Positions 1 to 64,000 of a stretch of DNA of 64,000 nt are shown piece after piece. The DNA comes from an uncultured delta proteobacterium. GTDB taxonomy: Bacteria; Desulfobacterota; Zymogenia; Zymogenales; Zymogenaceae. Both the position numbers and the translations under genes were made by a program. The stretch lies in contig CAVTLK010000001.1 of the NCBI GenBank assembly GCA_963735595.1, positions 928,001 through 992,000 of the forward strand, in the 5' to 3' direction. Below the pieces are notes generated by a model. It did no database searches and had not been told where the DNA came from. It saw only the letters and a program-made list of their open reading frames with translations. Position 1 is the stretch's first letter. The number at the start of each line of letters is the position of its first letter.

Positions 1-351
1 GGCATCAAAAACCCCCTCAAGGACCTTGACGTGGCCGAGATCTACGACGCCTACTCCTACATGGAGCCGATGTGGTACGAGGGACTCGGCTTGGCCAAAG
101 AAGGCAACGGAAAAGACCTTATCCGCTCCGGCGCCACGGAAATGGGCGGGGAGCTCCCGGTCAACCCATCGGGCGGCGTCCTTTCCGCGCATCCGGTCCT
201 CGTGGCCGGCATGGCCCGTCTTATAGAGGCGGTGCTGCAGGTCAGGGGAGAAGCACAGAAGAGACAGGTTAAGGGGGCCAAGGTAGCCCTCGCTCACGGA
301 ATCAACGGCCCCTGCGGTCAGGCCCATTGTGTCTTCATCGTCGGGTCATAA
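1..351 (+). CDS. SCP-x/Ltp-type thiolase-like protein, C-terminal part (5'-truncated by window edge)
   Basis: Frame 1 is open from base 1 (GIKNPLKDLDVAEIYDAYSY...). Thiolase C-terminal motifs ELPVNPSGG and AHG..GPCGQ. Confidence 0.85.
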   Translation, partial: GIKNPLKDLDVAEIYDAYSYMEPMWYEGLGLAKEGNGKDLIRSGATEMGGELPVNPSGGVLSAHPVLVAGMARLIEAVLQVRGEAQKRQVKGAKVALAHGINGPCGQAHCVFIVGS

Positions 352-366
352 GGAAGGGAGGAAACC

Positions 367-1560
367 ATGGGAAAGAAAGTAGCCATCGTCGGTTTCGGCC
401 AGACGTACCAGCGGAGCTCCCGGAGGGATGTCAACGGCGTGGAGCTCATTAACGAGGCCGTAACCGCCGCCCTTACCGACGCCGGTATCACGATAAAGGA
501 TATCGACGCCGTAGTGATCGGAAATATGGATCACTTCGAGGGCATCAATTACGTGGACATGTGGAGCGTTGAAGGCGCCGGCGCGGTCATGAAGCCGATC
601 ATCAAGGTCACCACCGGCGGCACCACCGGCACCACCGTGGCGATGTGCGCATACTACCACGTCGCGTCTGGCATGTTCGATAAGGTCCTTGCCATCGGCT
701 GGGAGAAAAACTCCGAGTCCGACACGACCGGGGCCATCATCACCGCCTTTCATCCGGTCTGGGAGCGCCCGAACCTGGGCGGCGCGATCGCGGGGCTGGC
801 GGTGGAAGCCAGTAAGTATATGGAGAATTACGGCGTCACCGAAAGGGATGGGGCGCGCGTCGCGGTTCGCGAGCGGCTCCATGCCCTCAACAACCCCTAT
901 GCCCATCTCCACCAGGAATGGATGAAGGGGATGGACGTCGATAAAGTCGTCGACCTCCTGGTGACCTCGGAGCAGAACCAGATGCTGGCCTATCCCCTCA
1001 GAATGAGCGATATGTGCCCCCGCACCGACGGCGCGGCGGCCTGCGTATTCGCCTCGGAGGATACGGCCGGGAAACTCGCGCCGATCCCGGCGTGGGTAGC
1101 CGCCACCGCCAACCGTCACGACTTCGTCTACCTGGGCGACCTGAACTGGGATTTCAACACGCCCCTGATAGACGCCAGCAAAAAGGTCTTCGCCAAGGCG
1201 GGTATCAAAGAGCCCCTCAAGGAAATCGACCTCTGCGAGCTCTACATACCCTACTCCTACGGCGGGCTCAAATGGATGGAGAACATGGGCTTTGCCAAGC
1301 CCGGCGAGGGCCCCAGGCTCCTCTGGGACAAGATAACCGATATGGACGGCGAGCTTCCGGTGAATCCTTCCGGCGGCGTCATGAGCTCAAACCCCATCGG
1401 GGCCACCGGCCTTCTCCGCGTTGGGGAAGCCGCCTGGCAGATTATGCGCAAGGCAGGTCCCCGGCAGGTGCAAAAGAACGTGAATTACGCCCTGACCACA
1501 GGCTTCGGAGGCTGCAGCTGGGCAGACGTTATGCTCCTCTCGAGCAAAAAGCCGGCCTAA
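367..1560 (+). CDS. SCP-x/Ltp3-like thiolase-family protein
   Basis: KVAIVGFGQT N-terminus, NNPYAHL, MCPRTDGAAA and PVNPSGG..SNPIGATG. GGTTGTT replaces the usual catalytic Cys loop. Confidence 0.85.
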   Translation: MGKKVAIVGFGQTYQRSSRRDVNGVELINEAVTAALTDAGITIKDIDAVVIGNMDHFEGINYVDMWSVEGAGAVMKPIIKVTTGGTTGTTVAMCAYYHVASGMFDKVLAIGWEKNSESDTTGAIITAFHPVWERPNLGGAIAGLAVEASKYMENYGVTERDGARVAVRERLHALNNPYAHLHQEWMKGMDVDKVVDLLVTSEQNQMLAYPLRMSDMCPRTDGAAACVFASEDTAGKLAPIPAWVAATANRHDFVYLGDLNWDFNTPLIDASKKVFAKAGIKEPLKEIDLCELYIPYSYGGLKWMENMGFAKPGEGPRLLWDKITDMDGELPVNPSGGVMSSNPIGATGLLRVGEAAWQIMRKAGPRQVQKNVNYALTTGFGGCSWADVMLLSSKKPA

Positions 1561-1680
1561 GACCGAACGGCAGTCAGGGCCTCGTGCCGTTTCATCCCGA
1601 CGCCCGTTCTCGGGGCGCGGGATCGGCACAGGATGCAAAAGTCGTGATTGTTCTTTGGCGAACATATAAGGAAACCAGAC

Positions 1681-2154
1681 ATGACCGAACAAACGCAAGA
1701 AAAGGAGCTTCTGGCCATATCGTCAGGTGACGCCGCCCAGCCGTTTCGGTGGAGCGTCGGTAAGCACGGGTCGAAATTCCTGGCCGAGCTCAGGGATAAC
1801 AAGAAGCTATTCGGAGTGAAATGCCCGAAGTGCGGACGGGTCTACGCCCCGCCGCGGCTGGTCTGCGGCAGGTGCTGGGTAGCCATGGACGAGATGGTCC
1901 CCTTAAAAGACGAGGGAGAGATCGTCGTGTGCACTATCATCCAGTTCTCCTTTGTCGATCCCAACACCGGCATACAGCGTCCGGTACCCTACGGCTACGC
2001 CTTCATCAAGCTCGACGGTGCGGACACGGCCATCCCCCACTTCCTGGACAGCACCGACCCGGACAAGGTAAAGGTCGGCGCGAGGGTCAAGGCGGTGTTC
2101 GAAGACAAGCGCACCGGAACCCTTATGGACATCAAGCATTTCACCGTGCTGTAG
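1681..2154 (+). CDS. DUF35 Zn-ribbon/OB-fold protein (ChsH2/BbsA-like thiolase partner)
   Basis: CPKC...CGRC zinc ribbon followed by OB-fold PY.Y.IKLDGADT...VKVGARVKAVF. Adjacent to the thiolases. Confidence 0.9.
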   Translation: MTEQTQEKELLAISSGDAAQPFRWSVGKHGSKFLAELRDNKKLFGVKCPKCGRVYAPPRLVCGRCWVAMDEMVPLKDEGEIVVCTIIQFSFVDPNTGIQRPVPYGYAFIKLDGADTAIPHFLDSTDPDKVKVGARVKAVFEDKRTGTLMDIKHFTVL

Positions 2155-2361
2155 ATCGATTGTGTATCGGCGTCGGTCGGCAACGATCGACGCGGCAGCC
2201 ATCACGGGGGCAGCGAAACGCCGTCAACATGAGACACGTTCCGTTGCCCCCGAAATCCTTTGCCCGGTGTACGGTCGATCCTCCCCGGGCCTATCGGCCG
2301 ATTATCGTCAATTTTTCAATGTCGCTGCAATCATTAACTATTATATTACAGGGGCGGCTCC

Positions 2362-4035
2362 ATGGAAGAACGTATATGGCATCGTTCGTATGTCCCCGGC
2401 ATCCCGAAAGAGATCAACCTGGAAGATATCACCATCCCTGAAATCCTTTCCCGTACCGCGCAGAAATTCCCCAATCGGGTCGCCCTCATATTCCTCGGCA
2501 AGAAGATCACCTATAAGGAGCTCGACCGGCTCGCAAACCGGTTTGCCCACGCGTTGGCGTCGCTGGGGCTTACCGGGGGAGACCGGGTCGCGTTGCTGCT
2601 TCCCAATATACCCCAGGTGGTCATCGCGTACTTCGGGGCATGGCGTGCAGGGCTCGTTCCCGTCCCCATCAATCCGCTCTATACCGATCGGGAGATCGAG
2701 CACCAGCTTACCACGTCGGGGGCAACCGCGATAGTGAGCCTCGACCTGCTGGTGCCCCGGATGCTGGCCCTCAGGGATAAAACCGCCGTAAAGACCGTCA
2801 TTACGGCCCACATCAAGGACTACCTCCCGTTTCCGGCAAAGCAGCTCTTCCCCTTCGTCAAAAAGGGGATGACCGTCGAATATGTGCCGGCCCCGGATTA
2901 TTATGACTTTCCGGACCTGATGAAGGGGCACCCCGACACCCCCGCCGGCCCCCCGCCGAGGCTCGACGATCTTGCCCTCATCCCCTACTCCGGCGGCACC
3001 ACGGGTCTGGCCAAAGGGGTGGCCATCACCCACCGGAACGTCTCGGCCATCACCCAGATCGCCCAGGCGTGGTTTTTCGACATCAAGGAACAACCCGAGA
3101 GCGAGCTTGCGATCTTCCCCTTCTTCCACATGGCCGGTTTTACCGCGGTCATGAACCTCTGCGTCATCAACGGGTGGACCGCCGTCCTCATCCCGCGGCC
3201 CGAGCCCAAGACGATCGTCGACATGCTCCTGAAATACCGATCGACGATCTTCTTGGCCGTTCCGACGATCTACGTGGGCGTGCTGGCCCTGCCCGAATTC
3301 AGCAAGGCCGATCTTACCTTCATCAAGGGATTCTTTTCCGGGGCCGCCCCGCTGCCCATCGATACCATCAACGCGCTGAAGGAGGCCACCGGCGGCGCCG
3401 TCATCGTCGAGGGGTACGGCATGACCGAATCGACAACCTTTATCTCCGTGACCCCCTGGCGCGGCGTGCTCAAGCCCGGCAGCGTCGGCGTTCCGCTTCC
3501 CAACGTCGAAGTCAAGATTGTTGACATCCCGACCGGGACGACGGAGCTTCCGACCGGCCGGGAGGGGGAGATTGTCTTCCGCGGCCCCAACATGTGCCGG
3601 GGATACTACAACATGCCCGAGGAAACAGCCAAGAGTATCAGGGACGGCTGGTTTTATACCGGTGATATCGGCCGGTTCGACGAAGACGGATACCTCTACA
3701 TCGTCGACCGCACAAAAGACATGATCATCGCCGGCGGGTATAACATCTTCCCACGCGAGATTGATGAAGTCCTGTTCGAGCACCCGAAGGTGCTGGAGGC
3801 CTGCACTATCGGTGTTCCCCACGAGTACCGCGGTGAGACGGTTAAATCATACATCGTGACGAAACCCGGCCAGGTACTAACCACGGAAGAACTGGACGCC
3901 TACTGTCGCGACCGCCTCTCCCCCTACAAGGTGCCGCGTATCTACGAATTTGTGGAATCCCTGCCGAAATCGGCCGTTGGAAAGATCCTCAAGCGGGAGC
4001 TCAGAGACATGGAGAAGAATAAGAATCAAAAATAA
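2362..4035 (+). CDS. Long-chain fatty acid--CoA ligase (FadD family)
   Basis: AMP-binding motifs YSGGTTGLAKG, EGYGMTE, GWFYTGDIG, DRTKDMII and LPKSAVGK. Confidence 0.92.
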   Translation: MEERIWHRSYVPGIPKEINLEDITIPEILSRTAQKFPNRVALIFLGKKITYKELDRLANRFAHALASLGLTGGDRVALLLPNIPQVVIAYFGAWRAGLVPVPINPLYTDREIEHQLTTSGATAIVSLDLLVPRMLALRDKTAVKTVITAHIKDYLPFPAKQLFPFVKKGMTVEYVPAPDYYDFPDLMKGHPDTPAGPPPRLDDLALIPYSGGTTGLAKGVAITHRNVSAITQIAQAWFFDIKEQPESELAIFPFFHMAGFTAVMNLCVINGWTAVLIPRPEPKTIVDMLLKYRSTIFLAVPTIYVGVLALPEFSKADLTFIKGFFSGAAPLPIDTINALKEATGGAVIVEGYGMTESTTFISVTPWRGVLKPGSVGVPLPNVEVKIVDIPTGTTELPTGREGEIVFRGPNMCRGYYNMPEETAKSIRDGWFYTGDIGRFDEDGYLYIVDRTKDMIIAGGYNIFPREIDEVLFEHPKVLEACTIGVPHEYRGETVKSYIVTKPGQVLTTEELDAYCRDRLSPYKVPRIYEFVESLPKSAVGKILKRELRDMEKNKNQK

Positions 4036-4069
4036 ACGCTTTTTATCCACTCTCAATAAGGAACGAGCC

Positions 4070-4522
4070 ATGGAAAAGGTTTTCTTCGAAGACTACCAGG
4101 TCGGCGAGCTTCTCGTCTCGCCGGGGCGCACCATCACCGAGACCGACATTATCCTCTTTGCCGGGCTCACCGGTGATTGGCACCCGATCCACACCAATGT
4201 CGAATATGCAAAAAAGACGATGTTTGGGGAGCGGATCGCCCACGGCATGTTGGGCCTTTCGGTAGGGTCGGCCCTCATCTTCCGGCTGGGGCCCTACGTC
4301 TTCACGCCCAAGAAATTCATCGCATTCTACGGGATAGACAAGATCCGCTTTGTCGGCCCCATAAAGATCGGGGACACGATCCGCTGCGAGGCAAAGGTCG
4401 CGGAGATGAAGGAACGCGACGAAAATATGGGCACGATTGCCTATGAAGCTGCCATAAAAAATCACCGCGATGAAGACTGCATCGTGTTTTCGCCCAAAAT
4501 CCTCGTCGGACGCAAAAAATAG
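4070..4522 (+). CDS. MaoC-family (R)-enoyl-CoA hydratase/dehydratase
   Basis: FAGLTGDWHPIH...FGERIAHG hot-dog hydratase motif. AAGGA RBS before ATG 4070. Confidence 0.9.
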   Translation: MEKVFFEDYQVGELLVSPGRTITETDIILFAGLTGDWHPIHTNVEYAKKTMFGERIAHGMLGLSVGSALIFRLGPYVFTPKKFIAFYGIDKIRFVGPIKIGDTIRCEAKVAEMKERDENMGTIAYEAAIKNHRDEDCIVFSPKILVGRKK

Positions 4523-4531
4523 GAGTTACTC

Positions 4532-5689
4532 ATGGATTTTGAACTGACCTCAGAACAGGTAATGCTCAAGGAGACCGTATCCAAATTCGTGGATCGGGAA
4601 GTTATCCCCAAGGCCCCAGAGATAGATCAGGACGGCACCTTCCCCAAGGAGAATTTTGCCGCGATGGCCGAGTTGGGCCTCTTCGGTATCTCCATTCCCG
4701 CCGAATACGGCGGCATCGGGGCCGACCTCATGTCGAGCCTCCTGGTCATGGAGCAGCTCTCCCGCGGGTGCGCCTCGACCGCCAACACCTACGGGTCCCA
4801 TGCGATCCTGTGCACCGAGAACATCTTCCGCAACGGGAACGAGGCCCAGAGAAAGAAATACCTGCCCGACCTGATCGCCGGCAAAAAGATCGGCTTTATC
4901 GCCATCACCGAGCCGGAGGCCGGCTCCGACGCCATCTCGATGCGCACCCGCGCCGTCAAGAAGGGCGATAAATACATCCTCAACGGCACGAAGATGTTCA
5001 TCACCAACGGCCCGGTTGCCGACGTCGGCGTCGTCTATGCCAAGACCAACCCCGACGCCGGCCCCAAGGGGATATCCGCTTTCATCGTTGAGAAGGACTT
5101 TCCCGGCTTCGCGCGGGGCAAGAGCCTGAAGAAGATGGGAGTTCGCGGCTCGCCAACCGGCGAGCTTGTCTTCGAGGACATGGAGGTCCCTGCGGAAAAC
5201 CTCCTCGGCGAGGAGAACAACGGCATCCGGGTCCTCATGAACGGCCTGGACCGGGAGCGCATCGTCTATTCCATCACGCCCGTGGGCGTCGCACAGGGGG
5301 CGTTTGACGTCGCCTTTAAGTACGCGTCGGAGCGCGTCCAGTTCGGTACGGCCATCATCAACTTCCAGATGATTCAGGAGATGATCGCGGAAATGGCCAC
5401 GGACCTCAACGCTGGCCGCATCGTCTCGTATTGGGCCGCGACCCTGGCCGATCAGGGCAAACGGGTACGTCTGGAGGCCTCCTATGCGAAGCTTCTCGGA
5501 TCACAGGTGGGCATGCGGGTAGTGGATAAGGCCGTTCAGATACTCGGGGGCTACGGCTTCATCAGTGAGTTCCCTGTCGAGCGGATGTATCGGGATATGA
5601 AGGGGATCGAGTTCGGGGCCGGAACGACCCAGATCCAAAAACTCATTATCGTCCGCGAGCTTATGAAGAGCATGGGTTCCGGCGCCTAA
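4532..5689 (+). CDS. Acyl-CoA dehydrogenase (isovaleryl/butyryl-CoA DH-like)
   Basis: AITEPEAGSD, NGTKMFITNG, KMGVRGSPT, QILGGYGF and GAGTTQIQ. Confidence 0.92.
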   Translation: MDFELTSEQVMLKETVSKFVDREVIPKAPEIDQDGTFPKENFAAMAELGLFGISIPAEYGGIGADLMSSLLVMEQLSRGCASTANTYGSHAILCTENIFRNGNEAQRKKYLPDLIAGKKIGFIAITEPEAGSDAISMRTRAVKKGDKYILNGTKMFITNGPVADVGVVYAKTNPDAGPKGISAFIVEKDFPGFARGKSLKKMGVRGSPTGELVFEDMEVPAENLLGEENNGIRVLMNGLDRERIVYSITPVGVAQGAFDVAFKYASERVQFGTAIINFQMIQEMIAEMATDLNAGRIVSYWAATLADQGKRVRLEASYAKLLGSQVGMRVVDKAVQILGGYGFISEFPVERMYRDMKGIEFGAGTTQIQKLIIVRELMKSMGSGA

Positions 5690-5709
5690 CGACAGACGAG
5701 GTATCTTTC

Positions 5710-5739
5710 CGGGGGGGGACGTATGTCCCCCCCCTTTTT
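5710..5739 (+). terminator. Rho-independent terminator
   Basis: GGGGGGGGAC-GTAT-GTCCCCCCCC hairpin followed by TTTTT, just after the ACAD stop. Confidence 0.75.
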
Positions 5740-5971
5740 CCGCAGCTTTCCGATAACATCGTACCTCATATCGGACCATTCGTCGGATGCGACGCGCCTC
5801 CCAACGCACCGGTTTTTGTCGTTTGACTTTCCCCATGTGCCCGTGATATAAAAAACCGTCGGTTTGCTCTCTGCCGCGCCGTGTTCTTCGGGACGCGGCA
5901 CGTTTCAGGTATGCGAACGTCCGACCGCGCGCCGGGATCGATTCCCGGGGCCGACCGTGAGGGATAATCGT

Positions 5972-6500
5972 ATGGGCTATCTCTATTTAGCCGGTGGCGT
6001 CGTCCTCTTTATCCTCGGGGTAGTCGGCGTCCTCAAGACCGGGGACTTCAAACCGTCCTTTTATATATACGCATTTCTCGGTCTCTCCCTGACGGTCTGG
6101 GGAATCACAACCCTCAGGAAGGCCCGCCGCAAAGAAATCAAGGATCAGACACGCACCAGAGTCAATCGAATGGCGACTTCGCGCGCCGTCTCCACGAAGA
6201 AATGCCCGTCCTGCGGGGGAGATATTGAGGCAGCCCTGAAACGCTGCCCCCATCTGCGACCACCGGTTTCCGGTGATTTGTACTCTGACCGTCTTTACCC
6301 CCTTCGACGTGGCCAAACGCGAGGCACTGATTAAGTACCTGATGACCCGGATGAATCGGCCCTACGAGGAGATATCGATCCAGCTGGAAAAGGGCATGGT
6401 CTTCAGGTATTCCAGCAAGGAAGACTCCGTTAAGAACAAGGCAAGCTTCGAAACCCTCGGATGCCGGGTTAAGGAGGGGGAAATCCTCTCCAACACATAG
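5972..6500 (+). CDS. Membrane protein with two TM helices, a Zn ribbon and an L7/L12-CTD-like tail (one apparent frameshift near 6250)
   Basis: Removing one C from the C-run at about 6247-6251 joins CPSC...CPIC(DHRF) to the 6273-6500 frame. Confidence 0.6.
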
Positions 6501-6626
6501 CCCTTCGGTCCGGCCGTAGCGAGCCTGTTAACCCCGCTCTCACGGCCGGGTGGAGGCGCCGGTTGTTCCCGCGCAAGGCAGCCCGGTCGATCCGGCGCGT
6601 ACGGTCAATTCTGAGAGGAGATCTAC

Positions 6627-7568
6627 ATGAAAGCCGGTAGCGTAAAAAAGGCGCTGGTCGTCGGCGCCGGCGTTATGGGTCATTCCATCGCCCAGGTCTT
6701 TGCGACGGCCGGCATCGAGGTAAACCTCGTCGACCTGGCCGAAACGAGCCTCGATCGGGCGATGAGGCTGGTTGCCAATAATCTCAGGACGCTCGGGGAT
6801 TACGGCCGTATCGATCCCTCCTCGATTCCGGCGATACGCGCCCGCATCCATCCCTCAACGGATTTGCCCGGCTCCGCCCGAAACGTTGATTTTGCCATCG
6901 AGGCGGTATTTGAGGCACCCGAAGCCAAAAAGAAGGTCTTCGCGGACATGGAGAGATTTACTCCGCCGCACACGGTCCTTGCCAGCAATACGTCGGGCCT
7001 TGAGATTTTTGATATTATCGAGCCCGCGGACCCATCCCGGATCGTGGTCGCCCACTGGTGTTCTCCCGCCCACATCATCCCCCTGGTTGAGGTCGTCCCG
7101 GGACCCCGCACGGCCCCCGAGGTCGTCACGTTTACCGCCGCACTTATGGAGCGGCTCGGCAAGCGGCCCGTGGTGATGCGCCAATTCGTTCGATCGTTTA
7201 TTCTCAATCGAATCCAGGGTTACATCTTCATGGGCGCCATGGAAATGCTCGATAAGGGATGGGCAACACCCGACGAGATCGACTACGCTATCAAGATGAG
7301 CCTCGGGGTGCGCCTGCCGATCCAGGGGATCGTCCAGACCTACGACTTCACGGGACTCGATATCGTTAATGATATGATCAAGAGCTACGGGATGAACTAT
7401 CCGATGATAGGCGACAGGGCCGCCGCCGGTGACCTCGGCGTCAAAACCGGAAGGGGCCTCTTTGACTATCAGGGGCGAAGCGAGGAAGAGATACTCCGAA
7501 AACGGGACGAGCTCTGCCTGAAGATGTGTGACTTCGTGGAAGGCCTCAACGGGTTCAAACCGGTATAG
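6627..7568 (+). CDS. 3-hydroxyacyl-CoA dehydrogenase family protein (copy 1)
   Basis: VVGAGVMG Rossmann motif, EAVFE, LASNTS, PLVEVV and LGVKTGRG. Confidence 0.92.
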   Translation: MKAGSVKKALVVGAGVMGHSIAQVFATAGIEVNLVDLAETSLDRAMRLVANNLRTLGDYGRIDPSSIPAIRARIHPSTDLPGSARNVDFAIEAVFEAPEAKKKVFADMERFTPPHTVLASNTSGLEIFDIIEPADPSRIVVAHWCSPAHIIPLVEVVPGPRTAPEVVTFTAALMERLGKRPVVMRQFVRSFILNRIQGYIFMGAMEMLDKGWATPDEIDYAIKMSLGVRLPIQGIVQTYDFTGLDIVNDMIKSYGMNYPMIGDRAAAGDLGVKTGRGLFDYQGRSEEEILRKRDELCLKMCDFVEGLNGFKPV

Positions 7569-7700
7569 GCCGCCGAGCACAGCGTCGCGACATGCTCCGA
7601 ATAACTTCACCGGACTTCGCCGGCCCTCGGCGCTTGCGACGCCCCCCCGAGAAGGCCGCGCTACAGATCGCATACACCCCTCTCTGAGAAAGGAGAAATC

Positions 7701-8642
7701 ATGGAAGCCAAGGATGTGAAAAAGGTTGTCATCGTTGGGGCCGGTGTGATGGGCCATTCCATCGCCCAGGTATTTGCCGCAAACGACATCGATGTAACCC
7801 TCGTCGATCTCAACCGGGAGTCCCTCGATCACGCTATGACCATGATCGGGCATAATCTCAAGACGCTTGCCGAGTACGGCCGTATCGACGCCGCGGCAAT
7901 CCCTGCCGTCATCGGCCGCATTCATCCAACCACCGACATCCGGGAGGCGGCCGACGGCGTCGATTTCGCCCTCGAGGCCGTAGCCGAGGTCCCCGACGTA
8001 AAGAAGAAGGTATTTGCGGACCTGGAACAATTCGCCCCGCCGCAGGCGGTGCTCGCCAGCAACACCTCGGGTCTTGATCTGTTTACCTTCCTTGAGCCGA
8101 AGGACCCCACCCGCTTTGTCATCACCCACTGGTTCGCCCCGCCCCATATCATTCCGCTGGTCGAGGTCGCACCCGGGCCCAAAACGGATCAGGCGATCGT
8201 GGATTTTACCGTTTCACTGATGGAGCGTATCGGTAAGCGTCCGGTGGTCATGCGCCAGTTCGTGCGGTCATTTATCGTCAACCGTATCCAGAGCTACATC
8301 TTCATGGCGGTCATGGAGATCCTCAACAACGGCTGGGCGACTCCCGAGGAAATCGACTATGCCGTCAAGATGAGCCTCGGTGTACGGCTTCCGGTCGTGG
8401 GGGTGGTTCAGAGCAATGACTTTACGGGACTCGACCTCGTCCTTGACGTTATTAAGAGCCACGGCGCGAGCTACCCGATTATCGAGGATAAGGTTAATAA
8501 GAACCATCTCGGGGCCAAGACAGGAAAGGGCTTTTTCGATTACGGGGGAAGGTCCGAGAACGAGATCATGAAGAAACGGGACGGGCTCTATCTGAAAATG
8601 GCGGATTTTCTGGAGAGCCTCAACGAATTCAAGCCGGTATAG
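7701..8642 (+). CDS. 3-hydroxyacyl-CoA dehydrogenase family protein (copy 2)
   Basis: Same motifs and same 313-aa length as the upstream paralogue. Confidence 0.92.
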   Translation: MEAKDVKKVVIVGAGVMGHSIAQVFAANDIDVTLVDLNRESLDHAMTMIGHNLKTLAEYGRIDAAAIPAVIGRIHPTTDIREAADGVDFALEAVAEVPDVKKKVFADLEQFAPPQAVLASNTSGLDLFTFLEPKDPTRFVITHWFAPPHIIPLVEVAPGPKTDQAIVDFTVSLMERIGKRPVVMRQFVRSFIVNRIQSYIFMAVMEILNNGWATPEEIDYAVKMSLGVRLPVVGVVQSNDFTGLDLVLDVIKSHGASYPIIEDKVNKNHLGAKTGKGFFDYGGRSENEIMKKRDGLYLKMADFLESLNEFKPV

Positions 8643-8691
8643 ACCGCACCTCGTGAAACGAAGTCCTTTACGGCTTTTACGTCTAAAATAC

Positions 8692-8721
8692 AAAGACCCC
8701 GCTCAGTTTGAGCGGGGTCTT
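8692..8721. terminator. Hairpin terminator between convergent genes
   Basis: AAGACCCCGCTC-AGTTT-GAGCGGGGTCTT inverted repeat. Confidence 0.6.
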
Positions 8722-8808
8722 CCAATATACACGGTATAGAGTATCCGCCCCTTTAGATAGGAGGCGGTCCTCCGCGGGTCTTTTTTTATTCTTCGGGAAA
8801 ATACTGTT

Positions 8809-9714
8809 TTAGTTGAGGATGTAATTGCATGGATCAACCGGGATCCGGTTGATCCTGACCTCGTAGTGGAGGTGAGAGCCAACAGAACGGCCCGTGCTCC
8901 CCATGAGCCCGATCTTCTGCCCCCGGGTGACGCGGTCTCCCAGATGGACGAGAATGGCCGACAGGTGTGCATAGTTTGTCGTGATGCCGTAGCCGTGATC
9001 GACGGTTATCATGTTGCCGTAACCGGACTCTATTCCGGCAAAGATCACGACGCCGTCGGCGGTGGCATGAATCGGCGTTCCGATCTTGTTGGCGATATCA
9101 TAGCCCTCGTGCATCTTGATTGTCCGGTTGATGGGATCCCGCCGAAAGCCGAAGCATGAGCACAGGAAGCCCTTGGTCGGCCAGATCGAAGGGGTTGAAT
9201 CGAGGAGCTTACCCTGGTCTTCGAAGAATAAGAGGAGTTCCTGAAGACTCTGTTCCTGGAGTTTGGATTTCTCCCCGAGCTGGGCAATGTCGGCCATAAG
9301 CCCCGCGGCGACAATATCGTCGCCGTTGTTATGTGAATTCAGCTCATTGTCGCCGTTTGGCGTTCCACCGATCCCGAAAAGACTGGAGCTTCCCCCCACC
9401 GTCTCAATATTGAGCATCGCGCAAATCATCGTGTTGGTTTCGGTCATCTGCTCGAGGCTGGAGCTCAGTTCCTTGAATTGCTTCTCGAAAATATCTATCT
9501 GATCGCGCTGCATGCGGTTTTCTTCTTTATAGTACGAAAGCTCCAGCATCTCAAGACGTATGGTGAGGTAGTTGTAGAGCATAAATACGGAGGTTAGTAG
9601 AATCACCAGCGCGGAAAAACCGGCGACCGATAGTGCGACGCTCGAAATTTTATACCGGGATAGTTTATCGGCCCTGTCATGTATGATAAGAATAGAATAG
9701 TATGTCTTTTTCAT
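8809..9714 (-). CDS. M23 family metalloendopeptidase (N-terminal TM and coiled coil)
   Basis: HEGYD (HxxxD), YAHL and GSHLHYEV (HxH) zinc motifs. Confidence 0.92.
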   Translation of the reverse strand: MKKTYYSILIIHDRADKLSRYKISSVALSVAGFSALVILLTSVFMLYNYLTIRLEMLELSYYKEENRMQRDQIDIFEKQFKELSSSLEQMTETNTMICAMLNIETVGGSSSLFGIGGTPNGDNELNSHNNGDDIVAAGLMADIAQLGEKSKLQEQSLQELLLFFEDQGKLLDSTPSIWPTKGFLCSCFGFRRDPINRTIKMHEGYDIANKIGTPIHATADGVVIFAGIESGYGNMITVDHGYGITTNYAHLSAILVHLGDRVTRGQKIGLMGSTGRSVGSHLHYEVRINRIPVDPCNYILN

Positions 9715-10069
9715 TGCGAATGAATGCGAGCGTTACGTAACGAATTATATCAAAAAAATACGTTCTCGCACCACAGACGTCCCCCCGCCGCCCCCGTTTG
9801 CGGCCTTCCTCGCCCAGACCCATCAGGATGACCTACACAGCTTGAGATTTATATCACAAATAACGCAATATTGTCAAATATTTTTACATTCCGGGCCCTT
9901 TTCCGGCACCTAAATGCCGCTATTTGGCAAAAAAACCGGTCGAAGTTCTCTCCGGGAATAGACGACGCCCCAAAATATCGCGGATGGAGGTACGGCCCAT
10001 CGCGTTATCGCAAGGCGGACAATTCGCACACGGCCGCCCGCTTATCACCCCAACCAAGAGCCAATGCCG

Positions 10070-10672
10070 CTATTCGAGTCCATGAAGTAGTATTTCGTAC
10101 CGGCATTCATCTGCTCCCGTGGCCTTGCAGGCGACCTCCTCGCACCGGGCGTTTTCGAATCCCGCGATATAGCGGGCTATCCCTTCGAGCATCCCGCTTA
10201 CATACGTACAGAATTGCTTCTTGGTCTTGACGCCGTTGCATAGCGTACAACCGGGATTATGAAAGACGGTTTTGTTCTCAAGAAAGTCGAAAAGGGGGGG
10301 ACGGTTGATATTGGCGGTATAGAGGTTCAGAATGATCTTCAGTTTCTCCATCTGCGGGATATCTTTACTCTCAGCGATCTGCCGGACCGGTTCGCTTTTC
10401 TCAACGAGATGTTTAATCGTGCCTCTTCCCGCCCGCACCACAATCGCCTTGGTGCCCGACTCTCCGAGAACATCAACCGACGCCCTGATAATCCGATCGG
10501 CGAACGCCTGAGGGTATTTCACGTCTTCCGAATAGCCCGGCTGGTTGTCGATCAATTCCTGAAGCCCGGAGTAGTTGAGAATAGAGTTCTTGCCTCCCTT
10601 GCCGATAATCTCTTCATAGGCATCGATTACAACCCTGAGCGCCATCGAGCTGATATCGTCTTTTGCATCCAT
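10070..10672 (-). CDS. Stand-alone V4R-domain protein
   Basis: IIGKGG.NSILNYSGL N-terminus and CTLC...FC...G.LEG...CEEVACKATGADECRYEI. Confidence 0.8.
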   Translation of the reverse strand: MDAKDDISSMALRVVIDAYEEIIGKGGKNSILNYSGLQELIDNQPGYSEDVKYPQAFADRIIRASVDVLGESGTKAIVVRAGRGTIKHLVEKSEPVRQIAESKDIPQMEKLKIILNLYTANINRPPLFDFLENKTVFHNPGCTLCNGVKTKKQFCTYVSGMLEGIARYIAGFENARCEEVACKATGADECRYEILLHGLE

Positions 10673-10918
10673 GCTTCCTCCGGCGTTGAGTTATAAAATA
10701 CCTAAAAGGATAGGATTCCGATAGTTTATCAAAAAATCTAACCAATTATATCGTATCAGGAATTCGAGGATCGTTCAAGAAAACAATGGGTATATGTAAA
10801 TTTTTGTATTAATTGCCGAACACGGCTGAAGTCGGAGATCTCGTGAAAGCCGGTCGCCCACCGTGCCCGCCGGTTAACAAATCCGGCGCTTCCGCAATGG
10901 GACGGGTGCCCCTTGCGT

Positions 10919-12361
10919 CTATCCTTTGATAACCCCTAACGGCCTGGTCTTGGCGACCTTCTTAGAAAGACCCGCTCCGTGCACCACTTCTACCACCCGG
11001 TCCACGTCCTTATAGGCATCCGGCATCTCCTCTGCCAGAGAGTCCCTGCCCCCCGCCATGACGAAGATCCCATGCCCCAGGAGCTCCCCCCGTATCGACC
11101 GACCCCTGGCCGCCTTAACGGCCGCCGTTCGCGAGAGTACCCTCCCCGCCCCGTGGCACGTGCTGCCGAACGTCTCCCTGAGCGCCCCCTCCGTCCCCAC
11201 CAGCACGTAGGAATTGGTGCCCATGTCCCCCGGTATCAGGATCGGCTGGCCCACCGATCGATATACCTCCCCGACAAGCGGGTGACCTGCGGGCAGCGAG
11301 CGGGTCGCCCCCTTGCGGTGGACGCAGACCTCTTTCATTGCACCGTCCACCTCGTGCCTCTCTATCTTGGCGATATTATGGCAGACGTCGTAGACGAGGT
11401 TCATCTTGAGGGCAGCCGGGGACGCCTCGAATACCTGCATCAAAACCTCCCGCGCCCAGTGCATCATGATCTGCCGGTTGGCCCAGGCATAGTTGGCGGC
11501 GCACGCCATGCCCGCCAGATAGTTACGCCCCTCCCGTGACGTGAGGGGCGCGCAGGCCAGCTGACGATCGGGGAGATCTATCCCCTCCCGCGCCGATACC
11601 CTTCCGAGGGTCTTGAGAAAATCGTCGCAGACCTGATACCCGAGCCCCCGGGAACCGGAGTGGATCAAAACAACGACTCCGCCGACAAAGAGCCCGAACG
11701 CCCGTGCCGCCGTCTCGTCATATATCTCCTCGGTCACCGCCACCTCAATGAAGTGGTTGCCGCTGCCCAGAGTGCCGAGCTGGTCCCTGCCCCTCTCCAG
11801 CGCCCGCTCCGAGATAACCTCCGGGTCGGCCCCATCCATCCGTCCGTCGTCCTCGGTACGCATCAGGTCCTCTTCGGTGCCCATAGACCGCTCGACCGCC
11901 CACCGCGCGCCGGAAACGAGGACCGCCTTTTGTTCCTTACGGTTGAGCCTGATTTTGCCGGTGGAACCAACCCCTGAGGGAATAGTCCGAAAGAGCGCCG
12001 TCGTGAGCTCTTCGATTTTCGGTTCGACCTCGCGGGCCGTCAATTCGGTGCGCATCAGGCGGCAGCCGCAGTTTATATCGTAGCCCACGCCCCCGGGCGA
12101 GACAACTCCCTGATCCATATCGAAGGCGGCCACCCCGCCGATCGGGAAACCGTAGCCCCAATGCATATCGGGCATCGCCAGACTATGCCCGATAATCCCC
12201 GGCAGCGTCGCCACGTTTGCCACCTGAACCGTTCCCTGGTCCCGCTGAATGTCTTCGAGCATTACCTCATCCGTGTAGATAAGCCCGGGCACGCGCATTT
12301 TGCCCGATCGGGGCACTTCCCACCGGTATTGATCAAGCCGCTTCAGTTCTGTTGCCATCAC
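10919..12361 (-). CDS. rtcB: RNA-splicing/repair ligase RtcB
   Basis: MPDMHWGYGFPIG, GYDINCG, GTLGSGNHF, IHSGSRG, HNIAK, HRKGAT, PGDMG, HGAGR and AYKD. Confidence 0.97.
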   Translation of the reverse strand: MMATELKRLDQYRWEVPRSGKMRVPGLIYTDEVMLEDIQRDQGTVQVANVATLPGIIGHSLAMPDMHWGYGFPIGGVAAFDMDQGVVSPGGVGYDINCGCRLMRTELTAREVEPKIEELTTALFRTIPSGVGSTGKIRLNRKEQKAVLVSGARWAVERSMGTEEDLMRTEDDGRMDGADPEVISERALERGRDQLGTLGSGNHFIEVAVTEEIYDETAARAFGLFVGGVVVLIHSGSRGLGYQVCDDFLKTLGRVSAREGIDLPDRQLACAPLTSREGRNYLAGMACAANYAWANRQIMMHWAREVLMQVFEASPAALKMNLVYDVCHNIAKIERHEVDGAMKEVCVHRKGATRSLPAGHPLVGEVYRSVGQPILIPGDMGTNSYVLVGTEGALRETFGSTCHGAGRVLSRTAAVKAARGRSIRGELLGHGIFVMAGGRDSLAEEMPDAYKDVDRVVEVVHGAGLSKKVAKTRPLGVIKG

Positions 12362-12367
12362 CGTTGC

Positions 12368-12784
12368 CTATATATCAAATATCACGGAAACACTGAATTT
12401 CTCGTCGCGCCTGACTATCTCAAGGCCGTGATAGGTGACGGCCTTGATTTCACACCTGGCCTCATGACGCCCTTTGACAAACGGCTCGCCCCCGCATCGG
12501 GCGGTAATCCCGGTCTCGGAAAAGTCCGTGATCTCGAACCGGGAAAAGAGCATCCCCTCTCCCGAGAGGCGGTACAACAGTTCTCTGATCCAGTCGACGA
12601 GAAGCTCACGCGCATCGTCACCCGACGCCCGCACCTGCCTGAATTCCCGTACGTCGATTGTCCCTACGCCCACCGTGATGTCAAAGAGGGCCGCGGCCGC
12701 CTCTACGAAGAGCCCCTCCATGCTGTCGGCCGTCACCTCTATCCGCAGGTCGGCTGTATGATCCAGAAACCGATAGGGCCCCAT
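12368..12784 (-). CDS. Archease (RtcB activator)
   Basis: YRFLDHTAD at the N-terminus and EIKAVTYH...VIFDI at the C-terminus. The ATG overlaps the rodA stop (TAATG). Confidence 0.93.
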   Translation of the reverse strand: MGPYRFLDHTADLRIEVTADSMEGLFVEAAAALFDITVGVGTIDVREFRQVRASGDDARELLVDWIRELLYRLSGEGMLFSRFEITDFSETGITARCGGEPFVKGRHEARCEIKAVTYHGLEIVRRDEKFSVSVIFDI

Positions 12785-13890
12785 TAGAATATCTTTCGCT
12801 TCCGATGAATGTTGAGAAGAAGACCGACCGCACACAGGCTGGCGACCAATGACGACCCCCCGTACGAAAGGAAGGGAAGCGGAATGCCGACCACCGGGAA
12901 GATTCCCGTGGCCATCCCGACATTGATGAAGAACTGCCAGATAAAAAACGAGGCGATACCCGTGGCAACCGCTCCCCCAAAAAAGTCCTTGGCCTCCCGG
13001 GCGATAGCAAGTCCCCTGATGATCAGCAGGAAGAAGAGGCCCACGACTATCACTGCGCCGATAAATCCCCATTCCTCGGCAAGGACCGAGAATATGAAGT
13101 CGGTATGCTGCTCCGGCAGGAATTTCAACAGCCCCTGCGTCCCGTTCATGAACCCTTTGCCGAACAAACCGCCGCTGCCGACGGCGATCTTGGATTGAAT
13201 GATGTGATAACCCGATCCGAGCGGATCGAGATTCGGATCAATAAAGGTCAGTATCCGCTGTCTCTGGTACGGCTTGAGGAACTTCCAACCGAAGTAGATG
13301 ATCGGCGGCGCCGATACGACGCCCGTCAGAACCAGTGACAACAAGGTCTTCGGGCGCATTTTTATCGCAAAGACCATCGTCAGGAAGACGAGAACCAAGA
13401 GACCCGCCGAACCCAGGTCAGGCTCCTTGAGGACAAGCGCCGCGGGAACGGCAATCATGAACGCCGGTATAATCAGGTTCGTCAGCCGCAGCCCGTCTTC
13501 GGTCATCACGCCGGAGAAATACTTGGACAGGGCAAATATCAGGGATAGTTTCATATATTCGGATGGCTGGAACGAGACCGGCCCGATCGTATACCACCGG
13601 ACGGTCCCGGACGCCCGATCACCCAGGAAGAAGAGCCCGACAAGAAGCAGGATATTGGCGGCATAGATCCAGTATCCCCAGCGTTCAAAGAAATGGTAGT
13701 CTATGAGCGCCACACATACCATAACGATGACGCCCAATCCGAGCCAGTATAGCTGCTTGAGATAAACGGGCAGCGACGATGCGGGCTCAAGGCGCGTGGC
13801 CGAATAGAGATTAGCGATCCCGATTCCCACGAGCGCCGCGGTCAATAAGATGAGGGAGAGATCCAGCTTCTTTATCATCGAAAAGGTCAT
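12784..13890 (-). CDS. rodA: Rod shape-determining SEDS glycosyltransferase RodA
   Basis: FQPSEYMK, EPDLGS, YQRQRI, GYHIIQSKIAVGSGG, LPEQHTDFIF and PFLSYGGSS. Follows mrdA. Confidence 0.95.
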   Translation of the reverse strand: MTFSMIKKLDLSLILLTAALVGIGIANLYSATRLEPASSLPVYLKQLYWLGLGVIVMVCVALIDYHFFERWGYWIYAANILLLVGLFFLGDRASGTVRWYTIGPVSFQPSEYMKLSLIFALSKYFSGVMTEDGLRLTNLIIPAFMIAVPAALVLKEPDLGSAGLLVLVFLTMVFAIKMRPKTLLSLVLTGVVSAPPIIYFGWKFLKPYQRQRILTFIDPNLDPLGSGYHIIQSKIAVGSGGLFGKGFMNGTQGLLKFLPEQHTDFIFSVLAEEWGFIGAVIVVGLFFLLIIRGLAIAREAKDFFGGAVATGIASFFIWQFFINVGMATGIFPVVGIPLPFLSYGGSSLVASLCAVGLLLNIHRKRKIF

Positions 13891-15763
13891 CGCCGCGATC
13901 GTCCCTTGAGCGTAAAATATTTATTCAGGATTGCTCCTGCCAGCGGGGACGCGGTGGACCCGCCGAATCCGCCGTGCTCGACCAACACCACGACGGCGAC
14001 CTCCGGATCGTTGAAGGGCGCGAAACAGACGAACCATGCATGATCGCGCAGCTCGTAGGGGAGATACTTGCTTATATAGCTGCCCGACATGACCTGCGCC
14101 GTACCGGTCTTTCCGCACACGTCTTTCCCCTCCACCCTCGCCTGCCAGCCGGTCCCCCCCGGCTCGTTTACCGCGCCGAAGAACCCCTCCTTGATGATCC
14201 GGATCGTCTCGGGAGAAACCGGGACGGTTCCCGTCTTCTTGCTCTCGTAGACCTCGATAGTGTCCCCGTCCGGGGTTAAAAGCTCCCTGGCGACCCTGGG
14301 CTCATAGAGGGTCCCGTTATTGGCCAGGGCGCAGAACGCGGATAGCAGCTGGAGCGGCGTCACGAGGTTATATCCCTGGCCGATGGCGCACGATATTGTC
14401 TCTCCCGGAAACCAGGGAATTCCGAAGTAGTTTTTCTTCCATTCAGTGGAAGGACAAATCCCCGGCTTCTCTCCGGCGATCGGTATGCCCGTCAGCCTCC
14501 CGAGCCCGTACCCGCTTCCGTAGACGGCAAGCTTGTCGATGCCGACCTTGTCCCCGAGTTTATAGAAGAAGACGTCGCACGATTCCACGATCGCCCGGTG
14601 AACCGAGATACGGCCGTGCCCTCCCGCCTTATAACAGTTAAAGATCGCTCCGCCGTAGGGAAAGGAGCCCGGACAATAGAGCACCGTCTTCTCGTCGATA
14701 ATTCCCTCTTCGAGGGCCGCGCTGGCCGTGATCAGCTTATACGTTGAGCCGGGTGCATATTGGCCCGATATACACTTGTCCTCGAGGGGATGCCTCTTGT
14801 CGGTAATCAGTTCCTTCCATTCGTCCGGCGCTATTCCACGGGCAAAAAGCGCGGGGTCAAACCCTGGTTCCGACACCATCGCCAGAATCTCGAAAGTTTT
14901 CGGATTCATGACGATGATTGCACCCGCGTACTCCTTGTCTTCCATCAGGCGCCGTGCGTACTCCTGGAGGTCCCAGTCAAGCGTCAGGACAAGGTTGTTG
15001 CCGGCAACCGCCTTCAGCTCCCCGAGGACTTTCGATTCCCTCCCGGTAGAATCCACCTCCACCTGGACACCGCCGTCGGTCCCTCTCAGTTCCTCGTCCC
15101 AGGTCTCTTCCACACCGCCCCTGCCGATGATGTCGCCCAGCCGATATCCGGAGAACTCCTCCTTCCCAAGTTCCGCCTCGCCTATCTCGCTCATATGTCC
15201 GAAAAGGTGCGGCGCCAGCGGTCCGTGTACGTAGTCTCTTATCGGCCGCACCACCAGGGCCGTTCCTGACATTCGATAGAGGTGGGTAATGAGAGGGGCC
15301 GCCTGTTCGAGGGGGATATCGCGGACGACCGTCAGGGGATGGAATTTCTGATACTTCTTCCGCTCTTTAATGAGATTGGCGGTAATCGTCGTTTCCGGTA
15401 CGCCCGTGAGCCGGGAAATGGTCTTGATGGTCTCATCCATGTCTGTGATGAAATCCTCCGAGACCGTGACGTTGAAAGAGGGGCGGTTGGTGACGATTAC
15501 CCGTTTGTACGATCAAGGATCATCCCCCGCGGGGCGGGCAGCTCAACGAGCCGAACCCTGTTTTCCTCGCTCATGAGACGAAACTCATCATTCATATAGA
15601 GCTGGAGATATGCCAGGCGCGCCACGAGCAACGAGGGAGACGACCGCCGCAAGGGTAATCGGCAGGTACGTTCTCAACGTCCGTGACGGGTCAATTCTTT
15701 GAAGAGCTGAACGCATTGGTAATCCGGTTCGGGGGCCGCCTCTACACGAGCGGCTCGCCCCAT
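13887..15763 (-). CDS. mrdA: Penicillin-binding protein 2 (frameshifts in the 5' part; start approximate)
   Basis: PGSTYK (SxxK), SCD (SxD) and KTGT motifs. The upstream piece ARLAYLQL...ENRVRLVELPAPRGMILDR is in another frame. Confidence 0.9.
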
Positions 15764-16316
15764 TCCTCCCGCATGAAACGGGTTAGATAGTATCCGCCCC
15801 GTTCCGGGATCGAAATACTTTAACACCGGCAGAAGCAGAACGCCCGCAAGCGCGGTCAGGAGGGCGGAAAGACATGACGTGACGATAAATGACCCGAACG
15901 TCCCAACCGTCTTACCCCACAAGAGCGTGATTACGGCCAACACGCCGTACAGAGAGAACATCGTCGCTAATATCGCCGGAAACATCAGGGTGAGGCGATC
16001 GACGTAGATCATGCGGGAAATAAGACGGGCGTACCCCATAACGAAAAACACGCAAAAGAGCCCTTCACCGAGAACCGCACCCGAATAGAGGTCAAGCAAC
16101 AGCCCCAGGATAAGACTGATGAGGACTCCGGTACCCGGCGACTTGTACACCCCGATGTATACGATGACCAGGAGCAGCCACTCTATCCTGATTCCCCGTA
16201 CGTCCGCCGCGATCCCCTGAACGATCAGGGCCGCGGCTCCCGAGCAGCACAAACAGGAAAAATCCGAGGTATTTGCGGGTCCTGCTCTGCCTGATGACGT
16301 TCTTTTTGTCACTCAT
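15742..16316 (-). CDS. mreD: Rod shape-determining protein MreD (apparent frameshifts)
   Basis: Hydrophobic protein with GLLLDLYSG between mreC and mrdA, pieced together from two to three frames. Confidence 0.75.
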
Positions 16317-16474
16317 TGTGTATACGGTCGAGACAAAATGCGGCAGACCGACTGCCTCTGATTCTCACCCGCCGGCCGTGATCGTCCCGATTACGGACAA
16401 CAGGCGCCCGGTTGTATCTTGTATCGTCGGGCGGTGCCCGATGTCCCCCCACCGAATGATCGGAGAACCCGGGC

Positions 16475-17302
16475 CTATCTAACGATCAGCAGCACCTCCT
16501 CGATATTTCCGAGATCGGTCTTTGGGTCGACCATGATAATCTGAAACAGATCGGAGACCGGCTTTTCGATCTCAATCACGTCACCCACTGGCAGCCCCTT
16601 TGGGAAGCTGTCGCCCACTCCCGCGGTAACTATCGAATCCCCAACCCTGACCGTAGCCTCGCTGTCTATATACGAAAGCCTGATGCTTCCATCGGTAGAC
16701 CCTTCAAGAATTCCTATCTCGCGGTTCTCCTGAACCAGAACATCGATGCGGCTGTTCTTGTCGTTGATGAGCATGATTCGCGACGAGTCTCGCGAAACCG
16801 TCAGAACCAACCCCACGATCCCGTTAGGGGAGATAACCGGCATATTAAGCGTTACACCGTCCGCGGAATCCCTTGTCGATGACAATGGTGCTTGAAAGTA
16901 TCGAGGGGTCGCGGCCGACGACCCGCGCCGGCATGAGCGTATACGGCGCCTTCTCGGAAAATCCGAGGATTTCCTCCAGCCGCTTGTTTTTCTTTTCGGT
17001 CTCAATATAAAGGGTCTTGAGATTGTCGTACTTTGTCGATATCTCGCCGACCAGCCGCCTCAGGTCCTCGTTTTCTTCTTTCGTGTCCCTGAGAAGGATG
17101 TAATGATCACAGACATCCCTGACTGTATCGACCGCGGAAGAGACGATCGCCCTGAATCGGGGAAAAGACGCCCAGCAGGGCCGTGCCTGCCCCGTTCGGA
17201 AAGCGAACCGTCGAGCGTCGGGTAGCCGATCAACAGAATCGAGGAGATAAAGATTATCGTACCGGCGAGAGTTCCCTTATGGCGGCGTAAAAAAGACAAC
17301 AT
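16475..17302 (-). CDS. mreC: Rod shape-determining protein MreC (apparent frameshifts)
   Basis: C-terminal GVTLNMPVISPNGIVG...GDSIVTAG..FPKGLPVG. N-terminal TM in the 17060-17302 frame. Confidence 0.85.
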
Positions 17303-17478
17303 TGATGGTTTTTTCGTTTAGAAATAAATCCGTGATACGAGAGCCCTGCACACAGTGCTCGTCCGGGGATGCCCGGATAGGCTCTTACCCTCATTCGGAG
17401 GCGACCTCCGGCCCACATCTCGACGATGAGATACTCCCGGCGGCCCTTCACGGCCTTTTCGGAAGAACCGCGGGCCGC

Positions 17479-18530
<1,052 letters not shown>

Positions 18531-18889
18531 CTAATAACCCGAAACCGTAAAACTTTTCCTAACTCGAGATATTATATCTATGTCACGGAGATTTCAAGGA
18601 AATTCGTACTTCCACCCGATCGATTGGGCGGCACGCGGTGGAAGGTATCGGCGAAAAACGCCGGCCGGGCACACCGTCGCGGAGATAACCGGGCGGGGGC
18701 GTAAGCGCGCCGGGCCGAAGCCCCCTCTTCGCCGGACCGCTGCCTCGTGTCGGAGATGCCCGCCCTCCCCCGGCGAAACGTCGTCCGTCGTATCAGCGAT
18801 GGATCATCGGCCGTTTTCAGGCTAAAAAGTATTGCTTTTTTCCTCCCGGTCTGGTAATAATTGTATGTCTTTTCGATGTGGAGGAACGT

Positions 18890-19622
18890 GTGCTTGATAT
18901 AATGCGAAAACATGCCGGTTCGTGGTGGATCAAGGCGATACTGATCGCCGTCGCCCTGAGCTTTCGTCATCGGGTTCGGTATCCTGAACAGGGTCAGTAA
19001 CGACAGACCCGAATCGATACGTCGTGCGGGTGGGAGACTACATGGTTACTCCCGACGAGTTCAGTGACCTTATGACGACAAGGGCAGAGGGATTACTTTG
19101 ATAAGTACGGGACCGAGATGACCGACGACGACATCCTCAACGCCCAGGACACGATCATCAGTGAGCGTATCGACCAGATCCTCGAAACAAAGGAAGCAAA
19201 ACGTCTCGGGCTCGTCGTTACCGACGGTGAGGTCGCCGATTATATCTCGGGGATTCCATGTTTCAAAAGGACGGTGAGTTTGACTACGAAACCTACAAGG
19301 ACTTCCTTGACAATTATCTGGGGTATTCCGAAGCGGACGTACGAGAGGCATGGTCAGACAGGGCCTCCTGACACAGAAGATCAGGGACATCGTCACCGAT
19401 TCCGTGAAGGTCACCGACGATAATGTCATGGAAATGGCAAAATCACAGGGGAAGGAGATCACGGCCATCGATGAGTTGAGCCCGGATGAGCGGGAATACT
19501 ACTCCAACCTGGCCCTGGCCGTTAAGAAGTTTTCGACCTATCGCGAATTCCTCGACTACGTCAAGTCCGGCGAGACGATCAAGATCAACCAGGACTATCT
19601 GTATTCCAGGAAGGGCAGCTGA
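18890..19622 (+). CDS. SurA-N/PpiD-like periplasmic chaperone (frameshifted)
   Basis: MLDIMRKHAGSWWIKAILI N-terminus, EAKRLGLVVTDGEV and IKINQDYL C-terminus across several frames. Confidence 0.7.
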
Positions 19623-19713
19623 TACGCCCGGCGACGTAGCGCGTACTCGGGGGGGGCATTCCCCCCGTTCTTTTGGGGCCGTCGGAGGCCGGATCAACCG
19701 TTTCGGGGGGCCT

Positions 19714-20250
19714 ATGTCCGTTTACGTGTTTGAAGACAGGATTCCCGTTATTTCAGATCAGGCATACGTATCCCCCGAGGCCACCGTCGTGGGCGACGTG
19801 ACCATCGGGCCGGGGTGTTTTATCGGACCCGGGGCCCGCATCAAGGGAGACTACGGCACCATCGTTATCGGGAGAGAAACCTCGATCCAGGAAAACTGCG
19901 TCGTTCACGCCCGCCCGGGTGAGCGCTGTGAGATCGGCGGGCGCGTTAATGTCGGTCACGGGGCGATCATTCACGGGGGGTGTGTCGGCGATGGGGCCGT
20001 TATCGGAATGGGTGCAATCGTCAGCGATTTCGCCGAGGTAGGGGCCGGTGCGATCGTGGCCGAGGGATGCGTCGTTATTTCCAGGCAGAAGATACCCGAA
20101 CGATCCATCGCGGTGGGAGTCCCGGCCAAAATCGCCGGGGAGGTCGCCGAAGATGTACGATTGGCCTATGAGGGGTTCAAAGATATCTACGTCGGTCTCT
20201 CGAAGAGATATAAAGAAGGTCTGAAACCCGTCGAGAAAAAGACATACTGA
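19714..20250 (+). CDS. Gamma-carbonic anhydrase family (YrdA/PaaY-like) hexapeptide protein
   Basis: VGDVTIG, IQENCVVH, VGHGAIIHG, IGMGA and GVPAK. Confidence 0.9.
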   Translation: MSVYVFEDRIPVISDQAYVSPEATVVGDVTIGPGCFIGPGARIKGDYGTIVIGRETSIQENCVVHARPGERCEIGGRVNVGHGAIIHGGCVGDGAVIGMGAIVSDFAEVGAGAIVAEGCVVISRQKIPERSIAVGVPAKIAGEVAEDVRLAYEGFKDIYVGLSKRYKEGLKPVEKKTY

Positions 20251-20290
20251 ACCATGACTGCCAGACCCAGACGCACTCTGAGGCAAGCGG

Positions 20291-20608
20291 GTGCGATTCG
20301 CGGCCGGAATCGCACTGGTGTTGGCTCTCCTCGCGGAGCTCATGAGCCTGTTCATGGAGCACAGCGAGGGGCTTGACGGAGGGGCGCATCTCCTTTTTGC
20401 CGTTGTAGCCGCCGCGGGGGCTGTGATGTTCTTTTTTAGGGTTGCCTACTGCGCATACGTTGTGCTTCCACTGGCCATCGGGATTTTCTTTTATGAGGTC
20501 TACCGCACGGTTTCGGCGACGATTTCCGTGTATACTGTTATATCGGGCGTCTCCTTCTTCGTTGCGGCTCTGCTGTCCTTTATGTTGATTCGAGCGCATA
20601 AGACGTGA
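20291..20608 (+). CDS. Hypothetical small membrane protein
   Basis: Three to four hydrophobic segments. Start uncertain. Confidence 0.5.
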   Translation: MRFAAGIALVLALLAELMSLFMEHSEGLDGGAHLLFAVVAAAGAVMFFFRVAYCAYVVLPLAIGIFFYEVYRTVSATISVYTVISGVSFFVAALLSFMLIRAHKT

Positions 20609-20650
20609 TTGGCCTGATCGGCTTGATTGGCCCGATTGCCCCGATTGCAT
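20607..20650. repeat. 9-bp tandem repeat (GATTGGCCY-like, about 5 copies)
   Basis: gattggcct gatcggctt gattggccc gattgcccc gattgcat. Confidence 0.75.
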
Positions 20651-20651
20651 G

Positions 20652-20680
20652 TTGACATTCCGGCGCCAGTCTGATATTTT
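20652..20680 (+). promoter_or_regulatory. Putative sigma70 promoter
   Basis: TTGACA-N17-TATTTT upstream of the ORF at 20715. Confidence 0.45.
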
Positions 20681-20714
20681 TACCTCCTCATACATCTATT
20701 CGAATCAATAGAAA

Positions 20715-20973
20715 ATGAAACTCGTCGGCGACCCCCAGGGTATTGAAGAACTGAAGTTCTTCAAAGAAAACGAAGACAAAAAAGAATACCTCAAATTGAT
20801 TCTCAATGAGGCGAAGACCAATACCGATTTCAAGACGCGTTTTAAGGATAGGGGAAGGCAAGAATTATTATATCCTCACCTACGACCCGGCCACGGGTGA
20901 TTTTAGCGTCAGAAGGAATGAGGCCAGCGACGCGGCAGGATTTTTCCAGATCCGGCGTCCGTGGAGGATAGAC
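20715..20973 (+). CDS. Small hypothetical protein (frameshifted; end uncertain)
   Basis: MKLVGDPQGIEELKFFKEN... continues as GKNYYILTYDPATGDFSV in another frame. Confidence 0.45.
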
Positions 20974-21094
20974 GAAGACGATATATACAGGAGCCGCGAA
21001 TGGCTCTTTTTTATTGGAGCTAACGTAAACCCATGTCCCGGTTACCCGACGTCCACGACGATGATCGTGATACGGCCGGCGGCGATCCCGACAC

Positions 21095-21755
21095 GTGCCC
21101 GACCGGCTCATGGAGATATACGACCGCCTCCTGATTGCGTTTCGGCCCCCAGCACTGGTGGCCGGCCGATACCCCCTTCGAGGTGGCGGTGGGGGCAATA
21201 CTCACCCAGAACACCAACTGGAAAAACGTCGAGCGGGCCGTGAAAACCTCAAGCGAGCAGGACATCCTTACGGTCGAGGGCATTGACGGTCTTGCCGAGG
21301 CGGAGCTTGCCGCGTTGATCCGGCCTTCCGGCTACTTTACCGTCAAGGCGCGCCGCCTGAAGAATTATATCGGACTATATCGCGGCGAATTACGGGGGAG
21401 ACTTCGCCGACTCGCTTCGACGGAGACGGCACCGAAAAGCGGCGTTGAGCTTCTCTCGGTATCCGGCATCGGCCCGGAGACCGCCGACAGCATACTGCTG
21501 TATGCCGGCGGCCACCCGACGTTCGTCGTCGATGCCTATACGAGGCGGGTCATGGCACAGGCACGGCTTGCCCCGGCGGACGCCCCGTACGAAGAGTTGC
21601 GCCGCCTGTTTATGGACAATCTCGCCCCCGACGTATCCCTCTTTAACGAGTATCACGCGCTGCTTGTCGCCGTGGGAAAGAACTTCTGCCGGCCGAAAGA
21701 ACCCCGGTGTGCGGGATGCCCGCTTGCAGACGACCGAAACGCTTCGGAAATATGA
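21095..21755 (+). CDS. Endonuclease III-like HhH-GPD glycosylase (frameshifted)
   Basis: FGPQHWWP, GAILTQNTNW, GIGPETADSILLYA, FVVDAY and the FeS motif C-RPKEPR-CAGCPL. Confidence 0.85.
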
Positions 21756-22646
21756 CGGACAGAAAACCATCCGCCATACAAAACGGCCCGTTACCGGGCC
21801 TCGCCCCGGATCTCGAGGCCGGCGATATCGCCCGCTTTCGCGACACCGTCCTATCTCACTACCGCACCCACGGCCGGGACCTCCCCTGGCGCAGGACCCG
21901 CGACCCCTACCAGATTCTCGTCTCGGAGGTGATGCTCCAGCAGACGCAGGTGGGCCGCGTCCTCGAAAAATTCGAGCCGTTCGTCGAGCGTTTCGATGGT
22001 TTTTCGGCCCTTGCCGCCGCACCCCTGATCGAGGTCCTCTCCCATTGGAAGGGACTGGGCTACAACCGGCGGGCGCTCTACCTTGAAGGAGACGGCCCGT
22101 ATCGTTGTCGACCGCTACGCGGCGGCCGCTTGCGCCGATCTGCCGGACGAGCTCGTTAAACTCCCCGGCATAGGCGGCAACACCGCCGGGGCGATCGCCG
22201 CGTTTGCCTTCAACAGGCCCACCGTCTTCATCGAGACCAACATCCGCTCGGTCTTTATACATCATTTCTTCCCGGATACGGCCGATGTCAGGGACTCCCG
22301 GATTCTCCCCCTCGTCGACGCGACGCTCGACCGGGATAACCCGCGTGTCTGGTACTGGGCGCTCATGGACTACGGGACGATGCTGAAGGAAACGACCGCC
22401 AACCCGGGCCGCAGGAGTGCACACCATTCGAGACAATCGCCTTTCAAAGGCTCCGACCGGGAGATTCGGGGTGCGATCCTGAAGCAGTTGATAGGCGCGG
22501 GCGGGCCCGGGGCCTGCGGCGCGATGACCGAAACCGAGATCATCGCCGCACTGGCTATGGACCCGGAACGTATACGTAAGGTGCTTGCCCAGCTGATCGG
22601 CGAGGGGTTCATCATCAGGGAGCACGGACGCTGCCGGATCGCCTGA
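21752..22646 (+). CDS. MutY-like A/G-specific adenine glycosylase, FeS-less short type (one frameshift near 22085)
   Basis: RDLPWR..DPY.ILVSEVMLQQTQV, WKGLGYNRRA, LPGIG and ALMDYG. Confidence 0.85.
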
Positions 22647-22761
22647 GCCCCGTTACGAGAGGCCGGGGACATACGTAAATCACGAAAGCTCACGTTTCGG
22701 TTGCCAAAAAAGTTGGTCCGTGCTACTATCGGGCAATCCATCCCATTATGCAGGTGTGACC

Positions 22762-23916
22762 ATGGCCCGGAAATACATCGTAAAAGCCGTTAAAATCATT
22801 GTGGTGTTTCTCGTCGTCGCACTTCTGATCCCGGCAGGCTTCGTCGTGGTCTCGGTCGTACGGCCGAACCGTTCGGTCGTCGCCGAAGGGCTCGGCATCG
22901 AGGTATGGCCGGCCGTTGCCGACGGCAGACACAACTCCAACACTGACCTCGTCTTTTTTAAGGATGCGTTCTGGCTCATTCACGCATCGGCCCCGTGGCA
23001 TTTCGCTTCTGAAACGACACGGCTCGTCTTATGGAAGTCGCCGGACGCCAGGACCTGGGAAAGGGTTGCCGAGTTCAGCAACCCCGGCCAGGATATCCGC
23101 GATCCGAAGCTCGTGGCTATCGGGGGCCGCCTCATCCTCTATGCCCTCAAGAATATCTCGTTCGAGGCAGAGCCCTACCTGACGGCGGCCGCCACAAGTG
23201 AGGACGGCGTTACGTGGACCGAATTTGTCGACATGGAACCGGGGGGCTGGCTCTTCTGGAGGCCCGAGACGCCCGACGGCGGCAAGACCTGGTACATGCC
23301 TGCGTATTGGCACGAACACGGCAAGTCGGTGCTCCTGATGTCCACGGACGGCCTTGCGTGGGGAATCAACTCCATCATCTATTCGGGAGACGTAAACGAC
23401 GAGACCGCGGTCATTTTCCTGCCGGACGGAATGATGCTTGCCACGGCGAGGCTGGAAGTGTCCGGGTATTACTTCGGCGATAACCGGGGCAACACGCTGA
23501 TTGCGACGGCGGAGCCCCCCTTTATGACATGGAGCTACCACCACAGCGATGTTACGAGGCTGGACGGCCCGGCGCTTTTTGCCTACAACGGCCGCGTCTA
23601 CGCCGTCGGGCGTTACCAGCCCGGCTGCAAATCCACCCCCTTTGAGACCGGCAGCATCCTGGCAAAGAAGAGGACCTCCCTCTTCCTGGTGGAGGAGGAC
23701 CGTCTCGTGTGGCTCTCCGACCTGCCGAGCGACGGCGACACGTCGTACGCCGGGGTCGTGGTTCGAGGGGACGAGGCCTACGTTTCATATTACACGAGCG
23801 GCATAAAGCGCGACTATCCCTGGATCATCGGGATGCTCCTGGAATCCGATATCATGATGGCGAAGATAGACCTCAAGAAGCTCGAGGCGCTGGCGGTGGA
23901 GCGTCTCGCACAATAG
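22762..23916 (+). CDS. Membrane-anchored sialidase-like/BNR beta-propeller protein (copy 1)
   Basis: N-terminal TM, Asp-box repeats SPDARTW, SEDGVTW and STDGLAW, plus DIRDPK and GDTSY. Confidence 0.75.
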   Translation: MARKYIVKAVKIIVVFLVVALLIPAGFVVVSVVRPNRSVVAEGLGIEVWPAVADGRHNSNTDLVFFKDAFWLIHASAPWHFASETTRLVLWKSPDARTWERVAEFSNPGQDIRDPKLVAIGGRLILYALKNISFEAEPYLTAAATSEDGVTWTEFVDMEPGGWLFWRPETPDGGKTWYMPAYWHEHGKSVLLMSTDGLAWGINSIIYSGDVNDETAVIFLPDGMMLATARLEVSGYYFGDNRGNTLIATAEPPFMTWSYHHSDVTRLDGPALFAYNGRVYAVGRYQPGCKSTPFETGSILAKKRTSLFLVEEDRLVWLSDLPSDGDTSYAGVVVRGDEAYVSYYTSGIKRDYPWIIGMLLESDIMMAKIDLKKLEALAVERLAQ

Positions 23917-23994
23917 CTGATCTTTCAATGAGTGCCACTTGTCAATCGTAGAAGAACGCTAATTGAGTATAACTACTACGCGAGGTATTGTACA

Positions 23995-25149
23995 ATGGGA
24001 CGATATATCGGAAAACTGGCGAAATGGCTGGGGACCGCAGTCCTGGTCGTTGTGTTGGCTATAGGTCTCATCGTTCTCTATTTCTATCTCAGGCCGAACA
24101 AATCCGTCATATCCGAGCAACTGGGCGTCGAGACGTGGCCCGCCGTGGCCGACGGGAGACATAATTCAAACACCGACATGATCTACTGGAAAGACGCCTT
24201 CTGGCTGATCCACGCGTCGGCCCCGTGGCATTTCGCTTCTGAAACGACACGGCTCGTCCTATGGAAGTCGGCGGACGCCAGGACCTGGGAAAAGGTCGCC
24301 GAGTTCCAAAATCCGGGGGAGGATATTCGCGACCCAAAATTCGCGGTGATCGACGGCATCCTCTTCATGTACTCCCTCAAGAACAAGAATTTCCCCGAAG
24401 CCGAGCCTTACTTCACCCTCGTAACATCGAGCCTCGACGGGATTGCCTGGGAGCCGACGGTGAGCGTCAATCAGGACGGCTGGCTCTTCTGGCGGCCGAA
24501 ATCACCCGACGGGGGTAAGACCTGGTACGTTGCCGCTTACTGGCACGAGCACGGTAAATCCATCCTGCTGAAATCGGCGGACGGGCTGACATGGGAAAAG
24601 GTCTCCGATATCTATACCGGAGACTTTAACGACGAGACGGACATAGAATTCCTTGCCGACGGAAGGCTGCTGGCCACGGCACGCCTCGAGGTGGCGGGCT
24701 ATTATTTCGGCGATAACCGGGGCAACACCCTTATCGCGGTGTCGCCCCCGCCCTACACGGAGTGGACCGAAAACCACAGCACCGTTACAAGGCTGGACGG
24801 TCCATACCTTTTTACTTACAACAACCGGGTCTATGCCGTCGGACGTTTTCAACCCGGCTGCAAATCCACCCCCTTTGAGACCGGCAGCATCCTGGCAAAG
24901 AAGCGGACCTCTCTCTTCCTCGTGGAGGAGGACCGTCTCGTGTGGCTCTCCGACCTGCCGAGCGACGGCGACACGTCGTACGCCGGGGTGGTCGTAAGGG
25001 GAGATGAGGCGTATGTGTCGTACTACACGAGCAATATAAAGCACGACTATCCCTGGATCATCGGGATGCTCTCGGAATCCGACATCATGATGGCAAAGAT
25101 AGATCTCAAGAAGCTCGAGGCCCTGGCGGTCGATATGGCGGCACGTTAG
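23995..25149 (+). CDS. Membrane-anchored sialidase-like/BNR beta-propeller protein (copy 2)
   Basis: Tandem paralogue of the same length with the same Asp boxes. Confidence 0.75.
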   Translation: MGRYIGKLAKWLGTAVLVVVLAIGLIVLYFYLRPNKSVISEQLGVETWPAVADGRHNSNTDMIYWKDAFWLIHASAPWHFASETTRLVLWKSADARTWEKVAEFQNPGEDIRDPKFAVIDGILFMYSLKNKNFPEAEPYFTLVTSSLDGIAWEPTVSVNQDGWLFWRPKSPDGGKTWYVAAYWHEHGKSILLKSADGLTWEKVSDIYTGDFNDETDIEFLADGRLLATARLEVAGYYFGDNRGNTLIAVSPPPYTEWTENHSTVTRLDGPYLFTYNNRVYAVGRFQPGCKSTPFETGSILAKKRTSLFLVEEDRLVWLSDLPSDGDTSYAGVVVRGDEAYVSYYTSNIKHDYPWIIGMLSESDIMMAKIDLKKLEALAVDMAAR

Positions 25150-25159
25150 AAAACGATAT

Positions 25160-25189
25160 GGGGCGCCCGACCGGGCGCCCCGTTTTTTT
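25160..25189 (+). terminator. Rho-independent terminator
   Basis: GGGGCGCCCG/CGGGCGCCCC hairpin plus T-tract. Confidence 0.7.
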
Positions 25190-25237
25190 CGTCGCTCTGC
25201 TCCCTTCCGGCGGCCCAAACCCGGCCGTACGGTCCTT

Positions 25238-26662
25238 TCATTCCGACAGCGTTTCGGCAATCCCGTCCAGGTGCGCGATTGTTTCCCGTATATCCTGTTC
25301 GGTCGTATTCGGGTTGATCGCGCACATCCGAAGCACCGTCCTGCCCGAGAGCGTCGTCGAGCTCAGGAAGGCAAAACCGTCTTCGATGAGACACCCAACC
25401 ACAGACCGGTGCAGCCGGTCAACCTCGGCGGCCGTCCTGCCCTTCGCCGCCGCCCTAAAGGTCACGATACCCAGCTGGGCGGGCGTCACGACCTCCCAGT
25501 TGGGGGACCCCGTAATGATCCGCTCGGCGGTCTCGGCATTCTCAATGCCGACGGAGACCGCCTCCCGAACGGCGTTCAACCCGAATATCTTAAGGGTCAT
25601 CCACAACTTCAGCGCCCGAAATCCCCGGGTCAGCTGGATGCCGTAGTCACAGAAATTGAACGGCTCCGCGATCATCTCAGTATCCTTGAGATACTCCGGC
25701 AAAATGTGGAACGTATCTTTGAGGAACGCACCGTCCCGTACGATGACGCACCCGATCTCAAACGGGCAGAAGAGCCATTTATGGGGATCGACGGCAAGGG
25801 AATCGCAGTCCGAGAGCCCCGCCAGCAGCGCCTTTCCCCGTTCGGAAAGGATCGCCGCCGCCCCGTAGGCCCCGTCCACGTGAAGCCACATCCCTTCGTT
25901 CCTGGCAATCGCCGACAGCTCCCCCAGGGGGTCCACCGCGCCGGTATTGGTGGTCCCGGCATTGGCAACCACACAGAACGGCCTCTTCCCGTTTCCCCGG
26001 TCACGCGCGATCTCGGCCGAAAGGCGCGTGGGGTCGATTCGGAAATGCTCATCGGCACCGACTATTTTGATTTGGTCGGGGGCAAATCCCAGGACGCGAA
26101 GCGCCCGTATCACCGAGGAATGGGTTTGGTCGGAGAAATAGACGGTGCCGTCGCTGAAGTCGTCTCCGAGCAGACTAGTGCGCGCAGCCGCCAGCGCCGT
26201 CAGGTTGGCCGCCGAGCCGCCGCTGACAAAAAGCCCGCCCGCCTCCCGGGGCATCCCGAAGATCTCGCGTAGCCAGTCGATAGTGACGAGCTCTATCTCA
26301 GCGGCGGCGGGCCCCTCCAGCCACGTGCTTGCAAAGACGTTGAATCCGGAGGCCAGGGCGTCAGCCATCGCCCCGACAAAACCGCCGGGACCGGGGACAA
26401 AGGCAAAGAAGCGCGGATGATCCAGGTGCATGATTCCGGTGAGTATCTTCTCTTCAACGAATCTCAGGACCTCGTTCGGATCGGCTCCCGACTCCGGAAG
26501 CGGTTCCCTGAAGACACTATCGAGCTCGGACCTCGTCGCGCCTCCCGAAACGGGTTTTTGTCTGAGGTTCGTCAGGTGCTCGACGATGATATCCACGGCA
26601 CGATAACCGAGGCTTTTCATCTGTTCGGGGGTAAGAGAGAGACGCGGCTTATCGTCGGTCAT
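25238..26662 (-). CDS. Group II PLP-dependent decarboxylase (aromatic amino acid/DAB decarboxylase family)
   Basis: HPRFFAFVP, SGGSAAN, HSS, NAGTTNTGAVDPL, HVDGAYG and DPHKW (PLP lysine). Confidence 0.9.
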   Translation of the reverse strand: MTDDKPRLSLTPEQMKSLGYRAVDIIVEHLTNLRQKPVSGGATRSELDSVFREPLPESGADPNEVLRFVEEKILTGIMHLDHPRFFAFVPGPGGFVGAMADALASGFNVFASTWLEGPAAAEIELVTIDWLREIFGMPREAGGLFVSGGSAANLTALAAARTSLLGDDFSDGTVYFSDQTHSSVIRALRVLGFAPDQIKIVGADEHFRIDPTRLSAEIARDRGNGKRPFCVVANAGTTNTGAVDPLGELSAIARNEGMWLHVDGAYGAAAILSERGKALLAGLSDCDSLAVDPHKWLFCPFEIGCVIVRDGAFLKDTFHILPEYLKDTEMIAEPFNFCDYGIQLTRGFRALKLWMTLKIFGLNAVREAVSVGIENAETAERIITGSPNWEVVTPAQLGIVTFRAAAKGRTAAEVDRLHRSVVGCLIEDGFAFLSSTTLSGRTVLRMCAINPNTTEQDIRETIAHLDGIAETLSE

Positions 26663-26806
26663 GGTATGCCTCCCCGCGTGGATTTACATAGGAACACGAT
26701 CCGGCCAAGACCCGGGATTCTCGGCCATACGCGCTCGCGCGTATAGAAGGGTACGCGAAAGACAGGACGATTATCAGACACTTCCGGCGCTTTGTCAACA
26801 GATGCG

Positions 26807-26838
26807 AGACGCCGTCAGGGACTTCCCTGACGGCGTCT
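26807..26838. terminator. 15-bp perfect inverted repeat, likely terminator of the hydrolase gene
   Basis: AGACGCCGTCAGGGA-CT-TCCCTGACGGCGTCT. Confidence 0.6.
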
Positions 26839-26916
26839 GATGCACAATCATCTAACGGTATAACCGATTGTCAGAACCGCTTTCTGTTCCGTTCGCAGTG
26901 GGTAAGCAGGGACGCG

Positions 26917-28096
26917 TCACGGGCGGTATTGCTTGTTGTTGTTCATCTCGTCCATCCAGGAGACGACGAACGAAAGGGCCAGCTCAATGTTCCCGACCTG
27001 GCAGTGGTTCTGGGCGGATTCGGCCTCTGTGAAGAGCCGGCAGGTCAGCGACCGCACGTTCGTGAGGGCCCGCGCCTGTTTGAAAAACATCTCGGTTGGT
27101 ATGAAGTGATCGTGAGTACCGCCCAGCAGGAGAAAATCCTGGGTAATGTGCCGTGATACGTCCCGCGTTGTGTATTTCATCGCTTCTTTGAAGTAAAGAT
27201 AGGGAGTCTTTACTCCAAAGACGTGCATCCCCTGATTGACCCCCCACGAGACAAACGGGTCACGCTTCATTCGCGCTCGCACGATCGCATTGATGAGGGG
27301 GGCGGCACGCAGAGCCACCAGTATCCTGATAACTGCCTCAAACGCCGGTCCCCGTACTGAGGCGATGCACCCGAGAAAGTCGTAGATCACGTCATAGGCG
27401 ACCACCCGTTTTATCCGCTTGTCGAAAGCGGCCGCCCGCGGCGCCAGGTAGCCGCCGAGGGAAATGCCCATGAGTGTTACATCGCTTAAACCATAGTGAT
27501 CAAGGATGACGCCCACCGGTCTTTCCCATTCGGGGGTCATGACAAGCCCGTAGTTCCTCAAACACGCCCCCTGGCCCGGCCCCTCGAATGCAATCACCTC
27601 ATAGCCGTGTTCACGAAAGTAGTCCATCAGGGGGTAGAGCTCTTCAATAAATGAGTCGAATCCGCCATGGGCGACGAGAACTCCCTTCTTTTTTCCGTTA
27701 ATCACCGGAAGCCTCATCACCGGGAGGTATCCGCTTTGATACCGCACTTTCTCCTGGATAATCTCGCCCCGGGAATATTCGGATGCGAGATTTTTGTGAA
27801 AGAGATCAATGAACTTCTCGTAGGCCTTCTGTTTGTCGGTATCCCCAATGGGCATGAAAAACTCCGCGAGTCGAAGGTAGACCGCCGCGTCGCCCCCTCT
27901 TCCGTCACGCTCGGCCGTCTCGGCAAGCGAAAGAAATTCACGTTTCCAATCGGAGAGGCTCCTCGATCCGATTGGCGGCCGATCTGATTTCGTCGATCCT
28001 TCCCCCACCGAAAGAAAGGGGCCGGTTGAGCTGAAAATTCATGTTAACTTCGTCGTGGAAGTGATAATACCCCATTTGAGCTTTAAACTGACTCAT
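26917..28096 (-). CDS. Alpha/beta hydrolase (FrsA/DHPON-hydrolase-like); frameshift near 27965
   Basis: GGFDS, EGPGQG, GISLGG nucleophile elbow and HCQVGN. The true start MSQFKAQMGYYHFH follows a GAGGAGG RBS. Confidence 0.85.
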
Positions 28097-28186
28097 AATT
28101 CCCTCCTCTGTACCGGTAGATCAACTCTCCGGTATCCGTACTGATTTTCGTACCATCACGCGGCGACAGCGTAGAAGGCCCAATAC

Positions 28187-28259
28187 ATGAACATTGTTCA
28201 TATACCATCTTGTACATCCACACCACCTGCTTGTCAAGAATATAATGAACCTTGTTCAT
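28187..28259. promoter_or_regulatory. Two palindromic TetR-type operators ATGAAC-N3-GTTCAT
   Basis: ATGAACATTGTTCAT (28187-28201) and ATGAACCTTGTTCAT (28245-28259) between the divergent hydrolase and TetR genes. Confidence 0.7.
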
Positions 28260-28329
28260 ATTTATTCTTGTCTCAGGTCGATTTCCATCGTATAATCTGG
28301 GTTACAGTCTATTGAAGGATTCCGTTCAG

Positions 28330-28971
28330 ATGGATGAAAACGCCCCGCGTGAAAGGAACAAGCCCGGAGCCAGGACCCCCGTTCAGCCGAGGGCTCAGGA
28401 GAAGCGGGACAGGGTTCTCAGCGCCGCTTTTGATCTCTTTTCCAGGCTCGGTTATGATGCGGTGGGGATGAGGGATATTGCCGCGGCGGCCGGCGTCTCA
28501 ATCGGGACCGTATATGCCTATTTTGTCGACAAGAAGAAGACGTTCGTTGAGGTATGCGCGCTCTATTCTGCGGAGCTCGAGCACAGTTTTTTCAACCACA
28601 TTGACGAAGATCTGCCCGACCATCCCGGTGTCGAGGAATTCGTATATGGTGTCATCCGGCGATTTTTTGACATCTTCCGTACCCATATCAATATACACCG
28701 GGACTGTGTGATCATGTCCCTTACGGACGATCAGGTACGGTCGGTCTATACCGCGCTGGAACGGCGCGGTGAAGAAACGGTCGTGGGCGCCTTTACCGAA
28801 CGTTTCGGGGATCGGATCGAGGTGAGGGATGCCGAAGCGGCACGGCTTGTCATCCATAAGACAATCGACGAGATCATCCAGTACCTACTATTCTATGAGG
28901 TTCCGGTAGATCGCGATCGCGTCTTTCGGGAGACGGCGCGTATGATCGCACGCTATCTGGAGAAACGGTGA
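28330..28971 (+). CDS. TetR/AcrR family transcriptional regulator
   Basis: HTH AAFDLFSRLGYDAVGMRDIAAAAGVSIGTVYAYFVDK. Confidence 0.93.
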   Translation: MDENAPRERNKPGARTPVQPRAQEKRDRVLSAAFDLFSRLGYDAVGMRDIAAAAGVSIGTVYAYFVDKKKTFVEVCALYSAELEHSFFNHIDEDLPDHPGVEEFVYGVIRRFFDIFRTHINIHRDCVIMSLTDDQVRSVYTALERRGEETVVGAFTERFGDRIEVRDAEAARLVIHKTIDEIIQYLLFYEVPVDRDRVFRETARMIARYLEKR

Positions 28972-29063
28972 GACACCGGTGAGGGGATTAGGCGGGCTGA
29001 GCAAAAACCGCATCCGCTCCCGGACGTTTCCGGGAGAGCTATACGGGTTGGACGCGTCCCCCA

Positions 29064-29507
29064 TCAAGCAAGCCTGCTGACCAGCAGGACCGCGGAGTTT
29101 GGTCAGAGTCCACAGAATTCGCTCGTCTGCCGTATCGGCAGCGGTGCGCGGTCCCTCGGGATCCGCTCAAACCCGAGCCCCTCGAAAAAAGCCGCCGCAG
29201 TCATGGTCAGGAGATAGAGCTCCCGGACACCCGCCTGCCGCGCGTGGTGGATAAGCCCCCGTACGACGGCCTGGCCGTATCCCCTGTTTCGCTCCCCCTG
29301 CGTCACCGCCAGCGACCGTAAGAGCCCGTATTCCCCGAGAATTTCCACCCCGCCTGCCCCGACGACCGATCCGTCGGCGCGGGCCAGAAAAAGAGAACCC
29401 CGCTTTTCGGGAATATCGGATGAGGGAAGCCCGTTCTCCTCGAGCAGGGCCATGATAAACGGGACATCTCGCTCAGTGGCCGGGGCCAAAACTATTCCAC
29501 GCCTCAC
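29064..29507 (-). CDS. arsN2: ArsN2-like GNAT N-acetyltransferase, predicted selenoprotein (Sec135 in EFCGLUP)
   Basis: LLEENGLP, GLLRSLAV, RNRGYG, LYLLTMTA and FFEGLGF. The TGA at 29105-29103 falls at the conserved Cys of EFxxLCPxSAxx, and the reading continues PNSAVLLVSRLA*. Confidence 0.8.
29073..29088 (-). promoter_or_regulatory. Bacterial SECIS-like hairpin
   Basis: mRNA CCUGCU-GGUC-AGCAGG, starting 15 nt after the UGA. Confidence 0.7.
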
Positions 29508-29727
29508 GTTTTCCCCCTCTCATCGCCGTCTGGTGTCTTTTGTTCGGCTACCGGCGCAGTATAGCACACCCGTCACGGAGGCGCCATTAAAACAAAATCC
29601 CTCATCGGGCAAATATCTCGTATTGACAATTCAGCGGGACTGCGCTATAGTTCGAAAACTTTCGCGTATATCGGCCGGGCCGGGTAAACGGCCTAAAGAA
29701 CTCATTCATTCACGACAAAAGGCGCCA

Positions 29728-30381
29728 ATGGAAAAGAAAAACCATAGAAAAGAAGTTGATCTGTTTCTCTTTGACCTGGATGGAACCCTGTCCGATTCCA
29801 AGAAAGACCTCGTGACGGCGATAAATAAAACCCTGGTTACCATGGGCTTTCCGGAGCTTCCCGAGGAAACCATCATCACGCTTGTCGGCAAGGGGGTGTC
29901 AAAGCTCCTTTCGAACTTTTCCGGCGACCCCTCAACGAAATTCGAAACCTACCGCGTCTACATGGAACAGCTCGATAAACACCTTCTGGACACCACCAAG
30001 CCGTTTCCCGGTGTTTTGGAGACGCTTTCGTCTATCACCAAGAAAAAGGCGGTAGTGACCAATAAGCTCTCGGCAATGGCCGAACGGGTTGTCGTCGGCC
30101 TGGGTATCGCCGATGAGATCGACTTCATCGTCGGGGCCGATACCGCCCAGAGTATGAAGCCGAATCCCGAACCGATTATCTTTGCCCTCAAGCAGTTCGG
30201 GGTTGAGCCGTCCCGCACCGTCATGGTGGGCGACACCATTGATGACATCACGGCCGCAAAGGCGGCGGGTGTTATTCCGTGCGGCGTCACGTACGGGTTT
30301 GGCACCAGACAGGACCTCGCGGACGCCGGGGCCGAGATCATCATCGAGGATATTTCCGAACTGCCCGCCCACTTTCAATAA
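29728..30381 (+). CDS. HAD-superfamily phosphatase (phosphoglycolate phosphatase-like)
   Basis: FDLDGTL, VVTNK, KPNPEP and MVGDTIDD. Confidence 0.9.
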   Translation: MEKKNHRKEVDLFLFDLDGTLSDSKKDLVTAINKTLVTMGFPELPEETIITLVGKGVSKLLSNFSGDPSTKFETYRVYMEQLDKHLLDTTKPFPGVLETLSSITKKKAVVTNKLSAMAERVVVGLGIADEIDFIVGADTAQSMKPNPEPIIFALKQFGVEPSRTVMVGDTIDDITAAKAAGVIPCGVTYGFGTRQDLADAGAEIIIEDISELPAHFQ

Positions 30382-30419
30382 CTCTTGATTTGTTCGGGCG
30401 CCCACGTTATACTGCTCAC

Positions 30420-31727
30420 ATGATACGTAGTATCCAGCGCGTGGCCGTGACCGGCGCCGCCCTATCGGCGGCCGTCCTCTTGGCGCTCCTGTCCCTCTCA
30501 GGCTGCGCGCCGAAAACGGCCGTACTCCCTGCACACCACGAATTTGTATCGACCAGAGACCTCGCTCCGCCCTACGACGCGGTTGCGCCTGTAAGCACGC
30601 CCGTCCCCGGGCCGGCCTCCGACAAACGCATCATGGGTTTCCAGGTCCTGCTTTTCTCGTCAAAGACCGAAAGCGGCCTTGCCGACGAGATGAAGCGGAT
30701 CGCCGCGACCGGCGCCGATACCGTCATCGTTCGTGTCTTTCATAACAAGACGGATCGGTTCTATCCCTTCGTCACACCCCGGACGGACTCCGGCGTGTAT
30801 TTCGAAACCGACCGCGCGCCCGTCGTCGCCGACGCGCTGACCCCGATGATCCGCGCGGCCCGCTTGAACGGCCTTGACATCTGGGCATGGATGACCACCA
30901 AATACGCCGCCTGGGGACAGGACCGCTACCGGCTTTTTGCCTATGACTTCTCTAAGAAGACGATCATTCCCGCTTTCGGCCGGGACCTCTTTGACGACCG
31001 GGAGGTCGCGGATCTCGTCGCGCTCTATCAGGACCTGGCCGCCTACGATATCGACGGAATCCTCTTCCAGGACGACCTGGTCCTACACCACAACGAAGGG
31101 ATGGGCGAGAGCGCCGAGCGCCTCTACGGCACACCGATCCGGCCGGGCACCTTCTATATCGAACCGTACCGCAGTTCTGACGGGAAGAAGTACTATACCC
31201 GGGGATATACCGACGCCTTCTGGGAGTGGTCCCGCTTTAAGGCCTCCCGGCTTGCCGCGGTGGAACAGGCAATCATCGAGGGGACGCGCCGGGCACGCCC
31301 CGATCTTAAATTTGCCGTAAACCTCTCGTATGAATCGGTAACCCGTCCCGATATGGCGCTGGCGTGGCTTTCTCAGGATATCGAGAAGTTCCTGAAAAAC
31401 GGGACCGACTACGTGTTCATCATGGCCTACCATCGCCAGATCATGAAGGAGAAGGGCCTGTCCGATCCGGACGAGGCCGGCGGCCTGATGAGAGAGATAG
31501 TCTCGCGGGCGATCCCGGCAGCGGGAGAACCGTCGCGTGTCGGCATAAAGCTGCAGGTCATGGACTGGGAAACCCGCAGGCCCATCGCCGCTGATGAGTT
31601 GCGTCTGACGGCCTCCCGCCTCGGGCGGATCGATACGATCAGCCTTATCTTTGTTCCGTACGTCCAGGACGCGCCCTTCACGGAGATACAGGGGATCTTC
31701 CGGACGGCGTTGGGGAAAAAGCAATAG
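30420..31727 (+). CDS. Lipoprotein with a PgaB C-terminal (GH153/GHL13)-like glycoside hydrolase domain
   Basis: Lipobox LSGC, SGVYF, WAWM, LYQDLA..DIDGILFQDD and IMAY. Confidence 0.7.
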   Translation: MIRSIQRVAVTGAALSAAVLLALLSLSGCAPKTAVLPAHHEFVSTRDLAPPYDAVAPVSTPVPGPASDKRIMGFQVLLFSSKTESGLADEMKRIAATGADTVIVRVFHNKTDRFYPFVTPRTDSGVYFETDRAPVVADALTPMIRAARLNGLDIWAWMTTKYAAWGQDRYRLFAYDFSKKTIIPAFGRDLFDDREVADLVALYQDLAAYDIDGILFQDDLVLHHNEGMGESAERLYGTPIRPGTFYIEPYRSSDGKKYYTRGYTDAFWEWSRFKASRLAAVEQAIIEGTRRARPDLKFAVNLSYESVTRPDMALAWLSQDIEKFLKNGTDYVFIMAYHRQIMKEKGLSDPDEAGGLMREIVSRAIPAAGEPSRVGIKLQVMDWETRRPIAADELRLTASRLGRIDTISLIFVPYVQDAPFTEIQGIFRTALGKKQ

Positions 31728-31737
31728 GTGGTATACG

Positions 31738-31953
31738 ATGGGCAGCCTTATTATGACCAGGATCGTCCCGATCTTTTTTTTGGGCCTGGGTGTGGCGATC
31801 GCCATGCTCTTTGGCTTCTACGTCTACTACTACATCCAGCTCCAGAAGAAAAAAGACGTCGCGCGTAAATACCGGATCATCGCAAACCTGATAATCGGCC
31901 TGTCCCTTATCTGGTTTATCGTTCTGCTGATCGGCATCCTGATAAAAGAATAG
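31738..31953 (+). CDS. Small two-TM membrane protein
   Basis: Two hydrophobic helices separated by a basic loop, tightly spaced within the operon. Confidence 0.6.
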   Translation: MGSLIMTRIVPIFFLGLGVAIAMLFGFYVYYYIQLQKKKDVARKYRIIANLIIGLSLIWFIVLLIGILIKE

Positions 31954-31970
31954 CGGGAGATCGGACCCTC

Positions 31971-32927
31971 ATGAAAACACTCGTGATACTGTGCCTCTTC
32001 CTGATCCTCACGGCGGCCCCGCTCACGGTACTGGCCGCCACCGTCACCATTGTCCATTCGTGCGACAACTATGGTGAGGTCATCCCCTGTGGGTGAGAAG
32101 GCAAACGGCTGGGTGGTTTCGCCCGGCGCGCCACCGTGCTTAACGAGATCAGGAAGAACTATCCCAATGTCCTGGTCGCGGACGCGGGTAACTCCCTGTT
32201 TGCGGCGACACGGTTGTCTTCGATTCACGAAGTGGCCGATAAGGAGGCCGCCCGGTACGTCGCCAAAGGCATGAGCCTGCTCAAATACGACGTCGCCAAC
32301 ATCGGCCCCAACGATCTGGCGGCGGGTATCGATTTCCTCCTCGATATCAGGAAAGACGCCGGCTTCACGATGATCAGCTCAAATATCGTCTCGTCTAAGA
32401 CTGCCGCGCCGATATTCGAGGCGTCGGTAGTCAAGACGATCGGGGGCGTCAGGGTGGGATTTTTCGGGGTCGCCGACGGCAATACCTCCGGCGCGCCCGA
32501 TGGAGAGGGCTTTTTGTTTTTCGACCCCGAGACAACCGGGAGGCGCATGGTCGCCGAACTCTCGAAAAAGACGGACGTTATCGTAGCCCTGCTGGCGATG
32601 GACCGGAAAGATGCGTATGATTTTGCCGCGGCTGTGCCGGGAATCGACCTCATCGTTACGACGGCCCAGCCCCAGCCGATCCCGGTCCCGAAATCGATTG
32701 CCGCAACCTGGATAGCCAGCGGCGACGAAAAGGGGAAACGCCTCGGCAGGACCACGCTTGTCGTCGGCCCGTCTCGCCCCTACAGGGTCACCGGAGAGAT
32801 CATCCCGATCGGCTCCCTGATCAACCGGGATTCCTCGATCAACAAGCTAGAAGACGATTACTATAACTGGCTCAAGGAGTATTCCCCGGAGTCCGCGGGC
32901 GACCCGCCCGATACGATGGATGAGTAG
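31971..32927 (+). CDS. Secreted UshA-like (5'-nucleotidase N-domain) selenoprotein, CGU motif (Sec42)
   Basis: Signal peptide, then HSCDNYGEVIPCG-TGA(32094-32096)-EGKRLGGFARRAT in frame with the 32136-32927 ORF (DAGN, GPND, ISSN). Confidence 0.85.
32108..32127 (+). promoter_or_regulatory. Bacterial SECIS-like hairpin
   Basis: GCUGGGUG-GUUU-CGCCCGGC (8 bp including GU pairs), after an 11-nt spacer from the UGA. Confidence 0.65.
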
Positions 32928-32930
32928 CTG

Positions 32931-33533
32931 ATGCCACACGAGATAACCGGCGTGATCCTGGCGGGCGGGTCTTCCCACAGGATGGGTACCGACAAATCGT
33001 TCCTCGACCTGGGTGGTGAGCCGGTCATTGCGCACGTAATCAAGGTGATGGCCGCGGCGTTCCCGCGCGTGCTGCTGGTCACCAATGATCCCGATAAATA
33101 CGCCCGGTTCGGCCTTCCGATGACGCCCGACATCATACCCGGCATCGGGACGCTCGGAGGAATCCATGCAGGGCTCTCCTCTTTGAAGGGAGGCGGCGCT
33201 TTTTTTACCGCCGCCGACATGCCCTTTATCAAGCGCGCCCTGATCGATTATATGGTGGGGGCCTTCCATGAGACCGACGCCGTCGTCCCCTATATCAACG
33301 GGGAATACGAGCCGCTCCTGGCCATTTACTCCAGGCGGTGCCTCAAGGCGATCGAGAAGACCATCGCCTCCCGAAAACGCCGCGCGGTCGGTTTCCTGTC
33401 CAGTGTGCGCCTCAGGACGATACGGGACGACGAGTTCCGATCGGTCGATCCCGACTTCATTTCAACGTTTAATATCAATACGCCCGAGGATTATGTGCGG
33501 GCGCGGCTGATTGTGAAGGAGCAGGGCCGGTGA
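32931..33533 (+). CDS. mobA: Molybdenum cofactor guanylyltransferase
   Basis: ILAGGSSHRMGTDK, G.LGGIHAGL, ADMPF, EPLLAIY and FNINTPED. Confidence 0.92.
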   Translation: MPHEITGVILAGGSSHRMGTDKSFLDLGGEPVIAHVIKVMAAAFPRVLLVTNDPDKYARFGLPMTPDIIPGIGTLGGIHAGLSSLKGGGAFFTAADMPFIKRALIDYMVGAFHETDAVVPYINGEYEPLLAIYSRRCLKAIEKTIASRKRRAVGFLSSVRLRTIRDDEFRSVDPDFISTFNINTPEDYVRARLIVKEQGR

Positions 33534-34024
33534 TACCCATCGTCAGCATCGTCGGGTGGTCGGACAGCGGCAAGACCACCTACCTCGAAAAGCTGATACC
33601 CGAGCTGGCCGGGCGCGGGTACCGGATATGCGCCGTCAAGCACGATGTGCACGGTTTTGAGATCGATACGCCCGGCAAGGACAGCTGGCGTCTCAAGCGC
33701 GCCGGCGCCGCCGTTAGCGTGGTATCGGGGCCCGAGAGAATCGCCGTCGTTGCCGACACGGGCCGCGACCTGACGCTCTCCGAGATCCGGGAGCGCTTCA
33801 TCTCGGACGTGGACCTCATCGTCTCCGAGGGCTTCAAAAAAGATATCCACCCGAAGATCGAGGTCTTCCGCAAAGGCGTTCGGGACATGCTCTTGTGTAC
33901 GGCGGCCGACGGCTTGATCGCGGTGGCCGCGGACTGCCCGATCCCTTCGGAGGCACCGGTCATCGACCTGGATGACGTCGGTGCGATGGCAGATTTGATC
34001 GAGAAGGCGGTCATAAAGGCGTAA
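33530..34024 (+). CDS. mobB: Molybdopterin-guanine dinucleotide biosynthesis protein B
   Basis: GWSDSGKTT, VKHDVHGFEIDTPGKDS and EGFK. Confidence 0.93.
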   Translation: MIPIVSIVGWSDSGKTTYLEKLIPELAGRGYRICAVKHDVHGFEIDTPGKDSWRLKRAGAAVSVVSGPERIAVVADTGRDLTLSEIRERFISDVDLIVSEGFKKDIHPKIEVFRKGVRDMLLCTAADGLIAVAADCPIPSEAPVIDLDDVGAMADLIEKAVIKA

Positions 34025-34084
34025 CACTTCCCTATCGGCCGCCGCACGTATCCCGCCGTTCCATGAATAGACAAGGAGTTATCA

Positions 34085-34900
34085 ATGATCATCGACACCC
34101 ACTCCCAGCTCTGGACGAAGGAGGCCATCGAAAGCTTCCCCAAGGCGATGGCCGAAGGGTACAAGGCCATGTTCAAGGACATGGGCTTCCCCTCGATCGA
34201 AGACACGCTGGCGGACATGGACGCCGCCGGCGTCGACAAGGCCGTCATCGTTGCGGTGGACGCCGAGACCATCCACAACTACCGGGTCTCAAACGACCTC
34301 GTGGCCGAGACGGTCTCTAAACACCCGGACCGGCTCATCGGTTTTGCAAGCGTCGATCCCCATAAAGGGGATAAAGGAGTAAGGGAGCTCGAACGGGCGG
34401 TCGGGGACCTGAAGCTCAGGGGATTGAAATTACTGCCCCACCTCGTGGAGCTTGATATAAACGACCCGGTAATCTACCCGCTGTACGAGGCGGCCCAGGA
34501 GCTGGGCGTACCCGTTCTCTTTCATACCGGCACGCAGTTCCACGCGGGAACAAAGATAAAATACTGCCGCCCGCTGTTCGTTGACGACGTAGCGGTCGAC
34601 TTCCCGCGCCTGAAACTGGTCATAGCCCATTTCGGCTATCCCTGGTGGGAGGAGGCGCTGGCCGTGGTCAGGAGGAACCCCTTCGTCTATTTCAACATAG
34701 CCGGCTGGGCGCCCCGATACATCCCTGAAGGAGTCATCCGCCTTGCCGATACGGCGCTGACGGGCAAGGTCCTGTTCGGCAGCGACTACCCGCTCCTTTC
34801 CCGGGTCCGCATCATGAAGGAGATCAGGGAGCTCGGCATCAAGGAGACGACGTTTGCGGCGATGACCGATACCAACCCGAGGGCGCTCCTCGGGATCTGA
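34085..34900 (+). CDS. Amidohydrolase_2 family protein
   Basis: IIDTH, GFASVDP, GLKL, LFHTG, AHFGYPW and FGSDYP. Confidence 0.88.
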   Translation: MIIDTHSQLWTKEAIESFPKAMAEGYKAMFKDMGFPSIEDTLADMDAAGVDKAVIVAVDAETIHNYRVSNDLVAETVSKHPDRLIGFASVDPHKGDKGVRELERAVGDLKLRGLKLLPHLVELDINDPVIYPLYEAAQELGVPVLFHTGTQFHAGTKIKYCRPLFVDDVAVDFPRLKLVIAHFGYPWWEEALAVVRRNPFVYFNIAGWAPRYIPEGVIRLADTALTGKVLFGSDYPLLSRVRIMKEIRELGIKETTFAAMTDTNPRALLGI

Positions 34901-34946
34901 CTCCGGTAGAGACGCGGGTCTGTCTCCGGGTAATAGGGCACATGGT

Positions 34947-35144
34947 ATGGACTGTACGGAGCTGAAGAAGAATCTGGATCGATGCGGGTGCACGTACATC
35001 GCCTGTTCCCGAAAGGGCCTGTGCTGCGAGTGTGTCGCTCATCATCGCAAGAAGAACGAGATACCGGGATGTTTCTTCCCTCCCGGGGACGAGAAGACCT
35101 ACGACCGCTCGATCGCGCGGTTCATCAGGGCCTGGTCGAAATAG
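34947..35144 (+). CDS. Small Cys-rich protein (DUF6485-like)
   Basis: CxCTY..CSRKGLCCECV.HH...E.PGCFF...EKTYDRS. Confidence 0.75.
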   Translation: MDCTELKKNLDRCGCTYIACSRKGLCCECVAHHRKKNEIPGCFFPPGDEKTYDRSIARFIRAWSK

Positions 35145-35160
35145 GCCGCATCTTCACATA

Positions 35161-35185
35161 AAAAGGCCCCCCGGTGGGGGGCCTG
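35161..35185. terminator. Hairpin terminator between convergent genes
   Basis: AAAAGGCCCCCC-GGT-GGGGGGCCT. Confidence 0.55.
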
Positions 35186-35293
35186 AATGTCGCGAAACGG
35201 GACGGCCGGTCGGCCACGATACGCCTGACGGGCCTGACCGCTGACGGCTATACGACGCCCGGGCGTCGCCGGACCGGGCGGAGACCGATTGGC

Positions 35294-35824
35294 CTATTTA
35301 TTATTCTTGAGGGCGGCGTCCAGCCGCTTCTTGAGATCGGCGATCTCGGCATCCTTTTTTTCAAGCAATGATTCCAGATCCACCCGGGTTTGCTTGAGCT
35401 CATCGCGGTTGCGCTTGCGCTCGATGGAATGACGGATCGAGCGGATAAGGACCGCGGGATTTACGATCCCCTTGAACAGGTAGTCCTGCGCGCCCTCCCT
35501 GACGGCGAGGATCGCCGTTTCGTCATCCTCGAGGGCCGACATCACCACGACCGGGACATCCGTAGCGGCTTCCCGTAGCTTGAAAAAGGTGAATATCCCC
35601 TCGCTGTCGGGAAGCAACAGGTCCAGCAGGACTACGTCGATTCCGCCGCCCTTTAGCCGGCTGATACCCTTTTCGAGGTTCTCGACCCGCTCGAAATTGA
35701 ACGGCTCGCCTTCTATCTCGGTAATCATCTTCTGGACCATCCGGGCAAACCCGGTATCATCCTCGATGAGCAAGACCTGTGTGGAACCATCCCCGCCGAT
35801 CTTTCCGACTTCCCAATGCGGCAT
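35294..35824 (-). CDS. Response regulator receiver with C-terminal coiled coil
   Basis: LLIEDD, LLDLLLPDS and GAQDYLFK. Confidence 0.9.
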   Translation of the reverse strand: MPHWEVGKIGGDGSTQVLLIEDDTGFARMVQKMITEIEGEPFNFERVENLEKGISRLKGGGIDVVLLDLLLPDSEGIFTFFKLREAATDVPVVVMSALEDDETAILAVREGAQDYLFKGIVNPAVLIRSIRHSIERKRNRDELKQTRVDLESLLEKKDAEIADLKKRLDAALKNNK

Positions 35825-36234
35825 CTTCGTAGCTCCTTAGTAATTGACCCTTCAAATAGGATGTGCAGGCGGTATGATGATGTACAGGATGGTTAGGCCT
35901 GTGCCCGCTCTTTAACGGTCACAAAATGAGAGCATTTATTTATCTATCATCATTTCTTAATAATGTCAATCATATTCAGGCCCGATTTGAGTTGCCGGTT
36001 CGTTTTAAGTTCTATATCGGATCGGGACGTGGACGCCGGCAATCACGAGGAGAGACCGTGTAGTAGGACACGCTGAGACGAGACAACGGATGTCGTCCCT
36101 TCGATCACGATTGAAGAAATATATAAAAAAAGTGAAAAACTGTATGGATATTGTAAGAGAAATACTCTATAATTCGGCCAATACTGGATTATGTCTCTGT
36201 GTTAGTCTTTCACTACACCACCAAGAGGCGTATC

Positions 36235-36822
36235 ATGGGCGAGGAGCAGAAAATGGCGACGAACATGGCGATACGGGCGGCAGTCGACGGGATTCACGAG
36301 ATCGTTGGAGATAACGGCGCGAAGATCCTCTTCAGAAATATCGGTTTTTCTCATATCTACGAGAACCCCCCCGGATACACCTGGGAGCCCTGTATGACGG
36401 TGCCGGAGCAGGCCAAGATTTACGGCGAGATCATCAACCTGGTCGGCCTGAACGGAGGTATCGGCATCTGGCGGCGGATCGGTTATACTAACATTAAATA
36501 TGCCGTGGAGATCGGGCACGTCCTTGACGCGTTCATGGACCTCCCGCCGGCCGAGAAGTACCTCCGGGGCATGGAAATCTTCTGCGCCGCCTCCGGCAAG
36601 GGTAAGCCCGTTCCCCGCGAGGACGGCCTTGCCGATTTTGACTGCCCCGACTGCCTGTTGTGCGCTGCGTACAAGACCGACCGGGTCATGTGCGGTGTAT
36701 ATGAAGGCACCACCCAGTTCATGGTCGATTTTGCCTTTGGCAAGGGGAAATACCTGGTGCGGGAGACCATGTGCAAGGCTAAGGGCGACGAGACCTGCTA
36801 TTTTACCCTCATACAAAAATAG
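36235..36822 (+). CDS. Stand-alone V4R-domain protein
   Basis: IVGDNGAKILF, DCLLC...VMC...ETMCKAKGDETCYF. Confidence 0.8.
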   Translation: MGEEQKMATNMAIRAAVDGIHEIVGDNGAKILFRNIGFSHIYENPPGYTWEPCMTVPEQAKIYGEIINLVGLNGGIGIWRRIGYTNIKYAVEIGHVLDAFMDLPPAEKYLRGMEIFCAASGKGKPVPREDGLADFDCPDCLLCAAYKTDRVMCGVYEGTTQFMVDFAFGKGKYLVRETMCKAKGDETCYFTLIQK

Positions 36823-37095
36823 GACCGGGCCTCGGCCGTCGCATTACCGCCGCCTTATCCCCATCCCGTACCGCCCGGGCGGCCGATGCGACGTTGGGCC
36901 GCCCGCCCGTGCAGGCCGGTGGCGCGTTCCGTAATACGTAATTGAGTAGTCTCGCGAAAGACCTTCCAAAAATGCGACAATAATCCCCTAAAAGATGATA
37001 GAGTAATCGATAGGCAGTCAAACCGATGGAATCGACGCATATGCGCCGCGCTGCCCGACGCTGACCGATTACACCGTACATGAGAGGGCCCGCAT

Positions 37096-37998
37096 ATGTT
37101 GCCGACGTTCCCGGAATTCAAACCGATAGAGCTTTCAGACCGCCCGGACATCACCGGGTTTCTGGACCGCTACCGTCCTCGCACCTCCGAGCTGACGTTC
37201 ACCAATCTCTTCATCTGGAGACGATATTTCCAATGGGAGTGGTCGATCCTCGACGGCCGGCTGATCGTTATCGCGGCGGCGACGACGGGCGGCGGATTTG
37301 CCCTCCCCCCCGTCGGTGACGCACCCCGCGCCGACGTCACCCGGTCCCTTCTTGACTACCTGGGCCGCAACCGGGGGGTCCAAACTCCCGGCATCCAGCG
37401 GGCCGACCGCCGGCTCGCCGACGAGCTGGCCAACGCGGACGGTTTTACCGTTGACGAGACCCGGGAGCACTTCGACTACGTCTACGCGTCAAAAGACCTT
37501 ATCGAGCTTGCCGGCAGGAAATATCACGCCAAACGTAACTACATCAACCGGTTCCGAATGGAATACGAGTTTACCTACGAGCCGCTGGCCGATACCCACG
37601 TAGCCGCCTGCCTTGACCTCGCCGACGAGTGGTGCCGGGCCCGCCGCTGCTGGGACGACCTGGGCCTTTCGGGGGAACACGAAGCCGTCAGGGAGGCCCT
37701 TACGCACCACGCCGACCTGGGCCTTTCCGGCGGAGTGATAACAATGGACGGGAAGGTGCGGGCCTTTACGCTGGCCGAGGCCCTTAACGGCGATACGGCC
37801 GTCATCCACGTGGAGAAAGCCGATCCCGATGTCCGGGGGCTTTACGCGATGATCAACCAGCAATTCTGCCGGCAGTCCCTTTCGGGATTTGCCCATGTCA
37901 ACCGTGAGCAGGATTTGGGAGACGAGGGGCTGCGCAAGGCCAAGGAGTCTTACTTTCCCGAACGGCTGGAGGAGAAGTACCGGGTGACGATGAGATGA
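37096..37998 (+). CDS. DUF2156 / aminoacyl-phosphatidylglycerol synthase C-terminal-like protein
   Basis: SELTFTNL, DYVY..DLIELAGRKYHAKRN, HVEKAD and NREQDLGDEGLRKAKESY. Confidence 0.88.
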   Translation: MLPTFPEFKPIELSDRPDITGFLDRYRPRTSELTFTNLFIWRRYFQWEWSILDGRLIVIAAATTGGGFALPPVGDAPRADVTRSLLDYLGRNRGVQTPGIQRADRRLADELANADGFTVDETREHFDYVYASKDLIELAGRKYHAKRNYINRFRMEYEFTYEPLADTHVAACLDLADEWCRARRCWDDLGLSGEHEAVREALTHHADLGLSGGVITMDGKVRAFTLAEALNGDTAVIHVEKADPDVRGLYAMINQQFCRQSLSGFAHVNREQDLGDEGLRKAKESYFPERLEEKYRVTMR

Positions 37999-38077
37999 GA
38001 TCATAGCGTGTACCTCTTTTGGAACTGGCTTTTTATCGGGTTGTGATTTCAGCGCTTATCAAGTATAATAAAGGGTA

Positions 38078-38464
38078 ATGAAAGATATCGTTAAGAATTG
38101 GATAGATTCGGCCACATATGATCTTGACACTGCCGAGCATCTATTCGAGAGCGGTAGGTACATCTATTGCGTTTTCTTTTGCCACCTTGCCCTCGAAAAG
38201 GTATTGAAGGCGGCCGTCGAGAAGACGACAAATAGCCATCCTCCTAAGACGCATGACCTGGAGTATTTGTTGGAGCTCTCCGGCATCGACATCGATGAGG
38301 AAAGGGAGGCGTTCCTCGGCGATATCAGCAACGTAAGCACGGCGACGCGATACCCTAACGACACCGAACGCTTAGTTAGGGAATACTCAAAAGATCGAAC
38401 AAAGAAGATCCTCACCCGAACAAAGGAGGTATTTCGGTGGATAGAGCAATTAATAAAATCGTAG
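38078..38464 (+). CDS. HEPN domain protein (toxin-like)
   Basis: W...A.YDL..AE.L...GRY...VFFCH.ALEK.LKA, KTHDL..L and TRYP. Confidence 0.88.
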   Translation: MKDIVKNWIDSATYDLDTAEHLFESGRYIYCVFFCHLALEKVLKAAVEKTTNSHPPKTHDLEYLLELSGIDIDEEREAFLGDISNVSTATRYPNDTERLVREYSKDRTKKILTRTKEVFRWIEQLIKS

Positions 38465-38754
38465 CCGAATACCGGGATCGGCTGGAGAAGAAAGGCATCG
38501 CCGTTAAGAAAATTATTCTGTACGGCTCGCAAGCCATTGGCACTACTCATAAAGACAGTGATATCGATCTTGCCGTTATCTCCGATGATTTCAAGGAAAT
38601 GGATCTCTTTGAGCGCTTGAGCTTCCTCGGGCGTATGCGCGTCGGTTTACGGAGACCGATGGAAATCATCGGCCTGACCGAGGAAGAATACGATCGTCCG
38701 CCGACGTCGTTCATCCGCGACGAGGTGAAGGCGAAGGGGATAGTTATTAGGTAG
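38437..38754 (+). CDS. Minimal nucleotidyltransferase (MNT) antitoxin-like
   Basis: ILYGSQAIG...DSDIDLAVIS (GSx10DxD). Overlaps HEPN. Confidence 0.9.
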   Translation: MDRAINKIVAEYRDRLEKKGIAVKKIILYGSQAIGTTHKDSDIDLAVISDDFKEMDLFERLSFLGRMRVGLRRPMEIIGLTEEEYDRPPTSFIRDEVKAKGIVIR

Positions 38755-38755
38755 G

Positions 38756-39055
38756 ATGGAAGACCTATCGGAGATATATACCAAGTTAATGGCAATCGAA
38801 AATCTATCGGGCATTGAGAACGATAGAGCCATAAGCCACATTGGCGAATTGGCAAATACCTCTCTTGACCTGCGCAAAGAAGAAGGATTAGAAAGGGCAA
38901 TAAGCCTATCGGAGGAGCTTGAAAGAAGGGATCTCGCTCCCGCCCAGTATTCGGTATTCTATTATAATTTCGCAAACTTCTGGTCTTGGATAGGAAAACT
39001 GAGGAGAAAAGGAACCGAGCGGTTGGAGGAGAAGTACCGGGTGGGGTTGAAATGA
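38756..39055 (+). pseudogene. Truncated helical/TPR-like N-terminal fragment fused to the duplicated DUF2156 tail
   Basis: About 86-aa helical fragment that then ends ERLEEKYRVGLK*, the repeat copy. Confidence 0.5.
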
Positions 39056-39088
39056 GGCTGTCCTATCGTAAGGTAAGCCGTTTCCCCT

Positions 39089-39463
39089 TTAGGCCGGGTC
39101 CGCCGGCCATAGCCTATTCTCATGTTCCTTGTCGAACGCCGGCGAATTGGCCGTCAGGTATTCCAGGGCGACGGTTCCGGTGTTTTTGATCCCGTGCTTC
39201 CTGTTTGAGGGTATATAGATCGCGTCTCCTTCGGTAACCTCCCTGGTCTCCCCGTCAATGATCATGAGGCCCTTCCCCTTGACTATATAGTAGCATTGTT
39301 CGGGGCCGTGGCTGTGAACCGGCTGTTCGGAGGCAACGGGTACCTCCGAGACCTGTATGGAAACATGTCTAGTCGGGCTATTCTGCGGACTGATGAGCAG
39401 CCATGACGTGAGCGTTTGCAGCGACCCGGTATTCTTTGAGTTGGCCCTGTTGAAGACTTCCAT
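39089..39463 (-). CDS. Cupin domain protein
   Basis: HSHGPEQCYYIVKGKG...GDAIYIPSNRKHGIKN, with a GGAGG RBS. Confidence 0.88.
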   Translation of the reverse strand: MEVFNRANSKNTGSLQTLTSWLLISPQNSPTRHVSIQVSEVPVASEQPVHSHGPEQCYYIVKGKGLMIIDGETREVTEGDAIYIPSNRKHGIKNTGTVALEYLTANSPAFDKEHENRLWPADPA

Positions 39464-39554
39464 GCGTTCCTCCGAAAAATGTCCGGTTCGGCTCCCAGCC
39501 ATTTTGTTGGGCTACACGACTCCCTGCCGACATCCCCGTTATCCCTGTTGACAT

Positions 39555-39584
39555 AAAAAAGGGCCGTTTCCCCGGCCCTTTTTA
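39555..39584. terminator. Terminator downstream of bactofilin
   Basis: AAAAAAGGGCC-N7-GGCCCTTTTT. Confidence 0.55.
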
Positions 39585-39607
39585 AACTCACGGTATGTCT
39601 GGACGGT

Positions 39608-40081
39608 CTATTCCAGTCCCGGGGTCTCCGGCTCCAGGATGATCGGCTCGCCCGTCTTTTCCTTTTTGACCTGTTTTTCCTTTTTCATAGTGATGTTGCC
39701 CTCGAAGAGGACGCCGTCGGCAATCATCAGGCGGTTGGCGTTGATATCGCCGAATATCTGGCCGGTTGGCTGCGCTTCGAGGATGTTGCGCGCCTCTATA
39801 TTCCCGGTGATCTTGCCGGCAATGATGATATCGTCGGCCTTGATATTGCCCTTTATCTCGCCGGTCTCGCCCACGATCACCTTGGACGAGATGTTTAGCT
39901 CGCCCTTGACGATCCCGTCGATGCCGACGCTCGTTCCGCCGGTGATTTTACCCTCCACCGTCGTCCCCTTGGCAATATAGCACTCGCAGTCCCGCCTCGG
40001 GCGGGTTGTCATATCGATATCGGCGCTGCCCCTCTTTGCCTCCTCGCTCTGCTCTTCTATCTTTTTATCAAAAAATCCCAT
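39608..40081 (-). CDS. Bactofilin (polymer-forming cytoskeletal protein)
   Basis: IAKGTTVEGKI...IDG.VKG...G.I.G.I.A beta-helix repeats. Confidence 0.9.
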   Translation of the reverse strand: MGFFDKKIEEQSEEAKRGSADIDMTTRPRRDCECYIAKGTTVEGKITGGTSVGIDGIVKGELNISSKVIVGETGEIKGNIKADDIIIAGKITGNIEARNILEAQPTGQIFGDINANRLMIADGVLFEGNITMKKEKQVKKEKTGEPIILEPETPGLE

Positions 40082-40329
40082 ATACGTGCCTCCTTTTCTT
40101 AGCTAATCACGATATACCAGCCGGGCCCGATTGTCAAGAGGTTATTGAAAAAGCGGAGCCGGCGGGGCGGCCGGGCCCCCGGGCAAATAGACATACAAAA
40201 AAAAGTGTGACGGGGAAAACAGAAATCCGCCGAAGGTTAAAGGAAAATTGATATAATAGTCCGTACGGCGGCACAGGCGCCGTGCTCAGGCCCCGTGACT
40301 AATAAATTACCAACAAATGGAGAGCGGCC

Positions 40330-40884
40330 ATGTTGAAACAGAGTAAGGTACAGGAACGTGCTCCGGCGAATAGGCACCCGGCGTATGACAGGGTCGTCCG
40401 GTTCTTCTCGGACAGGTCGGTATGGATTCCCGCCGTTATGTGCGTCGTTATCGTCCTCTTGGTGGCGGCCACGATCGTCATCGCGCTCCAGGTGAGCTGC
40501 CTGCACGGCCGGGTAGCATCGGCGGAGGAGAAGCTGGCGGCCCTCACCGAAAGCACCGCCAGCCTCCAGCCCGGCTGGGTCGACAGCTCGTTTGTCGACG
40601 TCCAGCCCATCGGCCTGGGGTTCTCGCTAGTCGATTTAAAGACGGAGACGGTTGACGCCGGGGTGCGGGTTACCGGCGCGATCATCAACGGGGGCAGCCT
40701 TAACCACTATGACGCGGCCTTTACCGTCAGCCTCGGGGCTAACAGGCAGGCAAAGGTCGTTATCCCGGAGCTTGCCGCCGGCCACAGCGCCCCGTTTGAG
40801 GCAATCGTCGGCCCGGCCGCAGACAAGAGCGTCCCGAAAAAGGTGCGCATCCTCTTTGCGGGCTCCACGGTGTCGTATTACTAA
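40330..40884 (+). CDS. Hypothetical membrane-anchored protein
   Basis: One TM, a short coil and a beta-rich C-terminal domain. GGAGAG RBS. Confidence 0.65.
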   Translation: MLKQSKVQERAPANRHPAYDRVVRFFSDRSVWIPAVMCVVIVLLVAATIVIALQVSCLHGRVASAEEKLAALTESTASLQPGWVDSSFVDVQPIGLGFSLVDLKTETVDAGVRVTGAIINGGSLNHYDAAFTVSLGANRQAKVVIPELAAGHSAPFEAIVGPAADKSVPKKVRILFAGSTVSYY

Positions 40885-40976
40885 ACGGGTTCGATTACCC
40901 GCAGGTTTCGGAACCGGCGTCGATGCCCCGCGGAGGATTGCGGGGTTGACATCGTAAAGGCGGGAGGATAGTCGCG

Positions 40977-41801
40977 TCAGTTAGTCCGCTTTTTCGCTTG
41001 CCTGTTCGGGTTCGTCCGCGCACACGGGACGGCCGTCTGGCACTTGCCGCACCCGCCGGCATAGATGTTGCCGTACTTCTGCGGGTATTCGGTAAGTATC
41101 TTTTCCGCGATGAAGTTCATACAGGTGATGTGGTCCTTCTTCTCGGCGGTGACGGCGCCGGCGGGGCACCGGCCGATGCAGTCTCCGCAGGTCCCATCGG
41201 CGTCGTAGATACAGTTTTCCATGAGCGAGGCGGCCGTCCGCGGCGTGTGCGAAAGCGGAAGGTCGCTGATAACCGAGCCGAAGCGCCCGGCGCAGCCCTT
41301 TTCGGTGATGAACGAATAGGAGAGGCAGAAAGTCCCCAATCCGGCGATATAGGCGGTGTGCCGCTCCGACCAGTTGCTGGTGGTGGGCAGCATCACGAAC
41401 CGGTCGGTGCGCGGGGGCGCCACCGCCCGGTGCCCGGCCTGCGTGATTGCGCCGGCCACGTGATCGCGCAGCGCGTTGTTAAATTCTTCGCCCCAGAAAC
41501 GCGCGAGGTACCATTCCTTTGACGGCATCCCCTCGACGCGGTTGCTTTCGACGATCTCCTTGCTGAACGGGAGAAAGTAGGAGACGACGCTACGCGCCCC
41601 CGGCAGCCACTCGTCGGGAGACTGGTGGTGCGGCCCGATAATCCCTTCCTTCTTGAGTTGGCCGTACATCGGGTCTCCGGCCGCCGCGAAGGCCACCAGC
41701 GGCTCCTCGTATATCCGAAGACCAGGGATCGCCGGGATGGCGTTCCTCGAATCGGCTGCCACAAACGCCGTAATCAATTCGCGAATCCGGCTATTGTCCA
41801 T
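40977..41801 (-). CDS. QueG/reductive-dehalogenase-like 2x[4Fe-4S] protein (copy 1)
   Basis: SNWSERH.AY.AGLG.F, G.AGRFGS, CGDCIGRCP and CGKCQTAVPC. Confidence 0.8.
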   Translation of the reverse strand: MDNSRIRELITAFVAADSRNAIPAIPGLRIYEEPLVAFAAAGDPMYGQLKKEGIIGPHHQSPDEWLPGARSVVSYFLPFSKEIVESNRVEGMPSKEWYLARFWGEEFNNALRDHVAGAITQAGHRAVAPPRTDRFVMLPTTSNWSERHTAYIAGLGTFCLSYSFITEKGCAGRFGSVISDLPLSHTPRTAASLMENCIYDADGTCGDCIGRCPAGAVTAEKKDHITCMNFIAEKILTEYPQKYGNIYAGGCGKCQTAVPCARTNPNRQAKKRTN

Positions 41802-41813
41802 GCGACTGTAACC

Positions 41814-42627
41814 TCACTTCTTTTTTCTGGGATTTAGGCGCGCGCACGGAACCGCCGTCTGGCACTTGCCGCAGCAGAGGGATCGTATCCCTCCGTATTT
41901 CTCCCGGTACAGGGGGACTACCCGCTCCCGCAGGAAGCTCAGGCAGGCGGCGTGGTCTTTTTTTTTCGGCGGTAATCGCGTTGACGGGGCAGCGGGTGAT
42001 ACAGACCCCGCAGCCGCCGTCGCCTTCGCCCAGGCAGTTTGCGCGAAGCGACAGGATCGTTCGCGGAGACGGCGGCAGGTCGAGGTCGGTGACGACCGAG
42101 CCGAACCGGCCGGCGCACCCCTTCTCGGTGATGAACGAATAGGAAAGGCCGAAGCTGCCCATCCCCGCGATATAGGCGGTGTGGCGCTCCGACCAGTTGC
42201 TGGTTCCGGGCTGCATGAGGAACCGGCCGTCCCGCATCGGGGCGACCGCCGCATGCCCTTCCCCTTTGATCTCATTTGCCACGTGGTCCCGAAGGGCATT
42301 GTTGAAGGTCTCGCCCCAGTGATAAGCGAGATACCACTCCCCCGAGGGCGGGCCCTCGGGCCGGTTGCTCTCCACGATGCGGTCGGTAAAGGGGAGAAAC
42401 CAGGCCACGACGCTTCGGGCGCCGGAAAGCCATTCGTCAGGTCCCCTATGGTAGGGCCCGATCACGCCGCTTTGGGAGAGCGCCGCGTACAGCCGGTCGT
42501 CTGCGGCGGCAAAGGCAACCAGCGGCTCCCTGAAGATCGGGAGGCCCGGGCTCTCAGGAATGGCATTGCCGTGATCGCCGGCCACGAACGCCCTGATAAG
42601 GTCAACAATCCGATCGCGTGTAATCAT
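41814..42627 (-). CDS. QueG/reductive-dehalogenase-like 2x[4Fe-4S] protein (copy 2; frameshift in the T-run near 41960)
   Basis: Same motifs. The C-terminal CCGKCQTAVPC is in the 41814-42299 frame. Confidence 0.78.
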
Positions 42628-42651
42628 CTCGCTTCCGGCCGTCGGCTGTTC

Positions 42652-43098
42652 TTACTTGGTCTCCTTGGTGACGATCAGGTTTTCCAATCCAAGCTCCTTG
42701 AGGATAACCGGGAACATCCCGAACGCGGGGCGCACCACGGGCAGCAGCTTCATCATGGCCGTTATCTTGCCGCCCTGCTTGACCTTACCGCGCGTGACGG
42801 CGGCCACCGGGTTTTCGAGGCCGTGCCAGAAGCTGTGCGAGAAATCGGCGGCCTGCTTGGACCAGACGTCTTCCTTCAGCTCGCAGGGGCCCAGGTAGTA
42901 GTTGCCGTGCATGCCTTCTTTTTTCGGCGGGTTCTTCAGGTCGATGGTGATCTCGGAATCGGGGTCGGTGTATATGAACCTGATGATGATGCCGGCCTTG
43001 CTCATCTTCGGCCCGATCTTGGGGTCGGTGAGGATTCGATTCATAAAGTAGCCGTAGATCTTGTAGAGGTCGTCGGCGTCTTTATAGTACTTTCCCAT
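42652..43098 (-). CDS. SCP2 sterol-carrier-like protein
   Basis: AD..HSFWHG..NPVAAVTRGKVK.GG....MKLLP pattern. Confidence 0.7.
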   Translation of the reverse strand: MGKYYKDADDLYKIYGYFMNRILTDPKIGPKMSKAGIIIRFIYTDPDSEITIDLKNPPKKEGMHGNYYLGPCELKEDVWSKQAADFSHSFWHGLENPVAAVTRGKVKQGGKITAMMKLLPVVRPAFGMFPVILKELGLENLIVTKETK

Positions 43099-43235
43099 GG
43101 GAGGCCTCCTTGATATTACGTTGTATCATAGTGGCCGGTATGCACCGGCGACCCAGCAAGCGGGCGGCATGAATTCCGCCCGTACGGGCCCTCATATAGC
43201 TATGCTTGAACCACCATACTGCCGGCGAACACGCT

Positions 43236-44402
43236 CTACTTGCCCTTCCGCTGGTCGAATCTCCTGCCGAACAGCAGGCTTGCCATCGTGATCCTGAGCA
43301 TCTGCACGGTGCCGCCTGCCACCCGCCAGGCCATTGCGTCACGCGCCATTCGCTCCACGGGGAATTCCGTCGAATAGCCGTACCCGCCGAATATCTGCAT
43401 CGCGGAGACCGCCACCTCAACGGCCATCTCGTTGGCGAAGCACTTGCCCATCGCCGCCTCATAGACCGAGGGAAAGCCCCTGCCCGCCCCGCACGCCGCG
43501 CGGTAAACCAACAGCCGCGCCGCGTCCAGCTTCATTGCCATATCGACGATTTTGAACTGGACGTCCTGGAACTCGCAGATAGGCCGCCCGAAGGCGCTGC
43601 GCTCCTGGGCGTATGCCTTGGCCGCCTCCAGCGCACCCCCCGCGGTGCCCAGGCACATGGCGGCGTTTCCGCACCGCTCCACGTCAAACGTCGACATGAG
43701 GTTGACGAACTCCCCCTCTTTGACGACGAGGTTCTCCTTGGGGACCTTGACGTCCTCGAAGATCAGGTCGCAGGACGGCATGGCCCGTAGCCCCATGAAG
43801 ACCTCCTGCTTCCCGAAGGAAAACCCGGGCATCCCGTTTTCCACCAGCAGCCCGCCGATCCCCTTATAGCCCGGGGTATCGCCGAGCCGGCAGTAGACCA
43901 TGTAGTGGCTGGCGTGCCCGCCGCCGGTGATAAACGTCTTCGTGCCGTTGAGCAGGTAGTGGTCGCCCTTGTCCACGGCCTTGGTGGTCAGCGCCGTCAG
44001 GTCGGAGCCGGCCTCCGGCTCCGTCATGCAGACGGAGACCGAACGCTCTCCCTTGCAGACTTTGGGGATGATCTCCTTTTTCTGCTTTTCCGACCCGTAC
44101 CGGTCGATGACCCGGACGGGGCCGACATTCGATTCAAAGACCGGCGCGGCGATCATCGGCGAGAACTTGGCCAGCTCCTCGACGGCCAGCACCGCGTTGA
44201 GGACGGGCTGCCCCCCGCCGCCGTTCTCCTCCGAAAGCGTCATGCCCAATAAACCCAGCTCGGCGTACTTGGCCATGAGGTGGTAGGGAAACTCCCCGGT
44301 AGCATCGATTTTTTTCGCCAGTTCCTTGAAGTTCTCCCGCTCCCCCATCGTCCTGAGCGTCTCGACGAGCATCTTTTGTTCGTCGGTAAGATTGAAATCC
44401 AT
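43236..44402 (-). CDS. Acyl-CoA dehydrogenase
   Basis: CMTEPEAGSD, NGTKTFIT, R..FGRPI..FQ, QIFGGYGY and AGGT. Confidence 0.92.
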   Translation of the reverse strand: MDFNLTDEQKMLVETLRTMGERENFKELAKKIDATGEFPYHLMAKYAELGLLGMTLSEENGGGGQPVLNAVLAVEELAKFSPMIAAPVFESNVGPVRVIDRYGSEKQKKEIIPKVCKGERSVSVCMTEPEAGSDLTALTTKAVDKGDHYLLNGTKTFITGGGHASHYMVYCRLGDTPGYKGIGGLLVENGMPGFSFGKQEVFMGLRAMPSCDLIFEDVKVPKENLVVKEGEFVNLMSTFDVERCGNAAMCLGTAGGALEAAKAYAQERSAFGRPICEFQDVQFKIVDMAMKLDAARLLVYRAACGAGRGFPSVYEAAMGKCFANEMAVEVAVSAMQIFGGYGYSTEFPVERMARDAMAWRVAGGTVQMLRITMASLLFGRRFDQRKGK

Positions 44403-44415
44403 GTTCCGTCCTTTC

Positions 44416-45784
44416 TCAAATATTTTTGGTGATCTGTGTGATATCCGTGACCGTTTCGAGCTTGAGTATTCCGTCGATAAGGGCGTTGAGCTTTTTCACG
44501 TCCCGCTTTCCGGCAAACAGGCGCACCTTTTTTGCCACGGCATCGCTTGTCATGGGGTCGCGCGGGTCGCCCGCGGGCATATCGACCTGCCTGGTGATCT
44601 TTTCGCCGGTCTTCAGGGTAATCTCGACGCGGCTGGCGGTCTTGCCGGGATAGAGCTTATTGAGCTCATCGTCGTAGTTGACCGTGACTTTTTTCGTAAA
44701 CTCGATCAGCGCCGGGTCCGAGAGCCGCTTTTCGGTAAGCTGGACCGGGCCGACCATGCCGTCGGCGATCGCGACCGACACGACGTACGGGATGGAGAAC
44801 TGGGCGTTGACGAAACTATCGTTGAGGACCACCGGTTTCCCGACAGCCAGTACCGCGATCCCGTAGGTGAAGACGTCGACCTTCTCCACGTCCTTCGGGC
44901 CGATTTTCTTTTCGGCCACGAGTTCGATCGTCGCCTGGGCCGACCCGTGCGTGTGCCGGCAGGCGGTATAGGGCTTGAAGTAGATATCGAGGATCGTGAG
45001 GCGTTCTCCCAGTTTGTCGGTGATCCGCTCGAACGCCGGGGGTTGGTCGGTGGTGATCTTGCAGAAACCGCCGTTAAGCTTGGAGCCCTCAAAGACGTTG
45101 GGCATCCCCGTGACGCCGGCGGCGGCCAATTCGGCCGCCAGGAGCCCGCTCTGCGCGGCCTTGCCACCCTGCACGACCTTGACCGTAAAGCCTCCCATGA
45201 GCTGCTCGGCCATGGACAGCGGAACCAGGTAGCCGGCGCAGCCCAGCGCCGAAAGCGTCGTCGCCTTATCCAGCCCCATGAGCTTTGCGGCCGCTATCGC
45301 CGCGCCGAAGGTGCCGGTAGTGCCGGTTGGCAGGAATCCCGAGAGTGTGTGCCGGGGATGGACGGATGCCGCCGCCCGGTCGGCCGCTTCGTAACCCGCG
45401 ACGACGGCAGCGATAACGTCCTTGCCGCCTTTTCCGTTTCTCTCGGCCAGCGCCAGGGCCGTCGGGATCACCGCGGTGCCGGGGTGGTTTCCGCCGAAGC
45501 GCAGGCCGTCCTGCGCCTCTATAGCCTCGGCCGTCACGCCGTTGAGAAACACGGCCTCGAGAATGGGCGCCGAAAACCCGCACCCGAGGCAGGTGACGGG
45601 TCCGCCTGCCGCCGAGCGACTTGACCGTCGAGACGATGCGGGCGACCGCGTCAAGCTCCAGCGATCCGTAGACATTGGCGACGTAGTCCAGGATGCAGAG
45701 CTTGGCCTTTTCAATAACGTCGGCGGACAGCATATCATAGGTGAGATCGTGACAGAAATCAGAGAGTATCTTTGAATAGTCCAT
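44416..45784 (-). CDS. MmgE/PrpD family protein (one frameshift near 45605)
   Basis: AKLCILD, NG...AIE.QDG...HPG, GYE, YFKPYTACRHTH, AQFSIPY and GDPRDPM. Confidence 0.88.
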
Positions 45785-45833
45785 AATCATTCCCCGTGAT
45801 TACTTCTATGAAAACGGAGTCTTCCTCGGACGT

Positions 45834-46634
45834 CTATACGTATCCCCGCTTCTCGTATATCTTTATCATCCGGTGGGGGTCGAGGATCTCCCGCATGACC
45901 CTGAGCTCCTCGGCCCGCGGCGGCTCGGTCTCGAAGACGTCGGGGGAGACCTTCAGGTCCCAGGGGGTGCTCTTCCTTATCTCCTCAACGGAGCTTCCCG
46001 GATGATACGAGGCAAGGTAGGCCTCCTTGGTCTTGTCGTCGAACCGCATGACCGCCTTGTTGGTGATGAGCGCCGTGGGGCCGGTGCCGGGGGGAAGACC
46101 CCATTTTTCCCTGGCCCCCGGGCCGTCGATGTAGCCGGGTGTCGTGATGAAATCGACCCGTTCGGAGAGCCTCCTGGTATCGTGGAGGGCAATGATGAGG
46201 ACCCGCTTGACGAGGGACCCTATCGGGTTTGCCCCGCCGCTGCCGGGCAGACGGTTCTTGGGGGCGGCGTAGTCGCCGATAACGGTGGTGTTGACGTTTC
46301 CGTACTTATCCACCTGGGAGCCCGCCAGGAATCCCACGTCCACCCAGCCCTTCTGGAGGAACATCCCCATGATATCGACGAGCCCGCCCACAAACGCGGC
46401 GCCGGGGTTGAGGCACGGATCGCCCACCGAGAGGGCTGGCCGGCGCGGCCGGGCGTCGTAAACGCCGGATTCCTGCATCATCACGGCGTTCGGCGCGTGG
46501 GTGTGCTTGGCGATATTGGCCGACATCGTCGGGAAGCCGGTCCCGACGATGACGACGTCGCTGTCGGCAATCTCCCGTGCTCCGCAGCAGGCCATCAATT
46601 CGGGCTTGATGTAGTCGTTGGGATGCGATGACAT
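45834..46634 (-). CDS. Family I CoA-transferase beta subunit (GctB-like)
   Basis: VGTGFP, QESG (catalytic Glu), QVDKYGNVNTT, RLPGSGGAN and VDFITTPG. Confidence 0.9.
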   Translation of the reverse strand: MSSHPNDYIKPELMACCGAREIADSDVVIVGTGFPTMSANIAKHTHAPNAVMMQESGVYDARPRRPALSVGDPCLNPGAAFVGGLVDIMGMFLQKGWVDVGFLAGSQVDKYGNVNTTVIGDYAAPKNRLPGSGGANPIGSLVKRVLIIALHDTRRLSERVDFITTPGYIDGPGAREKWGLPPGTGPTALITNKAVMRFDDKTKEAYLASYHPGSSVEEIRKSTPWDLKVSPDVFETEPPRAEELRVMREILDPHRMIKIYEKRGYV

Positions 46635-46691
46635 AGGAATAGACCCCGCGAGAAATAATCAGATTTCCGCCGGTGCGGCGGCAGTAACGAC

Positions 46692-47627
46692 CTAATATTC
46701 GTAGCTTACCGGGTAGCTGAAGCCGAAGCGCGCCTGGAGCCGGCGGAATGCCTCCCAGCCGAACTTCTTGATGTAATGGTCTATATAGTCGGCCCGGTCC
46801 TTGGTCCCGTATACCCATTCGTCGAGGAATTCCTTGAACCCCTGCTCGGTGTCGGACGCCTTCTGGTAGAGCGAGCCGAAGACGAAATCGACGTCGTAAA
46901 AACCGGGTGTGTAGCCCGGATGGGACCCGTACGGCTCCTCCACCACGGCCGATACCTTGAAATCGGGAACGATCGTGCGCGAGGGGTCAAGGCCGATCAC
47001 CTCCCGGGAGACGATCCGCTCCGCGGAGACGATGACCTTCTTGCTGGCGTTGGCGCCCCACTGGCAGTCCCCGCCGATCCCCCATATCTGGGCGTTCCCG
47101 TTTTCGTCGGACTGCTGCACGTGGATGATGGCTACGTCGGGGGTGAGCGCCGGCACCAGCAGAACGGGGCTCTTGTCGAAGGGGCTCTCGATCATCTTGT
47201 ATTTGTTATCCCCCATGAACCCCTTCACGTTCATGAGGTCGGTGCCCACCATGTCCTTAACCGGCACAAACGGCATGCCCATGGCGCCGGACATGAGCAT
47301 CAGCGGCAGTGAGAGATTGGAGTATTCTTCCAGCTCGATCTTGTGGGGGATTGACTTCTCGATTGACCTGCGGTAGCAGCGCCCCAGCCCGTAGACCCCC
47401 AGAGACAGGAACGTCGCGATGAACCGTTTCACGCAGCCGGCCCCGATCAGCATATCAAAATCGTCGGCGGCGTTGCTCCGGGTGATGGTGAGGTCCTTTT
47501 TACCCTGGCGGATGATCTCGTGGACGGCCGAAAAGGGGGTGCGGCAGATATAGCCGCCGATATAGACAAAATCGCCGTCGGTCACGTGGGCGGCGATTGC
47601 CTCTTTCATGGTGGTGAGTTTACTCAT
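46692..47627 (-). CDS. Family I CoA-transferase alpha subunit (GctA-like)
   Basis: EAI..HV.DGD...GG, HEIIRQ, GAMGMPF.P, PDVAIIHVQ..D..GNA and SAERIV. Confidence 0.9.
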   Translation of the reverse strand: MSKLTTMKEAIAAHVTDGDFVYIGGYICRTPFSAVHEIIRQGKKDLTITRSNAADDFDMLIGAGCVKRFIATFLSLGVYGLGRCYRRSIEKSIPHKIELEEYSNLSLPLMLMSGAMGMPFVPVKDMVGTDLMNVKGFMGDNKYKMIESPFDKSPVLLVPALTPDVAIIHVQQSDENGNAQIWGIGGDCQWGANASKKVIVSAERIVSREVIGLDPSRTIVPDFKVSAVVEEPYGSHPGYTPGFYDVDFVFGSLYQKASDTEQGFKEFLDEWVYGTKDRADYIDHYIKKFGWEAFRRLQARFGFSYPVSYEY

Positions 47628-47664
47628 GTGCTACCCAAGAGAAAGGTGTGCTATTCTCAATAAA

Positions 47665-47867
47665 GGCGTCCCCGAAGGGGCCGCCTTCCGGATTGCCGCG
47701 TCATCATCACCCCGCGAAGCAGGCTTCGCTCACGACCCCGATAGGAGAGGCGGTCTCCTCGCAATGACGACCTTTAATCGCGGCCCTTTGGGCCGCACCG
47801 AGATTGCCGCGTCGCTTCGCTCCTCGCAATGACGACCTTTTATCCGCGGCCCTGACGGGCCGCCTTC
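47665..47867. repeat. Tandem REP-like palindromic units (GATTGCCGCGTC...CTCCTCGCAATGAC) alternating with GC hairpins
   Basis: Compact copy at about 47800-47833 and an expanded copy at 47691-47768. Each is followed by GACCTTT..CGCGGCCC..GGGCCGC. Confidence 0.7.
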
Positions 47868-47869
47868 TT

Positions 47870-50251
47870 CTAGATTTCGTACATGGTCCGGCAGATGATC
47901 TCGTCCTGAGCCGTATCCGAAAGCCCCGTAAAGAGGACCGAATAGCCGCTGATCCTGACCACGAGGTCTTTATGCTTTTCCGGCTCCTTCTGTGCCGCCT
48001 TCAGGACATCGGTGTCGACCATGTTGAACTGCACCTGCATGCCCCCCTTGTCGAAGTAGGTCTTGATGAAGGCAAGCAGGTTCTCCGGCCTGATCGACTT
48101 TCCGGGGAAGCGCAGGTTGAGGTTTGCCCCGTTGTGGAGCCTGGCCAGGGGGAGCTTGACCACGGAGTTTGCCACGGCGGTGGGCCCGTTCATGGCGTTG
48201 CCGGTGGTCGGCGTCAGCCCGTTGCCCAGGATATCGCCGGAGCTGCGGCCGTCGGGTGTCGCGGCGGTAAACGATCCCATCGCCAGGTGGAACCCGACCG
48301 AGAATATCCCCGGCCAGAACGAGCCGCCGCGGTAATTCTTGTGTTTTCCCAGCTCGTCGCAGAAGCTGTCGACGACCCACGCGGCCATCGCGTCCACCTC
48401 GTCGACGTCGTTGCCGTATTTGGGGATCTTCGTCAGGAAATAGGTCCGCTTGTCCTCGGCGTCCGTCCAGTCGTCGGAGAGATGCCCGACAAGCTCTCCG
48501 ATCGTCATGACCTTATCCTCGAAGACCGCCTTCTTGACGCCATACAGGCTGTCGGCGACGTTGGCAAAACCCATCTGCTGGACGCCGGTGGAGTTATAGA
48601 CGGCGCCGCCGGCCGTGGCGTCCTTTCCCTTTTCGAGGCATCCGCCGATCAGCGCCGAGGCGAAGGGAGAAGGAACGAGCTCGGCGACGGCCTGATCCAT
48701 GCACGCCATCCCCCGGACAACCTGTTTGATGAAGTGAGACTGCTGGGCGGCGTAGGCCTTCTTGACGTCCTCGAAAGACGTAAATTCCGCCGGGTCGCCC
48801 GTTTCGAGGCCCGACTGATAGCCAAAGGTGTTGTCGATCCCGTTGGAGAGCGCCAGTTCCATGCACTTGATCCCGTTGAACTGAACCGCGAAGGTGGAGC
48901 CGTAGGTCTTGCCCTGGGCGTTGGGCTCCAGGCAGCCCACCGGCCCGTAGTCACGGGCATCGGCGATCGTGTGGCCGCCGGCCGTCAGGGCTTTAACGAC
49001 TGCCTCGTCGTTGAAGAAGTGCATCAGGACCCCTTCCTTGGCGTAGCCGACCGCCCGCATGAAGAAGTCGCGGGGCGTCTTTTCGGAGATCCTGACCCCG
49101 AAGTTGGGCTGGACCGTCCTGATATCGGCGTAGGCATCCAGGCCGATATAGGTCATCTCCGTGACGGCGTCGTTGCCCTTCTCGTCGATCCCTCCGACGA
49201 CGACGTTCTGGGTCGTCTTCCCCTCGGTACCCTCGCCGCCGGGGATAAACGTTTCTTCAAGGACATTCCATATTTCGCACATCTTGAGGAACATGAGCGA
49301 CAGGAGCTCCTTGGCTCCGTCATAGGTGATCCTTCCCTCCTTCTTGTCTGCCTCATAGTAGGGAGAGAGGATCCGGTCGATGCGCCCCAATGAAATCGAG
49401 TTTCCGCCCGACTCGATCTGGGAGATCAGGTGAACGAAATAGACCGATTGGACGGCCTCACGGTAGCTCCGGGCGGGGTGCTCGGGGACGCGGGCGCAGA
49501 CCCGGGCGATCTCGGCAAGCTCCGCCTTGCGGGCCGGGTCTTTTTCACTTTCGGCCAGGCGGGATGCCTCCAGAGCGTAGCGGTTGGCAAACCTGATCGC
49601 GGCCTCGAGCGACCGGATAACGGCTTCGTAAAAAAGCCCCGCATCGCCCTTCTTCGGGGCGGCGGGTAAGGCCGCGAGTTTCCCCTGGGCCTCCTTGATA
49701 ATCCCTCTGAGGCCGACCTTCAGCAGCTTTTCGTGATCCATCGTAAAATGGCCGACGCCGTAGGTGATCTCCAGCATCATCGTGAAGATATATTTATCCA
49801 TGTCGTCGGTGACGTCTGCAGGAAGCAGCTCGGTGAGGCGCTCTTCCACCGTCTTGCCCCGCCAGAAGGGGAGGATCTCATCGGTGAGTTCCTTTTGTTC
49901 GGCCTCGGTAATGAGCGCCCGCTGGATAACCCGCTGATTAAAGCCTTCGAGGTCCCCCTCGATCCACTGGGACTTATTCTCGGGGAAGAGCGGCGCACCC
50001 TTTTTCTTCTCCGTCCGTGACCCGACGATCAGCTCATCGTCCCGGATGACCACGCTGATGTTATCGAGGATTTCCGCCAGCGCAAGGCTTATCCTTGTCA
50101 GGGAGGGCTCGGCCCAGTGTTTCTTCATGGATGCCGTAAGGTAGCGCGCCCTTTGGACGCTTACCTCCTGCGGGGCATTGACGATCGCTTCCCTCAGTTT
50201 CCAGACCCGGGAAGTCGGGGCTTTTTGCGCGTTGGTCTCTTGGGATAACAT
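47870..50251 (-). CDS. Glycyl-radical enzyme (PFL superfamily, eliminase-like, unknown substrate)
   Basis: I..DELIVG, GVGH, GCLEP Cys loop, PKYGND and C-terminal LVVRISGYS glycyl motif. AAGGAGG RBS before ATG 50251. Confidence 0.92.
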   Translation of the reverse strand: MLSQETNAQKAPTSRVWKLREAIVNAPQEVSVQRARYLTASMKKHWAEPSLTRISLALAEILDNISVVIRDDELIVGSRTEKKKGAPLFPENKSQWIEGDLEGFNQRVIQRALITEAEQKELTDEILPFWRGKTVEERLTELLPADVTDDMDKYIFTMMLEITYGVGHFTMDHEKLLKVGLRGIIKEAQGKLAALPAAPKKGDAGLFYEAVIRSLEAAIRFANRYALEASRLAESEKDPARKAELAEIARVCARVPEHPARSYREAVQSVYFVHLISQIESGGNSISLGRIDRILSPYYEADKKEGRITYDGAKELLSLMFLKMCEIWNVLEETFIPGGEGTEGKTTQNVVVGGIDEKGNDAVTEMTYIGLDAYADIRTVQPNFGVRISEKTPRDFFMRAVGYAKEGVLMHFFNDEAVVKALTAGGHTIADARDYGPVGCLEPNAQGKTYGSTFAVQFNGIKCMELALSNGIDNTFGYQSGLETGDPAEFTSFEDVKKAYAAQQSHFIKQVVRGMACMDQAVAELVPSPFASALIGGCLEKGKDATAGGAVYNSTGVQQMGFANVADSLYGVKKAVFEDKVMTIGELVGHLSDDWTDAEDKRTYFLTKIPKYGNDVDEVDAMAAWVVDSFCDELGKHKNYRGGSFWPGIFSVGFHLAMGSFTAATPDGRSSGDILGNGLTPTTGNAMNGPTAVANSVVKLPLARLHNGANLNLRFPGKSIRPENLLAFIKTYFDKGGMQVQFNMVDTDVLKAAQKEPEKHKDLVVRISGYSVLFTGLSDTAQDEIICRTMYEI

Positions 50252-50345
50252 AGCGGCCTCCTTAGCTGCTTGCGTTTGCTCCCTCATCAAAGATGAGTGT
50301 TATACTATACAATTATCCCACCTGTTTGAGTAACTGGCAACTGTT

Positions 50346-51176
50346 TTATACCTTGATCTTCATGTAACCTACCAGTATAGAATCCTTGATGCGCTTCGGC
50401 AGGAATCGGTTCAGCTTCATCAGGAACGAGTCGGCGAACAGGAGCTGGTTGTAGAACTTGGGCCGATCTTTCTTGAGGATATTCACGATGGTACGGGCGG
50501 CCGCCTCCGGCGTAGGGGCTGACTTGATGAGCTCGTTGTCCCGATCGATGAACCGCTTGACTCGATCGCGATAGGGCGATTTTTCCGGGGGGAGTTTGTG
50601 GATCTTGGCGGCGAACGTGGTGGAAACCTGGGCCGGCTCGATGATGGCGACCCTGATGCCGAAGGGTTTGACCTCGTATTCCATCGACTCGATGAACCCC
50701 GTAATGGCGAACTTGGAGGCCGTGTAGATCGACTCGAACGGAAACGGTATGCGGCCGACGAGCGACGACATGGCGATGAGCTTGCCGCCACCGGCCTTTC
50801 TCATCGACGGGATGAAGGCCTGGAAGATGGCCATCGCCCCGATGACGTTGATCTCGAGGCACTTGAGTGCCTTTTCGAGGTCGATCTCCTCAAAGGGACC
50901 GAAGAAGCCGATCCCGACGTTGGAGAGCACCGTATCGACCGTCCCGTATTTCTTGAGGACGTCGTCCCGGAACTTCAGGATGCCCTTTCGGTTGGTGACG
51001 TCCAGCGCGATCAGGTGGTGATCCCCGCCGCCTGCTTTGAGTTCCTTCTTGAGCGATTCGATGGCGGTTGCGTTCATGTCAAACCCGGCGACGGAATATC
51101 CGTCGGCCGCCATGATCTTGGCAACTTGCCTGCCCATTCCTTCCCCGAGGCCGGTGATGACGATCGTCTTTTTCAT
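50346..51176 (-). CDS. Classical short-chain dehydrogenase/reductase
   Basis: ITGLGEGMG, NVG, SS and YTASK (YxxxK). Confidence 0.9.
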   Translation of the reverse strand: MKKTIVITGLGEGMGRQVAKIMAADGYSVAGFDMNATAIESLKKELKAGGGDHHLIALDVTNRKGILKFRDDVLKKYGTVDTVLSNVGIGFFGPFEEIDLEKALKCLEINVIGAMAIFQAFIPSMRKAGGGKLIAMSSLVGRIPFPFESIYTASKFAITGFIESMEYEVKPFGIRVAIIEPAQVSTTFAAKIHKLPPEKSPYRDRVKRFIDRDNELIKSAPTPEAAARTIVNILKKDRPKFYNQLLFADSFLMKLNRFLPKRIKDSILVGYMKIKV

Positions 51177-51281
51177 AATAGCTCCATTATTATATACGGT
51201 TTATTACACTCAGCTCCAAATCCCGTTCCTATGTCGCGCCGCGGCGGTCGGATAATAGATCACCCGCGGCACTATACGCCG

Positions 51282-52283
51282 TTATCGCATCTCCAGCTTC
51301 CCGTCCCGATAGAGCCGTGCTATCTCTTCCATCGACTTCTCGAAATCGGGATAGAGAAACGTGAAGCCGCTCTTCTTGAGCGCGGCGTTGTCCACCACGT
51401 AGTCGTGATAGAGATACTGCGACCGCGTCGTACTCGAGGTCCGGGTACCTTCCCCTTCCGGGCGGACACGAAGCCGTCGGCCTTGGCGGCGATCTTGACG
51501 AGCCACAACGGCAGGTGAAGCGTGGGCGGCTTTTTCCCGAAGGCCAGGGCCGCCAGGCGTCAGGGCCCGCTCGATGGTCGGTTTGGAATCGTCGACGATG
51601 TTGTAGATCTTGCCGGTGTTGCCCGAAAGCTCCGACAGGTGCACCACCGCCCGCGCCACGTCCTCCGCACGGACGTTGGCGAGAAGCTGCTTGCCGCTGC
51701 CGGGGATCGCCGTGATCGAGGTGGGCCGGGAAAAGGCCTTGCCCGCCCCGTCCGTACAGCGGGGGCCGTAGACGGTGCAGGGGCGGCAGAGGATCGGCGT
51801 CAAGCCCCTTTTCGAGCGCCGCAAACAGCATATTCTCGCCGTCCCTCTTGCTCCTGCCGTAGTCGTCCTGCGGGTTGCGCGGAGAGTCTTCCCGGAAGGG
51901 GGAGCCGGTATACGGCCCGTAGACGCTGGTGGAGGTCACGTGGACGAACCGCTTGACCCCCGCCTTGATGGCCGCCTCCGTGATCAGGGCAACCCCCGCC
52001 ACGTTGGTGGGATAGAGGCGCTCATAGGGCGTGGAGAAATTGCAGATCGCCCCCATGTGGATGACCCGATCGACCTCTCCCTCAAACAGCGGCGGCACCG
52101 TCTCGGGCTTCGTCAGGTCGGCGGCCACGTACTGGACCCCCAGCCGGTCGAAAAACGACGTGTCTTTTCTGGGCCGGGCGGTGGCCCTGACCTTGACGCC
52201 CGATTTGGCCAGGTGTTCGACCAGGTGGCTCCCCATGAAAGCCGGCGGCCCCGGTAACCAACGTGATCCCGGTAGAATTTCAC
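51282..52283 (-). CDS. Extended SDR / NAD-dependent epimerase-dehydratase (3beta-HSD-like; several frameshifts)
   Basis: VTGAAGFMG, TSTSVYG, YGRSK, RPCTVYGP and VRAEDVARA. The GTG overlaps the PadR stop. Confidence 0.82.
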
Positions 52284-52883
52284 GTCGTTCCTCCTGTGGT
52301 TGCGACCGCTTTAACGTTCTCCCGGTCTATCGTATCCCCGCTGCTGCGGGATTTCCGGGAGGATATCTCGGCCTGAATCTCGACCTTGACGCGCTCAAGC
52401 CAGGCCAGCATCATCTCGTTGAGCGAAATACCCAGTTCTCTCATAAGACGGACGTTGGTGTTCTCGTTCTGTTTATGGTCGTATCGGTGGCGCCGTGAGG
52501 AGAGATCCGCGTGATAGATCCGTATCTGCTCCTCGATGATTTCGAGGGACCGTTCTTTATCCCCGAAGGAGAAAGAAGACGAACTTGAGCAGAAAAGGAT
52601 CGCGGATGAGCATTCCCCGCTCGGGCGCCGTATTGAGCCACTCCGCAAAGGCCTCTTCACCCTTCTCGGTGATGGAATAGAGCTTCTTGTCGGGGACGTT
52701 TTTCTGGGCCACGTCGACCTTCGTCACCAGCCCCTCCTGCTCGAGCTGCTTGAGGTTCGGGTAGATCTGACCGTAGTTGATGGACCACATGAAGCCGAAT
52801 TCATTCTCGATGACTTCCTTGATACGGTAGCCGTGCATATCTTTGTAATGAAGCAGTCCCAGGATGGCGTATTTCACGGACAT
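52280..52883 (-). CDS. PadR family regulator with Vir_act_alpha_C-like C-terminus (frameshift near 52570)
   Basis: AILGLL...MHGY.IK...WS...GQIYP.L..LE..G, KKLYSIT.KG and ...LAWL. Confidence 0.9.
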
Positions 52884-52990
52884 GGTGTTTCCTCGCGGGT
52901 AGTGGGAAAAGGACTCGATCGGTCGGCGGGAAAAGGGAGCATCGGATCGCCGGAGGACCGATACGACGTTACGGGGAAGGCCGATGAATT

Positions 52991-53030
52991 TATGTCGAAA
53001 GTATATATATCCATAGTATATATGTCAAGG
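52991..53030 (-). promoter_or_regulatory. Near-consensus sigma70 promoter embedded in 15-bp tandem operator-like repeats
   Basis: Minus strand TTGACA (53028-53023), N17, TATACT (53005-53000). Plus-strand repeats tatgtcgaaagtata / tatatccatagtata / tatgtcaagg. Confidence 0.75.
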
Positions 53031-53197
53031 CTTTTTTTCGTTCTCGAAAAGGCGTTAACGCTGTATGGGATGACCTCGGCCGTATGTCTAATCCGTCATC
53101 GGGAGGAGGAATCAATCCGGTTTGGTGTAGTACGGGCCGGCCCCGATATGATAATATGGCCCGGTCGTTCTGGCGCCCATGATGACACAGGAACACG

Positions 53198-53944
53198 ATG
53201 AATTTGGCCCTTCTACCTCGCGTGGGACACTCCCGGCCCGACCTGCCGAAGACGGCGGCCCGGATTTCGATCGTTTTGGGTATCGCCGCCCTGCTTGCCG
53301 TCCCGGCCTGGGCGGGACCCGTGCTGTCAGCGGACATCGTCGCCGATATCTTCTCTTCCCGGACCAACGAGGCCGGCCGGGACTTTTCGCCGGCCGCCGT
53401 GGCCGTCGTCGAGGGCGCTTTTACCGCCCCCGGGATGACCGAGGCCGTGGTCTCTTTTTCCGACGCTAACCAATCACACGCCCTGGGTACCGCCGAGATA
53501 TGGCTGCTTCGGCTCGTCGGTGAACGATGGGAGCCGGTCGCGAAGATCGCCGAGTCCGATACCGCCGAATTCGTCACCACCGACCTCAACGGCGACGGCG
53601 CCCTCGAGCTGCTCACTCACACGGCCGCCGGAAACCAGGGCTACTTGGTCATCTGCCGTCGCCTCGTCTACTTCGCGGACGGAAACCCGACCGACCTCCT
53701 GACCTTCGAGGGTTTCGATAATACCGGCTGGCCCGACAAGGGGATCTGCGCCTTCGACGCGCGCTTTGCGTTCAAGGACGTCAACCGGGACGGTGTCATC
53801 GAGGTCGAGCTGACTGAATATTACGATTACTGCCAAAAAGAAGGAGACGCGTCGGTCTTCCTGCGCCGGTCGGAGCGGTCAACCGTCTTTTGTCCCGTAA
53901 TCTCGGCCTCCGGCTCGATCATCGGAATCCAGCGGCTCCATTAG
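53198..53944 (+). CDS. Secreted hypothetical protein with DxNxDG Ca-binding (FG-GAP-like) motifs
   Basis: Signal-like hydrophobic stretch ending AWA, plus DLNGDG and DVNRDG. Start uncertain. Confidence 0.65.
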   Translation: MNLALLPRVGHSRPDLPKTAARISIVLGIAALLAVPAWAGPVLSADIVADIFSSRTNEAGRDFSPAAVAVVEGAFTAPGMTEAVVSFSDANQSHALGTAEIWLLRLVGERWEPVAKIAESDTAEFVTTDLNGDGALELLTHTAAGNQGYLVICRRLVYFADGNPTDLLTFEGFDNTGWPDKGICAFDARFAFKDVNRDGVIEVELTEYYDYCQKEGDASVFLRRSERSTVFCPVISASGSIIGIQRLH

Positions 53945-54139
53945 CCCTGCGTCGCATCGCACCCCCCCTCATCACGGACGAATCGATTTATTCGCCGCCC
54001 TATTGAAAAGCGGGTCGTCGCAAACTAAATTATTACTATATTAGTAGTATTTTATCGCCCGCGACGAAGGAAAGGCTCTGCTATGCTGTTTATAGTAGTA
54101 AGAGAACGCGATAACGACAAAACGCAAAAGGAGAGACTG

Positions 54140-54343
54140 ATGGGAGCAATAGTATTGGTGCTTCTGGCGATAGCGGCGGGCTTGCTGATATACCGTTACC
54201 GGTCCCAGGGCACGCTTGATATACTGCAATCGGATCGGAACCGGTCGAATCAGACACCTGAGGATATCCTGAAGCGTCGGCTGGCCGAAGGGAAGATCGA
54301 TGAGAAAGAATATACCCGGATCAGACGGACGCTTAGCTCCTGA
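54140..54343 (+). CDS. SHOCT domain membrane protein
   Basis: TM plus DILKRRLAEGKIDEKEY. Confidence 0.8.
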   Translation: MGAIVLVLLAIAAGLLIYRYRSQGTLDILQSDRNRSNQTPEDILKRRLAEGKIDEKEYTRIRRTLSS

Positions 54344-54388
54344 AATTAGGGGTTAGGGTCGGTCCGGCCTGACAGAAAGGAGTCTGCT

Positions 54389-54715
54389 ATGTTTGAGACA
54401 CTTATTTCGAGCGCGTATGGAACAATCGGCACGCTCTTGGGTGGATGGTGCGGCGGATGGGGCGGCGGCCTTTACGGCGGCCGCGGATTCGGTATGATGG
54501 GAGGGTTCTGGCCCTTCGGGATGGTCTTTATGGGGATCTTCTGGATTGCGGTTATCGCGCTTGCCGTGTGGGCGCTCTGGCGCCTGACCGGCGGCAGGAA
54601 TGTCCCCGTAAGCGCTGAGTCTCACCTGGACATCCTGAAGCGCCGCCTGGCCGAAGGCGAGATCACGACCGATGAGTTTACCAGGCTCAAGAAGACCATC
54701 GGAGAAAAGAAATAG
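54389..54715 (+). CDS. SHOCT domain membrane protein (Gly/Met-rich N-terminus)
   Basis: GMMGG, TM and DILKRRLAEGEITTDEF. Confidence 0.85.
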   Translation: MFETLISSAYGTIGTLLGGWCGGWGGGLYGGRGFGMMGGFWPFGMVFMGIFWIAVIALAVWALWRLTGGRNVPVSAESHLDILKRRLAEGEITTDEFTRLKKTIGEKK

Positions 54716-54791
54716 GTTACTGAATCCTTCGGGCTCTCTCCACATCTGTATTGACAGGAGCCGAAGGGCGATCTCTCTATGGTCGGAATTC

Positions 54792-54894
54792 GGAGCTTAC
54801 ATAAGAATGTACGATCGGGACTGCCGGATCCGATGACCGGCTGAGAGACCCGACAGAATATACAATGAAAGCCCCTCTCAGGAGGGGCTTTCTT
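54792..54894 (+). ncRNA. Candidate structured leader or sRNA ending in a terminator
   Basis: Nested stems TCGGG/CCCGA and GCCGG/CCGGC with GCTGAGA. Terminator GAAAGCCCCTC-TCAG-GAGGGGCTTTC. Confidence 0.35.
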
Positions 54895-55016
54895 ACTGAG
54901 ATCACTTTTTGCGACCGGCCCGCTTAAATGACCTCGACCTCATACCGGGCACGGCCGGATGGAATCGTATAGGCGTCATAAATGAATAGAAAAACTCAAA
55001 GACAAGAGGTGTAGCG

Positions 55017-55412
55017 ATGAACACAAAAAAAATTCTCGGCGTATTGCTGATAGCGGCCGCCTTCGTATACGCGGCACTTCCGGCCTATTCGGCCGAAACC
55101 CCGAAACCGTACGTCGCCGATCCGAAGGCAAAAGAGATAACCATCGACATGAAGGCGTATAAATACGCGTTTGACCCCGGCGACATCACGGTCTACAAGG
55201 GACAGAAGATCACCCTGAACATCACCTCCCTTGACAGTAAACACGGTTTCAAGCTCGATGGGTATGACATCAACGTCACCGTCGTTCCGGGAATGGTCAC
55301 GACCGTGACGTTCGTTGCCGACGAAACCGGGGAGTTCCCCTTCAAGTGCTCGGTATTCTGCGGATCCGGGCACATGAGTATGAAAGGGGTGCTCAAGGTC
55401 ATCGCACCATAA
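55017..55412 (+). CDS. Secreted cupredoxin with CuA-type motif
   Basis: Signal peptide, D..HGF and CSVFCGSGHMSM (CxxxCxxxHxxM). Confidence 0.88.
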   Translation: MNTKKILGVLLIAAAFVYAALPAYSAETPKPYVADPKAKEITIDMKAYKYAFDPGDITVYKGQKITLNITSLDSKHGFKLDGYDINVTVVPGMVTTVTFVADETGEFPFKCSVFCGSGHMSMKGVLKVIAP

Positions 55413-55442
55413 CGCTGGTTTAACCTATCGGGATACTCCCGA

Positions 55443-55476
55443 CGGGGGATTCGGAATTTCCGATCCCCCTTTTTTG
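55443..55476 (+). terminator. Rho-independent terminator
   Basis: GGGGGAT(T)CGGAA/TTCCGATCCCCC plus T-tract. Confidence 0.7.
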
Positions 55477-55784
55477 TGTCGCGCGCCGGTAATAATCACT
55501 GGCACGTCCATAGGCGGTGTGATATAGTAACTTTCGGGTCAGTTGGGCGGCAGATACGTGGATGTTCGTTATTCCGTCGATCGCCGATACCTGATCTCCC
55601 GATCCGAGTGACCACGTTTTCCCGATCAGCCGTCGTTATATATCTCCTGTAAATCTTCAGCAAGAAGCGGAGTCGTCGGTATATCGAACAACGAGGGACC
55701 CGCGGAACCGGAAAAGCGATCGTAAGTCCGCCCGCAAAGGGAAGATCCGGCTCCATAATCGGTCCGTTGCAGGGAGTGACGAAC

Positions 55785-55934
55785 ATGTATGAGAGCCTCT
55801 TTAAGGCGGCCGCCCTCCTGATCATCTTCTATACGGTTTACCACCTGATACGGCTCATCAGAAACGTCATAGAAGAAAGCAGAAAGACCGATAAAGGCAA
55901 AGAACCGGACAACCGGCACCACGACGCCCCGTAA
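55785..55934 (+). CDS. Small single-TM protein (49 aa, absent from the ORF track)
   Basis: GGGAG RBS, then MYESLFKAAALLIIFYTVYHLIRLIRNVIEESRKTDKGKEPDNRHHDAP*. Confidence 0.5.
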   Translation: MYESLFKAAALLIIFYTVYHLIRLIRNVIEESRKTDKGKEPDNRHHDAP

Positions 55935-56152
55935 CAAGGCCCGCGCCGCCCCGGCACCCAGACCCTCGATACGGCGGTAGCCTTGTTTGTCCCTTCCCGC
56001 GGCCGGTAATAAATTGACGGCGGTGTCTTTACATCGACTCGTTTTTATGATAGATTTGGCCGAGGTCGCGGGGGACGCCGCTTCTGCCCGATAGCCGTCC
56101 CGCGCCGTTTAAAACCGCTAAACCGCCACTGAATACTGAAAGGAGAGATAGC

Positions 56153-57262
56153 GTGAAGTCACGAACCGTACGTGTACCGTGTATCGTCATTATGCTTATC
56201 GCCGTAATCGGGGCATATTCCTGCGGTAAGAAGGGCCCGGAGGGGATGACGCCCGAAGCCGGCGGCCCCGGTGAAGCGGGCAAGGGCTTCGAATTTGCTA
56301 TCGAGCCGATGTTTGACGATTGCCTCCCCTTTTCGGAGGGGATGGCCGGCGTCTTCATCGACGGCCGGTGGGGATTCGTCGACAAGACCGGCGCGATGAT
56401 CGTGCCGTCCACCTACAGCGAGGTGGGCTCGTTTTACGACGGGCTGGCCGCAGTGGAGCTGGATAATAAGTGGGGATTTATCGACAAGGCCGGCACCGTC
56501 GCCGTCTCCCCCCGATATATCTATCCCTATAGAGAAGGGCCTTCCTACCGGTTTTCCGAGGGGCTTGCCGCCGTCTATACAGATGGGATGTGGGGATATA
56601 TAAACAAGTCCGGAGGGCTTGTCATCGCCGCCCGGTACGATTCGGCCGGGCCCTTCCTCGACGGCCTGGCACACGTGATAAAGGACGGCACGGATGTCTT
56701 TATCGACAAGACCGGAAAGGCCGTCGTCGAGCCGAAATGCACCTGGGTCCTCGACTTTTCCGAGGGGTTTGCCGCAATCAATGTCGGCAACAAGATCGGC
56801 TTTATTGATAAGACCGGAAAGACCGTGATCCAGCCGACCTACGAGATAAAGTCGGACAAGCCTTCCTTCCCTCCGATCTTCTCCAACGGCATGGTCCAGG
56901 TCAGGGTGGAAGAGAAATTCGGCTACATCGATACGACCGGCAAACTTGTCATCGAGGCGAAATACGATTTTGCCGGCCCCTTTTCGGAGGGAATGGCCCC
57001 CGTCATCCCCGACAACACGAAAAACAAGGTCGGATTCATAGATAAGACCGGTGCGATGATTATCAAACCGCAGTTCTTTGACGCCACCAACTTCGCCGAG
57101 GGGCTGGCGGCAGTCCAGGTCGACGAAAAGTGGGGATATATCGATAAGACCGGCGAGTTTATCATTCCGCCGCAGTTCGACATGGTCTGGAACTTTTCCG
57201 AAGGATTGGCCCGTGTCAAAGTCGGGCGTAAGTGGGGATATATCACCAATCCCTTACAGTGA
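56153..57262 (+). CDS. WG/KWG-repeat lipoprotein
   Basis: Lipobox-like AYSC and about 8 repeats of FSEGLAAV...KWGYIDKTG...I.P. Confidence 0.9.
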   Translation: MKSRTVRVPCIVIMLIAVIGAYSCGKKGPEGMTPEAGGPGEAGKGFEFAIEPMFDDCLPFSEGMAGVFIDGRWGFVDKTGAMIVPSTYSEVGSFYDGLAAVELDNKWGFIDKAGTVAVSPRYIYPYREGPSYRFSEGLAAVYTDGMWGYINKSGGLVIAARYDSAGPFLDGLAHVIKDGTDVFIDKTGKAVVEPKCTWVLDFSEGFAAINVGNKIGFIDKTGKTVIQPTYEIKSDKPSFPPIFSNGMVQVRVEEKFGYIDTTGKLVIEAKYDFAGPFSEGMAPVIPDNTKNKVGFIDKTGAMIIKPQFFDATNFAEGLAAVQVDEKWGYIDKTGEFIIPPQFDMVWNFSEGLARVKVGRKWGYITNPLQ

Positions 57263-57300
57263 CATCCGGAAGACCCGCTTAAAGCGGTAGCAGTATAATT

Positions 57301-57333
57301 CGGGGCGCGCCTGCAGGCGGCCCCGTTTTTTTA
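57301..57333 (+). terminator. Rho-independent terminator
   Basis: CGGGGC(G)CGCCT/AGGCGGCCCCG plus T-tract. Confidence 0.6.
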
Positions 57334-57472
57334 TTCCGCGAGCCGAGGGCTTACCCGGCGGTCCGATACGCCAAACGCGACCCATCGAAGGCCGCCGCGT
57401 ATTTTTCGTGGTATAATTATTGTCATATAGGTCTATAGATTCTTTATCGTACAGCGACAAGGAGGATCATAC

Positions 57473-58486
57473 ATGAAAAAGGTAGCGATTAACGGGTTGG
57501 GAAGAATCGGACGACTCATCCTGCGCAATTTCATCGAAACGCCCCCGGGCGCCACAGGTGAGATAGAAATAGTGGCAGCAAATGACCTTACCCCGATGGA
57601 CGACCTGGCTTACCTCATGCGCTACGACTCGGTCCACGGGAGGGCCCCCTTCGAGGTGAAATTCGGCGAAGGTTCCCTCGATCTCGGGGGAAAACGTATC
57701 GCCGTCACCCACGAGAAGGACCCCGCGAACCTCCCCTGGAAAGCGCTCGGGATAGACACCGTCATGGAGTGCACGGGAGCCTTCCGCGGGCGCGCCGATG
57801 CCGGCAAACATATCGACGCCGGGGCGTCCCATGTCATCATCAGCGCCCCGTCCGAGGATGTCGACGCCACCTTCATCGTCGGCGTCAACGAAAAGACCTA
57901 CGATCCCGCCAAGCACCGCGTCGTCTCCAATGCCTCCTGCACCACCAACTCGCTCGCCCCGACGGTCAAGGTCATGAACGACACCTTCGGCGTGGAGTAC
58001 CTGTTTGTAACCACCGTCCACGCCTATACGTCAAGCCAGTCCCTCGTGGACAAGGCCGCCCGAAAGATGCGCCGGGGCAGGGCCGCGGCCGTCTCGTTCA
58101 TCCCCACATCCACCGGCGCCGCCGACGCCACCGCCCTGGTCATCCCGGAGCTGAAGGGGAGGATGAACGCCATCGCCGTGCGGGCGCCCGTGCCGGACGG
58201 GTCGCTCACCGATATCGTCGCCGTCCTGAAAAAGGACGTCACCGTCGAGACCCTGAACGGGGCGTTCAAGGCGGCGGCCGACGGTCCTTTGAAGGGGATT
58301 CTGGCCTATAGCGAGGAAGAGCTGGTGTCGGCCGATATCATCGGCTGCCCCCACTCGGGCGTCGTAGACGGACTGTCCACGATGGTTATCAAGGACCGGT
58401 TTGTCAAGGTCTTCGTCTGGTACGACAACGAATACGGCTATTCCCACCGGATGCTCGACCTGGCGCGTCACATGGCGCGTGCATAG
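57473..58486 (+). CDS. gap: Type I glyceraldehyde-3-phosphate dehydrogenase
   Basis: INGLGRIGR, YDSVHG, SNASCTTN, TSTGAA and WYDNEYGY. Confidence 0.95.
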   Translation: MKKVAINGLGRIGRLILRNFIETPPGATGEIEIVAANDLTPMDDLAYLMRYDSVHGRAPFEVKFGEGSLDLGGKRIAVTHEKDPANLPWKALGIDTVMECTGAFRGRADAGKHIDAGASHVIISAPSEDVDATFIVGVNEKTYDPAKHRVVSNASCTTNSLAPTVKVMNDTFGVEYLFVTTVHAYTSSQSLVDKAARKMRRGRAAAVSFIPTSTGAADATALVIPELKGRMNAIAVRAPVPDGSLTDIVAVLKKDVTVETLNGAFKAAADGPLKGILAYSEEELVSADIIGCPHSGVVDGLSTMVIKDRFVKVFVWYDNEYGYSHRMLDLARHMARA

Positions 58487-58625
58487 CCCCGAACACGGTG
58501 CAGTACCGGCCGTTTCGTCTTGATTTTTTCCGCCGATAGGCTATGATGGAGCGGTAATCGGCAATCTGAATCGCCCCTGTTCGGCCGCAGCTGTTGCCGC
58601 CCGCTCACCACATAGAGGAGGTAGT

Positions 58626-59315
58626 ATGTACTGGCACCTCATCCCGGTACCGCTTGTCCTTATCGTCATCGGGTTTTACGCCGTGGCCCGCGCCAAAAAC
58701 GACCTCAAACGGGTGGCGGTTGTCCAGCCGCTGGGCACGATCCTTGCCATTGTGATCTGCGCCCTCTCCCTCCTAACGCCGCATGCCGTCGTCGGTTTTA
58801 CCGCGTTCATCCTCGCGGGCCTGGTGCTGGCGTTAATCGGCGACTTCCTCAACGTCGACATGACCAGCCAGAAGGTCGTCATTGTGGGCCTGGTCATATT
58901 CGTCTTCGCCTATCTGGCCTACGCCGTCGGAATGGCCTTCTACAACGGCTTCCATAGCGCCGACCTGATCGTCGCAGCGGCGCTGCTGGCGATCCTGTGC
59001 GCCCTCATGGCCTACCTCTGGCCGGGGCTCGGCCCCATGAGGATACCGTTCGTCATCTACGGCGCGATCCTCTGCATCATGGTCAACCGGGCCGTTTCCA
59101 CCTTCTTCGGGGACGCCTTTTCCACGACCCAGGCCGTCCTCCTGACCGCGGGAACGCTGATGATATTTTTCGGAGACATGCTGTTTGCGGTCACGTCCTA
59201 TAAAAAGCCGTCCCCGCCACCTGCGGCCGTCTCCCTGAACCTTGCGGGGCCGGCCATGTACGCCGGCGCGCAGCTCCTCATTGCGCTTGCGCCCTCCTAC
59301 TTTCCCGGGGGATAG
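58626..59315 (+). CDS. YhhN/lysoplasmalogenase family membrane protein
   Basis: AGL..ALIGD.L, GL..F..AYL.Y and Y..AQLLIA. Confidence 0.75.
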   Translation: MYWHLIPVPLVLIVIGFYAVARAKNDLKRVAVVQPLGTILAIVICALSLLTPHAVVGFTAFILAGLVLALIGDFLNVDMTSQKVVIVGLVIFVFAYLAYAVGMAFYNGFHSADLIVAAALLAILCALMAYLWPGLGPMRIPFVIYGAILCIMVNRAVSTFFGDAFSTTQAVLLTAGTLMIFFGDMLFAVTSYKKPSPPPAAVSLNLAGPAMYAGAQLLIALAPSYFPGG

Positions 59316-59400
59316 CCGGGAATACCGACCAGGCCCGTGGCACGGCCCCCCTGTCTGAGGCCGCACCGCATGGTCGCTGTCTGTTACACGGAGAAACCGA

Positions 59401-60927
59401 ATGGCCCCGGATACCGACGCCGCGCGAGCCGACGCCAAATCGATTGCCGTCTTCGACGTCGGCAAAACCAACAAGAAACTACTGGTCTTCAATCACCGCC
59501 TGGAGCTCGTGGACGCGGTCTACCACACCTTCGACCAGTACGAGAAAGACGGCGTACAGATCGAGGCCGTGGAGGAGACCTCCGCGTGGCTGATCGCCTC
59601 GCTCAAGGCAATGGCCGCGAAGCACGACATCGGGGCGATCTCGGTATCAACCCACGGGGCGGCCTTTGCCATGATAGACGGCGGCGGCAGGCTCGCGGCG
59701 CCGGTGCTCTCCTACACCACCGACCCCGGTCAGGATTTTTCCTCACGGTTCTCGGCCCAATTCGGCGACCCGGTAACGCTGCAAAGACAGACCAAGACGC
59801 CCGATATGATTGGGTTGGGCTGCATGGCGAAGGGCATCATGTTTGCCCGGGAGCGCTGGCCCGAGGCTTTCAAGAGGGTCTCGGCCATCCTGCCGCTTCC
59901 GCAATACTACGGATTCGTCCTGACGGGCAACAAGGCGATCGACCCGACCAACGTCGGGTGCCACACCGCCTTCTGGAACTTCGAGAAGGGCGACTGGTCG
60001 CCCGTTATCGAGCGGATGGGCATGCGCGCGATCTTCCCCCAATCCATATCGAACCCGTGGGATATCCTCGGGACCGTCAGGCCCGACGTCGCCCGTGAGA
60101 CCGGGCTTTTCGAGGATACGGTGGTGACCGTCGGCATCCACGACTCTAACGCATCGCTCCTGCCCTACCTTATCAAGGAAACGCGCCCGTTTGTCGTCAA
60201 CTCCACGGGCACGGTCTCGGTTTCGTTGCGACCCACGCCGGACGTTACGCTGGCCGACGAGGACCTCGGAAAGGTCGTCTACTACAATCTCTCGGCCTTC
60301 AAGACCCCCGTCAAAACGACCATCTTCATGGGGGGGATGGAGTTCGACACCTATATGGGCCTGCTTTCCTCGATCCACGGCTCGCCCGCACACCCCCCGC
60401 TGGACAAGGCACTGCTGGAAGATATCCTCACGGCCCGCCGGCTCTTTGTGCTCCCCTCGTTTATCCCCTTCGGGATGTTCCCGGACTCCGCCGCCAGGGT
60501 CGTGGAGGGAGATACGGTCATTATGCTGGGAGACCTCTTCGGCGGCACGCACCCCGCGTTTTTCGGGGACTACGCGGCCGCCTACCACGTCCTGGTGCTG
60601 TCGGTGGCCCTGCAGGCCGAGGTCGCGCTCTCGGCCGTGGGCCTGGCCGACGGGATGCGGCTCTTCATCGAGGGGGGTTTTGCCAAAAACGAGATCTATA
60701 CGAGGCTGCTCGCCGCCCTCTTCCCGAAGGCTGCCACGGCCACCACGAACCTCTCGGAGGCCACGGCGTTCGGCGCGGCGCTGATGGGCAAGGCGGCGCT
60801 GATGGGAACCGACCCCCGCGGGCTTTCGGACCTCTTTGAGATCGAGGAAAATCCCGTGCCCCCGGAGGAGTTCAAAGGGCTTGACGGATATCGAACGGAG
60901 TTCCTGAAAATGGTTGGGGGGAAATAG
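59401..60927 (+). CDS. FGGY-family carbohydrate kinase
   Basis: FDVGKTNKK, STHGA, GCHT..W, GIHDSNASL, STGT, EGGF and ATAFGAA. Confidence 0.85.
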   Translation: MAPDTDAARADAKSIAVFDVGKTNKKLLVFNHRLELVDAVYHTFDQYEKDGVQIEAVEETSAWLIASLKAMAAKHDIGAISVSTHGAAFAMIDGGGRLAAPVLSYTTDPGQDFSSRFSAQFGDPVTLQRQTKTPDMIGLGCMAKGIMFARERWPEAFKRVSAILPLPQYYGFVLTGNKAIDPTNVGCHTAFWNFEKGDWSPVIERMGMRAIFPQSISNPWDILGTVRPDVARETGLFEDTVVTVGIHDSNASLLPYLIKETRPFVVNSTGTVSVSLRPTPDVTLADEDLGKVVYYNLSAFKTPVKTTIFMGGMEFDTYMGLLSSIHGSPAHPPLDKALLEDILTARRLFVLPSFIPFGMFPDSAARVVEGDTVIMLGDLFGGTHPAFFGDYAAAYHVLVLSVALQAEVALSAVGLADGMRLFIEGGFAKNEIYTRLLAALFPKAATATTNLSEATAFGAALMGKAALMGTDPRGLSDLFEIEENPVPPEEFKGLDGYRTEFLKMVGGK

Positions 60928-61070
60928 GCGGTACCGTTCAGAGCATGATACCGCCCCTCAACGAAACCCCGCGGCCTTCGACCACATTGACAGAGCAGGC
61001 CGCCCGTATTAACATTAACATAAGCCTCCGTCTTGGTAATCGCCTCAACCACCACAACCGTGAGGTCCCC

Positions 61071-62060
61071 ATGAAGCAGGCCGTCCGGTTATTCCTTCTC
61101 GCGCTGGTGATCCTGTCGATTGCCGGCTGCATCGAGGTCGTCTACGAGATCACCATCGACGAAAACGACGTAGAACATCTCACCACGCGGATGGGGATGC
61201 CGGCGCTGTTGGCCCCCTACCTGGGCGAGGTCATCACCGATATCCAGAACGAGGGATTTGTCGTTACGACCGAAACCCGGGGCGACAAGGTCTGGATCGT
61301 CGGTACCAAGGAGTTCGCGGCGGGGTCGTGGGATATACCGGCGCTGCCCAGCACGGTGACCATTACCTCCGTTGACAGGGACGTGTTCCGGGTGGATGAC
61401 TACGTCCTGTTCAAGAGATACACGCTTGACGTAGAGTACCGGTACCAGAGCAACGAATCGGGTACTCCGCCCGAAGGCGCCTTGCCACCCGGCGGCGGTT
61501 CGACGTACACCGTGCCGGTAACGTTCGTCGTGACCCTGCCCGGCAGGATCATGGATACCAACGCCCCTGAGCGGCAGGGCCGGGCGGCCGTCTGGAACTT
61601 CACCCTCGCGCCGAACGGTACGATCGCCATGAACCTGGTTGCCTATCAGCCCAACTGGGCGCTGGTCTCGGTCCTTCTGGCGTGCCTGGCGGTCTTTGCC
61701 GTAGCGCTCGTTATGCTGGCCGTCAGGTCGTCCAAATCGCGTACCGCCCCCCCGCCCCGTCCCCAGGATCGGCCGGCAACGGGCCCGGAAAGAACTGCTG
61801 CTGCGCCGGTGACGGGCGATCGGGTTCCGGGCGGCCCAACCTATCTCGTCACCCTGTCCTTGCCCGCCGATATACGGAAGGCCGAAAAGATCATCCAGAC
61901 GCTGGCAAAAAGCAGGAAGAAGACCACCGGCGAGATCATCGCGGAGCTCAAGGCGGGAAAACTGACGATCGGTTTCACCGATCACGCGCTCCTTGAAAAG
62001 AACCTCCCGATCCTGCGCGACGCGGGTTTCAACCCCAGGGTAACGGTCAGGGGGCGCTGA
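61071..62060 (+). CDS. Lipoprotein with C-terminal TM and cytoplasmic L7/L12-CTD-like domain
   Basis: Lipobox IAGC, VTLPGRI..TNA, TM, Pro-rich linker and C-terminal alpha/beta domain. Confidence 0.7.
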   Translation: MKQAVRLFLLALVILSIAGCIEVVYEITIDENDVEHLTTRMGMPALLAPYLGEVITDIQNEGFVVTTETRGDKVWIVGTKEFAAGSWDIPALPSTVTITSVDRDVFRVDDYVLFKRYTLDVEYRYQSNESGTPPEGALPPGGGSTYTVPVTFVVTLPGRIMDTNAPERQGRAAVWNFTLAPNGTIAMNLVAYQPNWALVSVLLACLAVFAVALVMLAVRSSKSRTAPPPRPQDRPATGPERTAAAPVTGDRVPGGPTYLVTLSLPADIRKAEKIIQTLAKSRKKTTGEIIAELKAGKLTIGFTDHALLEKNLPILRDAGFNPRVTVRGR

Positions 62061-62221
62061 TCCGTCCTGCCGGGATACGCCCGAACCGGTTACCTGACCG
62101 GGAGCCCCCCGCGGACGATCCCTCCGGCTCGGGTTTACCCCATATCCTTTTAAATAAAAATCGTTGCCGCCGCCGCCGCCGTATGATATGAATGGTACTT
62201 TTGCGGGGTTACTTCATATCG

Positions 62222-62983
62222 ATGTCCCAGCCGGAGATACTGCGCCACGACATACCCGATATCCTGTCGGCCGCCCTGATCCCGGGCAGGAAACGGCCTA
62301 TTAACGGGAAGCGCGGCGGTATCCACTGCGCCGACGCGCTGCTGATTTCCCGCGCCGTTCCGGTGCTCGCCGTGGCCGACGCCCCCGAGCGAAACCCCGA
62401 TGCCGCTTCGTCTTTCCTGAACAAGTTTGCCGACGCGCTGGCCGGCTCCCATATCCGCTTTGCGGAAAACCCCGTCGATGACTCCTTTGCGGCGGTCGTT
62501 GATCTGGTCTCCGCCCTGATGAAAACGATCGACTACCACGACAGCACGACCTTCTCGGCCCTGATCCCGATCAGGGAGGGCACCACACTTCGCGGTATCG
62601 TCCTGCATACGGGCGATTCGCTGATACTGCGCATCGAGCGCCCGGCGGGCGCCGTCACCCAGCTTTCCCGGACGAGCCACGTCCTCGTGGGGAGGGCGCC
62701 CGCCCTCTTCCAGACCGAGATCATCGGGTTTGCCCCGGACGACCTGATCGTTCTGGCGTCCGACGGCATCACCGATCTCGCGCGGACGCGCGGGATTGTC
62801 CCCGCGGCGCTGCTGTCCGCACGCGACTCGGCCCATACCCCCGGTATGGTCGTTTCGCATATCGTCGATTCCGCGGCCGAGACCGACGTCCGTCTTGACG
62901 ACATCACGATCGTCTGCGCCGCCCCGGGACCGCTTACCCTTCCCGTCGACGGTCCGTCCGGAAAACGCGTAATCCTCACGTAA
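62222..62983 (+). CDS. PP2C/SpoIIE-like phosphatase
   Basis: AVAD, STT, HTGDS, LASDGI and DDITIV. Confidence 0.8.
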   Translation: MSQPEILRHDIPDILSAALIPGRKRPINGKRGGIHCADALLISRAVPVLAVADAPERNPDAASSFLNKFADALAGSHIRFAENPVDDSFAAVVDLVSALMKTIDYHDSTTFSALIPIREGTTLRGIVLHTGDSLILRIERPAGAVTQLSRTSHVLVGRAPALFQTEIIGFAPDDLIVLASDGITDLARTRGIVPAALLSARDSAHTPGMVVSHIVDSAAETDVRLDDITIVCAAPGPLTLPVDGPSGKRVILT

Positions 62984-63054
62984 CCGAGAGCCCTTTTCTG
63001 CCGGCGACAAAACCTCTGCCGAGGGCCGGTGAAACAGCCCGTCTTGCTTTCCGT

Positions 63055-64000
63055 CTATTTCTTCTTCGGGTGATCCTCCAGCGGAAACCGGAGGGTTCGG
63101 GTGGGAAACGGTATCTCGATCCCCTCGGCGGCAAAACGCTCGTACAACCTCTTGATGAATTCGTGGATAACCAGGTACTGATCCGTATAGTGGCGGACGC
63201 TGAGTATAACATTGAAATTAACCGAGTACTCGGAGAGCCGGGTGAAACGAACCAGCGACTGGAACTCGCCGTTACCTCCGGGGACCTCTTTTAGGATTGT
63301 AGACGCCACTTCGAGGGTCACCCGTTCTACCTTAGCCAGGTCGCTTGTATAACTTACCCCGATCGGTACGATTACCGATAATTCCTCAACAGGCCGGGAG
63401 AAGTTCGTAAGTACGGTAGAGGAGAGCTTGTTGTTTGGAACGATGACGGCAGTGTTGGGAAGCGTCTTGATAGTCGTATTTCCCCAGTTGATATCGGTAA
63501 TATACCCCTCGCCGCCCGAATCCAGTTTGACGTAATCCCCCGGCTTGATCTTTTTTGAGGCGATGATCTGGATGCCGGCAAAGAGGTTGCTGAGAGTATC
63601 CTGCAGCGCGAGAGCAGCGGCAAGCCCACCGACCCCGAGGGCCGTCAGAATAGGTGTAATCGATATATTGAGGGCCGCCAAAGCGACCAGAACCCCGATG
63701 ACCAGAACAAGAATATAGCTGATATTCGTAAAAAGCGTCGTAGAGGGATACCCGACGCGTTTAAGCGAGAACCTGATAAAGCCGACGGAAATACGTGCCA
63801 CGACAATGGTCACCGAGATTATAACGAGTATGATGATGATCTTGTTGATGGCAACAGCATACTTATGTTTTAGGTGGAGTTCATCAACGGCATCATACAC
63901 CCCGGCGAGGGTAAACCAGAGGATACTCATTCGCCTGAAGGCCCGGATGATAAAATCATCAGGCCGAAAACGGGTCTTTCTGATGACCCGGTCCAATTGT
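63055..64000 (-). CDS. MscS family mechanosensitive channel (5'-truncated by window edge)
   Basis: LGVGGLAAALALQDTLSNLFAG, GDYV, VPN, IGVSYTSD and GIEIPFP. Confidence 0.92.
   Translation of the reverse strand, partial: QLDRVIRKTRFRPDDFIIRAFRRMSILWFTLAGVYDAVDELHLKHKYAVAINKIIIILVIISVTIVVARISVGFIRFSLKRVGYPSTTLFTNISYILVLVIGVLVALAALNISITPILTALGVGGLAAALALQDTLSNLFAGIQIIASKKIKPGDYVKLDSGGEGYITDINWGNTTIKTLPNTAVIVPNNKLSSTVLTNFSRPVEELSVIVPIGVSYTSDLAKVERVTLEVASTILKEVPGGNGEFQSLVRFTRLSEYSVNFNVILSVRHYTDQYLVIHEFIKRLYERFAAEGIEIPFPTRTLRFPLEDHPKKK

Follow-up and report, generated by a model that had tools for sequence, protein, structure and literature searches.

ArsN2 (NCBIfam NF040501) is a family of GNAT acyltransferases common in arsenic-resistance operons. 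The sections of PMC6465285 covered here name ArsN2 only as a clade (clade 2 of Nadar et al.) and give no substrate, and neither in these nor in the covered sections of PMC13163355 and PMC12607644 did we find a biochemical function, a substrate or a catalytic residue for it. According to the same excerpts, arsN1 is an acetyltransferase for arsinothricin, an arsenic-containing amino acid (PMC6465285), and an arsN of unstated clade needs arsC or arsD to give arsenate resistance (PMC12607644). In NAGS of Neisseria, the glutamate carboxyls are bound by Arg316, Arg425 and Ser427 and, through their backbone, by Leu314 and Cys356, and the helix14–β25 loop is described as a glutamate-binding loop (PMC4490483, in excerpt).

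Selenocysteine (Sec) usually replaces a catalytic Cys, according to the sections covered of a 2026 review (PMC13188914). Table 1 of that review, as covered, holds 119 bacterial selenoprotein families and no GNAT, in agreement with the first-pass annotation of the DNA studied here, which did not count GNATs among the classical selenoprotein families; the terms acetyltransferase, GNAT and ArsN are also absent from the covered text. The text and four supplements of PMC12013277 gave 0 term matches. A term search of PMC13326102 did not find the family in the covered part of its supplement, so that the rest or the online database could hold it; the genome list in that supplement includes two Zymogenaceae genomes. 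In PMC13745706, text and supplements, only unrelated acetyltransferases occur in the places shown, and among titles and the starts of abstracts, with subscription papers outside this coverage, we found no ArsN2 or GNAT selenoprotein. The gene described below is very likely a real selenoprotein form of this known family, and a probably uncatalogued one.

An ArsN2 gene with an in-frame TGA

The window is the whole 64,000-nucleotide stretch of DNA analysed here, and positions without a contig label refer to it. The features discussed are as follows.

29064..29507, minus strand: arsN2 gene, predicted selenocysteine form, 147 aa plus stop (NF040501 match, structure model)
29103..29105, minus strand: in-frame TGA, predicted Sec135, on the conserved Cys column of ArsN2
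29064..29066, minus strand: true stop codon of the read-through frame, TGA here
29112..29114, minus strand: Cys132 codon, the 'C' of C-G-L-U, not conserved
29068..29093, minus strand: SECIS-like hairpin, with a lower stem from 29093, an upper stem in which 29088–29083 pairs with 29078–29073, and a GGUC loop at 29082–29079
29011..29026, minus strand: terminator-like hairpin 3′ of the second TGA, a weak signal (2 such hairpins against 1.0 expected)
28252..28971, plus strand: convergent TetR-family regulator gene, context without ars link
29692..30381, plus strand: divergent HAD phosphatase gene (ORF called 29452–30381), context without ars link

The ORF starts with a GTG at 29507, preceded by a ribosome-site-like GAGGGGG, and its first stop is TGA 29105–29103, directly after TSEFCGL. 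Past this TGA the frame continues as P-N-S-A-V-L-L-V-S-R-L-A (PNSAVLLVSRLA) to TGA 29066–29064. The read-through protein scores 146 bits against NF040501, for which the curated cut-off is 125, and the match reaches residue 143, beyond the TGA, which confirms the ArsN2 membership claimed in the first-pass annotation. The C-terminal ArsN2 motif [EQ]FxxL-C-P is present as EFCGL-U-P. Eight NCBIfam families match the read-through protein at E up to 0.001, the ArsN1/PAT profile not among them, and the cut-offs for NAGS (ArgA and short NAGS) are missed, at 49.3 versus 154 (PRK07757) and 42.1 versus 180. All databases annotate the short, 134-aa form, the NCBI-sourced entries of its clade (clade A) are cut at the Sec column, and the family name of NF040501 carries no '(seleno)' tag. 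We consider it very likely that TGA 29105–29103 is read as selenocysteine and yields a full-length ArsN2-family GNAT.

An orthologue is found in 6 of 10 Zymogenaceae genomes, with TGA in five (the host G000, G217, G247, G125 and G275) and TGC in G012; the remaining four gave only weak GNAT matches and no orthologue, and two further loci duplicate sequences of this count. The copies of G125 and G275 are frameshifted upstream of the TGA, and in G217, G247 and G275 the true stop is TAG, at the equivalent of 29064..29066 or one codon earlier. A protein search with residues 1–134 only, blind to the tail, gave 85 matches. Of the 27 clusters nearest to the query, one has Cys and the other 26 stop immediately ahead of the Sec column, a TGA having been seen in the DNA of only some of these 26 and presumed for the rest; more distant relatives have Cys at this column in 56 of 58 cases, as expected if the TGA sits on the conserved Cys, as first proposed. 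In a search of 50%-identity representatives, with a profile that favours full-length proteins, none of the best 150 matches ends before the column. Three related-strain contigs, drawn from two public runs, span TGA 29103–29105, and the differences listed for them lie at third positions 29100 and 29112, none of them at the TGA. P0019, P0357 and P0358 have Cys but fall within clade A and retain the SECIS-shaped tail, a probable Sec-to-Cys reversion, an event described as rare in bacteria in the covered sections of PMC13188914.

Selenocysteine machinery and genetic code of the host

The host genome, of 3.63 Mb on 5 contigs and 93% complete, encodes tRNA-Sec (selC), selB as a single frame of 681 aa, selD, which itself contains a TGA, and selA, which lies in two frames at G000:C4:329754-331101 (locus L002) owing to an additional base that G217 lacks. 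Eight of nine family relatives have selA unbroken and above the cut-off, and in G275 it is in pieces. Because the short NAGS gene is also split in this assembly (C5:295637-296090), we read the 1-nt selA insertion as probably an assembly error.

RF2 is above its cut-off, TGA closes more of the long ORFs than any other stop (320 of 873) and tRNA-Sec is the only tRNA with a TCA anticodon in the genome, so TGA is not reassigned. Genome-wide reassignment of TGA to Trp or Gly, for which the W in one cluster and the G in another at the Sec column of a second clade (clade B, see below) could be cited, was rejected on these three grounds, and its probability is negligible.

A de novo scan of the genome for such TGA codons gave 513 candidates, mostly false, from which only recognisable ones were picked by eye. 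These other read-through genes, two formate dehydrogenase-like (Fdh-like) and two UshA-like ones among them, mostly have G-led loops at similar spacing, several of them GGUC or GGUU. Candidates with hairpins lie at C1:658593, C1:684632, C1:603717, C1:839682, C4:339137, C4:492756, C5:364541 and C5:549192 of the host genome; from their motifs, we take two to be Fdh-like, one UXX-star-like, one MerB-like and one UshA-like, and YPYGU, GTAGU and FPGGU proteins among them are unassigned. The window itself holds, 2.5 kb away, a probable second selenoprotein, a UshA-like PCGU protein of 318 aa (31971–32927, plus strand, TGA at 32094) from a known family. It scores 189.6 bits on NF041198, below the full-length cut-off of 275, has a GGUU-loop hairpin, and its standard ORF call begins at 32136. 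At 22720–25149 on the plus strand, the window also carries a tandem pair of paralogues, each about 400 aa long and nearly identical to the other in the C-terminal half, of which the first has no NCBIfam match at 1e-6.

A second clade with TGA at the same column

A metagenome scan for the TGA pattern covered 29 of 64 parts and returned 119 loci; other Sec lineages could be missed, because only loci with T-x-[EQ]-F, P, A and xTG codons fit this pattern. Seven of the loci are ArsN2 genes with TGA, one in clade A and six (two nearly identical) in a second clade, clade B, and the other 112 are not ArsN2. Clade-B tails read GLUPSSAECL or similar, and the clade scores 153.6 bits on NF040501. With clade B as the query, 22 close clusters came up, of which 17 end before the Sec column, the other five reading W, R, C, R or G; codons for these residues are each one base from TGA, the DNA of the five clusters not having been seen. 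One of the R clusters contains 10 members. Among the 96 more distant matches listed in this search, none ends before the column. The read-through form corrects at least 43 database clusters annotated as truncated.

Four of the variant clusters (P0253, P0254, P0256 and P0257, with W, R, R or G) are natural loss-of-Sec variants that retain an open frame and the SECIS-shaped tail, indicating that loss of the thiol or selenol need not close the frame; NCBI names two of them as ArsN2 of Syntrophales. Since both clade-B neighbours and the W and R variants bear Syntrophales names, clade B likely belongs to that group. With the query used, no clade-B genome was found in a phylum sample of 401 genomes, and 17 genomes of the order around its closest Cys relatives gave six matches, none with an internal stop.

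In a tree of 48 rows (9 from clade A, 3 from clade B and 36 Cys proteins chosen from 221), from which the Sec column and tail were left out, clades A and B are each fully supported and are placed among different Cys proteins. An AU test rejects A and B as one clade (p = 0.003). The simplest reading, and a likely one, is two Cys-to-Sec conversions, in Zymogenaceae and in clade B, the alternative being an old Sec with many reversions. Two separate swaps would single out one residue, because Sec normally replaces only a chemically decisive Cys, and the position of Sec therefore points to a likely key residue of a widespread family; an ArsN2-profile search gave 2,901 clusters at 50% identity at E up to 1e-30, not all of which need be ArsN2. 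The mechanism proposed below is put forward as a hypothesis, and with this residue it becomes testable by one mutation.

A SECIS-like hairpin follows the TGA

The first-pass annotation had reported a hairpin CCUGCU-GGUC-AGCAGG 15 nt past the UGA. It is present, with the stem starting at +15 (29088), the loop after a 20-nt spacer, a lower stem that extends it and an energy of −13.2 kcal/mol. The bacterial SECIS model given in the covered sections of PMC13188914 has a loop of 3–9 nt with G in the initial two positions, a stem of 4–16 bp, a spacer of 16–37 nt and an MFE of at most −7.5, and the hairpin lies within all of these limits (GGUC loop, 6-bp upper stem, 20 nt, −13.2). Its folding energy is within chance when compared with shuffles in three stretches (z = −1.51, −0.75 and 0.06) and was dropped as evidence, −1.51 being the best value. 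A GGTC loop on a stem of at least 6 pairs at 16–27 nt is rare, following 18 of 109,980 TGA triplets genome-wide.

Conservation is more informative. TGA with a conserved hairpin recurs in further Zymogenaceae genomes and in metagenome loci, with Cys in other homologues, and the Cys orthologue of G012 has no comparable hairpin. Across 10 distinct sequences, each of seven named stem pairs is intact throughout (70 of 70 cells), against 23–57% paired in slid controls, and five of the seven show two-sided, compensating changes between clades, counts that are inflated by kinship and represent about two clades plus a few changes rather than 10 independent events. The stems read CCUGCU/AGCAGG in clade A, GUGCCU/AGGCAC in clade B and GUGUUU/AAACAC in locus L066, around a nearly fixed GGUC. 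Synonymous differences among five clade-A genes number 4 of 76 in the hairpin, 13 of 23 in codons 1–3 past the TGA and 181 of 363 upstream. Covariation and synonymous constraint together fit a SECIS, and SelB very likely binds the hairpin and inserts Sec135. The two clades offer a clean case of a SECIS likely arising twice within coding sequence.

That the TGA is instead a true stop or a sequencing error, in a truncated or decaying GNAT, is very improbable. The assembly indels in selA and short NAGS, the two frameshifted orthologues, the short form in all databases and the non-significant hairpin energy would suit such a reading, but the same TGA recurs in five genomes and seven metagenome loci, the related-strain contigs from two runs list no difference at it, the frame stays open for 11–12 codons to a variable stop, the last β-strand of the fold would go missing, and the synonymous constraint and covariation fit a SECIS.

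Fold and predicted acceptor pocket

The structure model (pLDDT 93.7) has a helix at 129–134, a loop with residue 135 and a last β-strand at 140–145, which would be absent from the form cut at the TGA. Among solved structures, it most closely matches the NAT domain of N. gonorrhoeae NAGS (2r8v; Foldseek TM 0.83; Z 20.2, rmsd 2.0, 145 aligned), with model residues 1–148 aligned to NAGS chain residues 283–436. The invariant R64-S65 (58 of 58) aligns with NAGS Ala355–Cys356, using a construct numbering offset of 20 that was checked on Cys356 and Arg316. NAGS Arg316 falls in an insertion that is absent from ArsN2 in the profile alignment, and NAGS Arg425 and Ser427 correspond to residues 136–139 (±2), as counted from the C-terminus rather than by residue-level superposition, which puts U-P in the Arg425 region. 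According to the model, Sec135 quite probably lies in the last-helix/last-strand loop, which in Neisseria NAGS carries Arg425 and Ser427. We infer that Sec135 would line the acceptor pocket and that binding of an α-amino acid would be kept. Fusion partners vary among the 31 long proteins scanned (second GNAT, cupin, DinB, methyltransferase, LMWPc, regulators), and no substrate emerges from them.

The proposal that Sec pairs with Cys132 in a thioredoxin-style C-G-L-U motif did not hold. C-G-L-U is in the sequence, yet Cys at −3 from Sec occurs in only 8 of 26 cut-short clade-A clusters (Ser in 15), in 0 of 22 from clade B and in 0 of 58 Cys relatives, and because of this rarity and absence the CxxU reading is not supported and was rejected as a functional motif. 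A thioredoxin fold was not seen; the model and all listed structural matches are GNATs over residues 1–148. Cys at −2 is found in 3 of 26 clade-A clusters. In a comparison with the CxxC of short NAGS, the short-NAGS profile alignment ends at residue 126, before C-G-L-U, and the idea that the two motifs correspond was set aside.

A second Cys of ArsN2, at +6, is present in 45 of 58 relatives and kept in most clade-B members seen, with Leu in its place in clade A. One alternative, close to the chelation or redox role suggested in the first-pass annotation, gives the Sec or Cys a partner in this +6 Cys or in a variable Cys nearby. The site would then bind inorganic As(III), methylarsenite or a metal and serve as carrier, sensor or redox helper, with acetyl transfer either a separate function or one under its control. 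This reading would draw on C-x5-C in the 45 relatives and U-x5-C in clade B, on the dependence of arsenate resistance by an arsN of unstated clade on arsC or arsD (PMC12607644, in excerpt), on one LMWPc (ArsC-type) fusion among the 31 long proteins scanned, and on the three Cys in the corresponding segment of the short-NAGS paralogue. We regard it as unlikely, given that clade A has no conserved second Cys (Leu at +6, and the sparse Cys at −3 and −2 noted above), that there is no thioredoxin fold and that the GNAT core, R64-S65 included, is fully kept.

Arsenic context

This arsN2 copy sits between the HAD phosphatase and TetR genes, and none of the 13 window neighbours scanned around it is an ars gene, so an ars-operon location was not found here. 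The arsM of the host is on another contig, without arsN2 and with HgcC-like and MddA-like genes. Where upstream DNA was seen (L080 and L082), clade B follows an HgcC-like gene, arsM and a C-GCAxxG-C-C gene, and its closest Cys relatives stand directly behind an HgcC-like gene and arsM (L008, L011, L012 and L014). Plasmid-borne Cys-ArsN2 genes lie beside arsH, arsK, acr3 or arsI-family genes in three of the four examined. The ars-operon location is a tendency and not a rule, because it is also absent for the fourth. From the family and from clade B by analogy, an arsenic role for Sec-ArsN2 is plausible. In a separate observation, the 'HgcAB-associated' HgcC AbrB-like gene repeatedly heads arsM operons (L080, L082, L008, L011, L012, L014 and L189); it may be an arsenic or methylation regulator, because no hgcAB was noticed in those loci.

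The near-invariant Cys (56 of 58) in an acceptor-side loop, the usual replacement of a catalytic Cys by Sec (PMC13188914, in excerpt) and the position of clade A outside ars operons could also point to Sec as a catalytic nucleophile, forming an acetyl selenoester in a ping-pong reaction whose substrate need not hold arsenic. The W, R and G variants of clade B, however, keep an open frame, and the linkage to arsM would be left unexplained. Most GNATs, moreover, use direct transfer in a ternary complex, which also speaks against a ping-pong reaction, and we judge this alternative improbable.

Proposed mechanism

We lean towards Sec-ArsN2 being a full-length GNAT whose selenol, in the acceptor pocket, grips an amino acid carrying trivalent arsenic during its acetylation. 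In this scheme, TGA 29105–29103 would be read as Sec135 through SelB and the GGUC-loop hairpin; the selenol of Sec135, lining the acceptor pocket, would grip the amino acid that bears the trivalent arsenic; acetyl-CoA would acetylate the amino group of the gripped arsenical amino acid; and side-chain recognition would have shifted from arginine–carboxylate to thiol/selenol–As(III). More tentatively, and at somewhat less than even chances, the model suggests an acceptor amino acid with a sulfur-loving As(III) side-chain end, the carboxylate-binding arginines being replaced by thiol or selenol. Candidate acceptors would presumably be reduced arsinothricin and hydroxyarsinothricin.

The widest form of the proposal is possible but doubtful: that ArsN2 in general anchors As(III) amino acids through an As–S or As–Se bond where NAGS uses arginines, and that two anaerobic Desulfobacterota lineages independently changed this Cys to Sec, each with a GGUC SECIS at 20-nt spacing made from different stems. 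If it were true, ArsN2 would be the trivalent-state counterpart of ArsN1.

Comparison with known systems

The gene shares with ArsN2 (NF040501) the R-S core, the [EQ]FxxL-C-P tail, the GNAT fold and a score above the curated cut-off; it differs in having Sec for Cys and a SECIS, in the loss of the +6 Cys in clade A and in the location of this copy outside an ars operon. ArsN1/PAT proteins are likewise GNATs of ars operons, but form a different clade and act on pentavalent arsinothricin. The closest solved folds are the NAT domains of NAGS (N. gonorrhoeae 2r8v and M. tuberculosis ArgA 5yge) and, as a family, short NAGS (PRK07757), with which the last-helix/last-strand loop is shared, whereas ArsN2 is without the Arg316 insertion, has U-P in the Arg425 region by numbering and occurs in a host with a separate short NAGS. 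As in the selenoprotein forms of arsenite methyltransferase, arsenate reductase, MerB-like SaoL and HgcA/B (PMC13188914, Table 1), Cys is changed to Sec at a likely metalloid-binding residue in anaerobes, and clade B shares an operon with arsM. The fold differs from that of those arsenic- and mercury-linked selenoproteins, being that of an acyltransferase, and Sec-ArsN2 would thus add an acyltransferase to a selenoproteome mostly of redox enzymes.

Follow-up and report, generated by a model that had tools for sequence, protein, structure and literature searches.

A conserved, probably PadR-repressed operon around an uncharacterised glycyl radical enzyme: a candidate anaerobic route for lipid-like diols

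The 64,000-nucleotide stretch of DNA analysed here (the window) carries a nine-gene operon built around a glycyl radical enzyme (GRE) that lies outside all characterised families tested, and that, judging from its sequence, likely dehydrates a lipid-like diol. The general route proposed would break down a lipophilic 3-substituted propane-1,2-diol without oxygen, the GRE turning it into an aldehyde by removal of the hydroxyl at C2; we give this reading an even chance of being right. The most plausible candidate for the substrate, put forward tentatively, is an ether lipid (a monoalkyl glycerol ether).

The first-pass annotation had described 11 genes under PadR control, and all 11 were found on the minus strand in the order given, at the short spacing claimed (gaps of 13-242 bp and a single 11-bp overlap; Table 1). 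Pfam matches back the assignments of PadR, the epimerase/3Beta_HSD-like and adh_short SDRs, the PFL-like and Gly_radical domains of the GRE, the two CoA_trans subunits, the MmgE/PrpD protein and the acyl-CoA dehydrogenase (ACAD). The unit itself is smaller: nine genes, from padR through the extended SDR, SDR, GRE, CoA-transferase A/B, MmgE/PrpD and ACAD to the SCP2-like gene, recur in this order in other genomes of several phyla, whereas the two QueG-like genes, rejected as core, accompany it in just 5 of the 137 related loci, all of which are close kin (NCBIfam TIGR00276, 41.6 and 22.1 bits versus a cut-off of 200). Frameshifts interrupt four window genes: padR, those for the extended SDR and the PrpD protein, and the first of the two QueG-like genes. 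Extra bases lie at about 52571 (the padR frameshift), 52336, 52275, 52237, 51796, 51559, 51446, 51421 and 41958 (the QueG-like gene); contigs that independent runs gave for close relatives do not have them, and the break near 45610 in the PrpD gene is absent from the relatives L024 and L025; these are thus likely assembly errors.

Table 1. Features of the operon region, in window coordinates
Feature	Coordinates	Strand	Basis
sigma70-type promoter TTGACA-17-TATACT with overlapping TATATA-spacer-TATATA inverted repeat (~53002-53023, putative PadR operator)	53000..53028	-	consensus, motif count
PadR-family repressor, ~184 aa when intact, 3' end approximate	52330..52883	-	PF03551
Extended SDR, 331 aa when intact, several frameshifts	51282..52283	-	Pfam, relatives
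Classical SDR, 276 aa	50346..51176	-	Pfam, conserved residues
Glycyl radical enzyme, 793 aa, C440-L-E442 loop, G769, H168	47870..50251	-	Pfam, alignment, tree
Family-I CoA-transferase alpha, GctA-like	46692..47627	-	PF01144; 1poi_A E 4e-53
Family-I CoA-transferase beta, GctB-like, Glu55 in ESG motif	45834..46634	-	1poi_B E 2e-58, ESG aligned
MmgE/PrpD-family protein, 455 aa when intact	44416..45784	-	Pfam, residue alignment
Acyl-CoA dehydrogenase, 388 aa, Glu242, Ala362-Gly363	43236..44402	-	Pfam, residues
Stand-alone SCP2-fold protein, 148 aa	42652..43098	-	Foldseek, Atlas, homologue alignment
QueG-like Fe-S protein 1, local add-on	41791..42627	-	weak TIGR00276 match
QueG-like Fe-S protein 2, local add-on	40977..41801	-	weak TIGR00276 match

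Operon hosts are uncultured anaerobes, every named carrier being a MAG, and gene content was counted in 70 long loci. CoA-transferase and PrpD genes occur together in 55 of these 70 and never apart; an acyl-CoA ligase and an ACAD take their place in six, at about four separate tree positions, and nine have neither CoA activation nor ACAD. Inserts within or adjoining the operon include a paraoxonase-like esterase (18/137 loci), Fe-ADH with ALDH, a long-chain ACAD, an alkylsulfatase and phospholipase C. In a wetland RNA run, contigs covered all 30 bins; these were contigs of relatives, with a small word share and possible DNA carry-over.

Control by PadR is supported by a conserved motif. An intact relative has PadR and Vir_act_alpha_C domains, the promoter 5' of padR matches the sigma70-type consensus at 11 of 12 positions, and overlapping it lies the putative operator, a TATATA inverted repeat that 45 of 52 loci carry ahead of padR (30 shuffles gave a mean of 0.27 and a maximum of 2). 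It is likely that PadR represses the nine-gene operon. The strict TATATA box has nine sites in this genome, scattered over this operon, a PadR paralogue, acyl-CoA genes, a thiolase/OB-fold operon and unrelated genes, and is no guide to the regulon of this PadR.

The GRE, which most likely starts at ATG 50251 (793 residues, as in most homologues), matches PF02901 (661 bits) and PF01228, and scores 678.6 against a TIGR01774 cut-off of 678.2. The earlier view of it as uncharacterised is upheld by NCBIfam cut-offs, PDB phmmer, alignment and tree. The best equivalog, the (2S)-3-sulfopropanediol dehydratase HpfG, reaches 567 bits for a cut-off of 1000; HypD (510/1100), HpsG (485/1000), CutC (464/1050), PflD, IAD, HPAD and PFL likewise stay under theirs. 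The best PDB match is the B12-independent glycerol dehydratase of C. butyricum (1r8w, 585 bits), followed by the GRE 1,2-propanediol dehydratase (5i2a, GrpM, 517 bits), and IslA/IseG, HpyG, HpzG, HplG, BSS/MASS and archaeal PFL2, left out of the tree, give 257-463 bits. In this tree, the GRE forms a monophyletic CxE eliminase-type branch apart from glycerol and propanediol dehydratases, and its identity to aligned references is at most 40%.

The C440-x-E442 motif, by which the GRE 1,2-eliminase/isomerase class is defined (PMC13450708), and H168 are kept in 121 of 121 full-length members of the clade, and G769 in 119. Equivalents of glycerol dehydratase His164, Ser282, Cys433, Glu435 and Gly763 are all retained, the Cys/Glu pair, Gly and His164 being the water-eliminating set of that enzyme (PMC13450708). 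In the alignment, the clade carries L, F, F and V at the polar positions N156, D447, Y640 and S642 (the Val being shared with GrpM), and G and T at F333 and Y339. Compared with both dehydratases, the GRE has H281N, F333G, Y339T, D447F and Y640F, so that their pocket residues His281, Tyr/Phe339, Asp447 and Tyr640 become N284, T347, F454 and F650 in the window protein. Beyond His164, Cys433 and Glu435, we take these positions to line the pocket, which would then be apolar and opened around the retained His/Cys/Glu of glycerol dehydratase; as the equivalents of H281 and D447 are lost, diol binding should be unlike that of glycerol dehydratase. Could the GRE nevertheless simply dehydrate glycerol or propanediol, as the known enzymes do, and supply a route to propionate by way of 3-hydroxypropionate/acrylate? 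Among the references it is nearest to glycerol dehydratase (39.6% identity) and next to propanediol dehydratase (37.9%), and glycerol kinase and dehydrogenase genes precede its partner GRE (see below) in one lineage, but its separate clade, the replacement of H281, Y339, D447 and Y640 together, and the lack of a role for SCP2 and two SDRs with achiral glycerol make this highly improbable. The operon further differs from those of these dehydratases by an activase that is usually non-adjacent, by the lack of microcompartment genes among recurrent neighbours, and by its SCP2 protein, SDR pair and acyl-CoA module. HpfG turns a 3-substituted propanediol into a 3-substituted propanal (PMC13450708), the reaction type proposed for the operon GRE; the latter differs by its apolar pocket, and no sulfonate genes were recognised among recurrent neighbours.

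Only 3 of the 137 operon loci contain an activase gene, one of these adjoining another GRE, yet 47 of 47 hosts encode one elsewhere in the genome (46 above cut-off), the copy of this genome being frameshifted and beside a paralogue. Away from the operon, the activase usually adjoins a second unstudied GRE, which 14 of 16 carriers possess, compared with 11 of 205 non-carriers. The operon GRE is likely activated in trans, with the activase of this second GRE as the candidate.

The lipophilic substrate suggested in the first-pass annotation agrees with the apolar substitutions of the GRE pocket and with the contexts of the SCP2-like protein. The latter has no Pfam match, and its assignment is sustained by structure, the top Foldseek matches being SCP2 domains (E 4e-4, TM ~0.5, model pLDDT 68; Atlas 0.94). 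Present in 62 of the 70 long loci, with 82% mean column identity over 16 homologues, it is a candidate lipid carrier. Its closest relatives sit in alcohol/aldehyde/fatty-acid cassettes: plasmid ones lie between ALDH and fatty-acid CoA ligase genes, and the closest annotated ones (~33%) belong to actinobacterial ADH, R2lox, ALDH, SCP2, fatty-acid CoA ligase and mce cassettes of aerobic hosts, which have no GRE. This genome also harbors a separate cassette of Fe-ADH, SCP2 and AOR, whose AOR is 55% identical to those of the operons. An AOR or ALDH gene lies in 36 of the 70 long loci; this puts formation of the acid downstream of the GRE step and favours a neutral diol over the carboxylate first proposed as its substrate; in the other 34, window included, aldehyde oxidation must act in trans. 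The extended SDR keeps YxxxK and has basic residues after beta2 (presumably NADP-type), while the classical SDR has invariant S138/Y151/K155 and D33 (presumably NAD-type) and no PDB match at 1e-45.

In the acyl-CoA module, the CoA-transferase has two subunits and a catalytic Glu in the ESG motif of the beta subunit, which we take as the hallmark of family-I GctAB, and its best PDB matches are glutaconate CoA-transferase (1poi_A and 1poi_B). At the sites of IDS epimerase (H85, D88, H99, H150, K198 and K266, plus Y145 for two-base epimerases), the PrpD-like protein has E86, E89, H100, L151, K202, K270 and T146. It thus keeps the catalytic His and two Lys, and departs from the residue set common to characterised MmgE/PrpD dicarboxylate enzymes by the loss of the Tyr base and of both carboxylate-binding His. 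The same trio of adjacent CoA-transferase, MmgE/PrpD isomerase and ACAD genes, with no GRE, is found in the itaconate-methylsuccinate cluster of Pseudomonas/Cupriavidus, in which the PrpD-family isomerase beside the CoA-transferase acts on the free acid only (PMC12290011).

This precedent would also suit a substrate that is a diol of steroid, bile-acid or isoprenoid/alkane type. The PrpD-like protein would then be an epimerase or double-bond isomerase and a stereoselective CoA-transferase would follow it, an arrangement known from the methylsuccinate cluster of Pseudomonas. The SCP2 fold points the same way, as do, weakly, an operon MFS resembling a bile-salt MFS (168 versus 400) and a ligase resembling steroid-24-oyl-CoA synthetase (344 versus 750), and the best plasmid matches of the PrpD protein include Sphingobium 'Tom' strains (33%), which we take to be steroid-alkaloid degraders. 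We nonetheless consider this rather unlikely: neither the second base Tyr145 nor His85/His150 of IDS epimerase is kept, the Gct-like CoA-transferase has its catalytic Glu and gives much lower scores against 6con/6co6, presumably the steroid IpdAB enzymes, and the annotated recurrent neighbours include no recognisable steroid ring genes. The original steroid or bile-acid hint was based on generic family names, and the closest SCP2 relatives lie in the cassettes described above. Plasmid relatives of the SDRs, CoA-transferase, PrpD protein and ligase include no informative close annotated ones (27-51%).

The top NCBIfam match of the ACAD is 3-sulfinopropanoyl-CoA desulfinase (355 versus a cut-off of 600), with which it shares E90 and the GG motif. 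This identity was rejected: the desulfinase is marked, we assume, by a Gln at the position of the catalytic Glu and by an Arg that binds the sulfinate, and the operon protein has E242 where an annotated desulfinase has Gln, and lacks the Arg, making it a likely true dehydrogenase. The second match, acryloyl-CoA reductase, is below cut-off and weak, since that model also scores high on unrelated ACADs of this genome. Glu242 lies on helix G, Ala362-Gly363 replaces the usual Tyr-Glu, a motif that would presumably also suit beta-methyl-branched substrates, and relatives at 50% sit in aerobic dioxygenase-type clusters. Caffeyl-CoA reductase CarC is near the top of the structure matches, which would suit a beta-aryl-ether lyase acting on lignin dimers or aryl-glycerols, with oxidation of the product, PrpD-like dehydration to a hydroxycinnamate, CoA activation and reduction by the ACAD. 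Such a lyase would also be in line with the PadR family, which includes phenolic-acid sensors, the arylesterase-family neighbour, and corrinoid and URO-D-type genes after the ACAD in two loci. However, butyryl-CoA dehydrogenases match the ACAD equally well, the SCP2 context is aliphatic, and of 47 host genomes 2 have the ring-cleavage marker TIGR03200, one of them above cut-off (MAG completeness given for 1 of 47), and we hold this reading to be very unlikely.

How could these proteins work together on a 3-substituted propanediol? The two SDRs, with opposite predicted cofactors, may interconvert C2 epimers or reduce a ketol, and the trans-activated GRE would yield 3-X-propanal via Cys440, Glu442 and His168. 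The SCP2 protein would ferry the greasy aldehyde to AOR or ALDH, and the acid would become a CoA ester through the GctAB-like transferase, or the ligase of variant operons. After oxidation by the ACAD to 3-X-acryloyl-CoA, the transferase would take the CoA back, and the PrpD-like enzyme would hydrate the free enoate by a one-base mechanism; if X is alkoxy, this hydration would free a fatty alcohol and malonate semialdehyde. Fe-ADH, which would most clearly signal a released alcohol, occurs in only 5 of the 137 loci and is in any case common in dehydratase operons. More speculatively, the operon and the second GRE cassette may form an O2-independent pathway for ether-bond cleavage of alkyl glycerol ether lipids, in which two GREs would convert both mono- and diether backbones into 3-alkoxypropanal, with ACAD/PrpD freeing the fatty or isoprenoid alcohol. 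A further possibility, which we think unlikely, is that the GRE acts directly on a lipid backbone as a lyase of ether or amine bonds, by C2 abstraction on alkylglycerol (giving hydroxyacetone and fatty alcohol) or deamination of a sphingoid base, with SDRs, AOR, CoA-transferase and ACAD processing the freed chain (e.g. phytanol to phytanoyl-CoA). Fe-ADH inserts (L070 and L072) and the Ala-Gly and helix-G Glu of the ACAD, which resemble those of isovaleryl-CoA dehydrogenase, would fit such a lyase. YbiW and PflD, which also have His at the His164 position in the alignment, split ring ethers with the same CxE motif (PMC13450708). An SDR also matches 3-ketodihydrosphingosine reductase, but this match is sub-threshold (158 versus 400) and generic, an ordinary freed fatty chain needs no dedicated conserved CoA-transferase/PrpD/ACAD module, and a sphingoid-derived 3-hydroxy acid would skip the ACAD.

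A literature search, to which most subscription journals were out of reach, returned nothing on an operon of GRE, PrpD, CoA-transferase and ACAD, on glycyl radical chemistry for anaerobic alkyl glyceryl ether, or on monoalkyl glycerol ether biodegradation, nor did the titles and abstract openings of the papers listed mention this clade. A 2026 review of GREs names six C-O eliminases, whose substrates are glycerol, propanediol, a sulfonate diol and hydroxyprolines, and notes that entire clades still await tests; a word search of its text found neither 'ether' nor 'steroid' (PMC13450708). The present clade is widespread with a near-invariant pocket, and its full modular gene set, putative operator and candidate activase make it directly testable. 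Even if ether lipids are not the substrate, the operon likely holds radical chemistry of a new kind, acting on a hydrophobic compound, as well as an MmgE/PrpD enzyme with a new activity, its substrate being a monocarboxylate. If the general route holds, it would represent a new O2-free path of lipid breakdown, and the ether-lipid reading, if true, would explain the anoxic degradation of persistent membrane lipids and sediment biomarkers.

The order of eleven genes reported by the first-pass annotation was recovered on the minus strand of the window, with intergenic gaps of 13–242 bp and one overlap; the literature searched, which lacks most subscription journals, yielded no paper describing the operon. 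A GTDB scan returned 61 loci, 57 of them in one clade (55–98% identity) and four with distant glycyl radical enzymes (GREs) that were set aside, and the best 80 of 212 metagenome matches were added to form the joint set. Clade hosts are labelled Desulfobacterota, Spirochaetota, Syntrophomonadaceae, Bacteriovoracaceae, Binatia and Fibrobacteres, and Dehalococcoidia are also present among the protein matches. In the joint set (best 80 of 212 metagenome matches included), where loci share kinship and counts are therefore non-independent, upstream sequence spans 2.3 kb or more in 85 loci, of which 81 contain the SDR gene and 75 the genes of both SDRs. Downstream sequence reaches 5.5 kb or more in 70 loci, of which 55 encode CoA-transferase, PrpD and acyl-CoA dehydrogenase (ACAD), six a ligase and ACAD without CoA-transferase or PrpD, and nine none of these four; SCP2 is found in 62, and an aldehyde-oxidising enzyme (AOR or ALDH) anywhere in the locus in 36. 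Ligase-type operons occupy about four apparently separate positions on the GRE tree. The neighbourhood conservation that had been set as a check thus holds, as the gene set recurs in several phyla, and the two QueG-like genes, initially counted as members, are dropped from the operon (5/137 loci of the joint set).

Several loci depart from this layout. One lineage (L126, L130, L132, L138, L147, L153, L160) has no padR in the locus, and genes for SCP2 and a periplasmic-binding lipoprotein precede its extended SDR. No companion genes were detected near the clade members L044, L045, L077 and L123, L077 being the deepest branch (55%) with most pocket residues retained. In the spirochaete and Desulfobacterota loci L032, L039, L052, L070 and L076, padR is preceded by BadF/BadG-type activator and 2-hydroxyacyl-CoA dehydratase-type genes.

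Four window genes are broken (those for PadR, the extended SDR and PrpD, and the first of the two QueG-like genes), likely through assembly errors, since the extra bases of three are absent from close relatives' contigs (independent runs), the PrpD break is absent in L024 and L025, and the copies in L024 and L026 are intact. Among named relatives, a Candidatus Zymogenaceae MAG is the closest (89%). A TATATA-spacer-TATATA repeat precedes padR in 45 of 52 loci (mean over 30 shuffles, 0.27) and in the window overlaps a sigma70 site matching at 11 of 12 positions. As similar boxes precede other genes in the genome, among them a PadR paralogue, the operon's PadR is presumed to bind this repeat.

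The GRE scores just above the PFL2/glycerol dehydratase subfamily cut-off and below every equivalog cut-off, with 39.6% identity to glycerol dehydratase, 37.9% to propanediol dehydratase and 31–35% to PflD, HypD, YbiW and CutC. Its 122 full-length members form a single clade (support 1.0) in a tree built without 16 partial or frameshifted loci, which agrees with its earlier description as uncharacterised, IslA, HpsG, HpfG, BSS and the decarboxylases being compared by score only. At positions that we take to line the pocket, polar residues have become apolar (L160, F454, F650, V652) and bulky ones small (G339, T347), and these changes are fixed in 120–121 of 121 members; being apolar or small and near-fixed, they suggest, from sequence, a single function, and a substrate both larger and greasier. 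Plain glycerol as the substrate is highly improbable. C440-x-E442 and H168 are invariant across the clade; the 2026 review PMC13450708 describes CxE as the hallmark of GREs that act as eliminases or isomerases, and assigns the role of acid in water loss to His164. The enzyme is proposed to work like glycerol dehydratase and HpfG while belonging to neither (HpfG by score only).

An activase gene ends the operon in just two of the 137 loci, L054 and L067 (best 80 of 212 metagenome matches included), and in a third the activase belongs to a different GRE; an activase is encoded elsewhere in each of the 47 hosts tested (46 of the 57 GTDB loci and the source genome). In 8 of 12 regions examined its neighbours are a PNPOx-like gene and a second, uncharacterised CxE GRE, together forming a cassette that often follows a GntR/FadR regulator. 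This second GRE, whose pocket is also apolar, is present in 38 of the 47 hosts. Of a phylum sample of 221 genomes, 14 of the 16 that carry the operon have it (7 of 8 when the source genome's family is set aside), as do 11 of the 205 without the operon; the cassette is also found alone. The in-operon activases nest among those of the cassette (support 0.995), apart from the activases of glycerol dehydratase, CutC, PflD and YbiW. Given this adjacency, co-occurrence and nesting, the two GREs likely share an activase.

Coordinates of features in the window, the source genome (G000, contigs C1, C2 and C5) and related loci
Feature	Position	Locus	Remarks
35-bp repeated element	window 47800-47834		between GRE and CoA-transferase genes; 14 genome copies at <=5 mismatches; very high depth in metagenome contigs
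Small ORF pair	window 38078-38754		flanking region; HEPN + nucleotidyltransferase module-like by eye
GAPDH-like gene	window 57473-58486		flanking region; by eye
GRE paralogue	C5:862-864 kb		frameshifted in assembly; no activase detected beside it
GRE paralogue	C5:37-39.6 kb		frameshifted in assembly; no activase detected beside it
TetR, Fe-ADH, SCP2 paralogue, AOR	C5:326.5-331 kb	L096:7521-11976	cassette
Two SCP-x-type thiolases	C1:719.2-722.9 kb	L193:2256-5914	two small flanking ORFs (OB-fold-like by eye); behind TATATA box resembling the operon's; top family PRK08313, below cut-off; layout, in our view, reminiscent of sterol side-chain aldolase genes
Second GRE cassette	C2:564.2-567.5 kb	L098	sole activase detected in source genome, frameshifted in assembly; other cassettes L205-L209, L211, L215-L236
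Glycerol kinase and glycerol-3-phosphate dehydrogenase genes		L208:8784-11499	directly 5' of second GRE cassette; one Syntrophaceae lineage
SCP2 + ALDH, one 644-aa ORF		L054:12156-14087	may be an assembly slip, since L053 has separate genes 20 bp apart

The 148-aa SCP2-like protein has the SCP2 fold, and its nearest annotated relatives lie between an ALDH and a fatty-acid CoA ligase in Rhodococcus; this, with the SCP2 paralogue adjoining an AOR in a separate cassette of the source genome, suggests that the GRE yields an aldehyde. That AOR is 55% identical to AORs inside related operons and likely serves the operon in trans as aldehyde oxidase. A GRE cleaving an ether or amine directly, as a lyase, is rather unlikely; an aryl-ether lyase is quite improbable, a ring-cleavage marker being found in 2 of 47 hosts. 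The CoA-transferase resembles GctAB and retains the catalytic Glu, and the ACAD, related to 3-sulfinopropanoyl-CoA desulfinase, has Glu where the latter has Gln. Of the IDS epimerase residues listed in PMC12290011, the His base and both Lys are present in the PrpD-like protein and Tyr145, His85 and His150 are missing, a pattern compatible with addition to, or elimination from, a monocarboxylate by a one-base mechanism. That this protein is strictly paired with the CoA-transferase fits action on a free acid which the transferase releases or consumes. A steroid or isoprenoid diol as substrate, in which case PrpD would act as an isomerase, is an unlikely alternative.

The simplest route in which all core genes take part, to which we give an even chance, would turn a lipophilic 1,2-diol into an aldehyde, then an acid, a CoA ester and an enoyl-CoA, from which a free enoate would be released and hydrated by the PrpD-like enzyme. 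As substrate of this diol route we tentatively propose a monoalkyl glycerol ether, a possibility that fits best because it offers a chiral terminal diol and a long tail, and needs an ACAD after activation; it would also account for the esterase, phospholipase, alkylsulfatase, Fe-ADH and long-chain ACAD neighbours.
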